DNA of 64,000 nt from Asterias rubens (taxonomy: Eukaryota). The notes beneath the pieces are model-generated. The model worked only from the letters and a program-made list of their open reading frames with translations. It did no database searches and was not told where the DNA came from. The stretch is from NCBI RefSeq assembly GCF_902459465.1, contig NC_047062.1, positions 16,740,001 to 16,804,000 of the forward strand, written 5' to 3'. Made by a program: the position numbers and the translations under genes. The number at the start of each line of letters is the position of its first letter. Position 1 is the stretch's first letter. Positions 1 through 64,000 of the stretch are shown one piece after another.

Positions 1-616
1 TGGAATGCTCAATGGTCCCCCTGTCAGGCAGTCACTATGTGACTGTCTATGATTAAGTTTTGGTAATGTAAAATTACACTCAACAAGAATGATTGATAGG
101 CCTACAATTTGTTTTTGTGTTTCGGTCACTGGGATCAGAATCAGATGATATTATTATTCATTAAAGTAGGCAAAACATAAAGAACATTTTCCTGGGTTTG
201 TACATTATAATCAGGTACAAAAAATGGGAACCTAACAAAAACCTACACAACCATGATTTTATAAAGAAACACAAACAGTGGTTTGGCTATCTCGGATATT
301 TCTATCTAGAAATCAAAATGGGAACAAGGTCAAGGTTAGGTTTTGCCCCGCCCCTTTAAAAATCATACTTTGTTTCCCTGAAACGTTACAGAGTTTTCGT
401 TAAAAATTATTATTAATTTTGCTCTAGTCTTACCACGCTTGCCTTTACATGTGGAAATGGGTAAAAAAAAAACAATGTTTTGTTTTGAAACAATTAATTA
501 ATATTAATTGGTAGGCATGGTTGGTAGGTGTAGGTGCCTAGTAGTATAGTATATTATAGTAGGTGCATATGGAAAAACAAATTAATTTCCTACAAGTTAC
601 AACTAAAAAACCCTAC

Positions 617-800
617 CATGTCTCCATGGGTTTGGAGGGTCGAGTTTTTTTGAAACAATAGTTTCGTCTTCAGCAAACATCACATGTCGTCCGGGAAGTT
701 TATTTTTCTTGGAGGGCGACACGTTGGGTGACTTGCCGTCCTCACTCGCCGCCGTCGGCTTGATGATCGGCCCAGGCATTACGCTCGGCTGGTTTTCCAT
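617..800 (-). CDS. First coding exon of an unidentified gene, head-to-head with VRK; the gene continues off the left edge
   Basis: ATG at 800 opens 61 codons + 1 nt (MENQPSVMPGPIIKPT...RHVMFAEDETIVSKKLDPPNPWRH). It ends at donor CATG|GTAGGG (616). The exon is GC-richer than its flanks. Product not recognised. Confidence 0.6.
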
Positions 801-1594
801 TATTTCTTTCGCCTCGTTTTTAGACTCCCAAAACGCATTCCTAAGCAGTCAATTTGAAATCACTGTCCGAATGCTAGCTGCGTGATAATCTCAATAGAAT
901 TACATCCTGGCCTGAGTCATGTAATCTGAACATGAATGGATTAATAAACTCGAGAAACTGATTCACAAAATTCCCCTTACGTGGTGAACGCCATGTTTAC
1001 ATTCCCAATTTTTATCTCTGTGTGTGTGGAGCATGCAGCTGGCGTTTTATTGTAGACAGAGGGCGCTCTCTCATTCAAACAGGGGAGAAGTCAGAAAAGT
1101 AAAATTTTGTTCATTTTCAATAAAGCGCGAGATTCGTAAACTGAAGAAAAGGGGTTTCCCTGAATTTAATTTCAAGGTTTGGTTGAGGTTTGTTCTTGTA
1201 TTCTTTCTGTAGTTTAAATAAACTGAAGTGGTTATAATTATAGAAGGACTGTTGGATTTACGGCGATATGGCAGTCACTCTTCATAGTTTTCAATGTGCA
1301 TGATGTTTTGAGGGTGATTGTTGTTGAGGGAGTGTTGAGAGCCCATAGTCAGCAGAAACCTGCACACAAGTTCATAAATTTTACGCGCAAGCCTAAAAAG
1401 ACGTTTGCACTATCCGGACAAGTTTGAAAATGCGCGGGTTTCTACTTTGCGCTCAAACACCAGTATCAAATTCAAGAAAGTGTGGGGATGCCATGGGGAT
1501 GGTTACTTAGCTGCACCAAATTGATGTTGTCATTTTGATTTGTCTGTGTGCTCTAGGTTATTTAGAAAGTATCCTCATCACAAGTACAGACATC
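801..1594. promoter_or_regulatory. Probable bidirectional promoter and 5' UTR region shared by VRK and the left-hand gene
   Basis: Divergent start codons at 800 (-) and 1595 (+) are under 800 bp apart. CpG-containing patches, an AGAGGGCGCT motif near 1058 and TTTGAA motifs near 853 and 1423 are present. Candidate non-coding donor AAG|GTTTGG at 1176; acceptor CTCTAG| at 1556. Confidence 0.5.
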
Positions 1595-4500
1595 ATGCCT
1601 AGGAAGGCTGCTGCCAAGGAAGAACCCAAGAAAGGTTAGAAAAATGTTCCCCTACGGGACGGCTACGCTACGTACTAAAACTACTAGAAAAATAGAGTAG
1701 TGCTACACTAGCTAGCTAGATTAGAAAAATAGAAGTAGAACTATTTATTTATATGATTTTTTTTATGAGGTTTGTTCCGCCATGGAGGTTCCGCTATCGT
1801 CTCTACGTGGAGGTCTATACTATATAGCGGAACGAACCGTCATAGTTCTATTTCTAATTCTAGGTAGTAGTAGGAGTAGCCCACCTTGTTGAGCTGTTAA
1901 TAATGGCTCCGCTTTTAACATCGGTCTCATCAATGGTGACAGTGATGAGACCGATGTTAAAAGCGGAGCCATTAACAGCTCAACAAGGTGGGCTATAGTA
2001 GGAGTAAGTAAATTGTTCAATAACTTAATTTCAATAGAATGCTTGCTGCACTGTGCTGTGCTGTGCTGTCAATCAATAAATTAAACATTTTCCAACAATT
2101 TAATGATTGTTGTTTTCAGATTCCAAGTCAAGCTTGTAACTGATAACTTTTTGTATTTTTGGACAGGTCCAAAATGCTGTCACAATTTTAGTTGTGACAA
2201 TCGTGAGCCATGATCCTCATCAAGAGGTTTGCATTGAGCTACAAACATACAAAATTAAAATATAATGAATCACAAGCATTCCCATGATTACATTTTACAT
2301 ATATTGATTTAGTATTTGATGTATTGCATCTGTTCTGTATTTGAATTGACCTGAAGTTTGATAACCTCAGTTGATCCTTCTCCTTAGTCCTCCTTGATCC
2401 TGGACATGCTAAAGGTATAATTCTGCTAATTTGAACATGGCCTTGGATTTATAAATTATAACTGAAAAAAGATGGCCGAGCAATGATTGCTGCTTTAAAG
2501 TAGCTGTATGAAATTGGGCTCTGTGCTGTGTACGTATATATGAACATAACTTAGCTCAGGAGATCTTTATTGAAACCAAAGTTATGTACAAATCAGAACC
2601 AGTAACTGGTCACTGACAAAATTTCGAAAAAAAAGGAGTACAGTATGTATAAATAATCGTTTTGTCTGGTTTTTCTTTAGCGGCACCAAAGAAGAGAGGT
2701 CCCAGGGCGTACAAGCTGCCGGAGAGTATTCCAGCTGGAGAGATTCTGAAAGATCTTTATAAGAAAGAATGGAAGCTTGGACCAACGGTCGGGAAAGGAG
2801 GCTTTGGGGAACTTTACCTTGGTGAGAAAATATTGGAAAACTTGGCAGATTCGGCCGTCAGTGTTTTAAGGTCTTTGATGAGTGTTGGACTTTTGTTCCC
2901 TGTTGTTTGGTTGATCCTCTTTGAGAGCAACTGGTAGTTGCTAAAAAATCAACATTTATTTCATACTACTCTTCTCAAAATGAAAAGTAGAATGATACCT
3001 ACAGGGGAAATAATAGCACATCAAATGGAGGGGAAAGAATAGTTGCAATAACGTGACCCTCCTTCGCCGCCGGGAGGAGGGTTATATTATCGCAACTAGG
3101 GAAAGAAGACAGAAATAAAAGAGAGTATGAGTCTGTCAGATTAAGCCAAGGCTTGTAGAAGACAGCCTAGATGGACAAACTGCAAACAAGAAGACAAGAC
3201 AAACAGGTGATGCTAAACAAAACCAGAAAACAGACTGTGGATGAAATGAGAGAAATATATCTAAAGTAGTGGGTGCTAAATGGCTGATGATAGGAGCTGG
3301 ACTGACTAAAGAATGAACACCAAATCACTACCACTATCCTTGTCAGACTTCCAACTCTCAGAGGCTTTAGGGAGAGCAGTAAAATCACTGACGGATTTCC
3401 TGAATGAATGAGACCAAGACAATAATCATCTTCTCCATCTTCATCATTACCACCAAGCAACTTGATCAAATCTCATATCCTTTTTTATCATAAACCATTT
3501 TTTTTTCTTTCTTGAAGCTGACGAGGCCACGACTGGCTCAGTTGGTTCAGATGCCAAATATGTTGTAAAAATAGTAAGTTGTGTTTCCTTTCATCATTAT
3601 TATAAATATTAAGTTTTATTATTGCAACTACACTTCTTCATTTTAACAAAGGTTCACTTCAGAGTTAAAACACATCATATCATTATTATTCATTAAATAA
3701 GTTCATCTAGATTGTTGATAATCATGAATTAAAAGATCTGTTTTTACAAATCAAAAATTATGTAATAATAATAACCAGTTTTTATATAGCCCTTTTCACA
3801 TCCGAAGAACGTCTCAAAGCGCTTCCAACATTACTACTCCTGATCACTGGGCCTTAATTCTCGACTAAATCAATCACAAGAACCATCTCTGCCCTCACAG
3901 GTACCTGTTTACCTGTGGGTGGAGAGAAGCAATTATAGTTACGTGTCTTGCTCAGGGACATAAGTGTCATGACCGGGACTCGAACCCACTCTCTGCTGAA
4001 CAGAATTCCATAGCTTGAGTTCGGTGCTCTTATCCCCGTTAGGCCACTACACCCTACATCTGTTACATAGTTTCACTCCTTAGCTAGGAGCTTCTTCAGA
4101 CCTGTGACTGTGTTCATCATAGCATCTTGAAACAAGACTAATGAGATACATTTTCTTTTCAGGAACCACGCGATAACGGTCCGTTATTTGTGGAGCAGGC
4201 TTTCTACCAGAGAGGTGCTAAACCAGATCTAGGTATGTGTTCATGTATCTCCTTATTTAACATCTTTCTGGTAACTGGAACTCTCTACCACTTATCTAAG
4301 ATCTTGTCTTTGTACCACAAATCTCAAACCTTCTCAAAACTTATCTTATGTCAAAGGTTTTCAAGGACTAATTTTGTTGTGTCTGTTTTGTTTTGTTTGG
4401 TTTTACTGCGCGTTGAACACCCAGCAGGGTGGATATTTGCACATTACAAGTCTATATAATTAATATGATTATTAATAGAAGTTGCCGAAACGTCCTGTGT

Positions 4501-7500
4501 TGGGTTCCACCCATGTCGCTTGTGGATTTTCTTCTTTGGTCCTAAGTCATAATGGAAAGAAACACTCTGTTAATCAAGTTTTCTTCTTTGAATGAATAAC
4601 TTTTTTTGTTTTGTATTTTTATCAGTTGAGGAGTGGAAACAGAAACACAAATTATCCCACCTGGGAGTGCCGAAGTTCATCGGTTCGGGGATGCACACAA
4701 GAGGCAAGAAAGATTTCCGCTTCCTGGTCATGGAACGATTTGGTGAAGACATCTGGAAGAAGTACCTTGCAAGTAACAAACAGTTTACTCCAAAGACTGC
4801 GTTTACTTTGTCCATTCAAATAGTAAGTTTTTCCCCATGTAGCTCCTCAAATCCAATTTAGATCTTGTCACTGTTATAAAAAACTAGAGTGTAGGAATTA
4901 ATTTAGTCTCCAAAAAATGATGGTTTACCTTTCCTTTTAAAGTTGTGACCTCACTGTTATTTTCTTGACTAGCTATGCCTCAAACTCTAACCTTTGACAG
5001 GTTTTGGCTCGAAATAGTAAAAGCAAATATGATCAACCAGTTCACTTTTTTTGAGAACAAATAAATCAGAAAAATTGAGATTAAATAGCCTGAAAAGTAT
5101 AGTAAACCTAGAACTATCGCTCTCGTACTCAAAAAGCCTTTCCCTACTCTTTCCAGGACCCAAATATCATGCCTACACTGTGTATACTCTGCTTATCACA
5201 TGAGTGTATGGTTAAACCAAACACTAACGAGAAAGTAACTTTATTGTTAATGTTGTGAGTGTGAATTGTTCCATTGTTTATAGCTGGACAGCCTGGAGTA
5301 TTTACACAGTACGGGATACGCTCATGCAGACATCAAGAGTGCTAATATCCTACTTGGGTTTGAAGCAAAGGACCAGAACAAGGTATGGTCAATCTAAGAC
5401 ACAATTTTGAGATAATGCTTGCTGGGCCACGAGCAATTCTGTTAGTAACGGTAAGTCATTGCGTCACACACATCCGTATTTGCTGCATGCCTAAAGTTTT
5501 TGCTACTTTCGGCTCCTAAGCTGGCATACGCTTGTGTGTTACTTCACAAAATTTCCTGTGTTTCATCATTCAAAAGCATTTTTTATAACAGAATTTCTTG
5601 ATTCTGAGTAAACTTAGAGCGTTTAATCCAAATAAAATTGTATACAATTTTCTTGCATAAACCATCAAATAAAAACCAACCCAATTTGCCTATAAGAACT
5701 ACATAATTATTCTAAAGCAGAGAATGTTTACCAGAGGTGTAAACAAATCACGAGGCTAAAAATGTCTAAAGCTTTTAAGAATATCAAATCCAATTTCTGG
5801 TTTGATTATTTCAAGAGTTAATTAAGATATCTCTTGTGAAGTCTATTAGAATTATATTGAAAATAATATCAGCAAAGACTTTTTGTTTCTACGGCGGAAC
5901 TATTTCTACATGCACTCCCGCCCTGACATACATACTCCAATTTCATATTTTGTTCCTTTATCATTCTTGAGTAGGTATTTTTAGTTGACTATGGTCTGGC
6001 ATCGAGATTCAGCATAAATGGAGAACATAGAGAGTACAAGGCTGACCCTAAGAAGGCCCACGATGGAACGCCAGAATTCACGAGCAGAGACGCTCATAAC
6101 GGAGTCAGTAAGTGGCAATAGTATTTAGTTGTTCTACGCCCCATAGTGAAATATGAAGCAACGAGGCAAAAGTGGTATAACAATAATAATAATTATAATC
6201 ATTTTTTATACAGCGCTTTCCACAACCAAGGGCTCCTTAAAGCGCTTCCAACATTATTACCCCCTGCAGCCGATTTCACGCTAGGGTTAATCCTAACTCG
6301 AGTTAGGACGAGTGACCCGTCCTAACATAAGATGGGTTAAATTCGTCCTACGTATTTGGATACGGAACTGAACCCGTCCTAAGTCCTAAGATTAATTCTA
6401 AGTTAGGAAGAAGTTGGTGAAATCGACGGCTGGTCACTGGGCCTGAAATCATTCCTTAAACCATCTCAGCTCCCTGGGGAGTATACAGCCTGTGCAACAT
6501 TAATTATGCTCTACTCGACTAAACCAATCACAAGAACCATCTGTGCCCTCACAGGTACCCATTTAACCCTGGGTGGAGAGAAGCAATTATAGTTAAGTGT
6601 CTTGCTCAGGGACACAAGTGTCACGCACTGCTGAACAGAACGATCAGAGCTTGAGTTCAGTGCTCTTATCTGCTTGGCCACAACACCCTATTACAGCAAA
6701 CTAGGAAGATTGTTCTTTCCTCTCTTTTGTAAAAACTAATTGAGTCCATTGAAAATTTGTTAAGTACAAGACCTTTGGGCTTCCCCCAAGACCCACAGGA
6801 GTAAAGGTTTGACTGAAGGTTGTGTTTGTACAATTTAAGTACTCTGAATGTTCCACAAAGTGGCTCGTGTTTAAAGCGCTCGCCTCTCACCACTGTGGCC
6901 CTGGTTCGATTCCCGGCAAAGACCATGTGAATATTTGGTTCTCTCCAATGCCACAAGGGTTTTCTCCAAGCCCTCAGCTTTTTCCTTCCTCAAGAGGAAA
7001 TCAAACACATTCGATCTCAGGCTGTGCTCCTTGTTCATTTATGGGTCCATGTGGCTGGGTCAATGGTCAATTTGCAATTCAGCTTTTCAGCTGCATGGAA
7101 CATGAAAACTATTAAAATCATAATAAAGTCTGCATCCTACATAATATTAATTCCTCAATCCTCACAAGTCATTTGTCTTCTTTGTAGATTTTACATCACT
7201 TCTTTCTTATCTTTTCCGTCTGGTCTCAGCCCCCTCTAGGCGTGGTGATATGGAGATACTTGGTTACGTCATCTTACAGTGGCTGACTGGTTGCTTACCA
7301 TGGGAACACAAGATATCACTAAACAACACAGACTTCACATACCTCACCAATGAAAAGACAAAGTTAGTTTTTTCTATTTATTATGGAACTTTTAGTAGTA
7401 CCAGATTAGGCAAGAGAAAACTCAAATCAGTCGGAAAATATTCAGTGTGGGATTTGTCCAGATTTCAGGATTTTTTCAAACTTTCCTTGCATTAAAATTT

Positions 7501-9969
7501 CTGTGAAAGAAGTCTAGCAATAACTAAAGGGGGAGAGAAATAGTTCACATTGTGCCCAAACAGGGTGTTGTATTTCTGGTGATGGGTCAAGTCTGAAAAC
7601 CTGAAACCATTTGGGAGGTTCAGGGTGTAACACAAGGTGGAACCAAGGGACGCAAGCCATTTTCAGGAATGCTTCATTTTCACGAATGTATATCCCTGTG
7701 TAAATAGTTAGTTACCAATTATTTTAGGCTGAACAAGGTGGAGTTAGATATGAAGTATTCTTTCGACTACTTCATGCAATGTCTTCAGTGGAGTGTTGGC
7801 TTTAAAAGGATTCAGTTGGTTGTCTAATATAAACACTTAGGACATTTGGCAAGCGTCATTTGTAAAGAACATTTCTTAGATAATACCATTACTAGACCAT
7901 GCTTTTATAAATCTTTTGGTTGAATTTTTTTCTCTCTAGATTTATGTCCAATGTCACCTCTTTGATGAAAGCTTGTTTCCCAAAAGGAGGCCACCCAGGT
8001 GAGTGTTGGTAATAATATCAAAGTCTTATATAGCGCACTTATCTACCAAACACGGTACTCAAGGCGCTGAGTATATCCAAACTTTCAGAAAGATAGGTTA
8101 TTGCAGTGATGAATTCTGAGACTCAATTAATAGCACCTTATAAGAGTTTACAAGGTACTACTGCACATACAGCAGCCACAGCCAGGAACACCGGGGCGAA
8201 CCCCTTCTCTTTTCAATAAGTGCACTGGGTTCTTTTACATGCAATACACAACACATGGGACCAATAGTTTTATGTCCCATCCGAAGGATGAAGCAATGGT
8301 TAAGTGTCTTGCTTAAGGAAACAAGTGTCACGGCTGGGAATTCGAACCCACACTCTGCTGATCGGAAACTCCAGAGTTTGAATTCGTTGCTCTTAACTGC
8401 TCGGCCTAGACATTTCCACAATGCAGTCTGTCCCAATTCTTACATCCAAGTTTGAGTGCGTTTCCATTTTAAAAATTTGATGGATTTCTCTCTCTCTCTC
8501 TTTGTCAGCTGAGCTGCAAAAATATATGGAGTATGTGAGCAAGCTAGAGTATGAACAGGTACCCAACTACAAACAGATGAAAGAGCTCTTCACAAAGGCC
8601 ATCACGCGTTCAGGAGGTCGAGCAGATGGGAAACTAGACTTTGTCTCTCCAGTCGTTGTCAACAAAACCGCTAACAAACGCAAAAATGACAGTGATGAGG
8701 CAGACTCGCCCCAAAAAGTTGCAAAAAGGGGAAGGGGGAGAAAGGCAGCCCTCTCAAGCAGTTCATCAAACTCGGACTCCCCAAGAGCCAAGAGCCCCAA
8801 AGCAAAACCTGTTGCAGCCAGCAGGAAACCAGTTACTAAGACAACAGGGAGGTCAACTGAGAGGTCTCCGGGGAGGTCAACACCGAGGTCACCAGGGAGG
8901 TCACCATCAGCTAAAACTGCTTCAGGTGCGGCCAAGAAGGGTCCTGCTGCTAAGAGGGGTCCAGCCCCCAAGCCCAAAGTCCAACCTTATGCAACCAAGA
9001 AATCTCCTGTGAGATCAAAAGGTGTGTACAGTTTTTTTAAACTCAGGAGAGAAATACACTGACAATAATAATAGTGTTTTCTTATAGCGCGCATATCCGT
9101 CACCCAGTGATGTTCAATGCGCTTAAACATGCAGGATTTCCTGCAAGGTATGTGGGACTACGTTTAAATTATGAGATCTACTCCTTTTACATAGCACCAA
9201 GGTGCTGTGGCGCAATATGCTGCCAGTCTAACCAGGAACACTGGGGTGAACCCCTTCTCTTTTCGATAAGTGCACTGGGTTCTTTTACGTACGTTACACA
9301 ACACATGGGACCAAGGGCTTTTCATGGTTAAATGTCTTGCTTAAGGACACAGGTGTCACGGCTGGGATTCGAACCCACACTCTGCTGATCAGAAACGCCA
9401 GAGTTTGAATCCGGAGCTCTTAACCGCTAGGCCACGACACTGTCAGTAACTGGCTCACTTGCAATACCATAAAACAATCTAGTTAGATTTTTGAAAAGTG
9501 CCAGATGATTGACCCTCTAATGTTATCCTATCACTGCCTCTATCAAGAAGATGTACTACATCAATTGTGTATTGACCCAATTCACCTGACGTCATCATCA
9601 GAATAATCTTGGATGCGCCATACTGGTGGGCAATGTCACTCTGTGCACTATTTTAGTGCGACGCGGCGTATACACGTAACCCTATTGACCACCAAAATGG
9701 TGAGCGTGGCACAGTCGCAGCGTGAGACGTGCATGCAAGGGGTCAACTGGAAGATTTTGTTTTTACACACTACTTTTTGCACTCAAACCTGTATCTTGAT
9801 CTTTGTTTTTTACGCAGTAGTGAAGAGTAAAGCTGAAACAACCCCCTCACCTGCAACAGGAGAAACCTTCACCAAAAGGAAGCGCAAATTCCCTGTATCT
9901 GTGGCAACCTCGTCTACACAAACGTCTCCTGGAGTCAAACAGACCCCCAAGATAAAGAGGAAACGCTGA
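1595..9969 (+). CDS. VRK1: Vaccinia-related kinase, VRK1-like (CK1 group), 530 aa, with a long basic C-terminal tail
   Basis: Exons 1595-1634, 2681-2821, 3518-3573, 4163-4232, 4626-4822, 5284-5382, 5975-6107, 7230-7362, 7940-7998, 8509-9021, 9818-9969 total 1593 nt; all introns GT-AG and phases match. Motifs: [64 protein letters not shown]. No C-terminal TM helix. Confidence 0.95.
1877..1995. mobile_element. 119-bp near-perfect hairpin MITE with TAGCC..GGCTA termini and a 9-bp TSD
   Basis: Arms pair over about 53 bp with one 3-nt bulge. Identical TAGTAGGAG at 1868-1876 and 1996-2004. Confidence 0.9.
3040..3098. mobile_element. 59-bp palindromic MITE with TAGTTGC..GCAACTA termini and a 9-bp TSD
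   Basis: GGGAAAGAA at 3031-3039 and 3099-3107. A second copy lies at 55493-55552. Confidence 0.85.
3770..4055 (-). mobile_element. tRNA-derived SINE with a CORE-like centre and an L2-like tail
   Basis: Reverse strand shows box A (TGGCCTAACGG), box B (GGTTCGAGTCC), GTCCCTGAGCAAGACAC and an AAGCGCTTTGAG...(TTA)n tail. Homologous to 6185-6690 and 14055-14410. Confidence 0.8.
4058..4105 (-). ncRNA. Minimal type I hammerhead-ribozyme-like motif (core intact, stem I broken)
   Basis: Reverse strand: CUGAAGA-A-GCUCC(uagcuaa)GGAGU-GAAA-C(uau)G-UA. Stem I has only 2 bp. Confidence 0.45.
6185..6690 (-). mobile_element. tRNA-derived CORE-like SINE interrupted by a MITE
   Basis: Same family as 3770-4055. 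The sequence CCCCTG/GTCACTGGGCC is split by the 6267-6429 insert. Confidence 0.8.
6267..6429. mobile_element. MITE with CTG TSD (Harbinger-like) nested in a SINE
   Basis: Imperfect TIR CAGCCGATTTCAC / GTGAAATCGACGG. CTG at 6264-6266 and 6430-6432. A homologous copy is inverted at 20804-20997. Confidence 0.75.
6855..7060 (+). mobile_element. tRNA-derived SINE, second family
   Basis: Box A-like TGGCTCGTGTTTAAAGCG and box B GGTTCGATTCC, followed by a GGGTTTTTCTCC central motif; no tRNA 3' acceptor stem. Confidence 0.6.
8010..8420 (-). mobile_element. tRNA-derived SINE, third family
   Basis: Reverse-strand box B GGTTCGAATTCC. Shares GAACCCCTTCTCTTTTC..TAAGTGCACTGGGTTCTTTTAC with 9062-9440. Confidence 0.75.
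9062..9440 (-). mobile_element. tRNA-derived SINE, same family as 8010-8420
   Basis: Reverse-strand boxes TGGCCTAGCGG and GGTTCGAATCC; long alignment to the 8010-8420 copy. Confidence 0.75.
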
Positions 9970-10080
9970 GCGGAAATAGACAATGGGTGACAAAAAGAGT
10001 TGAGCAACACATTGCTTCACATAAAGCAGTGTATTTTATTGTAGCCATTTGATACTAGAGACCCCTTCACAGTGGACATT

Positions 10081-10247
10081 CAAGCCTCTTATTTCTTTCT
10101 TGGAAGGGGCACAGCAATTTTCCTCTGGCAAGGGGCACTTCTATGAGGAAAATGTAAATTTGAATTGAAACCTTGCAAAGGGCACCACAGCAAAAGCACA
10201 GGGCACCTAGGCAATTGCTGTGGGTGCGGTTGGCTAAGACTGTGCCT
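10081..10247. mobile_element. Degenerate copy of the CAGG..CCTG (GGGCACC-rich) MITE family
   Basis: Shares AAGGGGCAC..ATGAGGAAAATGTAAATTT..GGGCACC with copies at 34937, 36592, 38313 and 53964. Confidence 0.55.
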
Positions 10248-10502
10248 GGACCTCAATGCCTACTGAGATGCACCATTTGGTGGGAGTTGGACCATGATGA
10301 GCAACAAGTTTATGCAACGCTGTCTGGTTGTGTTTTGGACACAAATTTTTAAGTAATACATGTACACAGTCTGCCTGCTTGAGTCTGATTTCCGTTTTCT
10401 TTTTTGCCTTTTGAAAAATCAGAAAATGTGATTGATTAGCCTGAAAAGTCTCTAACAACCTGCCTCAGGTGGACATGTAGGTTATCCCTTGTACTTATTT
10501 AA

Positions 10503-10873
10503 AGACACTGGACACTATTGGTCATTGTCAAAGACCCGTCTTCACACTTGCTGTATCTCAACATATGCATAAAATAACAAACCTGTGAAAATTTGAGCTC
10601 AATTGGTCGTCTAGATAATAATGAAAGAAAAAATCACCCTTGTCACACGAAGTTGTGTGCGTTCAGATGCTTGATTTCGAGACCTCAAGTTCTAAATCTG
10701 AGGTCTCGAAATCAAATTCGTGGAAAATTACTAATTTTTTGAAAACTACTCCACTTCAAAGGGAGCCATTTCTCACAATGTTTTATACTACCAACCTCTC
10801 CCCATTACTCGTTACCAAGTAAGGTTTTATGCTAATAAATATTTTGAGTAATTACCAATAGTGTCCACTGCCT
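10503..10873 (+). mobile_element. Kolobok-type MITE (TTAA TSD), abundant family A
   Basis: TTAA|AGACACTGGACACTATTGG...CCAATAGTGTCCACTGCCT|TTAA. Homologues at 14747, 19833, 45369, 47169, 49452 and 50399. Confidence 0.85.
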
Positions 10874-11591
10874 TTAAAAATGTTTTCTATGGACCGAATA
10901 GGCCTGTCTAGCACTACTTTTTATATTTTAAAACCAATCTAGCCACTGTCATAAACCAATTATCTTGTTGCAATTTTCGGTTTTCACCTTGACACCGTCG
11001 TGGTGATTCGTGAGTGCTTTGAGGAAAACATTTCAAATGGTACTCGGGTGGGCTTCGAACCACACGCATTCTGGAGCAGATGTTTCAAATGCAAGAATTA
11101 TCAAGCATGCCAGGGCCCAATTTCATAGAGCTGCTTAACAGAAAGTATTTCTTTACAATTCCCGGCTTAGAAGAAATGAGCAGGTTACCAGTCACAAATT
11201 GTACTTTGTTACAGGGTTGTTTGAATGGTGTTTAGGTTTTGTGATCAACCATACATGAAATAAACCTGTGAAAGTAGTGAGATTTGCATTTTTTTTTTTT
11301 AGGTTTTCAGGTACAGATATTTTGAATATGACTTCATTTCTGAGGGAAATATTTCACAGAGAAAGTTATTACAGAATAATCTTAATAACCAGTCCTTACC
11401 AATCCTGTATAATATGTATAATACCTTTCATTGTGCCTATAGTAGAACTTAGATCACATTAAAGAAATATCTTTCAGTGCCTTGTTAATGTGCATTTTGC
11501 CATTATCGCGCATTTAGTAAAACTACTTTGACAGCATTTACTTGTCTGGTTTCAGGTTACCTAAAGAGCAATACAGGGACATCACATCTTG

Positions 11592-11718
11592 AACAATATA
11601 CAATTGTTGCACGCTGTGACAGGGTCCATGGCGTTTTGTACACCCGAAGCCGAGATTATCAGCCGAGGGTGTACAAAACCCATGGACCCAAAATCACAGC
11701 GTGCAACAATTGTTTTGT
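11592..11718. repeat. Long imperfect palindrome (MITE-like)
   Basis: ACAATTGTTGCACGCTGTGA..CCATGG..TTTTGTACACCC pairs with GGGTGTACAAAA..CCATGG..TCACAGCGTGCAACAATTGT. Confidence 0.7.
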
Positions 11719-12404
11719 TATACATTGGTAACATGATTATTCCTCTTCTCTGAGTTATGTTGTTATCTTTAAACATGATAACGATGGAGTATGCATAGTT
11801 TAATAAGCGGTTGAACAGTTGTTCAAACCAGAAACCATTCTTCACTGTTCCCTCGGTTAACATCACTCATGTTACCCGCCGTGACGGCAGCCGTGGTACA
11901 TGCGTATTTGTTGCACGGCACGTGATTGGTTCTCGACCAATCAAACTTCACAATTTGTTACCGAGGTATTACAAGACTAATTGATAAACCTTCCACAAGA
12001 AGAGGGCTCAAATCAAAGATACTGAAATCATACTATGAAGAAAAAAAGTCTTCCTTTTTTAATTCTTTTTCTGACAAAAGTGTAAAAAACAAAACTTTGC
12101 TGAAATTTTTATTTTGAACCAATTCTCCTTTAATTGGGTAGATTAACAGATGTCAAAGATGTAGCGGTCACTTTCTCTGTAAATATATAGCCAAGTATTT
12201 TCAAGTACTTCAGTTTTTCTTCTACTTTCTAAAGAAACTCACTTGTCGTGTGTAATTAAAACGATACGACTAGTTGAATAAATTTGACTTGTTAAGATTG
12301 CAAAACACACGTGTTTTAGAAGCCTCCCTCAGTTGTAAATTTATCTGCTGCTTTGCACGCTTTTTATAGTGTCTAATATTGATTCAGACTATAGTGAACA
12401 TAAG

Positions 12405-12705
12405 AATAGACCCCCTGCATCTGTCGTAATACTCTCTCTCTGAGACCAAACGAAGCAAATCATTGGACGATAGCTGTTCTTTCTGCGTTTAAGTGTGCAC
12501 GTTACCTGCACCCTAAGTGTCCCTGTAGCTTTCTACGTAAAAGCGTGCACGTGACCTGCACCCTTAGTGTCTCTGTAGCTTTCTGCGTAAAAGCGTGCAC
12601 GTGACCTGCACCCTTAGTGTCCCTGTAGCTTTCTGCGTAAAAGCGTGCACGTGACCTGCACCCTTAGTGTCTCTGTAGCATTTTGTATTATGCAAGGGGT
12701 CTATT
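12405..12705. mobile_element. TIR element carrying four 50-bp tandem repeats
   Basis: TIR AATAGACCCCCTGCAT / ATGCAAGGGGTCTATT. GTGCAC recurs at 12495, 12545, 12595 and 12645. Confidence 0.75.
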
Positions 12706-12974
12706 GAGAAACTCTCCAAACTTTTTGTCAACAAAATGCTGAATTACAGGCAAAATTATCCAGAAAAATACAACAAAAGTTACAGCTGAATAAAGTTCCT
12801 GCATAAAGAGAAAACGGTAAAAAACCTTGACATGGTATTTATCAAGAACATCAAATACATCTTCATTTAGCAAGGCAACTGTGGGTAGCAACTGCATCTC
12901 TTGCCAAGATTGTGCTAAGACTATCCTTGACCATAGTTTGATGACTTAGTTATCTCGTAAAACTGTCTAGTATA

Positions 12975-13340
12975 ATTCGACTACGCTAGTGGACTATTTG
13001 GAACCAGCCTACCAGGCATGGTAGTGGATCAAAGTAGATAAGTTATCAGAAAATGTTTTGTCAATGATAGTTGGAGTAAGCTAGTCGACTATATGGAACC
13101 AGCCTACCAGGCATGGTGGCATTGCTGAGCATTGTTATCAACCGCCCTATTCATAGCATAGTTCAAAGTCAACAAGTTATCAGAAAATGTTAAGTCGATG
13201 ATGGACTATGCTAGTCGACTACATGTATTTGGAACCTGCCTACCAGGCATAGTTGCGTCGCATCGCTGGTTCTGTCGCATCGCTGGTTACCAACAGCTGT
13301 ATTCATAGCACAGTGTAGAGTGGACCAGTTATCAGAAACT
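12975..13340. repeat. Three degenerate tandem units of about 100-125 bp
   Basis: GCTAGT(C/G)GACTA..GGAACC(A/T)GCCTACCAGGCAT recurs near 12985, 13080 and 13210; AGTTATCAGAAA occurs three times. Confidence 0.7.
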
Positions 13341-13493
13341 ACAACGTCCGTGTGCATGCCCTTCATACGTGATTTAACAACCACTCGTTAAACATTGGTC
13401 CTTAAGCGAACTTTGCCCGTAATGTCAACGGCATTAAAAAGGACACCAAAGAAACTTCCAAAAGTTGCATGTAGATTCAAATTTTGTAATGTC

Positions 13494-13499
13494 TTTATT
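13494..13499 (-). terminator. Probable FANCL polyadenylation signal AATAAA
   Basis: TTTATT on the + strand, about 50 nt downstream of the FANCL stop codon. Confidence 0.5.
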
Positions 13500-13550
13500 T
13501 CAGAGTGCTATTCCATATAACATTTGGAGAACTCAAACATTCCTCTAGTA

Positions 13551-16500
13551 TCACCTGCTGTCATTTCTCTTGATTGTGATTGGCTTACTGCAGTATGGAC
13601 ACTCTCCAAATATGGTATTTGTTTGGTGGCTTGACGAAGAAGAGCGCAACCACTGACAATAAAATAAAATAATCAAAACAATTATTACTACGATCATTTT
13701 ACATATATTGCCATCCGTATTAACTTTACAAAAGATATGGAGGTAAAATTTGTGACAATTATAAAAAGTACAGCTTTAAAAATAATCCACTAAGATAAAA
13801 AAATATTCTTACCTTTTAATATTTGTGCCTGGATATTTGAACTACATCTAAAGGACATTAATAGAACATGATCTTTGTTAAATATTACCTCATACAAACA
13901 GTTGTAATGAAAGGGTTTGTTGCACTGAGGACTGTCGCACGCCCGTTCTGGTATAGCGCCCTCCAGGTGGTACGACAAGCAGATGGCGCATTCTTCACTG
14001 AAGTCCTGTAATCAATCAGTAGAAAAGGGTACATGAAATATACACAATGGTGACATTATACATTAATAATAACAACTAGTTCTTATATTGACCCAATTCA
14101 CACAACGTCTCCATGCGCTTTACAATAGTGCCCTGGTCATTGAGCCAATAACATTCAAGTAATCTGTTTCAGTTCCCTGGGCAGTATACAGCCCATGGCT
14201 GCCATGGCGCTCAAAAGGTCTTTTCATGCATACACAATATCAACATCTACCTTAGCAGGTACCCATTTTATTTATACCCCTGAGTGAAGAGAAGCTTGTA
14301 GTAAAGCATCTTTCTCAAAAACACAATTGTCACTACCAGGATTCAAGCCCACACTCCACTGATTTAACCACCAGAACTTGAATTTGATGCTCCAAACCAA
14401 TCGCCAGTGACATTAATAGTACAATAATACCATATGAGGGATTTGTCCTACCTCTTTACGACTAGATGAGGGTGATGGAAACTCAACGTTCAGTACTGAC
14501 TTCAGGTTGCTGAGTAGACTTCTACTTGTGTTCCAGTCGTTGAGATTGCTATTCAACTTCTCACGTAATGGATTGATGACTAGTAATAAATAAAACAAAA
14601 ATAAGGTTTGTATTTATGAGACCCCAGTGTTCTCCTTTAACAGTAGTCCACTGGCTGAATGCCTGTTACAAAACCTGAGGACCAGTCAAAATTCACTCTA
14701 AGTGGTTCGGCTGGCAAGTCCAGTGATGAAAAGCATGCCTATTTAAAGACACTGGACACTATTGGTAATTGTCAAAGACCAGTCGTCTGACTTGGTGTAT
14801 CTCAACATATGCATACAATAACAAACCTGTGAAAATTTGAGCTCAATCGGTCATCAAAGTTGCAAGATAATAATGAAAGAAGAAACACCCTTGTCACACG
14901 AAGTTGTGTGCTTTCAGATGCTTGATTTCGAGACCTCATATTCTAAATCTGAGGTCTTGAAATTAAATTTGTGGAAAATTACTTCTTTCTCAAAAACTAT
15001 GGCACTTCAGAGTGAGCCGTTTCTCACAATGTTTTATACCATCAACCTGTCCCCATTACTCGTTACCAAGTAAGGTTTTATGCTAATAATTATTGTGAGT
15101 AATATTACCAATAGTGTCCACTGCCTTTAATATGGAATATTGAATATGGACTAATGAAGAAACTGACAAACCAGTGGAATGAAAAACTAACTGGTCCTGC
15201 TTGCTAGTCACTGACTAATTTTGGGGTATATTTGTTCTATTTAATTAAACAAGTCTTCAGTTAAAAATTTATATTCTCCAGTATTCAAAACTAAAATTGA
15301 TGTTCTGAATTAGTGCTAAATATTACTGTGAATACACAACTCTGTGGGGAAATAAAACAAAAGAAGTGCATCCAAGATAGTTTAATATTTAAATAAAGCT
15401 CTTTTTCTTCTAACCAAGTATAATCACAGCTTTTACCTCCAAATGTATGCCTTACCACAAGCTTCAAGAAATAATTAAGCAGTGTTTCAATTACCTCATT
15501 TTGCATGTTTTTTTTGTATCAGAATACATGACAATAAATCACCAACCTTTGTGAAGATTGTGTTCAGTTTTCATTAATCAGTCGCCCCTATAATTTTTAG
15601 CCCAATTCCACCGATGGTTTTAAGACTTATCAAATGATTGAGAAAATTAACCCTGAGCAAAGTTATGCGATTTTATTAGATTTAACTTAAATGAGCGATT
15701 ACAGGCTATCTATAAGCGTATTGGTTCGGTTAGTACATAAATCTAAAGCAGGCCCGGCCACTTTATGCAAAGCTACTGTAACACGCAAAACAAATATGAC
15801 ATTATACCTTTTGGGCTTCTAGCAAATAATGAAGGAACAGGGAGTGTTGTTGACTTGTCCCTCTTAATGTATTTCTTCCTCCTAGAAGGTAGATTGAACT
15901 GTAAGTTTTTGTAACATAAATTTTTCCACCACAAGAAACACAAACGATAGCCCAACTCCTCATTCTCTGGTCACATCCACATTTTGTGAAATCTTAATTT
16001 AAATGGAAAACGAATCATATTTGCTGTAAGCAGTAGGCCTAGTCATTAGCAGACTGACTCTTCCACTTGTTGAAAAAATGCTTCTCTCTTAAGAAATTAC
16101 AGATTGCTCGGTGATGAGCCAGTTATTGGCGGATGTGTGGAGCGCCCGCATTTTGCTTCCTCGTCTTGCTTGATCATCTAGTTACAGGCGCGTCAATTTA
16201 AACAGCGCCCTCTTTCGACTTTGCCTTTTCTTTGACTAGTGTTAGTTTTACTAAGCCGCATAATATTATACAGTAACATCGAACCATGGCCATGATCAAC
16301 ATCAAGCCTTCCGGCAACAATCATTACAATCTTTAAATTTCAATGAAGTCAGAAACCGCGAATACTTTTTGCAGTAAAGCAAAAAGGGCTGTGAACTTGT
16401 TTTCAAGGGCGTGCAACATAACTTGCCCTTCTAGCTGGGAGCATACTTTCATCCCTTTCATTGAATATAATTTAACAATCTTTGATTTTCATTAAACTAC

Positions 16501-19500
16501 ATTTCATAAGATTTTGTATTCAGATTTTTATTACTATTTTACTACCTTTATTGCCCCAAAATCAAAACACATTTTTGTGCAAAAGGGCCACTAAATTTGG
16601 TCCCTTGATCACATATTAGAATAAAACAAAGAAGCAAAGACAACATAAAAAATGTATATACATAGATAAATCATGGAAATATATAATGAGTAGGGTAGAT
16701 GGCCTTAGCTTTTGATCCAAACCGGACCTTCTTCAGAGGCATAAAACAAGTACAAACAAACACATATCCATTTATAGAAAAAGAGAGGGGAAAGGGATTA
16801 ACGGAAGGATTCAGAAAGAATCATGGAAATATATATACAAGTCATAAAATCAAAGAAACAAATTTATACATATGATTAACAATAAGATAGCAAAATGTTT
16901 GTTTTGACTGTACAGTTTACAAACATTTTTGAATAAAAACAAAAATATTGGGAATTTCTTACCATGGTCAGCGCCAAGAAATCTGAATTTGGGAAGCATC
17001 TTTGGGTAGAGCGGATCCAGTGTTACTTGTATGGATGAGTTATTACCTGCAAACAATTGACAAATGGAAGTATTGTTTGAAATGTCAAGACCACACTGGC
17101 TCTTCTCATCAGTACCAACGTCGCACAAAAGAGATTTACACATGGTTGTTACCGCAAGTTTACTATTTATTTACAATTTCTTCCTAATTGACAAATGATT
17201 CGGATTAAAAGTAAATACTGTGCCAGCCATTGCATAAAAAAAAAATAAGTATCAAATGGAACGTACAAGATAAATCGACTGGTCTTAGAAATTTACCCAT
17301 GAACCTACCTGGGCCCAATTTCATAGCGCTGCTTAACGGTAAGCAAATTTTCGTGCTTACTGTAGCAGAACATTTTGCTAAGGTGCAAGCGTATTTCATA
17401 AGTGAGCAGAAACATTTGCATTAATGTGATGTCAATTATTTTAGTGCGGTAAGCACCAGAAGGTTAGCATGCCTTTTTGTGTGCTTACGGTTAGCAGCAG
17501 TATGAAATGGAAATCACACAGTAAGCACAAAATTGGCTGCTAAGCAGAGTAATTTGCCTGTTGATTGTTTTCACAGATCTCAGGAACGTACTGAGGATAC
17601 AGTGCTTAACACGTGCAGTGTGAAGGCCGGTTTATAGTGGATGGTCGTGTGATGGTCGCCAAATTAACCAAATTAAACAAATAATTAAATTGAAAATATC
17701 ACACTGGACAAAAGATAACATAGACAAGGCTGATTGATAAAGAAGACTGCCTACCAAGAGCAATTCTCCTGGCTGTGTCTGAAGGACGAGGCTTCTCCGG
17801 TTCTAGAACCCAGGTCTGCTCGTCAATCTCGCTCACAGTATCCCAGAAATCCTTGTACTTCTCCAAGCACCCCTCAAACTGCTTATAAATATCCGCTAAC
17901 GAACTCTGAAAATCAGAACACAAATAAAGAACAAGTAATCATTGCTTTAGTTCTTCGTAATCATTTTATTGTAAGGTGCTTTTGTTAATTTTTAGTATGG
18001 AAAATGCGGGGTATAAATTTCATTAACACTATTATTATTATTATAACCTGTTGGATAAAAGAAATTACTTTTTGAAATCATAAAACAAACATCCATGATG
18101 TGTTGTGCATTCAGAGCAAACTTTATGTACATTTGTAAATTTGTAAAGTTAAGCAGTTTAGGAGAAAATTGTGGTCTAAACTTCTCTCTTTTTGTTGCTT
18201 TGCAATGCAAGAGAAATAGTTCAACCTCATGACCATGACTAAGTGTGAGACAAGCAAGGGAGTCAGGTTACTTTGTACCTAGACAACTTCGTACCTTTAC
18301 AAGTTTGTTCCTTGACCACTTTGGACCTTGAAACTTCAAATTTCACTGCAGTTTGTTCAGGTGAGAAAAGAAAACACTCTGCCAACCGACTGCCCTAAAG
18401 TACTGAATGATTGAAATAAAAACTAACTTTCCGCGTCCAGTGTAGTTCAAATGCATCTCCAGGTAGATCTGTTGTGCAGGTTGGAGCCACAACTGGATGC
18501 TAAGAGAGGGGGAAAGGAAATCATTACTTAATAATTAATCCCACTCTTTTTCATAACATTTGCTGGTGAATTTATCAACCACTTCAAACCATTAAACGTT
18601 TTGGTTTATTTATGGTACATGTAAATACAACAGTGCAAAGAACTGTCTGTACTAAGCATAAACAACAAGAACAGCCTGGCCAGGATTTGAACCCATACTC
18701 TCACACCACCATGATTTGTGTTGATACTACCCACTTGACAATACACAATTTTCAGCCATCTTTGGGGGAAAATTGTTTGAATGCACAACGTATTATGTGT
18801 AAATAATGTGTGCGACACTCATGAGTTTTAAGCATATCAATGTCCTTGCACAATTGGACGATGAATCACTTGGTCGGGTAGAAAAGTTAGGACAGCAGAT
18901 CGCAGCCAAAACCCAAGTTGCCCGTAAAGATGGCCTCCATCGTGCACTATCGATAGATATACCTTAAATATAGATATATTAACTACCAGTTAATCTCCTA
19001 GGCAGTGTTTAAGCATCATCTAGCAACAGTATCCAGCATTCTCCTGAAGACAATCAGGGCATACTGATTAAATCGTTGAGTTGTTGACCATTTTTTTTCC
19101 CGCACCAGCTCTACTCAAAGAGATTTACAAATGGTGCTACTACAAACCTCACCTAATAATAACAATAAAAGATTTACCTGAGGATCCATATGTACTGTGA
19201 TACAATGATCTCGGCCATTATCCCCCCTGGAAGTTAACTCTAAACGTCTGAATGATGGATCCACATAGGACAGCTTCTCCCATCCTAATTGGTTGATGTC
19301 TTGCATCACTTGGGAGCACTGTGTCGACATGGTCATGCTAGTCCGTTCTTTCTGTCCGTCATAACGATGCTGCATTGTGAGCTCCTAAAATTTGAACATT
19401 TTGTTCAAAAAGTGATTCCACTTTCAAAATTCAAAAAATTGAAGGCAATACCTTTTGTTTTTGCTTTATTTCGAGCACCATCTTATTTCTTTTTTATACT

Positions 19501-21377
19501 TAAAAAAAAATAAAATATGTATTTCTATTTATTTCAAACCTGCATCTTTACAAAGTCTACACCATCCGTCGGTTGACTGATCATTTGGGTCCCTCGAGTA
19601 TAAATAGTTTTGTTAATACAAGAAACAAAAGGCAACTCATCTCAACCAAGCAATAAACAACCACCCATAGCTCCAAAACCAGCAAGGTATAGTAGACTAC
19701 ACAACCAACAGTTTATAGAACAAACTGCTAGAACAAATACTTTCCTACAGTTCGTCATACCCAGAATAGTTAGGACATTGAATAAAATCCCACAGATGCC
19801 CCAGGAACGATGCCATTAGGAAGTTGACTTAAAGGCACTGGACACTATTGGTAATCACTGTTAGCATTAAAAACTTACTTATTAAATAGAGCTCAGCTGT
19901 TGATTGTGAGAAACCCTCTGAAGTAACGTAGTTTTGGAGTAAGAAGTAATTTTCCACGCAAATATTTTAATTTGATTTTGGATGAGACCTCGTGTGACAA
20001 GGGTTTCTTCTTTCTTCCATTATTGTCTCGCAACTTTGACGACCAATTGAGTCTAAATTTTCACAGGTTTATTATTTTGTGCGATGAGATCAACCAAGTA
20101 AGAAGACTGGTCTTTGACAATTACCAAAGGTGTCCAGTGTCTTTAAGTTCAGTTCTATCTCACTTAGGGCCTTCTTGAGAAACATCCTCGCAGATTATTT
20201 AGAACCAACATCAAGATCAAAATTAAATGTTAATGAAAATTATGAGACCAAAATAATACTTACCATAATATGTTTAAGTTCACTTAAAAATGTAGCCAGG
20301 TCTGGAGTATTCTTCAATCTCTTACTAATCTGATGAGAATGGAGATACTGGTTGAGTTGCCAATCACCGAGCAACTTGGCCCTCGTGTGATCACCGTCTT
20401 CAGGAATTTCAATTCTTAGATGCATATCAAGACCCTTTTAAAAAAAATCAAGAATACAAATTACTAGGGTTCATTTATCAACTATTTCAAGATTGAATGA
20501 GCAGAATTTATTTGTCCTTTTTCCGGATGAATTAGAAGAACAAAGTTTGTGGATGGAAAAGTTATTATTAAAAAAAAACAATTATCATTATTTATTCGAC
20601 AAAGATTCAAAGAGTTAGACAATTAAATTCACAACAATACAGTATATACGAGTAAACAGAATCGTGCATTATAGAAAATATAAATCAAAATTATTAAAAT
20701 CAAATAATTCTAAAAGCCAGCAAGCTTGTAGTCTGGCTTTTTCCTCCTTCGGGGAAAAAAAGAGGAAGAAAGAAGAGCCCCTATCCTCCTCTTTAATTTT
20801 CTGCCGTCGATTTCACCAAACTCTTCCTAACTTAGGATTAATCTTTGGACTTAGTAGGATGAGTTAAGTTCTGTACCCATAGACGTAAGGACGCATTGAA
20901 TGCGTCCTAAGTTAGGACGGGTTACTTGTCCTAACTCGAACTCGCCCCGTCTCTACATGTAGATAGGATTAATCCTAGCGTTTCGTGAAGTCAGCTGCAG
21001 GGCGTTAAACTTATACTTTTTTCTTACTGGGCCCAACAGGCTACACCAAGAGCAGTCAAGATAATCAAACCAAGAGCAGTTAAGTATGATCAAGTTAATC
21101 CTACAATGGTCTAGATAATTTTAAGAAGGCTGTATCCGAATTGGCGGCTACAGTTACAGCTCTGACTGTTGCATTTTGGGTGGTGCTCTGGACGTCCCTA
21201 GGCTTCTAAGCATGATGGAGCAGAAATCTAGCCGTAGCTGTAGCCGATAATTCGGGCACGACCTAAATAATTAGTTACCTTGATAGTTATGAAACCTTCC
21301 CAGCAGGTCTGCTGTTTGTTCAGAGGTATCAGACTTGGACATATCTCAAACACCTTCTGATTCTGCTTGGTCGCCAT
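13551..21377 (-). CDS. FANCL: E3 ubiquitin-protein ligase FANCL (ELF, DRWD and RING domains), 376 aa
   Basis: Exons 21377-21279, 20434-20264, 19384-19178, 18499-18428, 17905-17755, 17046-16963, 14579-14452, 14005-13889, 13652-13551 total 1131 nt; all introns GT-AG and phases match. Motifs: FWDTVSEIDEQTWVLEPEKP..TARRIALG, LDPLYPKMLP..FLGADH, RING ECAIC..CDSPQC..FHYNCLYEWL..IFGECPYCSKPI. Confidence 0.96.
14055..14410 (-). mobile_element. Degenerate tRNA-derived CORE-like SINE
   Basis: GCAGGTACCCATTT..CCCTGAGTGAAGAGAAGC and GGATTCAAGCCCACACTC match the 3770 and 6185 copies. Confidence 0.65.
14747..15126 (+). mobile_element. Kolobok-type MITE, family A
   Basis: Flanked by TTAA; nearly collinear with 10503-10873. 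Confidence 0.85.
16702..16741 (-). ncRNA. Fossil minimal hammerhead ribozyme motif (Penelope/retrozyme-like)
   Basis: Reverse strand: UGCCU-CUGAAGA-A-GGUCC(gguuu)GGAUC-AAAA-GCUA-AGGC. Stem I (4 bp) and stem II are present; the GAAA core reads AAAA. Confidence 0.55.
17312..17560. mobile_element. GGCCCAATTTCATAG family MITE (CWG TSD, Harbinger-like)
   Basis: The left end CTG|GGCCCAATTTCATAGCGCTGCTTAA is shared with copies near 11113, 42412 and 52321; a right end of the family lies near 22040-22125. Confidence 0.6.
19038..19080 (+). ncRNA. Degenerate hammerhead-like motif
   Basis: CUC-CUGAAGA-C-AAUCAG(ggcaua)CUGAUU-AAAU-CGUU-GAG. Stems I and II pair; the GAAA core is mutated. Confidence 0.35.
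19833..20142 (-). mobile_element. Kolobok-type MITE, family A (reverse orientation)
   Basis: TTAA|AGGCACTGGACAC...GTGTCCAGTGTCT|TTAA. Confidence 0.8.
20804..20997. mobile_element. MITE homologous to 6267-6429 (inverted)
   Basis: CTG|CCGTCGATTTCACC...CGTGAAGTCAGCTG|CAG; shares AGTTAGGACG and GGATTAATCCTAG. Confidence 0.75.
21127..21265. mobile_element. Harbinger-type MITE (GGCCGTGTCC family), degenerate
   Basis: GGCTGTATCCGAA..GGCTACAG pairs with CTGTAGCC..TTCGGGCACGACC; related to 51563-51677 and 58326-58454. Confidence 0.6.
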
Positions 21378-21499
21378 TCTGATCGAAGAACAAGCAATTG
21401 GATCAATAAGTATGAATACATGTTAAATTTGCATCTGGGATATTTTTTTAAAGTTCAATTGAGTTCAAATTTTTACAGAATTGTTATTTTATGCATTAA

Positions 21500-21835
21500 A
21501 GCCATTAGACCCTTTTGGTAAACAGTATTTTCCAAGGCCCACACATTGTGTATCACAACTTTATATATAAATAACAAACCTGTGGAAATTTAGGCTCAAT
21601 CGGTTATCGGAGTCGGGAGAAAATAACAGGAAAACCCATCCTTGTATCCGCACGTTTCGCCGTGTCATGACATGTGTTTAAAATAAATCTGTAATTCTCG
21701 CTATCGAAAATTGATATTGTTTTACTGTTTTCTCAAAAAGTTAAGCATTTCATGGACTAATATTTCAAGAGAAGTATTTCACCACTACCTTCTGTAAACC
21801 CTGTAAGTTATTTGTAAATCTGTGAACTTTTTTTA
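21500..21835 (+). mobile_element. Kolobok-type MITE, related family, right end truncated
   Basis: Starts TTAA|AGCCATT and contains ATAACAAACCTGTGGAAATTT shared with family A. Confidence 0.5.
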
Positions 21836-22525
21836 AAGCCAAAGGCGCCGGGATGGGCAAACGTATCATGCACTGTCATTGGTTTAATATAATGCGCAGT
21901 TCCATCATTCATACATCACACTCACACTGCACGCACTGTACGCATGACGTACTTCCTGAACAAGAATCTGTGCAAGCGATTAGCCCATCCCAGCGGTCCT
22001 GGATAGACTGGCCGCTGGGGCCGAGCGAAGCCTTTCCGCTTGCTTACGGTTAGCAGCGCTATGAAATAGAAATTGCACAGTAAGCACAAAATCAGCCGCC
22101 AAGCCGCACTATGAAATTGGGCCCTGGCTGTTGACTTCACTTTCCCATCATCCCAGTTTAGCCCAAATGGGGCTGTAATTTAATCCATTTGCAGTGTAAA
22201 TGGATTAATTAACCAAGTAACAAGTACTTTTATTTATAAGGACTTAAGTACAAGGCTAGGTAGTAAAAGTAAATGCAGGTTTTTATTTATACGGCCCAAT
22301 CATTAACCATTATTAAGGGCCTACCACTAGTTAGTGACACTACACCAGACAATCCGAATGAGTGATGACTAAATAAATTGTCAAAAACTTCGAATAAAAA
22401 TTAAGTAAGGATCCTGCCAAACAAAGAGGGCGTTGCCGACTTAAGTTTTAAACAGCATTTAAACATCATTAGGATGCCCAGCATCACAAGGAATAAGAAA
22501 GTTAGCTAAATAAAAGCATACTTAC

Positions 22526-22616
22526 TTCCCACAAGGAGGTAGAAATGCTTCCCAGGTAAACAGTTCATGACCACTTCACTTGCATTTCTTGCTTGTCACA
22601 CACACACAGCTGCAAG
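22526..22616 (-). other. FANCL: 3' part of the putative non-coding FANCL exon 1
   Basis: Strong donor GGAA|GTAAGTATG at 22525. The FANCL ATG lies 1 nt after acceptor TTCTTCGATCAG| (exon start 21378), so an upstream exon is required. Confidence 0.5.
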
Positions 22617-24228
22617 ACCAGGCTGAACTCAGCACTAAATTTAGTGCTAGCACCAAATTTGGTGCTGGCGAGAAATTTGGTGCTGGCACCAAATTTCAAA
22701 ACAACCTGTCAACACACCGTCATGACGAAGCAACGGCGGCGCGATAATAACCGTTACAGGCAGTAAGAGGTACTACGGTATGTTAAATGTTTTCAAAGTA
22801 AAATCAATAAACCTTCAAATTTTTCTTGCGCGCTTTTTCGTATGTAGAATGTGCGTTATACGGGCTGTACTATGCAAATGTTTAATTAGTTGGGCTGAGC
22901 TAATTAGCCAATCTATTCATTAGGGGCGCCTAGGTATGATGGTTTGGAATCTAGGAAAGACATCTGCGAAGAAAAATCTTAAGATTTATCGATTTTACTT
23001 TGAAAACATTTGAAATTAAAATTAGTATTATTAGATACTTGCGCTTTTTTCGTATATAGAATGTGCGTTATACGGGCTATATTATGCAAATGTTTAATTA
23101 GTTGGGCTGAGCTAATTAGCCAAAGTATTCATTAGGGGCGCCTAGGTATGATGGTTTGGGATCTAAGGAAGACATCTGTGAAAAAATCTTAAGATTTATC
23201 GATTTTACTTTGAAAACATTTCAAATTAAAATTGGTACTATTCGATACTTGCGCTTTTTTCGTATATAGAATGTGCGTACAGGCTATATTATGCAAATGT
23301 TTAATTAGTTGGGCTGAGCTAATTAGCCAATCTATTCATTAGGGGCGCCTAGGTATGATGGTTTGGGATCTAAGGAAGACATCTGTGAAAAAAAATCTTA
23401 AGATTTATTGATTTTACTTTGAAAACATTTGAAATTAAAATTAGTATTATTAGATACTTGCGCTTTTTTCGTATATAGAATGTGCGTTATACGGGCTATA
23501 TTATGCAAATGTTTAATTAGTTGGGCTGAGCTAATTAGCCAAAGTATTCATTAGGGGCGCCTAGGTATGATGGTTTGGGATCTAGGGAAGACATCTGTGA
23601 AGAAAAATCTGAAGATTTATTGATTTTACTTTGAAAACATTTCAAATTAAAATTGGTACTATTCGATACTAGCGCTTTTTCGTATATAGTATGTGCGTAC
23701 AGGCTATATTATGCAAATGTTTAATTAGTTGGGCTGAGCTAATTAGCCAATCTATTCATTAGGGGCGCCTAGGTATGATGGTTTGGGATCTAGGGAAGAC
23801 ATCTGTGAAGAAAAATCTGAAGATTTATTGATTTTACTTTGAAAACATTTCAAATTATAATTGGTACTATTCGATACTTGCGCGCTTTTTCGTATATAGT
23901 ATGTGCGTACAGGCTATATTATGCAAATGTTTAATTAGTTGGGCTGAGCTAATTAGCCAATCTATTCATTAGGGGCGCCTAGGTGTGATGGTTTGGGATC
24001 TAAGGAAGACATCTGTGAAGAAAAATCTTAAGATTTATCGATTTTACTTAGAAAACATTTAACATACCATATTACCTCTTACTGCCTGTAACGTTTGTTG
24101 TCGCGCCGCCGTTGCTTCGTCATGACGGTGTGTTGACAGGTTGTTTTGAAATTTGGTGCCAGCACCAAATTTCTCGCCAGCAACAAATTTGGTGCTAGCA
24201 CTAAATTTAGTGCTGAGTTCAGCCTGGT
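22617..24228. mobile_element. 1.6-kb foldback element: TIRs of about 200 bp around six tandem repeats of about 210 bp
   Basis: 22617 to about 22815 is the reverse complement of about 24030 to 24228. Units start near 22829, 23040, 23250, 23460, 23671 and 23880. Flanks GCTGCAAG (22609-22616) and GCAGCAAG (24229-24236) form a possible 8-bp TSD with one mismatch. Confidence 0.9.
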
Positions 24229-24313
24229 GCAGCAAGTCCGTGTTTTCATCATAAAATTAGTAGCGCCCTCTTCCATCAGAAAATAGGCATGTCAAAAATG
24301 ACCGTACGCACCT

Positions 24314-24328
24314 TTCAAAGCGGCCGCC
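24314..24328 (-). promoter_or_regulatory. CDE/CHR tandem element (GGCGG-N4-TTTGAA), candidate FANCL core promoter
   Basis: The reverse strand reads GGCGG CCGC TTTGAA, oriented towards FANCL, within a CpG-rich patch (24240-24360). Confidence 0.55.
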
Positions 24329-24384
24329 GTTGTTGAAACTATGGGGCGCCGTTTGTCCATTAATTGTTTGACACTATTAAGGCA

Positions 24385-25095
24385 TGTTTTTACCATGGTT
24401 TACAGCAATTAGATGTAAACCATAGAAACTGTTGCCAAATCCTGTTATGGTTTACATACCAGTAAAGTATTTGTTGTGTATAAGTTTATGGTTTACAAAC
24501 CATGAACATACAAAAAACATTTACAAATCGTGGTTCATAAACCAAGAAAATTTACGCATCTTAAAAACATGGTTAATAAACCATAAAAACTGAAGCATCA
24601 AATTCATGGTTTACAAATCATGGTTTATAAACCATGAAAATTGAGACATCTAAAAAACATGGTTTATAAACCATGAAAATTGAAGAATAAAAATCGTGGT
24701 TTACAAATCATGGTTTATAAACCATAACAAATGAACCATAAAATCATGGTTTGTGACCATGGTTTATAAACCATGAAAATCGAGACTTCTTAAAAAACAT
24801 GGTTTATAAACCATAAAAATCGAGACTTCTTAAAAAAATATGGTTTATAAACCATGAAAATTTACACATCTCAAAAACGTTGTTTGTAAACCATAAAAAA
24901 AAAAAAAATGTGCTCTTACAAATCATGGTTTACAAACCATAAAAATGTGCACTCACAAATCATGGTTTACAAATCATAAAAAATGTGCACTCACAAATCA
25001 TGGTTTACAAACCATAAAAAATGTGCACTCACAAATCATGGTTTACAAACCATAAAAAATGTGCACTCAGAAATCATGGTTTACAAACCATCTGA
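24385..25095. repeat. Satellite-like array of about 38-40 bp units with a palindromic CATGGTTTATAAACCATG core
   Basis: More than 15 recurrences of CATGGTTTA(T/C)AAACCAT; near-identical units at 24920-25090. Confidence 0.85.
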
Positions 25096-28000
25096 CCCGA
25101 CATCAAACATGAATTATGCATACTATGTTTTATTCACACGACACCAAAGTCTATGACGTACGTCCTATACTAGGTCTCCTTTTCCGTCTACCGCGCAATA
25201 TTAAAATATTTTAAGTGACAATGACAACAATTTTTTTATTTTATTTATTGTATAACTGTTATAAATTTCGATAAGCGTAATAAATATTAAGTCTACATTT
25301 AAGAGAAAATATCATAGATTGGTTTCTTATCTCCTGAAACCAAACATTACTGGTCTGAAATGGGGAAAACAGGATTGTTATGAAGTGTGAGTGCATCAAG
25401 GGGGGGTGGGGTGTTTTACTTTCATGCCTTATGATATCTCTGGATTCTAATATAGTAGCCATAATGCATTAGGACAAAAATGTAATTAAATTTGTTAAGT
25501 ACTAATTGAATAATATTTTTGATTTACTTTGCCCGCCATACTAGCTTCTGAAAATTCAATAAAATACCAACCAATAAAAGGGGTGAAAACATATGACGTT
25601 GCTCCAATGTCGTGCATGCACAAGCACTGTCAATGGCGGACTGTCTTTTGCAACGTAAAACCAGAACTTTAAAAATTTCAACACACCATGAAGTGAAAGT
25701 GTTATTGTTAAAAAATTGGATAGATGATTTGAAAAAAAAAAATTAGTTTTTTAATGTGAACATTTTTCCTGTTATCCTACTGAAAACACATGACACCAGG
25801 ATATACCAAGGATCTTTGGGGAACTTAAAATAATAAAAGCTTTCAGTCTAGGTAGTAGGTAGAGGCTAGGCGGGAACTCGGCCTGATGAGTATGTCGAGC
25901 GCCATTTCCCATAATTATGGGAAAACTCGTTTTCATAATTTTCACTGGAACAGCAAAGTTTCACGAGCTTAACTGTAATTATAGGTAGAGTAAAGTTTCC
26001 CATAACTAAGTTGCTTATCAAATTTGCCAATCGTTTTTTTAGGGCCCTCACCGTCATAGAATGATCCGAGATGCAGCGTATTCCCGCACCGCTCCACGTG
26101 GGTAGATGATCTGCTCGCCCAAAATAACCTATCCGTTATCTAATTATCACGTTCTTGCATAACGTTGGTGATAAATGCATATCTGTTCTATTTAATATCA
26201 GGGAGTCGGGCTTCGGGTAAAGCCTTCACCCTCGTTATTTTGTGATTTAACCATGAAGGAAGACAAATTCATAACCCAAGGATCCGCCGGTATATAACCG
26301 TTGATTGAAAGGACCACACTAACAAGTCAAATAGCTAATCACAGACGGCTTGCATATTCTCCATGGGTAGGCCTACCCTCATCATTCTGTGGACATAATA
26401 ACCCAATGGATCAACAAGATATTTCGTTAATCCCACACAATGATTAAAAGGACACACTTCATAGGCCTACACAGAAAATAACAAGTAAAATAGATACCAT
26501 GTTTCTTATGACCATCAGCTAGTAACAAATAATAACGTATACTTGCATGTTGATGATTAATGCATATATGCTTATGATATGTTACCAACCATGATGAACA
26601 GTGGAGACGATGTCAGATGCAATTGTGTACACCATGCAATACTGTCCGCATATGCAATCGTGTCCAGGACTATACAAAAACCGTATGTATGTGTGCCCGG
26701 TAAGCGAGCGTGCATGCATTGAACCTGCTTATATGCAGCATGAATATTCATGTATTTTATGATTGCAGCGGCCTAGTTTCAGAGATATTGGAGAGAACTC
26801 ATTTTTCTGCTATGGCTGCCACTAATTTGCATATTGTTAAAATTACTTACCACTAATAATAACTTCATAAATTTTTTAATCCTTTTATGAGACCTTCAAA
26901 ACATGGGTATAGCACTTCAATTGTCATCTTTGCTTTCCTAGTTACCGAGATATTGAAGAAAAATCATTTTTCTTCAATGGCTGCACTAATTTGCATATTT
27001 ATGATGATTAATTACCACTTATTTCTTTGGAAATGTTATAATCCTATTCTGTGACCTTCAACATCTAGGTATAGACTCATCACTTGTCATTTTTACTTGC
27101 CTGGTTACAGGGGTTTGCTTAAAATGGTTCAAAAAGGTCAAAAATATGATTATGCAAATTAGATGGTCAAAAATTCAAAAGTTCGCTTGGGAACCATTTT
27201 TTTTCGGATTCAGCACACCAAAATTGTGTTAAAAATCTAGTTCCGCACTTTTACCCCAAAATGCCTCAATCAGTCAGTTTTTCCAGAAATCCGTGTAGAC
27301 TATAAGGCATGGTATCTGTTTTACTTTTTCTTTTCTGTGTAGGCCTATACATTGTAATCATTGTGTGGGATTAACGAAAGATCTTCCTGATCCAGTGGGT
27401 TTTATGTCACCACAGAATGATGAGGGTAGGCCTACCTTTTCTGAAGGCCGTTGTCGCATGCAATTATGTCCTCTATGCAATACTATCCGGAGGACATTAT
27501 TGCATATGCAAAAATGTCCGCCGGACGGTTTTGCATATGCAATCATGACTGCCTGGACGCTGCTGCATAATGCAATTGTGTCCGCCCGGACACATTTGCA
27601 TATGCAGTTGTGTCTGCCCCCATGCAAAACCGTCCTTGCAGTAAATTAAACGCCCTTGGTCGACGATGGTCGACGGCACACGTTTGCCATTTTTTAACAA
27701 GCCAAGTGTGCATGTCATGAATGGGTATAGCCATGACAAAGAAATGTTTTTACCTATGTTCTGAGGGTCAGGCAATGCATGTAGTGCGTTCATTGGCAAA
27801 TCAGATGCTTATGCAAATGAGTTGGTATAGCTACACGTACTTATTTATGCAAATCAGCTAGTCTGACTACCAATACATTTCATAATTCATCACTTTTTGT
27901 TCAATCGATGCATTCCTACAATAGAGTTTTTGCAAAACATTTGCATCTCTGATGCAGTTTTAGCAACGACAGTAAAGACAAACCCAGGAGAACTATCCTC

Positions 28001-28149
28001 TTTAATTCTTAACAAACTCCTGCTGCTTGGCTTCATGCGCCAAACCCTGTTTTTGAAACTGATTGGCAGAGGTGTAAAAGGCAATTTTAAATGTTGCCGA
28101 AAAACCAGATCATTCCGAGCAGGTTAGGCTCGTCAGCTATGGTAGACAG

Positions 28150-28325
28150 GCCACCTAGGAGAAGAAAAACTCTGATCACACTTCCAGGTAGGTAGAATTC
28201 CTAAGCCTAGATTGGTAATCTACCTAGGAGAAGGACCTCTCTGATCACCATCCAGGGTAGGTAGAACTCCTCAGCCGAGATTGGTAGTATATATACCTAG
28301 GAGAAGGACCTCTCTGAACTAACGT
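28150..28325. repeat. Three degenerate tandem units of about 75 bp
   Basis: ACCTAGGAGAAG(G/A)A..CTCTGA and GTAGGTAGAA..AGATTGGTA are repeated. Confidence 0.6.
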
Positions 28326-28619
28326 ACGTTCACATCCTAGTGCGAACGAGGGCAGCAACCAGGGTAGTCCTGAGAGGAGTGGTACCCCAAAGTCTTATTA
28401 TAGCCTTTAAAGGAAGCTAATGGTAAATCGTATGGCAAAGCATTTACTTCAGGTCCCGAGAGTGGCCAGGATCGATGCTGCGGACAGGTGTGCTGGCCAG
28501 GTCTTGGCCTGACAGAATGGCATTGCCTCCCCCCCCTTCCCGGAGGAGGTTATCCGACGACAGCCCAAAGTCCAATGCGATCTGCGATACAGGAGGCCGC
28601 TCATTATGGCTACCTTCAA

Positions 28620-28910
28620 CAAACACAGTGAGGAAGGATGCGAGGGTCAGAGAGATGGACCATTGTGAAGTGATCTTGGCAGGAGTCATGAAGGGGATAC
28701 CCTCCCCTTAATTCATTTTCATCAGTGACTTCCCCCTCAGACGTGCTATCGGCAGACACAAGGTGGATCTTGGATTCACATTGATGCCAAAGAGATCGAG
28801 CCTATCCCGTAGTATCCATGCCCGACCTTGACTTTGCTGATGACATCAGTCTCTTCTTTAACACCACCGCCCAGGCACAAGAACTTCCACTCAATGCTAG
28901 AAAGACAGGT
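28620..28910 (+). pseudogene. Frameshifted reverse-transcriptase fragment of an RTE-clade LINE
   Basis: Translates in shifting frames to ..ILAGVM(K)G.. and DLDFADDISL..NTTAQAQEL, typical of RTE RT motifs. Confidence 0.6.
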
Positions 28911-29059
28911 GATTACATACAACATCTAAGACCATGCACCTCTGACCACATTAGAGGTTGAGCTTTGTCAGTGTCCTGATGAGAGATGCTGAGGCAGAGA
29001 CCACAGCAGAGTTGGCTGCCTGCATAAATGGGCAGGGAGGCTGAGAGACGCCGCCGGAG

Positions 29060-29360
29060 ATTCCGCCTGCCCGCGACATGATGATAGAGAGCAGGTCGTC
29101 CAGTTCACTTGCCGGACGTCCTAAAGCATGGGCTTCTGCCAAGTCCACTTCACTTGCTGAAAAGTTTGAATAAGGAGATGATCTAACAAACTTTAAGACA
29201 AACTTTGCTGAACCTACCAAAATGTCCTCCTGGAAAATGTCAATGAGCAAAACAAATTGCTTAAGTCGGAGAGTGCCAGCAATGGGTATCACTGACCTCG
29301 ACTGCACTGATGGCATTCTCTTCTACATGGCGGACTTGGCACGAGAATTACCTGCAGCTC
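29060..29360 (+). pseudogene. Degraded Academ-like transposase fragment (middle region)
   Basis: RPVHLPDVLKHGLLPSPL..NKEM, then TDGIL..DLARE, resembles the remembered LxxELxPxPLSL..G.M..K and IDG motifs; stops and frameshifts are present. Confidence 0.4.
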
Positions 29361-29431
29361 CAATTTAGCAGAGTACTTCATAATAAGAGAAGTTAAGATG
29401 TTAAATATGACTTCAGTTAAACTTAAGGAAG

Positions 29432-29775
29432 ACCAAGACCATTTGTAACCGTTTGTTATAAAATGCATATGGTTAGAAAGATGTTTAAAAGTAGAATACA
29501 ATGATCCACACAACATTGCCTCGAAAATGCGTGGTTTTCCTTTCCTTTGCGAACTAACACGGTCGGCCATTTATGGGAGTCAAAAGTTGACTCCCATAAA
29601 TGGCTGACCGTGTTAGTCGACGAGGTAAAAGGAAAACCGCGCAATTTCGAGGAATGTTTGTGTGGATTATTGTATTCTACTTTTACAACATCTTTCCACC
29701 CAAATGCATTTCGTAACAAACGGTTACAAATGCTTTTTATAGACCAACTCGTCCGATCCAAGGCAACGTGTTCCT
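29432..29775. mobile_element. Palindromic Kolobok-type MITE (family B), left terminus truncated
   Basis: Self-complementary about GGGAGTCAAAAGTTGACTCCC; ends GTGTTCCT|TTAA. Homologue at 48188-48549; a lone right terminus lies at 30553-30592. Confidence 0.8.
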
Positions 29776-30269
29776 TTAAGCAAATCTCTGTAACATGACA
29801 ATCAAAAATTACAAGTGATGCATCAGTACCTCGATGTTGAAGGTCACAGAGTAGGATTAAAACATGTTTGAAGTAATTAGTACTAATTAATACTCATGAA
29901 TATGCAAATTAGTGGCCGCCATTACAAAAACATGATTTCTCTTCAATATCTCTGTAGCTAGGCAAGCAAACATGATAAACGAAGTGTTTTTCCTATGTTC
30001 TGAGGCTGAACCAATGTGATCAATGATAAGCAAGATGCTTTTTATGCAAACGAGCTAGCAAAATAGCTTTAAATGCTTATTTATGCAAATCAGCTAGTAT
30101 GGCTACAAATGAATTTCATAACAGTTCATGAATGAATGCTTCATGTTAAGGCCCCTTAACTTTACACCGAAATACTACTTGATGCTAATACAGGCCGAAA
30201 GAGCAATTGGTGTCACTCACCAATCCCTCATAAGTTGGGTATAGAATGAACTGCTGTTGCCTAGGAACA

Positions 30270-30530
30270 TGTAGTCATACAGCGAGTTTCATCACCAATC
30301 TGTTGCTGAAATGCACGCATTGCTGTGCATTGAAACCCATGCTTCTGGCATGAACACAAAGTATCTTCCAGCAGGTAACTTTTAATGACATCAGTATGGG
30401 CTGTGGTTCTGAGTCACCATGTTCCCATCCATTGTACATGGGCTCAGAAAGCTCAGGTATAGAGCAGTGAACATTCCACCAAATAATGATTGATAGGAAG
30501 TACGCATCAAATTGAAACCTGGAGCATCAA
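30270..30530 (-). pseudogene. Degraded Academ-like transposase C-terminus with a CXC cysteine motif
   Basis: Frameshifted RTSYQS(x)IWWNV..IPELSEPMYNGWEHGDSEPQPILMSL..CSCQKHGFQCTAM matches the remembered RxxYQxxIW..PxxxGW..LM..CxCxxxxLxCT pattern. Confidence 0.55.
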
Positions 30531-31679
30531 TCTTGCATAGTTCACACCTTGATCGACCAACTCGACCGATCCAAGGCAACGTGTTCCTTTAAAATGGTTC
30601 AAAAAGGTCAAAATATGATTATGCAAATTAGATGGTCACAAACTCAAAATTTCGCTTGGGAACCATTTTTTTCTGAGTCAGCACGCCTGAAATGTATTAA
30701 AAAGTCTGGTTCCCTGCTTTTACCCCAAAATGCCTCAATCACCTTAATTAGAGCTCTTTTTCAGAAATCCGCCTAGACTATTATCCTAAACAATCATCAG
30801 CTAATACAAAATAACCACTTAATCTTGCATAATGTTGATGGTAAATGCATAATCTGTTCTATTCGCTGATATTTTTGTTCGCTGATGAATGATGCAAAGG
30901 ACTGTGAGGAGCACCAAAATTATAAGTATCATCAGATAAAGTGTACTATTGTATGAAAATCATATTTGGTGCTAATGAATTGGTCCCTACGGGTCCTAAA
31001 ACCCTTTGACGATGGATCCTGCCCACAAAATTTGTCAAAAGCGACTTTGCAGTTTGAGGTACCCTATTTTAGTTCTGGGGAGCATATTCTCACAGCTGAG
31101 TAGTTATCTACACATGGTGTTCCCGCAAACTGAATACACATAGGCCTAGTCTAGAAATGGTAGTTCATTCCTCCAAAGATTTGAGACACTAAACTTTTGC
31201 ATTGTACAAGTTTTTTTTTTTTTTAAGTTCTTTGCAAAGGGGAAAATTAAATAAAAAAATCTGAAATAAATTAAAACAATATAAACCACTATTACAGCAA
31301 CATCACATTCTACAAAATAAACAACACATTTTTTTAAATAGACATAATAACATAATATGTTTATTTATATCGCACCATAAACTAATAATTTACATCACAC
31401 AAAACAATTAAAGTATCTGACAAACATAAAAGTAAACTATTTACCATGAAGGTGGATTTTATCAATATTTATTGCCCTCTGATGTTATTGCTCTTAAATA
31501 ATTAGAAAATTTAAGACTGAGATTCTTTCTACATGATAAAACTTATTTCTTAGAAAGTCACGATTTAAAAAATAACTTGTTTCAAAAGACATGTTTTAAA
31601 CTGTGCCTAATTTCTTTGAATTGTCAAGCACATCTGCACAGCTGAATTTCGCGAGCAACTACTCAGAAATATTTTAAAA

Positions 31680-32400
31680 TGCTGATCCACAAGCTTTGCA
31701 AAAAAAACGCACTGGTTCTAGTTTTAGGCAGAGTACACAATAATCCAAAGGCTTTGCAACACAGCAGCCCTGTTTCCTAGTTTTGAAAAGTACACATGCC
31801 CGGCTGCAAAGGCTTTGCAAAACACTGGAAGTTTTGGCCAGTTTTGGCCAGTACAAAATGCATAGCTGCAGCAAAGGCTTTGCGAAAAAACAGCCTTTGG
31901 TGTAGTTTTGGCCAAAACACAATGCTGAAAAGGCTTTGCAATGCAGTAGTAGCCCTGATTAATAGTTTTGGCCAGTACACACTGCTCCAAAGGCTTTTTC
32001 ATAACAGCAGCCCTGTCTCTAGTTTTGGCCAGTGCACACTGCTCCAAAGGCTTTTCCATAGCAGCAGCCCTGTCTCTAGTTTTGGCCAGTGCACACTGCT
32101 CCAAAGGCTTTTTCATAACAGCAGCCCTGTCTCTAGTTTTGGCCAGTACACACTGCTCCAAAGGCTTTTTCATAACAGCAGCCCTGTCTCTAGTTTTGGC
32201 CAGTACACACTGCTCCAAAGGCTTTTTCATAACAGCAGCCCTGTCTCTAGTTTTGGCCAGTGCACACAGATGAACTTGGCTTTGTACAACACCAGTACTT
32301 GGCAAGTATAAAAACAGCTTCAAAGGAAGTGCAAAACAGAAGCCCTGGCTGCAATTTTCCCCAGTACAAAGTGCTCCAAATACTTCAGCACTAGCTCCAG
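31680..32400. repeat. 57-bp minisatellite (near-perfect 31960-32270, degenerate flanks)
   Basis: Unit TAGTTTTGGCCAGT(A/G)CACACTGCTCCAAAGGCTTTTTCATAACAGCAGCCCTGTCTC; produces 19-aa repeat ORFs on both strands. Confidence 0.9.
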
Positions 32401-32856
32401 CTTTTAGCCAAGTGTTCAAATCGTGACTTTTCAGCTTTTTTTTTTTTAGCAAGGCCATTTGAAACCATTACGTGAGGGAGTAACCCCAGAAATTACACAT
32501 CTATGCAGGAAGGTTACACTAGCTACTATACTGACAGGGAAGTTCAACAAGTTACTGGCTCCCCAGAAAGCCAAAAGGTTTGATTGGCAGGGGGAGAAAT
32601 AATGGTAACCTCATGGTCAGTAAGACTTCTGGAAGCCTGCTGCAATGAACAAACTACTCTATAAAAAACACTACACAATGTTTCTGATCCCCTCTTAGAC
32701 ATGTTGAATGGTCCAGTCTACTTACAAAATTCTGAGTAAACACCCCCTACATAAAATAAGACTAAGTATACAGTGTATGTAACTACAGTTGCAATTATTA
32801 TGTAAAACTCTTTTCACCACAAACTTTTTACTCTAATAGTCAATCGAATTCCCCCA

Positions 32857-33205
32857 AAAATACTTCTGGGGCTAATTCTTTTTTTTTAAACACAGCCTGA
32901 TCTGATTATTAATTCATGAAAAGTCTAGTCAATCATGAAGTGAAGGTGTACATGTAGCTCTACGACACCACCAAATCAAACACAAAACTGGGGGAAAACT
33001 GTGAAGAAGATGAATCTTTGTCTTTATACAGCCATGTCTATTGCATGCAGCAAAACAATATGACAGGGTTTCCAGAAGGCCCCGTTTTTGCCCCAGTTTT
33101 GTGTTTGATTTGTACAATCTCCACTTCATGATTGACTAGACATTTCATTAATAAATAATCGGATCAGTCTGTGTTTGAGAAAGGAACTAGCCCCAAAAGT
33201 GTAAC
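32857..33205. repeat. Inverted repeat with arms of about 90 bp (old MITE)
   Basis: GGGGCTAATTC..AAACACAG..CTGATC..GTCTAGTCAATCATGAAGTG pairs with CACTTCATGATTGACTAGAC..GATCAG..CTGTGTTT..GAACTAGCCCC. Confidence 0.7.
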
Positions 33206-33896
33206 ATGAGCGACATGATTCATATGTACAGTATGTTACACAAGTGACATGATTGTTACAAAGACTTCATTGCAATTTTTGGAGTCCTTAAAAGTTTATG
33301 TTGAATGGCGAAACACGGTAATCTAAGCATATGTATCTAGAGTTTTGACTCAATGTCTTTATCGACAGCTTACCTCAGACTATTTTGATCATAACTCAAA
33401 CCATTTTTGGTCCCTATTGTCACCATTATGTCAGTAACAAACAGATAATAATACTCTTACAATTTGAAAGACCATGAATTTAGAAGACAAAACCTAATAA
33501 TCATCACTTTGATTAATAACAAGTTAGGCACGATTTGTTCTTATTTTATACAGTTAATATCAAAGAATGCCAATATTGTCACACATCTTTTAATTTGTGG
33601 CGAGGTGCAGGAGTTTAGTGCACTAAGATGCAGCTGGTACCCAATTTTGTAGGGGAGGACGGAACAACAAAAAACCTACACAGTTTTAGCTTCAATAAAT
33701 GTACATTTTACATTACTTTTTGCACTATAAGAATCCCTCTTAGAGAAGTTTTGGTGACTCAAACAATATAGAACTGGTTTTTTTTTTTGCCAACAATGGC
33801 AGACAAACTTGATTTCTTTAAGTGAAAATAGAGGTACATGTATCAAGGTCATGAGTGTAACATTGGCTGTATCTGAATGAGCATCAAATCAAAATT

Positions 33897-34337
33897 ATGT
33901 GACCCACTCTGTGAAAATGAGTCACATGTCGTCCCCAATGCAATATTAAGTTATGGACAGTTTAATAAGGAAATGTAAAAAAAAAAATCTTTCTATTCTT
34001 TTTAAGATCTTTAGTTGCATGGTTAACCTTTAGAACACTTACTTTTTTGGCAATAAAGCTATGAATACAACAATTTTGTGATCATACTTTAAATGGCTAA
34101 TTTGTATCCTTTTGCACACATTGGTAGTTTAAAATATCATTTTACTTGTAATTCGTTTTTCACAAAAAATGGTGTAGTGGCTAATTTCAAACGGGAGTAA
34201 CTCAGCAACGCGATACACCCCCAAAGCTTAGACACATACCAAATTACTGCTGCTGATGTGTTCTTTCCAGCCATGCATATAACTCAATTCCTGAAATTGC
34301 ATACATCCGACTCATTTTCACAGAGCGGGTCACTTAT
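33897..34337. mobile_element. TIR element (MITE)
   Basis: TIR GTGACCCACTCTGTGAAAATGAGTC / GACTCATTTTCACAGAGCGGGTCAC. Confidence 0.7.
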
Positions 34338-34936
34338 GTTGGAAGTTGCTGTATATAGTTCTAAACTGTGGAGATTACTAACAACCAATATTAAATGAAC
34401 AAAAGTGTCCAGAAGTCTTCCAACATCAGTTCAATACAGCAATATCAATTACAAGTTGTGTGTTTTACTTGAAGCCATAATAATTAAGTGTCTTTAATAA
34501 GGAAACAAGTGTCCTGACTGGGCCTCAAAACCACACTCTGCTGATCAGAAACACCAGAGCTTAAGTCCAGTGCGCTTGACCACTCAGCCACGCCACATGT
34601 ACTCGGTCGTTCAGCTGGTTTCCATCATAAGCCGTGTTAAACTAGAAGCAATAATGATGGTTTGTTTTCTCCAAGGATCACACAACAACCCAACAGAGGT
34701 TTAAAATACTAAACTGTTGAACACACAGGACCCATACAAAATATCAACGTCTCAGTTGCTGATGGTATAATAGAGTTTTTTTGGAAGACAACATGGAGGG
34801 AAACAATTGTTCAAGTGGCTAATTTTTATTTTTATACGGCATGAAGGAAATGTGGAGCTGGTTGGGGGGGGTCTTTCAAGGCATTTTCTCATTATCAAAA
34901 CATGCAAATGACAAACTTGAATCCTTCTTGCAAACA

Positions 34937-35243
34937 CAAGCCCCGATGCTTTGTTCTTGAAAGGGCAAGGGCACCAGCCCTTTTTTCTCTAGTGTAAACA
35001 GATAAATTTTGTGTGTTTAGTCTCTGGCAAATTCTGAAAAGATATTTGCTTAATATACAGATTACGAGTAGGCTATACTCCACGTCTGTACTTTTTGTTG
35101 AAAAGTGGGGGGCTTCATTCAATTTTGTTGTTGTAAAGTTCCTCTTCAAGGAAATTTGGACTTTGTATTGGAATGCTTAAGGGGGCACCAATGCAAAGAT
35201 AAGGGGGCAATGGTGGCAATTGCCTCCATAAAGCATTAGGCCT
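34937..35243. mobile_element. CAGG..CCTG family MITE (degenerate)
   Basis: AAGGGCAAGGGCACC..GGGGCACC..GCAATTGCCTCC..AAAGCATTAGGCCTG. Confidence 0.6.
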
Positions 35244-35949
35244 GTAAATGGCAGATAAACACACAATCACTATAATACAGTACAACTGACTGACACATCC
35301 CTTTGTCTCGCTATGCCAACAAACCAAAGTCCCTTTTTAGTCAATATTGATCGATTGGCAAGTATTAATTGTAGATGTTTAAATATTACTGGTCAAGATA
35401 GAAAAAAAAGTATTTGACCCCTTGCAGACATGGAAAGCACCTCAACCAAGTGCACTATTTTGGAGGTCAATGATCTTTGTGAACTTTTTGACTCCCAAAT
35501 AGGGGCAATGAATGGTGCGCCGTGTTAGCAGTTGAATGGGGCAGCATATAGTTTTTCTCCAAAACCTCATTAAACAGAAACCAATGTGGTTTACAAAAAG
35601 GGAGTGACTGCTTCTCTTTTGAAACAATCGTCCCTGGTTTTTAGTCCGAACATTGATTTCCAAATCACAATAGAGTGATTTTATTTTTCATAACAATCCA
35701 TAAACCATGTAACTAGTCTCTATTTGCTTTATATACAGATTATTAGTAGACTAATAATACTTCTGTTGAAAACATATGACACTTCTGTTGAAAAGGAGGG
35801 ACCACAATCAAAACTTTAAAACATCGGACAATTCCACATTCTCTTTAATTTCAACGTTTCCCCACAACTCTTCCCTCGCACCCAAAGAGAGAATAAAAAA
35901 AAAGAGAAACAAAGATCAAGAAGACTCGGTGGAAGAAGTGCTCCCCATG

Positions 35950-38900
35950 TCAGTGAACCAGCGACAAGAACTCCTCCCTCGTCTTAGGATCATCTCTGAA
36001 CACTCCAAGCATTGTACTGGTGATGGTCTTACTATTCAGTTTCTGCACACCTCGCATTACCATACACATGTGACTGTCAAAGAAAAAGGATGAGAGGGAG
36101 AAATTAACGTGAAGGTTGGCGGTTGACCAGTAGTATTACAATGTCAACAAACATATAAGAGCAATTTCTAAGCTTACTCATGTTACGCTATAACATAAAT
36201 AGTAAATAAAACTTGTGTATGCCATCTATCTAAGACTAAACTTATTCCGGAGAGCATAAAAACCGAACAAAAAAACAGAGAGAGTAACAAAACAGATTTT
36301 AAAAAAATGTAGCTCAGAAAGAAATATGAGTACATCGAATAAAACAGATTTACATAAACGTGAAGGCAAAAATAAATGATAAAAAAAAAACCCCAGAAAG
36401 TCAGTCATAAGAAATATTGAATAGGTGGGTTTTTAGCAATGTTTTGAAAATGTACATAGACTTTGTACCTTGGGTATGTAAAGAAAGAGAGTTCCAGAGA
36501 GTGTGTGCAGATACAGAAAAGGCACGATCTCCATTGGAAGTGGTTGTTTAAGGGACAGTTAAAAGAAGTTGGTTGGAGAGCGAAGAGTGCGCAGGCCTGA
36601 TACTTCACGGAGGCAACGGAGGCGATTGATTGCCTTCGTTGCCCCTTGTCATTGCCTTGGTGCCCTTGAAATGTTACAGTAGAAACTAACAATTTCCTCA
36701 TAGGGTGCCCTTTGCCAAAGAGAAAATGCCTTGGTGCCCTTGCCCTTTCAAAAACGAAGCATACAGCCCTTTTTGAGGGAGGAGCTCTACCATTCATACA
36801 TTGTTGATTTCTTTTATGAAATTCTTGGCTGTAATTACCTTACTGAAAAGTTTTAATAAATGCTATCCCCATAGAAGTTAGAGCAGACCAAGATCCACTT
36901 CAGAAAAACAAGTGTCATGCATTATATACAACACACACAAATTTAGTTTATCACGTTACGTTTTCTGACATTTGCATACTATTGAGTAACCAATTTTGCT
37001 AACATGTGATGTATACACTCATTTGAAATTGATAAAACGCCCTCAGTTTACCCAGAGTTCTTTTCATAAAAGAAACCAACATTTTTTAGTTGGGCTGTAC
37101 TGCACCACAGGGTGGTTTGAACAAACAACTTTGTATAAAAGCATGGAGGTTTGTCATTTATTCAATGGTTTATTCAAAGGTTTATTAAAAATCTATTCAA
37201 TTCGCTGCCAGCAGCAGAACTACATGAACAGTTACACAGTTAAAAATTTGGAGTAAAACATTACATTACTTTTTAAAATGGCCTAAATCTTACATAGAAA
37301 AACTGAGAGGGAGAAGTACTGTACACTCTTAGAGGGAGGAGAACAGCTACTTCAAATTAATTAATTAAACATCTGAGTAAAACATTACAATCATAATTTA
37401 AATGTTTTCTGACATTTGCATAATACGTGTAACCAATTTTGATAATACATGATATATACACATCCATAATACATTAGTTTGAACCTTTGACATGGATAAA
37501 ATGCCTTCAATTTACCCAGAATTTATCTTGTACAAGAATCCAACATCTTTGGGTTAGGCTGTACTGAAGGGCAGTACTACACCTATGACCACAGGGAGGT
37601 TTAAACAAACAACTTTGTATACAAGCATGGAGGTAGAAATTTCTACATCCATAATCCAAGTAACTTACGTGGCTTCTATGACCACAGCAACACCGGCAGG
37701 AGCAATGGCTTCAACCATGGCTAAAGCTATCTGTTTGGTCAGTCGCTCTTGAACTGTGAAGAGACAAAGAGTATAACCATAGAGTTATAGAACCCTAAGG
37801 GCAAATTAAACATGAAATGAAAGTGAAATAAACTAACAAGTCAAACAAAAACTGATGGCAAAATAAAACACAAAGGTCATGACACAAACCATTTATTAAC
37901 AGACAAAAATCCTTTAAGATGGGCCTGTGGTATGTTTTAGTATGCCCTCTACTTCTTACATAAATCTATTTGTACAACAAAATCCCAATTGCAACAAAAA
38001 CAGAAATTGATTCTATATTACTTCATCCCGAGCAAATTATGTATGATTACATGCTACATTTCAGACAGCAATAAAAGGGGGTCATACTATTATGGCTTAT
38101 TGGGTTTTTCTTTCAATAGGTCAAATGCGATATGAATGAACAGTGACCAGTTTCCCAAGGGTTTTTTTTTAACAAAAGAAGGCATTTGGTATAAATTACC
38201 TTGTAACCTTCTGCTGTAAATCTCAACAATCCTGCAAGAAAAGGCAAAGCAGTACAAAATGTCAGAATTATATACTGTGGCAACAAGGCATTGTAATATG
38301 TACAAAAAGGGATAGGCCTGTATTCTTCATTTTTAAAAGGGTAAGGATATTTTCCTCCTGACAAAGGGCACCCTATTGTAAATTTCTACTGTAGCATTTC
38401 AAGGGCACCAAGGCATAAGCTTGGGGCATTGATGCAATCGCCTTCAATGCCTCCTTAAAGTATAAGGCCTGAAGGAATGTAGTGACATGAGTTGAGGTTA
38501 TTTAATGAATGCTTTCTCGTCTTATACTGACGTAAGATTCCTCAAAATTGATTGCTCATGTTGTTTTGGTTTTCTCCCCTTGTTTTCCCCCCTTTTTTTT
38601 GGGGGGGGGAGGGGAGCTGTAGGTTGACCTTTTAGAAAATTCAGAGGATTGATGTTCAGTTGGTAAATCTGAAATAACTCTTCAAGTTGACAAATGTGAC
38701 GGGCATGTTTAAATGAGGAAAATCTGCAAAAACAGGCATGATATTAGGTTCATGAAAACAGAAAGTGGGAAGTTCGCATTTTATCAAGTACAACAATGAC
38801 AAATGTTTTCTGAATTTTCCCACAGGGCAAACATTTCGGAAAGTCAGACTGAAGTAGGAAGAAAGACATGCCTGAACATGCTGCCAGTAGATGAACAAAA

Positions 38901-41900
38901 TCAATGATTTGGTACCGAGAAACGAGGGATACCTCACGCCAAAAATCAGTTCTCAAAAGTAAAGGGAAAATAGAAACAATAATGATGACAGTAGAAACAT
39001 CCCTTGCTTAAAATCAACTCTAGTCTAGACAAAATACTATGTTTTGACACCCTCAGATTCTTCAGACACCCCCTGTGTATTTTCCTAATCTTAACCCTAA
39101 CCCTAGCCCTAACCCTAGCATCAAGTGGGGGGGGATTTTCAGAACATATGGCTGTAGGAAAATAGAGGTGTCTAAACCTAATCTTAACCCTAACCCTAGC
39201 CTGTAAATCATCAGGGGGTTGTCGCAATGTTTTCCTTCTGTATATCAAAATTGCCACTGTCATAGTGCTTTTCAATTGGGAATTTTGTTGGACACATGTA
39301 GGATACATTAGCCCATAGTGCCATCCATCGCCAAAGTTTTAGACAGAATTTGGTAAATACAAGGGTGTTAAAATTTGCTGGAAACAAAATCCTGGTGTAT
39401 ATAAAGTAGTTTTTTTACATTAGATTTTGATTTTGTATGACAGATAAAACAAGACATCAAAATTTAAAACAGGGTGTTCAGAAGACACCCAGACACTCCT
39501 CTGGCCACTGCTACGTCCATCACTGCAATTTTTGTAACAATTGTTTCAGGTCTGGGGGGTCCTGCCTTTGTTGTCTGTTTAGTCCCTTTTCTTAAGAATT
39601 TCTCTATAGCGGGGTCCAAATTAAAACATTAGATGAGTCCATTGCTCCATTGTTTAAAAGATCCCACGAGAGCCCTTCCGTATGCCCAGTTTAAAAAAAA
39701 AAATGTTCTTCTTTTTTTTATGCCCATGCAACGAATGTGCATGACATGCTCCTGTTATAGCGAGAGATAAAATACTGATGTCTTCTAAGAAAGGGTCAAT
39801 ATTCAAATCAAGAAATCTTACCTTGCTAGTTTACTGAGGCCTAAAAGACGTTTATTTGGGAGGTATCCAATTGAAACCTGAAAAGGGGAAGGTAAGGAAA
39901 CATTATTGTCAGTGAAAATTTAATTCAAACTTATGTATGTATGGCAGCAGTTAAAATAGCAATACTACAAAGCATTTAAAATTAACCAATGAAGTCTTTA
40001 GGGGAAACTAATATGAAAACCAAATATAATAATAATAATTATAGGTATTTAAACAAATTACTAATAAGTCTTAAATTATTTCCATGAAATAAAAAAATAA
40101 TAAAAAAATCAAAATACAGCAGCAACAAATTTAGTTATTAAAATGCAATAAAATAAACAATAAAATATAATGAAGTTTGTTTCAGAGTCAAATGAAAATA
40201 AATTTAAAAAATAACAATGGGTTAGGTCAAAGGAAGGTTAGTGTACAAATGAACATTGTTGTTGTATATAGCTAATCTATTTTACAAAATAGTGAGGCAG
40301 GCCTGGAATTTCAAAGGGTTCTTCCATTGGAAAATCTTAAAGCCACAGGGAAACTTTTGAAGGGGCACCAAGGCCAAGACCAGGAGCAACCGAGGCCATG
40401 TCCCCTGTGGCCTGTGTGTAATTCCACGCCTGGTGATGATTAAAGCAGAGACAATTCTCCACTTTTGGAATGGAAAACATCATTTTATAGAACGCAGTTT
40501 TTTTTTTAACATAATCACACTGCAGATTTTGTATCTCTATGTTACAACATTTACAGGCAAAATAAGAGCAAATTGGCTTCCGGTCAAAGAGAGAGTAACT
40601 TTCAAAGTTTAAGTTACTGTATTTAAATGTCTTCTAGGAACAGCACTTGCCTTGCTCTCTACCAACCGCCATGCTCAAGCTTCCGATTAGCTTCCGACAC
40701 CACGCGCCTAACCGAGCACTCAACCATCAGACCAATCTCATCTGCCCACAACTGGACTTTCTACTTTGTTGCTCCCCGAATATGGAACAACCTCCCAGTA
40801 CGCATCAGATATTGTAACTCTTTGACATTGTTTAAAAAAATCTCTTAAAACTCATTTGTACCAGATATAGTTCGTTGTAGTTATAGTTCCATTGGTTTTG
40901 CACTTTTCAGCGCTTTAATCTCGATGAAAAGGGGCTTTACAAATGCTGTTGTATGTATGTATGTATGTAGAGTATCTTACCTTGCCGATAAAAGGAACGA
41001 GATGATGCTCACACAACGAGAACATCTCAATATCTTTGACCACTACCATCTCGTCGTGATCTTCATCAAATATCGCATCGTTGATCACATCTGTGGAAGA
41101 GGAAATGGAAGAATACAAACAAAGGTTGATTATTAAATAAGTCTATTGTGTTATTCTGTGAGTGACAGATGAGAAGTGGAGGCAGGAAGACACTGCAACA
41201 AAGATACTTTCTTAGTCGTCTTAACAAATTAGCCCTTGAGGCCAAATAAATAAAACACGTTCAACGTCTTGCCTTTTTTTTAAAGGAAGGAAGAAAGCCC
41301 TTTTTTCAGTCATGATTTACAAATGGGACTTCCAAAAAATTAAGCACCCTGGTCCAAAGTCTTAATTTTGTTTGAGTGTCATTATTATTTGTATATAATA
41401 CAAATAACAAAAATTAAATTGACAACAAATTTGATATTTTGATTTCATAGAAAAGAGTCATCATTCAAATTTTCTCATTTACAGCACCAGCAAGCCATAC
41501 ACAGTCTATTGTTGTGATTAGATTATACCAGCCAAATAGTCACTCATGTCTCAACCATCTGACGCCTGTTTGTTTCTATTGTCAACTTGGTCCACATCGT
41601 CATAATGAGTACACTAACGAAGTCTATTATTCTGTTGTGATTACTAACCACAATAGATACACAGAACCCGACGAGACAACATGGCCGAATGCCTCAAAAT
41701 TGTATTCATGTTCTTTAATGAATCGGTTCTAATCTAACATTGTGGCTGGTTGTGCCAGCAGGGCTTCATGTCACAAAGTACCAAAATACATCTCAGAAAA
41801 ATGGGTTGACAAACTGTATTGTGACGTCAAACTTAATTGCTTAGCAATTAAGATTGATGCATCTTAAGATCAATCTTAGTTCTTTGTGCAACCAAATCCA

Positions 41901-44900
41901 GGATAATTTTAGTTTGAAAATTTGCTCAATGTGAAATGCCTGAAATCTTCATTCAAGGGAATGTATCTAACTTGACAACGCAATCAACTGTTCACTAATA
42001 AAAAATGCGAAACTTGTGACGGAAATGCATAGTACAGCACTATGTATGTAACATGGAATAGTTTTTTTCAATAATAAGCATCAATACTATTATTATTACA
42101 CGGAATGATTTTCAATAATAACAATAAATACTCTTATTATTACAATACCTATATATACCTAAATTGACCAAACAGATGAACTCTGATTAACACAAGTTAT
42201 CTTGAGTTTGAGTAATTTCAGTAGCATTTGTGCAGATGGTGAATGGTGAGAGAAGAAAAGGGATGTTTATAAGTTATACGCACTTGCCAATTAAAATTCA
42301 AAAGATGATTAGTCTGGAGTCAAACTAAGGAAAACACCCAGCACCAAGGGTTTCTTTTGAAAACTGCGAACAGATGGTGCTGGTGAAAGAGGATGAGGGC
42401 CGCTGGTTCTTGGGCTCAAATTCATGAAGCTTTTTTAAAGGTAGAAAATCCTGCATGACAAATTTCTTTGCAAAGCAAAAATTGAGTCAGGTACCGGCCA
42501 CAACAAAGCAAACTTAAGATAATTTGGGCTGGTAAACTGTTTCTGCTAAACAATAGTATAATGTGCTTAGCAAGATTTTGTGCTTACAGGCTTTATGAAA
42601 TTGGGCCCTCATGGGTTCTACAATGTAATGCCCTTTCATACAAGACAATTCTTAACAAAAGAGCTTGACTAAAATCACATCGATGTTAAAAATCCAATAA
42701 AAATCCAATTGTGTGAAAGCTATGTTTTTAAATAATAACCAGGAGAGGAAAAAGCTCAATTGGTGGAGCACTTGCACGTTAATCCAGAGGTCGTTGGTTC
42801 AAACCCCACTCTAGTAATTTTTTTTTTTTCAACCCAAAATCATATACAAATTTACTAAGTCAATTTTCCTTGTTGTTTACGATTTGATAAAATAATAACC
42901 TAGGAGACTTGTTATTTTTAACAGAGATCACCCAAAAATAGCAAACAGGTTAAAATCACTATGATATGTAAAATTATTGCTAAAAGGGATGTTTGTAAAT
43001 TTATGTTTTAAGAAGTATTGTGAAAGCCTTGTAAACCTCATATCAGGAGACTGCCGTACAGGAGACTGTTGCAGTTATCTAATAGAGATGAGACAAAGCC
43101 GTGAATCAAGGTTTCAGTAGTAGTTTTGTTTAAGAAGGAGCGAATCTTTCCAATCCTTCTCAGAGCAAGAGAGGCGTTTCGGCAGACTATGTTGATGTGG
43201 CGACGCATGTTCAGATTCTTGTCAATGATGACACCCAGGTCACGCACTGATGTTGAAGATGTGACCTGACCACTATCTATATTGATCGGGGAGAGCTCTT
43301 GACATGGTCTGAATTGGGAAGCTACATGAAGAACTTCCATCTTGTTGTCATTAAGGACCTTGTTGTCTAGCATCCCTCATAGCATCACTCATAGTTGGGA
43401 AGATCAGTTGGAAGCACTCCGATGTCCCTGGCATTGGCAAATACACTTGTATAGCTGAGCTTTTATCTTCCCCTAGTATAGGCCTAAAGTTATAAAACAT
43501 GTTGCCATTTTATGCCTCTTTTTTCCCTCTAATCGTTTTGGGTTGTGGTTTTCTGTTTGAGTGGGCAGGGAAGAAGCAGCTTCATTCACCCCTGAGGGGA
43601 AGAGGGGAAGATACAAGCCTTTGATATATTTTTTTTCGTGTGAATGAAGCGACGTACGCAAAAGCCACATACTAGCTCTCTCTCACTCTCTCTCTCTCTC
43701 TCTCTCTCGAGCCTGTTGGCTATACAGCAATCTGTGCAAGGCTCTCTTTTATCCCCCACGATCAATATCCTCGTCACAGCCAGTCAATTTCCAGCAACCT
43801 GTTGAGCCTCCTCAATTGATATCTGATACTAGGTAAAACACAACTGCCAACCTAAAATAGACCAACACATCTGCCTGGTATCGAGCGAGCGGCCAAAGGA
43901 ATGGCCTGGTGGGGGAGTTTACTTGTTTCTGATGACCCACAACTATAGTTTGCAATGCACTTGACATGTTATAGACAAGTGTCCCTCAACAAAACAACCA
44001 GTTGAAGCTGCTTTCCTTCAGTTAACTATGCACGACACATTTATCTTCTCATTTGTTACCCTTCTTTTTTGCAATCAGTTGCAGATCTAGTGTATGATTA
44101 TAGCATAGTACATGGTAGAACCATGGAGGAAGGAAGAGAAGGGACTTCAAAAGCCAAACCCGTGGTACCGCGGTCGTTTAACGACACCTCGTAATCACCC
44201 ACATACCTTACACAAACAATGGGCAACCTGGCATATATGAGTTTGCACGTGCGCACTTGGTTTTTCACGCAACTACGGCGTTGTACGTCGTATGGATATA
44301 AAAAAGAAAAAAATACTTTTTTGAGACCTGATCAATTTTGTGTATGCTTTCGCCAAAACAAAAAACACAGTTGATACTGACCACCCAAAGTAGGAAGAAT
44401 AACATGCCTTAATATTGCATATAATGGCAATTTTAAAACTGTTTTCCTTTTAAGACTTACAAGCAGTCTAGAATTGGTCAACGTTTAAAAAAGATTTTGT
44501 TTGTACTTCTGCTTATGCTTTTTTTCCCCTTTGACACATGGCAACGTCTGCATTGTACGTAGCTTGTTCTACGCCCCTGTCTTCTAATTAAACCTCATCC
44601 TTCAATAGGCTTGATTGAATCCAGGATATGAAATATCCTGTACGAGTCAATAACCGCCAAATGCTACATTGTAGTCTTGTACACACAATAAAAGACCCGT
44701 CTAATTACAGAGTTAATGAGTTGCAGTCACTCGCCGGTTTCACAAATGCTTGAACAGCACTGCACTATGTACCAGAATTATAGCTTGAAATGCATAAAAC
44801 TACGTTCACATGTAAAGGGCCATCATTCAGAATAGTCAAAAATAAAAAAACAAATTTCCTTATTAATTGTGGGCGGTTCAAAAGAAACAACTGGAAATGC

Positions 44901-47900
44901 CCCCCCCCCACCCCAACCACTCTTGAACTTTGTGTACATTGCAAATAGATGCCTTTAGGAACGAGAGACCAAGTGCAAATTTAATCATTTAATATGTACA
45001 CATCCAATGTAAATCAAGAGAATCTCACACTTTGCTGGATCCATAAAAATTCATCAATTTGATCATCTTTAGTCAAATTGTTTTACACTCGGCACACAAC
45101 TCAATTCACCCCAATGCACCACACTGAGTCAATAAACACCTCACAGGTGTGTTTTCATAACCATTATCATGACTATTATCAGAAGACAATCAGAGCATAC
45201 TGATCGCAATGAGTTAAAACAATGGTTCTTTTCAGAACCACCCTTAACTCATTGAGAGATTACCATTACATGGTGTTACCGAAAACCTTCCTATGCCATT
45301 ATCATACGTCTAACTTTTGTTGGGCTTACTAAATCTACATTTTGATGTACTTGCTTATTCATGCTTAAAGACACTACTGGTAACTGTCAAACTAATCTCC
45401 ACAGTTGGTGTATCTCAACATATGCATTAAATAACAAACCTGTGGAAACTGGAGCTCAAACTACATTACTTCAGAGGGAGCTGTTTCTCACAATGTTTTA
45501 TACTATCAACCTCTCCCCATTACTCGTTACCAAGAAAGGTTTTATATGCTAATATTTATTTTGAGTAATTACCAATAGTGTCCACAGCCTTTAATTATTG
45601 GGCCATCAGTGCTGAAGTTTCAGGCATGATGCCAGGTTTCCAAACTGTGAATGTTATGGGGCCATGTAGTAAATTGAACCGCCTTTTGACTGTGTTCTTT
45701 CAATACTTCTTATCATTAGCTATGTCTCAGATCAAAGCACAGTGGATACTAATTAGCAATTGTAGGATGCTGGGAATTACAATGCATTAATATTTACTAA
45801 GCTCATAAAAACGATTTAAAAATTTGTTTGTAAAAAAATCCTTCTATGTAAGATTGAGGACTTAAAGCCCTGTTAGTCCGATTAACATTAATGCTATAGA
45901 CCATGGGAACCTTGTTTACAATAAGTGTGACCTTGTACATTCTTTCGGTATTCTGGCAGGCAAGATACTACACTGGTCCTATGGGAAAGTTGACATTTTG
46001 TGTCATAATTTCCACATAAAACCAAGAGTTATGAAAGTAAAAGCTGGTCAAGTTTTGAGATGTGCCCCCTTTCATCTTATCAAAAGTCGATAAGAATTAG
46101 ACAGTGCAATCTCCATAAAATATAAGATTTTATGTTTTCTTCCATTGAGCTGTGTACAAATCATGCCTGCAGGAAGTCCAGACTCTGTGGCTCTTTTGTA
46201 AACATGTGATGTCACGGGTCACATCGTCTATAGTACGGGAGTATAATGCAATTACACATGGCAAAAAATTTAATAAATTATGTACAGCATTATAAAACAA
46301 TACATGTACTGTAACCAGCCAAAATTGCATTAAGTTCACATTATTTCAACTGGTGCCCTGCTGAAATGAGTTCTTGCTTCAAGAGAAAACAACACATAAT
46401 TTTACACGTTCGGAATCTGGGTTCCTTTTTGGCCAACTTGACAGTAAGCTGATACAGTATTCAATCAGATTCAGTTTCAGAAAAACTTTCCAAAATGCGG
46501 TCTGTCCACCCAGAGGGTTGGCAGGCCCAATTTCATGGTATTACTTGACAAGTTTTTTTTCCAGACCTATGGGCACAATCCTGGCTACTTGAATCACAGT
46601 GCAGGGAACTTTAGTGCAATGTTTTGAGTTCGTGCAGAAACTAAATTACTGATGAAACCACCCAGTGGCAAACAGACTCTTTTTGTAACACTGCACTTGA
46701 GATCCTCTTGTGATGTTTGGGGAAGGAAAATTTATCTCGACTGGGGTACTTGGGACTGTACTTTGGAGTGTATTCAACACCCATACAGAACGAAGTAGTG
46801 CAATTCTTAACAAAGTAAACTCATCGTTTTCAAATCACTTACTGTATGCCGCTGAAAAGTTTAAATATTAACACAGAATGACAGAAAAGCAACATTTATT
46901 TGCATTTGTATTTTTTCAATATTTACCACTGACGCTTTTTGTTAAAGCATAGTACACTACTTTGGAGTGATGGTGTAATTATATGAAGTGCATGTGGGTC
47001 AACGTGATACAAAGTAGACTCATCTGCTTAAGAATTCACATTTTAAGGTTCGATCCCACGGGGGGGGGGGGGGGGGGGGGGGGGGCCCTGCACATCCCTA
47101 ACCTCAAACCTTTTGCACTCAATATTTTCAATCAACCCTGCTGGGCTCCCAGACTATATCTTGTTTAAAGGCAAGATGAACTTTTGGTAATGTCAAAGAA
47201 CAGTATCCTCACTTTGTGTATCTCGACATACACATAAAATAACAAACCTGTCAAACTTTGGGCTCAATCGATCATTAAAGTTGTAAGAAAATAATGAAAG
47301 AAAGGGACACTCTTGCTGTATAGTATTGTGTGCTTTCAAAAGTCAGCAAAATACCTTTAATATCTATTGAAAATAAAGTATACTAACTGTTAACCCACAC
47401 AAACAGATGACACTTGTGCATTTAAATGCATGATGTCAGGACATTTTTTTCCAACTCTGGTCTTGTATTGTACAAGTACATTTGAACATTTCTGGCCCAG
47501 TAAACATTTGCAGCTACATTGTACTGAGTTTGTTTCTATAACTTAGCTGAAACAAATGACTTATAAAAATCCCTCTGAATTTAAACATGCATTGTATATT
47601 TGTACACCATACAAAAAAAAACCTAAATAAATACAGCACACCACCGTCGTCATCATTCCTATTCAATCGCAGAACATATTAAAATTCAAATCACTCTTTT
47701 GTTGATTTTGTCACAGTTCCATCAAGTGTACAAATATCCTTGTACACCTCTGCTTAAGACTCCAATCAGTCCTTAGAACACACCGAAATGTGTGACGACG
47801 ACTGCAAACAATCATTTACGTCATCCAAACTGGACCCAATCACTCTATGCAAAGCAGGTGTTTTTATTACATTTTTTTTTTTAACGAGGACAGATTCTGA

Positions 47901-50900
47901 TAACAGAGGTTGGGAAAGGTTCGCAATTAGTTTGCTTTTTTTCGTTTTCCGTTTGTTTTTTAATCAGTGTTTTTAATTACTTGTTATTTACCCGGCACCG
48001 TTTTCTGTTAAATGAGAGCAATTTCGAGACGGCCTCAAGCATCTATTGATTGTTCATGGGATATGGTGAAAATGTCAAAGTTGACGCATGCTGAATTTCA
48101 TCAACAGATTGCTGAGCTTCAAAGTGGAAATCTTTCTTTACGTCAGGCACTTGGGCACAACATCGCATAGAGGATTTCCTTCTTTAATGAACACATTGGC
48201 TTGGATAGGTCGGGTTGGTCTTTGAAAAGCGTTTGTAACCATTTGTTATAAAATGCATAGGGGGCCTACATGTATGATTAGAAAGATGTTTTAGAAGTAG
48301 AATATAATGATCCACACAAGTATCACTAGAAATTGCGTGGTTTTCCTTTTACCTCGTCGACTAACACGGTCGGCCATTTATGGGAGTCAAATTGTTGACT
48401 GTAAAAGGAAAACCACGCAATTTCGAGGCAAATTTGTGTGGATAATTTTATTCTACTTTTAAAACATCTTTGTAACCATGCATTTTATAACAAACGGTTT
48501 TAAACGGTTTTCAAAGACCAACTCGACCGATCCAAGGCAATGTGTTCCTTTAATTGTTTTTACTTCAATGCAGATTTGTTAAAACCTTGATCATTTCCAA
48601 ATAATATCTCTGACACAGGATTGAGTGAAATACTTGTACACACAAAAACATGTATCTGGACTGAAGTTATTTGAGCAAGTGCCCAAAGAATATGCCAAAT
48701 TTTTAATTTATTACGGCCTATTTATTTATTTATTTATTTTATTGTTTTATTTTTTCGTGGGGGGGGGGGTTCTCATTTGTTCCTTAATCCTTTCTCAATT
48801 TCAGAGTTTAATTTAAAAATATTTTACAAGTTTCTTCATGGCGATAAACTGCAAAAAGAGAAGGAGAAAGGTTACTCTGTTACATTGTAACTCAGTGCAG
48901 GGTCTAATTCCTGTGTTGAAGTAAAGAAATGTCCAAACCCTACTTTGTGATTTCTGAGTTAAGACCGTTCAAATTTTAATTCATGGATCAACTGAACACA
49001 TCTGCCGACCAATTTCTAAGTAGCTGCTTTTAAGCCGAGAGAATTATGCGTAGCAACTTCGCAAAATTAAGCAGGACACCAAAATAGCTTGGCAAAACAA
49101 ATTGTGCTTACCTACAAATGTACTGTAAAAAGTTGGACCAGCCAAAATGCCACCTGTAACATGTCCTGTGACTGTTTCTTTCTAATTTTCTAGTTAAAAC
49201 AGAATTTTTGTTTAAAGCATTATTTTGGGCTGAAGCAGCTTTATGAAATTTGGCCAGCTGATCTTTTTTAAATCTCAACACAGAACAATCAACACAGACT
49301 CCCTGGCTCCAAAATTATTCAATAAATAAATACTATTGATTCAAAATCAATACGGTATACAATCATAGGTCATTGTTTTGAGAAAGGGTCATTTATTAGA
49401 GCAATTTTCCCATGATTAATTCCAATAAAAAGGTGAGAACATGTTGGTTAAAGACACTGGACACTATTGGTAATTGTCAAAGACCATTCTTCTCACTTGG
49501 TGTATCTCAGCAAATATGCATAAAATAACAAACCTGTGGAAATTTGAGCTCAACTGGTTGTTGAAGTTGGAAGATAATAATGAAAGAACAAACTCCCTTG
49601 TCACACGAAGTTGTTTGCTTTTTCAGATGCTTGATTTCGAGACCAAAATCTTATTCTGAGGTCTCAAAATCAAATTCGTGGAAAATTACTGTTTTCTCAA
49701 AAACTACCTTATTTCAGAGGGAACCGTTTCTCACAATGTTTTATTCTACCACCAGCTCTCCATTACTTGTTACCAAGTAAGGCTTTAGGCTAATAATTAT
49801 TTTGAGTAATTACCAACACCACTGCCATTAAGATGGAGATTGAACCTAAACTTCTAAGGAAGCACACTTGTTAGATTCTGCATTCAATGTATGTTGTGCA
49901 GGATAGTGATACACACACTTACATTGCACACATTTAACACGAAGCAGGGCCTGAGTTACTAGATAATCTCTACTATGAGCTCACATTGTGTAGCTTAGTT
50001 TTTTTTTCCCACTTCATTTTGGGTATTATTTTAATACTTACAATATTACGTTACACTACCAGGGCTTAAAATGTACACTACTTAATGTACACTGGACTGC
50101 GGGCCAAAGGCCAAGGATTTTAGCATTGGGACTCACGAATGGAGTCCGGTGTTTTGGGACAAATGTATTGTTGACTCTCAGCTATGTAGGTTTTTTTTTT
50201 TGCTCAGTTAAACTCTGGTCTTGTAAAAGAAATTCTGACTACCCTAATAACCCTATTCACTGGACAACCAAAAGTTTTTACAAAACCTGAAATAAATACA
50301 AAATATTTTTGATATTTGCTTAACTTTTAGGATAAGTTTTCAAAGTGACAAGCCATCATAACAAACCATTGCAGGACTTGCTCAGTTTTGGGGTTTAAAG
50401 GCACAGGACACTTTTGGTAATTACTCAAAATAATTATTAGCACAAAATCTTACTTGGTATCGAGTAATAGGGAGCTGTTGATCGGAATGTCAGTCATCTC
50501 GCCCCCTACAAAGTCGCCTCCTAGCAAGCTCGCCCCCTCGGTGTACAAACTCGCCCCCTCACAATGTCGCCCCCGACAAAGTCGCCCCCTATGCATTTTT
50601 GGCTATTGTTTCAAGGTTTTTTGAAGGGGAATTTTTTATTGTTTTTATATAGTGAGTGGGTGGATAAATAATAGTTAAAATATTTTGTATTAATTTTTGT
50701 TTTCTATGAACCTCTCTACGAACGTTTTTTTTTTTTTTTTTACATGTTAAAATTGGTTATTCTAATGCTTCAACAATAATTATTGGATAAATAATAGTTA
50801 AAATATTTTGCATTAATTTTTGTTTTCTATGAACCTCTTTACAAACATTTTTTATTTTTTTAATTGCTTTAGGGGGTTGGGGTTTGGGGTTGGGGTTGGG

Positions 50901-53900
50901 GTTGCAATTAATTAATTAAAACAAATGTAGCCCTTCTTATTATCCCATCATATGAATTAAGCCCTTGAAAAAGTAACTTTGTATCTTATTTAATTAAAAC
51001 AAATGTAGCCCTTCTTATTATCCCATCACTGTAATAGGCCCTTGACAAAGTAATTTTGTATCTAAGGGTTGTTTACATCGTGCGCAATGACACACAAGAC
51101 CGCCCAACGATAACAGGTCAGAACGGATACAGGAACACAAATTTATACAGTTAGCATTACTTTGAATAAATATTCAGGAATTATATTAAAGAAGCTATAA
51201 CAGATTTTTGGCCCCAAACATTAAAAAATAGATTTTTTTGAGTGAATGGTATTTCAAAGAGTATCACCCGCTCTAACGAAAAAAAGTTTAACTTTTACTT
51301 TTAATGGTCAGGAACCATGACAAAAATTTTAAACGTTTCTTATAAAACACATAATAATTGGTCACGTGATATAATTGTCGGGATCCCAACAAAAACAAAT
51401 TTTGAGCACTTTATTTCACTGCTACTAATAATTGACAGACTTTTTTGAGCAATGGCTCAAATGAAAGCTTGTAACTTTCTCGGCCCCCATCAAAATACCT
51501 ATTGAATTTTAAATCAAAATTTTTGGGTCAAATCGGCCAAAAATCTGACATAGTATCTTTAATGCCGTGTCCCAAACGGCGACACAGCGCGCATCTGCCT
51601 ATACTTCAACACAAAGTCTGACAGATGCACATCTAGCTTGTAGCTAGCCGTTGCAAGTCGCCGTTTTGGACACGGCATAATCTTCTAACTGCTGCTAACT
51701 CTTGTTCATAAACCAAGCAACTTTGTTGGGGGGCGACTGTGTCGGGGGGCGACCGTGTCGGGGCGACTTTGTAGGGGGAGACATTGTGAGGGGGCGAGTT
51801 TGTACACGGAGGGGGCGAGCTAGCTAGGGGGCGACTTTGTAGGGGGCGACTTTGCAGGGGGCGACTTTGCCGGGGGGTGAGATGACTGGTTTCCGTTGAA
51901 AGTATGAAACATTGTGAGAAACGGCTGAAGTAACATAACTTTAGAGAAAGAAGTAATTTTCCACAAATTTGATTTCAGGACCTCAGAACTAGATTTTGAG
52001 GACTCGAAATCAAGCATCTGAAAGCACACAACTTTGTGTGAAAAGGATGTTTATTCTTCCAATTTTCACAGGTTTGTTATTTCATGCATGTGTTGAGATA
52101 CATTTGTGTTTAACCAATTGAAAAGACTAATCTTTGACATTTACCAATAGTGTCCAGTGCAGTGTCTTTCACTTTCATTATCAGTGTTCAATAGTTTGGG
52201 TGTTTTTTAAGTTACCAAAAAAGTGTTGAATTGTGTTATAATAGAGTGTGGAAGGATCCTAGAAGTTCACTCTTATTGGAGTTCAGCTTAACTTTTTCAG
52301 TGACTAGCCAGCAGGACCAGGGCCCAATTTCATAGAGCTGCAAAGCACAAACATTTGCATAGCGTGAAATTTTAACCGTGATAAAAAACAGGATTGCCAA
52401 ACAAATTTTCACATGATTTTCAGAAAATAACAGCTGAATACCAGTAGCCTAACGAGCAATATGCAACAAATGAAGATTTGGTTGGTAATCCTGTTTTTAT
52501 CTAGCCTTGCTCAAGGCAGTCGAATTATTCACTCCGAAAAAAGACCGCCGCTGTATAAAAACCCACCCGTATTCACTGTGCGTAACATCGCACGACACGA
52601 TGCCCCCGAACACTATCCTCATGCGGAGGCCGTCAGGCCGACAGCCTTGTAGGGTCTGTGTTGAAGCCACTGACCTCATTACTATAATAAGCGAAGAGTT
52701 CACGGTCAGCTCATTACCATAATGCCCGCGAAAGACGAGACATGTCTACATCACACACCACCACCACGGACGCTCAGCGAGCATGATAGGCGTGCGTGAT
52801 TGGGCGTCAAAATGAATAATTCATTTGCCTCACATCCTGTGTTGTCTGATAGGTCTGACGAAAGATATACATATTCATGGCTGCATACTAGCATATCTGA
52901 GAGCCCCCCCAATTTTTTCCACAAGTGGAAATTTTTCAATACAACACATTAAACCCGGAAGTTACAGACCCGACAAGGCTGTCGGCCTGACGGCCTCCGC
53001 ATGTGGTTAGTAAGTACGAGTGCGGATGACTTGTGTGCACAGTATTCGTACGATTTGACAGTGTGTATACGGGTGGGTCATGCGGTGTGATCGCACCGCC
53101 ACCCACAGGGTATACGGGTGGGTTTACAGCAGCGCCTTTTCGGAGCGAATAATGCGACTGCCTTGAGCAAGGCTAGTTTTTATCAAGGGAAGAAATTTCA
53201 TGCTAGCAAATCTTATATGCTTAGCATCCTGTATGAAATTGGGCCCAGTTAAGGTGAGATTTGACTGGTCCTCATGTGTTTTAACTGGCATTTGGCCAGC
53301 AGACCACTGATAAGGGAGAATGCTGGTTAAGTGTGGGGAATGATCCTACATATTAAGTAAACCAGTTAGTCTTGGTGATATCTATGTAAATCACTCTATA
53401 TACTACTAGTAAATGCTGGCAAAACCTCCTTGTCTTAATCAAGGTAAGAAGACTCTCTCTCTCTCTATTCATGTATTTCCACGTCACTGCTTATCAGGAA
53501 TTTTGTATAGCTTTTTGTCGCCAATTTTGAATGTTTAAACTGTAGCTAAAAACAAGAGGAAAGCAGCTGATCCGAGGAAAAGTTGCATGGGATGCCTGGC
53601 TTATGTCACACTTGGTTGTAAACCTGTTTATGTTTGTTGTGTTTTCATTTAGCTTTCGAGGAAGACTCTGCTGGGGAGAAACGTCAGGCCACTAACTATT
53701 TTTAGCATTGAACTTTATTATAACTCACTTGCCTTTGTTCCCTGGTAAGTCACTAGATTCTTCATAGACGTTGCCCATTCCCCCCCCCCCCAATCCCAAA
53801 CAAAAACCATAAAATATCCTTTGCACTTTCAATAAAGGTACACTATCTTCTTTTCTCTCTCCATTTTTGGAGGTTTTGAGGAAAACAAAATAAATAAATA

Positions 53901-54698
53901 AATAAATAAAAAATAATCAAGGTTTACAATGATCATGAGGTTTTAGTTTTGAAAGGCCTACTGCAGGCCTGATGCTTTACAGGCAACAACGGCAATTGCC
54001 TCCATGCCCCTTGGTCATTGCCTTGGTGCCCTTGAAATGCTCAAATCAAAAATTTACAAAATTTCCTCTAAGAGTGCCCTTTACCAAGGAGAAAATGTCT
54101 TGGTGACCTTGCCCTTTCAAAAACAAAGCATACAGACCTGCTACTGTAAGGCCGAGACACACTGCAATGATAACAAAAGCTAGAAGGCATTCTATTGGTT
54201 GAATGAGCGTGAGCGTATTCTGTGTTGAGCAATTCAACCAAAAGAATGCGTTCTCTTTGTGACGTTAACACTATCGTTTTCGCTGCAGTGTGACTCCGTC
54301 TTACCAATTAATTTTCCTGAAAAAAAAGAGGGAAAACAACTGTTTTGCTAACCTTGAATTTTCTGTTCATACCCTTTGGTGAAGAACATCAGAGCCTTGG
54401 CAGCTCTCTCAGGTGTCCGCTTCAATCCTTGTCTGTCAGGATCCTCCCCAATGCTTGTGATGAGTGACTTATACGCTTGACTCATGCCAGGTAGCATTGA
54501 CTGTGCTTCTAAAGGGTCTCGATACAGGGGCGTCTTCTCAGCAGTTGTGGATGAGCCGCTGGTAGAGGGCTGCTGCTTCGCTGTCACCAGCGTCATACCA
54601 TCACCCTCGCCTCCCCCGCTGCTGTGATGACTCGCATATGGACTAGTACCAACCAATTTGAGTTTTTCATCCTCATTCAGGAACCCATTGTTTTTCAT
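35950..54698 (-). CDS. GCH1: GTP cyclohydrolase 1, 250 aa
   Basis: Exons 54698-54353, 41090-40981, 39877-39822, 38231-38200, 37753-37669, 36073-35950 total 753 nt; all introns GT-AG. Motifs: [91 protein letters not shown]. Intron 1 is about 13.3 kb. Confidence 0.97.
36592..36770. mobile_element. CAGG..CCTG family MITE
   Basis: CAGGCCTGATACTT..GCCTTGGTGCCCTTGAAATG..AAGCATACAGCCCT; collinear with 53964-54140. Confidence 0.7.
36955..37635. repeat. Old tandem duplication of about 200-240 bp in the last GCH1 intron
   Basis: 36955-37150 aligns with 37402-37635 (GTTTTCTGACATTTGCATA, TTTACCCAGA, GGCTGTACTG, AAACAACTTTGTAT..AAGCATGGAGGT). Confidence 0.7.
38313..38471. mobile_element. CAGG..CCTG family MITE with a 6-bp TSD
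   Basis: Flanks AAGGGA and AAGGAA; ends TAGGCCTGTATTC..AAGTATAAGGCCTG. Confidence 0.65.
39085..39200. repeat. Short degenerate (TAACCC)n telomere-like tracts inside a repeat
   Basis: CTAATCTTAACCCTAACCCTAGCC occurs twice (near 39078 and 39178). Confidence 0.55.
40298..40432. mobile_element. CAGG..CCTG family MITE with a 6-bp TSD
   Basis: TIR CAGGCCTGGAATT / AATTCCACGCCTG; flanks GTGAGG and GTGATG. Confidence 0.65.
40627..40970 (+). mobile_element. 3' end of an L2/CR1-group LINE with a (GTAT)n tail
   Basis: Translates to ..[24 protein letters not shown], an ORF2 C-terminal motif. It is followed by AGCGCTTT..GAAAAGGGGCTTTACAAAT and a simple-repeat tail. Confidence 0.75.
43038..43440 (-). pseudogene. 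L2/Crack-group LINE ORF2 fragment (RT thumb region)
   Basis: [49 protein letters not shown]. Confidence 0.85.
43675..43708. repeat. (CT)n microsatellite
   Basis: Direct reading. Confidence 0.9.
45369..45590 (+). mobile_element. Kolobok-type MITE, family A, internally deleted
   Basis: TTAA|AGACACT...GTGTCCACAGCCT|TTAA. Confidence 0.75.
47060..47085 (+). repeat. Poly-G tract (26 nt)
   Basis: Direct reading; another long G run lies at about 56213-56229. Confidence 0.9.
47169..47356 (+). mobile_element. Kolobok-type MITE, family A, partial
   Basis: TTAA|AGGCAAG..ATAACAAACCTGT..GCTCAATCG..ACCT|TTAA. Confidence 0.65.
48188..48549. mobile_element. Kolobok-type palindromic MITE, family B
   Basis: TTAA-flanked TIR GAACACATTGGCTTGGAT / ATCCAAGGCAATGTGTTCCT; homologous to 29432-29775, with part of the right arm deleted. 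Confidence 0.8.
49452..49827 (+). mobile_element. Kolobok-type MITE, family A
   Basis: Flanked by TTAA; collinear with 10503-10873. Confidence 0.85.
51190..51558. mobile_element. Kolobok-type MITE, family C, nested
   Basis: TTAA|AGAAGCTATAACAGATTTTTGGCC...GGCCAAAAATCTGACATAGTATCT|TTAA. Confidence 0.75.
51563..51677. mobile_element. Harbinger-type MITE with TAA TSD, nested
   Basis: TAA|TGCCGTGTCCCAAACGGCGAC...GTCGCCGTTTTGGACACGGCA|TAA. Confidence 0.8.
52321..53245. mobile_element. GGCCCAATTTCATAG family MITE (CAG TSD) hosting a nested element
   Basis: CAG|GGCCCAATTTCATA...TATGAAATTGGGCC|CAG. Confidence 0.8.
52502..53175. mobile_element. 674-bp long-TIR element with TAGCC..GGCTA termini and a 9-bp TSD
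   Basis: GTTTTTATC at 52493-52501 and 53176-53184; TIRs extend inward, including 52620-52660 versus 52964-53003. Confidence 0.9.
53655..53690 (+). ncRNA. Degenerate hammerhead-like motif
   Basis: (T)CGAGGA-AGA-CTCT(gctg)GGGA-GAAA-CG-TC-AGGCC. The CUGA core is damaged and the 5' strand of stem I is missing. Confidence 0.3.
53964..54140. mobile_element. CAGG..CCTG family MITE with a perfect 6-bp TSD
   Basis: CTACTG at 53958-53963 and 54141-54146; TIR CAGGCCTGATGCTT / AAGCATACAGACCTG. Confidence 0.8.
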
Positions 54699-55039
54699 AC
54701 TTGGTGTCTGTGAGTTTGACAACTTGGTCGCAATAAAGCTTCTCCGTAAATTTTTTAGTAGGAATAACTGCTGTTGAAAAAAAAGAAAAAATGGAATCAA
54801 AATCAATCACAAAAGTGTTCAAACAAATAGGGATGCCTTTAATTTTTAAAACACAAAATGTGTCAAATAAACCAATCTAAATCTAAGACCTGACTAAACA
54901 AATGTGCCAGTTTGCAGTAACACCATGTGTAACTACTTTGCTTTGTCACTTTGTTCATTGAGAAATGTCTTGCTACATCATGTATCTATGCTATTGCCGC
55001 TGAGTAGATTGAGTAATCGGGGACTCTTAACTTCAATGC

Positions 55040-55235
55040 TGCGAAGTGAGTTATTATCGGCCGGTCCAGTAGGCTCCGCCCACGACGCGTGAGCAAGAAC
55101 ACAGGCTCTCCAATGCCTTTCTGTACAACTCTGCCGCGCGCGCCAAGATACGCGCACGCATGTCGGACCTTATTTTTTCGGACCTTCGTTGCGTTGTGAT
55201 CGGTCAATACGCTATATGGGGCGGAGCTTAATGGA
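55040..55235 (-). promoter_or_regulatory. CpG-rich region with GC boxes upstream of GCH1 (candidate promoter)
   Basis: CTCCGCCC near 55075, GGGGCGGAG near 55217 and many CpGs in an otherwise AT-rich context, about 350-550 bp upstream of the ATG. Confidence 0.45.
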
Positions 55236-55492
55236 TCGGTCTATTGTTCTCAACATTTTTATTAACACTGAAGAGTATTTTAGATGCTGGTGCATCTTTA
55301 TAGCCCCCAATTATAGAGATTAAGAGGTTTCAGTGTAGAGTCAGAGTTCTTCTGATTGGTTTTTTCCAATTGTTTGCTTAAAAAAATCAAATACCTGGGC
55401 ACTTAATATTTGGCTAACATCTGTTTTATTCAGATTTACGTAAATTGTAGGTGAAAAATAGGTGAAACCATCCTAACAACGTACAATGAATC

Positions 55493-55552
55493 TAGTTGCG
55501 ATAACGTAACCCTCCTCCCGCCGTCGGGAGGAGGGTTACGTTATCGCAACTA
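55493..55552. mobile_element. Second copy of the 59-60 bp TAGTTGC palindromic MITE
   Basis: Near-identical to 3040-3098; TSD degenerate. Confidence 0.8.
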
Positions 55553-56729
55553 ATAAGAATTATGAATGACTGCTCTATAGACTATATTTCGACCACTCTA
55601 TTTTCTGATAACCCCTTGTAATCTGGAGGTTAGGAAAATACATAGTAACATAGGTCACACTTTTAATTGATAGAGAAATATAAGACCCATTATGGCGCTG
55701 TACTTGTTTTTTCCCAATTTTTTTTTATGACATCAATTAATTTGACAAAACTGTCAAAATTCTGAAAAACGGTGTACAGTGCCCCAGTTGTACTTAGTTA
55801 TAATGTTAGTAGGCAATAGTTCCCGTGGTATATGTATAGTAGTACTAGTACGTAGGTCAGTCCATGGATAGAGCAAGGACTTCTGACCTCCTCGGATAGA
55901 ATCAGCATTTTGCCGAAGATACATACATGCTTGTGTGGATGTGGATGGCGTTGTGAAGGTTAGGTGGTCTGGCTGGATGATGGTGTCTTCCTATCAAATC
56001 AGCAGAAACGTCTCCAGACTCCTGTTCTTCAGATCATGTACCAGAGGCAGAGCGATTCAACAGGGCGAGCAAGAAGGCCAACTTGCGAACGACCAAAACA
56101 ACAGTCAGTAGTTACACCACACAAAGTGCACACCGACCGTACCACGGGAGGTTTTAGAAGTTAAATGGGGAGAGTGGGATAGGTATTGTACCGTGTAAGC
56201 AGCCCAAGGTAAAGGGGGGGGGGGGGGGGTTCGTACACGTAGTAGGACGTGGTGTAGTCTCCGTTGTGTTTTTCCCCGGTATAAACGTGCACGGAGGACT
56301 GCACTGCCGATTACTACTACAATGTCACTGTAGTGTTAGAGTTTTAGGCATTCAGATTTACAAGTTGATTAAACATTGAATATTTTAAGTTTTAACACGA
56401 CACAAAGGTATTTTCTCGACCAGTGAATGAACGGCAGTGACTTCACGCTCTGCATGGTACCAATGACATAACCAAAAACATAGATGATATCAGCAGTGAA
56501 AGTGAAATTAACCGCATTACACTATATCTCGCTCGATGACCGTGTTTTGCACCGTTTTGTTGCATGAATGGTTGTGCCGCCCTCTGTCGCGCGCTCTGAG
56601 TAAAGGCCGGTGTTTCAGACAGAGTCTGACAGTGCAAATAATTTAATGTGACAATTATATCAAATTATATAACACCAAGCTCTGCTGGTACTATTTCCGC
56701 AAAACGCGCGCGCGCGATCACTAGCCTAT

Positions 56730-57196
56730 ATTATAACACACCTCTTGCTCGTTCTGTATTCTGATTGGCTGAAACACGGTCACGTGGGATGAACTAATAA
56801 TTATACCCTCGAGCGGGCACTAGTCTTTGCAAATAGTGCCGCGGTAACAGCGCCCTCTCTTGACTTGAACCGTGAACAAACTACAAAATTCCTTTTTCTG
56901 TTCTTATTTGACATTTTAAGACCGAGCTGTGTTATAAAACACATATTGACTAGCATAATTCGGTAACTAGTGTACGTCTATTCCCCCTCTGGCCTGTGAG
57001 TGACCAGAAGAGGGGCCTATTTCCCTCGGCCTTGGGCCTCGGGAAATAGGTCGCTCTTATGGTCACTCAAAGTCCCTCGTGGGAATAGACGTATACCAGT
57101 TACCTCATTGCCAGTCAATATGTGTGTATTAGTTCATCCCACGTGACCGTGTATCAGCCAACCAGAATACAGAAAAAGCAAGAGGTGTGTTATAAT
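56730..57196. mobile_element. MITE with TIRs of about 70 bp
   Basis: ATTATAACACACCTCTTGCT..CACGGTCACGTGGGATGAACTAATA is inverted at 57128-57196. Confidence 0.85.
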
Positions 57197-57204
57197 GGGT
57201 TCTG

Positions 57205-57320
57205 GATTATACCAGTGGGTCCTGGGGATAGACCAGTGGGTCCTGGATGAGACCAGTGGGTCTTGGAAGAGACGGCAGTTAATTGGTCTTGGATGAGACC
57301 AGTGGGTCTTGGGCAAGACC
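57205..57320. repeat. Short tandem repeat of about 21 bp (ACCAGTGGGTC(C/T)TGG)
   Basis: At least four recurrences. Confidence 0.75.
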
Positions 57321-58094
57321 GTTGAATCTGGGTTAGGTGAGACATATAACTTTGTACAAACAAAATATACATGCTTGTACAAAGACGCGATTCCCACAAT
57401 CATTGCCCCTATCTGGCCATGGGGACACAAGGGTTCTGTTACGCCGTTGATTCACGACACTTACTGAACAAAAAGCCGAATATTAAACACTCCGCAAAAG
57501 TTTTACATTAATATGTACAATCGATACATGATTAATTTTTTTTAATACAGCAGGGATGTCAATATCCACAGCTTAGAAGTCAAGGCAAGTAATAACTTAT
57601 ATTATTTACATTAAATCCATTATTCAGAGAGAAAAAGTTTGTGACCGAAATTGTAACTACAGCTCATGTTATTAATTGTCAAAAGGCCTTTTTATTTAAT
57701 ACACAAACGCGGGTGAGTAAAATTATCGCGCCTTGTTGCAATGGACTGTTGGCAAACCCAATGTATCAAACTCAATCGAACAATAAAGAGTCTAGTTTCT
57801 CAATTGGTATTGTCTATAAAAAAAAAGGTGCCCCGACTTATGGTTCGCTGAATGAAAGGAGATTGTGGAGGAGGATTGTTTTTCGGGAGTGTCAACTTCC
57901 TTCTTCCAGTTACGTGCCTAAGTTTTAACACAATTTCGTCATGCGAATCAATGTTTTTGTCTCACATAAACAAAGGGATTTTTGAACACAATCTTGCTTA
58001 CAGCTTACAGATAAACAACTTACAGTGACAACTTATACAACATGAGCATCAATGTTTTGCTGTTAGGTACTGCACCCCTGCGTGTTACCTTGGG

Positions 58095-58880
58095 TTACCT
58101 CGACCCCATGTCGACCTTTACTTCTGTTCAAGAACTTACACAGCCAAATTTCAAAGGTAGAACGGGGATACCCTGACCCCATGTTGACCTTTACTTCCGG
58201 CTCAACTGGAATCGGGACTATTCAAGAACTACACAGCCATTTTTTTAATTTCTTTTTGGTTTTATATAGACCTTTCTTTTGTTGATAAACAAACCGCCTT
58301 GGTTGGCATGGTCGGCCGAATGTTAGGCCGTGTCCGAAACGACGACTTCGGCTACAGCTACGTCTAGATCAGCGCGTCTACCAGTGTTGAAGAATAGGCA
58401 GACGCGCGCGATCTAGCCGTAGCTGTAGCCGAAGTCGTCGTTTCGGACACGGCCTGAGTAAAGCATTCAATCGTATTAACAGATGTTTTAACAAAATTCA
58501 ACCATTTCTGCTAACTTTCGATTAAACAAAATATCTCTTATAATTAGTTGTTTTATTTTAAACAAAATCAACAAATTTGGTTACATTGTTACCAAAAATA
58601 GCGATCTTTTCTTGATTTGCACTTACGGCTTTCCATAGGTTTCCAATCTGGGTTGGCAAAAACTCGGGCTGTGACGTTGCAAAAGAAAGGTCTATAGTTC
58701 CTTTGAGCTGTAAAGATTGAACTTGAGTTATTGTGACCCCATGTTGACCTTTACTTTCGGAGTCAACCGGAAGTGGGACCATTTCTCAAGAACAACACAA
58801 CTGATTTTCAAACCCTTTTTGAGACCCCATATTGACCTTTACTTCTTGGATAACCGGAATTGGGAACATATCTCAAAAAA
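58095..58880. repeat. Dispersed degenerate units (CCCCATGTTGACCTTTACTT..), interrupted by a MITE
   Basis: The motif occurs near 58105, 58178, 58738 and 58825, usually followed by GGAA.TGGGAC..TCAAGAAC. Confidence 0.65.
58326..58454. mobile_element. Harbinger-type palindromic MITE
   Basis: TTA|GGCCGTGTCCGAAACGACGACTTCGGCTACAGCTAC...GTAGCTGTAGCCGAAGTCGTCGTTTCGGACACGGCC|TGA. Confidence 0.85.
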
Positions 58881-59343
58881 GCTGTCATCACGAAAAGAAC
58901 ATTTAACGACTATCATTCACAGAGAAAGGTCACAGTGAAAGTCATGTCCAGAATGTACATTTTTTAATGTTTCTCATGTTTACATATTATTTATATTTGT
59001 TTAAAATAAAAAAAAACTTTATTTCAGTTTCATATTTGTTTTTTTAGGCATTTTTATTGAAACAAAAATCAACAATAGTGCTCCATGTATGGGCGTATTG
59101 AGATGATTAAACAGAAGAGAACGATCTCTAACGGGTTAATGTATAAAGAGCTGCATACTTGCATGCTGGACTGAGTCATTTTGACCAAGATCATTTGGAA
59201 AGGAATGAGATGATGTATGGCCTCGACTAGATTGGTGTAGGAACTTCATTGAAATAGCTGTTCCAGTGCAATTATTCTTAAGAACATATAATGTCATTTG
59301 TCAATCATTTGATGGTTTATTTTCTGCATCCTCTATTGTATTA

Positions 59344-59556
59344 GGCCCATGTCACACGAGGCAATTTACAGGCAACCAGTTCCAGGCAGTCTCTAAGAAG
59401 AAAAGGCATTCAGATTTGAGTTTTCACATATTTTTCTTGGGGATCGTAAACATTGTTTGAAAAATTACTCATGTGTTGTCAAAGTAGTCCGTTAGCATGC
59501 TCTGCAGTTGGTTGCCTCAAAGTTCCCTGTGAAAGTTGCTTTGTGTGACAAGGCCC
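59344..59556. mobile_element. Harbinger-type MITE with TTA TSD
   Basis: TTA|GGCCCATGTCACAC...GTGTGACAAGGCCC|TTA. Confidence 0.7.
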
Positions 59557-61128
59557 TTAAGCAGCACGGCCACATAAAATACAGTAAAATTAAACACATT
59601 TTTCAATGAATATTATCAATATAGCAACACTATTGACTTTTTACACCACTTCAAGCAACAAATTTGATGTTATGTACACAAAAATTTAACAATTTTATAC
59701 AAAATAAATGTTAATCTATTGACAATCCATTTACAGCTATCTCTATTAATATTTCATTGTTGATCCACAGAAATATCAGCAAACATATATCAGCCACATT
59801 TACAACTTTCGTTTTGACATTTGAAATGAATAAATCAAAATTCTGAACTTTTTGCTGCAAAATGTTTGCTCGACTATAAAATGTGGTACCTCATCACAGT
59901 ATCTGCACTTTCTATAAAATCTGAAATATATGGGGGAAGTATACTTCCCCAGAATCTCTACCATCAATAAAAAGATATATTAAAATCCTCTGGAAGACCA
60001 TATCATTGTTGAATTTTTTATAAAATCTTTGACTTATGGCAAAACATTTGAGTTTCAACCGATGAACAAACAACAGTCTAACTAAATACAATGAGGAAAA
60101 TATATAAAAAAAAAAAATAATAATAATAATTACAGACACACAATGACTGTGTCAAACTATTTTACAAAGTTATTTCATATATAGATTAATATAAATAAAA
60201 AAAATGAGGAATAGTTCACCCCTTACTTGAAATACAACTGAGTTATAAACCACAAGCAAAACTGACTGGGTAAGTTTTGAATAATTTGGGTGTGATCCCT
60301 GGCCACACGGCAGCCAACAGTTAAACAAAGACATTGACTAATAGGGAGACCACCAACATAGGGCTGGTCAGCTCAGTTGGTGTTTGGTACAGCTCTTGTA
60401 CGCTAATTCGGAGGTTGTTGGTTCAAAAGTCCCGCTCCAGTCATCTTTTCTTACACCAAACCCAAACCATTTGAAATACAATTGGTGAAATAATCTGACA
60501 CAACGAAGAGGAAGATTGTAGGTGACAGCTATTCACACAACCCACACATGGAGTAAAGTTATTCACAATACAGTGTGTACAACTTAAGTGAACAATTCAC
60601 AGTGTGCATGGTTGCTTGCAAGTGAACTGTGCTAACACTTGCTTGGTTTGTTTACTCAATACCAGCACCCACTATGAGGTGCCGGACTCCTGTCCCCAGT
60701 TGAAAGCATCAAACCTTAATTCCTTCCGAATCCGGTAATTTAAGTGATGTTTGAAAGCTTTGCATGGTCTGGATACTAAGACAAAACTATTTCTAGTCAT
60801 GCTTGCAGATACAACAGTGTGAAATTGTTGCGCTCTCATAAGAGCTGTTTAATTTCGACATTTCAAACAGTGAACTCTGTTTGTCTCCAGTCTAGTTATG
60901 TCACGGAAGAAGTAAAGTAATGGAAAAAGTGAATGGATAGAATGTAGATGTTGCTGGTTCCAATTTATGCTACTAATGGATAATTGAATGATGAGAAGGG
61001 CTTCTGTGATTATTTGATCTAAAATGTCATACTTTCACATACACAGGCCAGTCTTTTTCTTAAACTCGGCTTAGGTTCTGTTGCTGGCTCTGTTTGGTGT
61101 GGGAAATACCCTGCAACAAATTGACCAC

Positions 61129-61440
61129 AGAGCCAAAGCCGGAGCTCGGGCCCAAGCTGGAGCCAGAGCCCAAGCCAGAACTGGAGCCTGAGCCAGAGTC
61201 CAACCTGGAGCTGGAGCCTGAGCCAGAGCCCAAGCCAGGGCAACAAGCTGGAGCCAGAGCCCAAGACTGAACCTGAACTCATGAGGGTGCCAGAGCCTAA
61301 GCTGGAGCTAGAGCTCAAGCTGGAGTCCAGGCCCAAGTCGGAGCCAGAGCCCAAGACTAAACCAGAGCCCAAGAGGGCGCCAGAGCCTAGGGCCCAAGTC
61401 AGAGCCTGCATCAAAGCCCAAGCCAGAGCTGAGGTTTGGA
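61129..61440 (+). repeat. Codon-like 6/12/18-bp repeat (GAGCCAGAGCCCAAG) encoding EPEPK-type repeats, with frameshifts
   Basis: Reads EPKPELGPKLEPEPKPELEPEPES... and shifts frame near 61240 and 61390. Confidence 0.7.
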
Positions 61441-62105
61441 AAAGGCCCCATGATCCTCCACAGAGCTATTGGAGCCGAATGCCAACTGAAACCCCCCTGT
61501 AGGTATTCAAATTTTCCCCATAGAGATGCCTGTTACCACAGCAGGCCTGATAAACAGGTTGTCCCCCCAAAAACCTCAAAAGTGGATGTCAGGTGAGACC
61601 CAGATCAGACTACCTCATTGGGTGACACTGTGATGAAAAGAGTATAACTAGACTTTGGATGGTTCAACATAATAAATCTACCTGGGGTTTAACGGAATTC
61701 CCCTGCTCTTATATGAGTTCATTATACCCATCATCAGACCAAATCAAAAATGGAGGAATCACACCTTTGATTGCTAACTATCTGTACAGAGAATAAGGCA
61801 CACAAATAACCGGACACACAAACTGGTGTAGAGGAAACTCACAACACACAGCATTTTTCTCTGGTGGGATTCGAACCCAGGACCTTTTGCAACTCTAGAG
61901 CAGTGTCTTACCAACTGACAGATGTTCATACCCTGTGCAGGGTCACAGTACAATGAGTAGAATCAATAGAAATCCATGAGATCAAGGTCAACAAGGACTC
62001 CCTTGTATTTGTCAATCAATCATGATCTAAATCTCTTCATTATATCACAATCATCAGTGACTGCTCCTGGCTAACCCTCCATGCGTACAAGATGTGCGTT
62101 CTCAA

Positions 62106-62400
62106 CATAGAGTTATAAAAAAGAACTAGAGGGCGCACTGGCCTATATACGCGACCTGGCATGCGCGCAGGCAGCCATTTTCTAAGTTGACAAAACAGAC
62201 ACCGCACAGCGTGTGTTTGTGCGACCATTTTGTAAGTTGACAAAACAGCATCGCGTAGAGTTCAATAAACACGAACTCCAACATGTGTTTCATATTCAAC
62301 GCGTGCTAAGAATGGCGCGCGCATGTCTCCTTGCGGTCCCGTCGCGTTTGTGCAAGAAGCATCACCAGTGCGCCCTCTAGTTCTTATATATAACTCTATG
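62106..62400. mobile_element. MITE with TIRs of about 35 bp
   Basis: CATAGAGTTATA..AGAACTAGAGGGCGCACTGG / CCAGTGCGCCCTCTAGTTCT..TATAACTCTATG. Confidence 0.8.
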
Positions 62401-62821
62401 GTTTTTCATCACTTCATCATAGTGTGGCGTGATTATGTTTTGATCGCATTCAACGAATTTGATCTTGGATTAAAAAAAATTCTTCCTCGACTTGATGCGA
62501 AGACTCTCTATGGGATCAGTGTCTCGTAATAAATTTGTAAAAAGTTTAGTACTCATAGATAATGCCTTAGTTTGGAACACTTAGGTCCGAGCGTCATATT
62601 TGTGTAAAAAATAACAAGAAGAAACTCTGCCGATTAAAATGTTACCGATGTTTAGTTGGCGGAGGCAGAAGAAACTGGCGACTGTTGAGAGCTTTCAGCT
62701 CCCCGGGTGAGGAAAGGTGCTTTCTTTCTCCTCCTTGACTTAGGTTCTAAAATAGTGAGAGAAAAAAGAAAATAATCAAAATCATTAAATATAAGTTCAT
62801 CTGTATATTGAAGATGACGAT

Positions 62822-62985
62822 TTAAAAGATTCGTCTTTACAAAATCCAAAATTTTGCAGATGTTACTTACATTTAATTGTAGTTACGTTTCACTCCTTAG
62901 CTCGGAGCTACGTTAGAAGTAACTACTTAATTATATGCAAGTAACATCTACATAATTTTGGATTTGTAAAAACGAATCTTTTTAT
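62822..62985. repeat. Palindromic element whose centre resembles the 4070-4095 hammerhead stem II
   Basis: AAAAGATTCG..TACAAAATCCAAAATT pairs with AATTTTGGATTTGTA..CGAATCTTTT; the centre is GTTTCACTCCTTAGCTCGGAGCT. Confidence 0.6.
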
Positions 62986-64000
62986 TAACAATAATCAAAT
63001 TTAAACCCAACTATTGTTCACTTGTTTGTTTTATATTACATGCTACTAGCTAGTTCCTGATCAAGTGTTTAAACTTTATTTGAAGCCAAGTGGTTCACCG
63101 ACAATCATTGCAAGATTATTTATAAAGCTACTGCATACTGCACACAGCATTTACACAGGATGCGCGCACAAAATTACTGATTTGCCTGTAAACATGGCCG
63201 AATTTACACTGTGTGACGTCAAACAGTAACTATCTTTGTGCGCTTTGGTGATGCCATGGAAGAGTCAGTACAGTCCTTCGTATCCGGCTTGTGTAGAGTA
63301 TCCTTCACTTGCCTTCACTCAGGCAGCACTAATACATTCTTTGCAGGCTTCATGCAATAACAGACTGTGCATTTATTTTATTGATATATTGATTCTAAAT
63401 TATGAAAAACACTGACTGGCAGACAGTTGGCTTTCAAGCTTCCCTTACAAGTAGGTTTGCACATGGATGTTTCCATTATGCTTCAAGGGAAAGTTCATAT
63501 TGTTTTTGCTATTACTACTTACATGTAGTATTTATATCACTACCTGTTAATTTTTTTCCCATTTCATTACATAACTTTCAATTGTCGATGTGGGAAGAAA
63601 CTCCAGGTAAAACCAACAGGCCTTCGAATAACCCACGGCACCAACAGCATTTGCTGTGGTGTCTACCTTTGTTTTTGCTGTGACGCCCTTTGCAAAAGCT
63701 CCAAAACAAATTTACATTTTCCTGGATGCAAGTGCCCCTTACAGGAGCAAAACTGCTGTGTCCTTCAAGAACAAAACTTAAGGCTTGAACTAATGGTAGG
63801 GACTGAAAACGAATTCACTAAGCACCCCCCCCCCCCATTGGGATCTGAACCGGGGTCCAAGAGGAGGAAGGCAAGAAAAGATGCCATTATGCCAAAGCCA
63901 GTAGGACTTGATTTCTGGGCCATAAAGTTTAGGACTGCATCTGAGACGTCCAAGTCTGCACTTGATAGCCAGTTAACAGATAGTTGTCTTTCAAGCCTCC

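What the first reader, a model, noticed from the sequence alone, without database searches (positions are those of the whole stretch)
22526..24360. A 1.6-kb foldback element appears to sit inside FANCL exon 1, between core promoter and splice donor
Seen, in - strand order: CpG patch with CDE/CHR (24328-24314), about 85 bp, the foldback element (24228-22617, possible 8-bp TSD), 90 bp, a strong donor (22525), then the coding exon. Removing the element yields a plausible first exon of about 150-200 nt. With it present, transcripts must either carry 1.6 kb closed by a dsRNA stem of about 200 bp, start downstream, or splice from donors supplied by the TIR. Three GT donor-like sites cluster there: GCA|GTAAGA (24082), GAG|GTAATA (24075) and ATG|GTATGT (24067). 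The TIRs are highly similar, so the insertion looks young. Inference: a transposon has rewired the 5' end of a DNA-repair gene and may be polymorphic.
Basis: partly seen in the sequence, partly recalled or inferred. Interest (0 to 1): 0.75.

Follow-up and report, generated by a model that had tools for sequence, protein, structure and literature searches.

The report
Jumping gene at starfish FANCL start
A 1.6-kb non-coding foldback transposon sits right at the start of the DNA-repair gene FANCL in the common starfish and is absent from its sister species. The gene's messages begin just below the element and do not contain it, so this is a real but ordinary case of a transposon remodelling a promoter.

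Summary
The window is the Asterias rubens reference genome. FANCL lies on the minus strand.

**The element.** At 22617-24228 there is a 1,612-bp element with these features:
- Inverted arms of about 211-226 nt; the outer 128 nt match at 127/128.
- An 8-bp duplication that matches at 7 of 8 positions.
- 18-bp sub-repeats in both arms.
- 5.9 tandem 212-bp units inside.
- No coding capacity.

**Insertion into a once-contiguous region.** The A. amurensis locus runs straight from the conserved upstream patch into exon 1, so the element split a formerly contiguous 5' region.

**Transcripts.** RNA contigs from two runs splice exon 2 (ATG at 21377) to an upstream exon ending at the predicted 22525 donor. 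They stop 26-42 nt short of the element. Both arm bins have no RNA depth.

"Start downstream" fits best. The TIR donors and the 1.6-kb dsRNA-closed leader have no support.

**Not shown here:**
- Whether the insertion hit a transcribed exon or the transcription start itself.
- Whether the insertion is polymorphic.

The CHR half of the CDE/CHR motif is not conserved in A. amurensis.

**Verdict:** a new member of a known kind, of modest interest. The scan has noted other foldback elements in promoters of this genome, on other DNA.

The parts
22617..24228 (.). Non-autonomous foldback-type DNA transposon, 1,612 bp
   Evidence: Inverted arms. Terminal 18-mer found only at the two ends. No Pfam family at threshold in any ORF. 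Absent from the orthologous A. amurensis site.
22617..22842 (+). Arm next to FANCL exon 1. Holds the 18-bp sub-repeats (22631-22696) and an AAATTT-rich stretch (TAAATTTA at 22643-22636 on the minus strand) 27 nt from the flank
   Evidence: RNA depth in bin 22646-22842 is 0 in both RNA runs.
24003..24228 (-). Arm next to the conserved upstream patch. Holds the 18-bp sub-repeats (24149-24213) and the three GT donor-like sites (24082, 24075, 24067)
   Evidence: RNA depth in bin 24025-24221 is 0 in both RNA runs.
22825..24060 (-). Middle domain: 5.9 tandem 212-bp units. Each carries ATTTGCAT, an ATTGG (CCAAT) box, TAATTA sites and a TATA-like stretch, all in FANCL sense
   Evidence: Six ATTTGCAT sites fall one per unit. 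The motifs were read.
22609..22616 (-). Duplication copy CTTGCAGC below the element
   Evidence: Read; matches the upstream copy at 7 of 8.
24229..24236 (-). Duplication copy CTTGCTGC above the element
   Evidence: Read.
22526..22616 (-). FANCL exon 1 as transcribed today. At least 22526-22590 is in mRNA. Carries two upstream ATGs (22585, 22568). The GT of the donor is at 22525-22524
   Evidence: The X1 contig has 65 nt 5' of exon 2, and depth in bin 22449-22645 is 14.8 = 44.8 x 65/197. The same arithmetic reproduces exons 3 and 4 exactly. The orthologous donor is used in the A. amurensis isoform X2 model. uORFs.
21278..21378 (-). FANCL exon 2 with the start codon at 21377
   Evidence: RNA contig pieces in X1 and X2; protein P0270.
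20263..20433 (-). FANCL exon 3
   Evidence: RNA contig pieces.
19178..19383 (-). FANCL exon 4
   Evidence: RNA contig pieces.
24237..24345 (-). Conserved upstream patch (ancestral proximal promoter or leader). Contains GGCGGCCGCTTTGAA at 24328-24314, a roughly 60-nt block about 95% identical to A. amurensis, and TAATTTTAT at 24259-24251
   Evidence: CpG observed/expected is 1.1-1.2 against 0.56 for the window.
24378..25802 (.). Second A. rubens-specific insert just upstream of the patch (boundaries approximate). Includes the array of ATGGTTTACAAACCAT-type repeats at 24380-25100
   Evidence: About 85 nt in A. amurensis correspond to about 1.4 kb here. Repeats.

Best explanation
A non-autonomous foldback-type DNA transposon inserted in the A. 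rubens lineage with an 8-bp duplication. The insertion is at the 5' edge of FANCL exon 1, about 23 nt below a conserved AT-rich (TATA-like) block. It cut the conserved promoter patch (24237-24345) off from the exon.

Shown:
- FANCL is still expressed.
- Its mRNA does not carry the element.
- The assembled 5' ends lie 26-42 nt below the element and splice from the 22525 donor to the ATG exon.

Inferred:
- Transcription now starts at about 22590-22620, at the edge of the element. The outermost part of the arm then serves as the proximal promoter. Its TAAATTTA lies 27 nt from the flank, close to the 23-nt spacing of the ancestral TAATTTTAT.
- The old patch and the six motif-rich tandem units act at most as distal elements.

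The element is therefore best described as sitting at or just upstream of the current start site, not inside the exon as now transcribed.
For: - Identity of the locus: 100% over 18,378 nt to the A. rubens record L002.
- Empty orthologous site in A. amurensis, with both flanks contiguous.
- Spliced RNA contigs in X1 and X2 with 65 and 49 extra 5' nt. The depth arithmetic places the X1 65 nt in bin 22449-22645 with nothing else there.
- RNA depth is 0 in both arm bins, while the DNA runs lay very many contigs on the same bins.
- The A. amurensis X2 protein begins in the orthologous exon 1.
- Outer arms match at 127/128.
- The geometry of the AT-rich boxes was read.
Against: - Contigs show presence, not absence, and lose the last bases of a transcript, so the true start is not measured.
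- The exon 1 piece was inferred from depth and not listed as a piece.
- The genotype of the RNA animals at this site is unknown.
- Promoter activity of the arm is pure inference from spacing.
- About 40 nt around the target (the duplication, (TG)5 and 18 more nt) are also missing in A. amurensis. Excision with deletion there cannot be excluded without an outgroup.
Confidence: 0.55

Rival explanations
1. The ancestral start lies in the upstream patch (about 24290-24330), so the element sits inside a 150-200-nt non-coding exon 1. The old promoter still fires. The element is either carried in the leader or spliced out through donors in the arm.
For: - The patch is conserved, rich in CpG, and carries a unique GGCGGCCGCTTTGAA.
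- GT sites exist at 24082, 24075 and 24067, and a usable acceptor-like CTTGCAG lies at 22616-22610.
- X1 depth in bin 24222-24418 is not fully accounted for by the listed repeat contigs.
Against: - RNA depth is zero in both arm bins in two runs.
- Both mRNA contigs end inside 22526-22616 with no upstream exon attached.
- The CHR half is not conserved in A. amurensis.
Confidence: 0.15
2. The insertion is polymorphic, and the RNA seen comes from element-free alleles whose native start lies at the target site. The reference allele with the element may then be weakly expressed or silent.
For: - The genotype of the RNA animals is unknown.
- The outer arms are 99% identical, which suggests a recent event.
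- A single-copy DNA contig of organism D follows the window up to 22606 and then has 56 letters unlike it.
Against: - An element-free allele would be followed by at least 117 nt of unique conserved sequence, yet that contig stops after 56 nt. That fits a microsatellite length difference followed by the start of a repeat.
- The inner arms differ at 10 of about 83 positions, and the duplication has one mismatch.
- No empty-site joint was among the joints shown.
Confidence: 0.2
3. The element was placed here by an assembly error.
For: No junction-spanning contig was among the pieces listed. The family is repeated in the genome.
Against: The termini are precise, and a 7/8 duplication sits exactly at the ends of the inverted repeat. 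The flanks are exactly those that are contiguous in the sister species.
Confidence: 0.03

Closest known systems
Foldback-type transposons (Drosophila FB, the sea urchin foldback elements, Tetris of D. virilis; PMC4079207)
   Same: Long inverted arms that contain short tandem sub-repeats. A non-coding middle. Tandem repeats of about 210-220 bp inside the element. A duplication of 8-10 bp. Non-autonomous.
   Different: The arms make up only about 28% of the element. The 212-bp units lie in the middle domain in one orientation, not inside the arms. No autonomous partner or superfamily was identified.
hAT-derived miniature elements
   Same: 8-bp duplication, no coding capacity, and CAGG within the first bases of the terminus.
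   Different: With the 8-bp duplication, the terminus reads ACCAGG and not the usual CAG/TAG start. The arms are about ten times longer than typical hAT ends. The transposase could not be tested.
Transposon insertions at gene 5' ends that supply or displace promoters (for example P elements, Mutator and mPing; from general knowledge, not tested here)
   Same: Cut-and-paste element landing at or next to a start site in a CpG-rich promoter. The gene stays expressed, with transcripts starting beside the element.
   Different: Promoter activity of this element's end is inferred from RNA contig ends and motif spacing only.
CDE/CHR cell-cycle promoters (DREAM targets)
   Same: GGCGG, a 4-nt spacer and TTTGAA, within about 100 nt of the ancestral exon, upstream of a DNA-repair gene.
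   Different: The CHR is TTTGGC in A. amurensis. The motif is now about 1.7 kb from the observed 5' ends. Binding was not tested.

Membership tests
Foldback-type non-autonomous DNA transposon | Long terminal inverted repeats with internal short tandem sub-repeats | tested here: met
   Arms of about 211-226 nt, 127/128 identical in the outer part. 18-bp units, about 3.6 copies in each arm.
Foldback-type non-autonomous DNA transposon | Target-site duplication flanking the exact ends of the inverted repeat | tested here: met
   CTTGCTGC versus CTTGCAGC, 8 bp, 7 of 8. This is a single copy, so the family's duplication length is not established.
Foldback-type non-autonomous DNA transposon | No transposase; mobilised in trans | tested here: met
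   The longest ORF overlapping the element is 65 aa. There is no Pfam hit at threshold.
Foldback-type non-autonomous DNA transposon | Many copies with the same termini elsewhere in the genome | tested here: inconclusive
   The DNA runs lay far more contig depth on the element than on single-copy flanks, but such depth is not a copy number. No second copy could be read.
Foldback-type non-autonomous DNA transposon | Presence/absence at orthologous sites | tested here: met
   Absent from A. amurensis, with both flanks contiguous.
hAT superfamily | 8-bp duplication with short conserved termini and a hAT transposase partner | tested here: inconclusive
   The duplication length fits. The terminus ACCAGG and the long arms do not fit well. 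No autonomous copy is available.
Mutator-like foldback elements | 9-10-bp duplication (8-9 in Tetris, PMC4079207) and a MULE transposase partner | tested here: inconclusive
   8 bp is at the edge of the range. No 9-bp match is possible at these ends.
CDE/CHR promoter | CDE, a 4-nt spacer and CHR TTTGAA close to the start site | tested here: met
   24314-24328, unique in the window, 0.03 expected by chance.
CDE/CHR promoter | Conservation of the CHR in orthologous promoters | tested here: not met
   A. amurensis reads GGCGGCCGCTTTGGC.
CDE/CHR promoter | DREAM/MuvB binding and cell-cycle-dependent expression | not testable with these tools
   Needs ChIP or reporter assays.
Transposon-derived promoter | Transcription starts mapped inside or at the edge of the element | tested here: inconclusive
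   Contig 5' ends lie at about 22590 and 22574, 26-42 nt from the element, with no depth on the arm. No cap-based data.

The most novel reading that the evidence does not exclude
The insertion destroyed the ancestral core promoter geometry, and the element's own end rebuilt it. An AAATTT box in the outer arm replaced the ancestral TATA-like box at nearly the same spacing from the same initiator. FANCL then kept its start site while swapping its proximal promoter within the A. rubens lineage. The six octamer/CCAAT-bearing tandem units would be a new upstream module, and the insertion may still be segregating in A. rubens.
Probability: 0.25. Interest if true: 0.5.

Novelty: new member of a known kind. 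Interest (0 to 1): 0.3.

Why it matters
It gives a cleanly bounded, species-specific example of promoter turnover by a transposon at a conserved DNA-repair gene in an echinoderm. The sister species provides the empty site. If the element's end drives FANCL, it would show how a gene can survive an insertion at its start site. It would also offer a natural test of promoter architecture in sea stars. Transposon insertions at promoters are common, and this genome has several, so the value is as an example and not as a new principle.

Tried and rejected
- Exact-protein look-ups of ORFs spanning either junction or lying in the patch and intron 1 found nothing on record.
- The metagenome contigs that carry the exon 3 ORF reach only 423 nt upstream and miss the site.
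- Two scans of metagenome contigs, one with the conserved patch and one with the terminal 20-mer, gave nothing and one chance 20-nt match.
- No copy of the element lies in the A. amurensis locus or the other fetched loci.
- The scan's own notes hold no look-alike by sequence.
- Rfam and tRNA scans of 13-34 kb were empty.
- The bacterial-type promoter scan is irrelevant to an animal gene and was ignored.
- I first took the animal for a fish. The protein comparison corrected this to an asteriid sea star.
- I chose a 5.9-kb stretch for the single read-laying run. High-copy intron repeats then crowded the joint, loose-end and piece tables, so the exon 1 piece and any empty-site joint were not printed.

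Full report
**What is in the sequence.** Read on the minus strand, the region contains these features:
- An inverted repeat at 22602-22827 / 24018-24243, 226 nt, 92% complementary. Aligned from the termini, the arms match at 127 of the outer 128 positions and about 200 of the first 211. The differences are concentrated in the inner third.
- A terminal 18-mer, CCAGGCTGAACTCAGCAC, that occurs only at the two ends, inverted. Chance expectation is 0.02.
- An 8-bp duplication directly outside the ends: CTTGCTGC (24236-24229) and CTTGCAGC (22616-22609), matching at 7 of 8.
- About 3.6 copies of an 18-bp palindromic unit in each arm.
- A middle of 5.9 tandem 212-bp units, 94% alike.
- No ORF overlapping the element longer than 65 aa, and none reaching a Pfam threshold.
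- As RNA, a stem of about 200 pairs.

The motif lies at 24314-24328, is unique in the window, and has a chance expectation of 0.03.

**Which genome and gene.** ORFs on the minus strand below 21400 are FANCL exons, and a VRK kinase converges on it from the plus strand. One exon found a sea urchin FANCL. A search with that protein found named echinoderm proteins. Among them the Asterias amurensis protein is 90% identical to the window's exons. Its cluster also holds the A. rubens protein.

Two loci were then fetched:
- The A. rubens locus L002 is 100% identical to the window over 18,378 nt. The window is therefore the A. rubens reference assembly.
- The A. amurensis locus L001 is the orthologue, 88-94% identical in alignable DNA.

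A genome paper dates the split of the two species at about 28 million years (PMC11090083).

**The sister species has the empty site.** In A. amurensis the conserved upstream patch runs straight into exon 1. The patch contains GGCGGCCGCTTTG and a block of about 60 nt that is about 95% identical, ending in TAATTTTATGATG-AAACA-GG. Exon 1 follows directly as TGAAGTGG-CATGAACTGTTTACCTGG, then the GTAAGT donor.

Two cautions apply:
- A. rubens has about 40 further nt at the site that A. amurensis lacks. They comprise the target octamer, (TG)5 and 18 more nt. The polarity (insertion in rubens versus excision with deletion in amurensis) therefore rests on parsimony and on the near-identical outer arms.
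- The CHR half of the CDE/CHR is TTTGGC in A. amurensis, so that motif fails a conservation test.

**What the RNA shows.** One spliced contig was laid from each of two RNA runs: 2,106 nt at depth 44.8 in X1, and 562 nt at depth 12.8 in X2. X1 is nearly identical to the window. X2 is a related organism, about 3% different in exon 4, and is not A. amurensis by its variants.

Both contigs join 19178-19383, 20263-20433 and 21278-21378. The ATG exon is therefore exon 2, with its acceptor at 21378. They carry 65 and 49 further nt at the 5' end.

Those short pieces were not printed, but the depth table locates the X1 piece:
- X1 in bin 22449-22645 reads 14.8, which equals 44.8 x 65/197.
- The same arithmetic reproduces exon 3 (34.6) and exon 4 (19.8) exactly.
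- So the X1 65 nt lie in that bin and nothing else from X1 does.

With the only strong donor at 22525, exon 1 as assembled is 22526-22590. For X2 the bin holds more depth than its 49 nt explain, so the piece cannot be placed by arithmetic. If it abuts the same donor, it runs to about 22574.

The A. amurensis isoform X2 protein (MNCLPGK followed by MATKQ) independently uses the orthologous exon and donor.

Both arm bins (22646-22842 and 24025-24221) have RNA depth 0 in both runs, and the middle has next to none. The DNA runs lay very many contigs on the same bins, so the stretch is not filtered out.

Mature FANCL mRNA thus does not carry the element. No upstream exon is attached. The assembled 5' ends stop 26-42 nt below the element.

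**Most likely mechanism.** Contigs lose the last bases of a transcript, so the start most probably lies at about 22590-22620. That is in the 26-nt flank or the last bases of the arm.

The spacing supports this. The conserved TAATTTTAT (24259-24251) lies 23 nt above the target octamer. After the insertion, the arm's TAAATTTA (22643-22636) lies 27 nt above the other copy of the octamer.

I infer that the element landed at or just above the ancestral initiator and that its outer end now serves as the proximal promoter. The old patch would be left 1.6 kb away. This is inference: no cap-based data were available, and the genotype of the RNA animals is unknown.

- The alternative in which the old promoter still fires, and the element is carried or spliced out through the arm donors, has no RNA support.
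- Polymorphism remains open. One single-copy DNA contig of another organism departs from the window at 22606 and then has 56 unlike letters. It ends sooner than an empty allele would predict.

**Context.** A second A. rubens-specific insert of about 1.4 kb lies immediately above the patch (24378-25802, with an array of ATGGTTTACAAACCAT-type repeats). This leaves only about 110 nt of conserved promoter between two insertions. The GCH1-FANCL spacer is 6.4 kb in A. amurensis and about 33 kb here.

The scan's notes list other foldback elements in promoters of this genome. Cut-and-paste elements are known to favour gene 5' ends; this last point is general knowledge, not tested here.

**Comparison with known kinds.** The element works like, and passes the structural tests for, a foldback-type non-autonomous transposon. 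Such elements have been described in Drosophila, sea urchin and other organisms. Tetris shows both long arms and internal repeats of about 220 bp (PMC4079207).

The superfamily (hAT, Mutator or other) is undecided. Only one copy and no transposase could be read.

**Verdict.** The element is a genuine, lineage-specific insertion at the FANCL start, but it is not shown to lie inside a transcribed exon. Transcripts begin below it. It is a new member of a known kind, of modest interest.

Noticed in passing
window 24378-25802: Second A. rubens-specific insert just above the conserved FANCL patch. Includes about 700 bp of 38-51-bp repeats built on the palindrome ATGGTTTACAAACCAT. RNA contigs from related copies lie on it. 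Its ends and kind were not worked out.
   Followed up: partly
window 22526-22590 with 21278-21378; L001 10001-10020: The exon 1 ATG (22568) adds MNCLPGK in frame in the A. amurensis model. In A. rubens a 25-nt indel puts it out of frame, giving a 30-codon upstream ORF that overlaps the FANCL start. A 6-codon upstream ORF begins at 22585.
   Followed up: partly
window 22872-23928 and 26825-30628: The octamer ATTTGCAT occurs 24 times in the window against 6.8 expected. Six sites fall one per 212-bp unit of the element, and ten fall in another repeated region upstream.
   Followed up: no
window 19691-20281, 20676-21069, 21464-21857, 21858-22251: Intron stretches of FANCL are very high-copy repeats with enormous contig depth in both DNA and RNA runs. 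The GC-rich stretch at 21900-22100, which looks promoter-like, belongs to one of them.
   Followed up: no
window 25000-54800; L001 1-10000: GTP cyclohydrolase I lies upstream on the same strand. The spacer to FANCL is 6.4 kb in A. amurensis and about 33 kb in A. rubens, filled with repeats and a reverse-transcriptase fragment (43038-43373).
   Followed up: no
L001 10957-11079: A. amurensis isoform X1 (417 aa) takes its first 41 residues from an extra exon inside intron 1. That exon begins where a repeat shared with window 21495-21766 ends.
   Followed up: partly
window 31724-32458: Long ORFs on both strands come from a 57-bp minisatellite (unit peptide like CVLAKTRDRAAVMKKPLEQ). A shorter array is present at the orthologous place in A. 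amurensis.
   Followed up: no
window 22308-22606: A single-copy DNA contig of run X17 (organism D) follows the window to 22606, inside the (TG)5 run, and then has 56 letters unlike it. Either a microsatellite length difference or a different structure at the insertion site would explain this. The letters could not be read.
   Followed up: no
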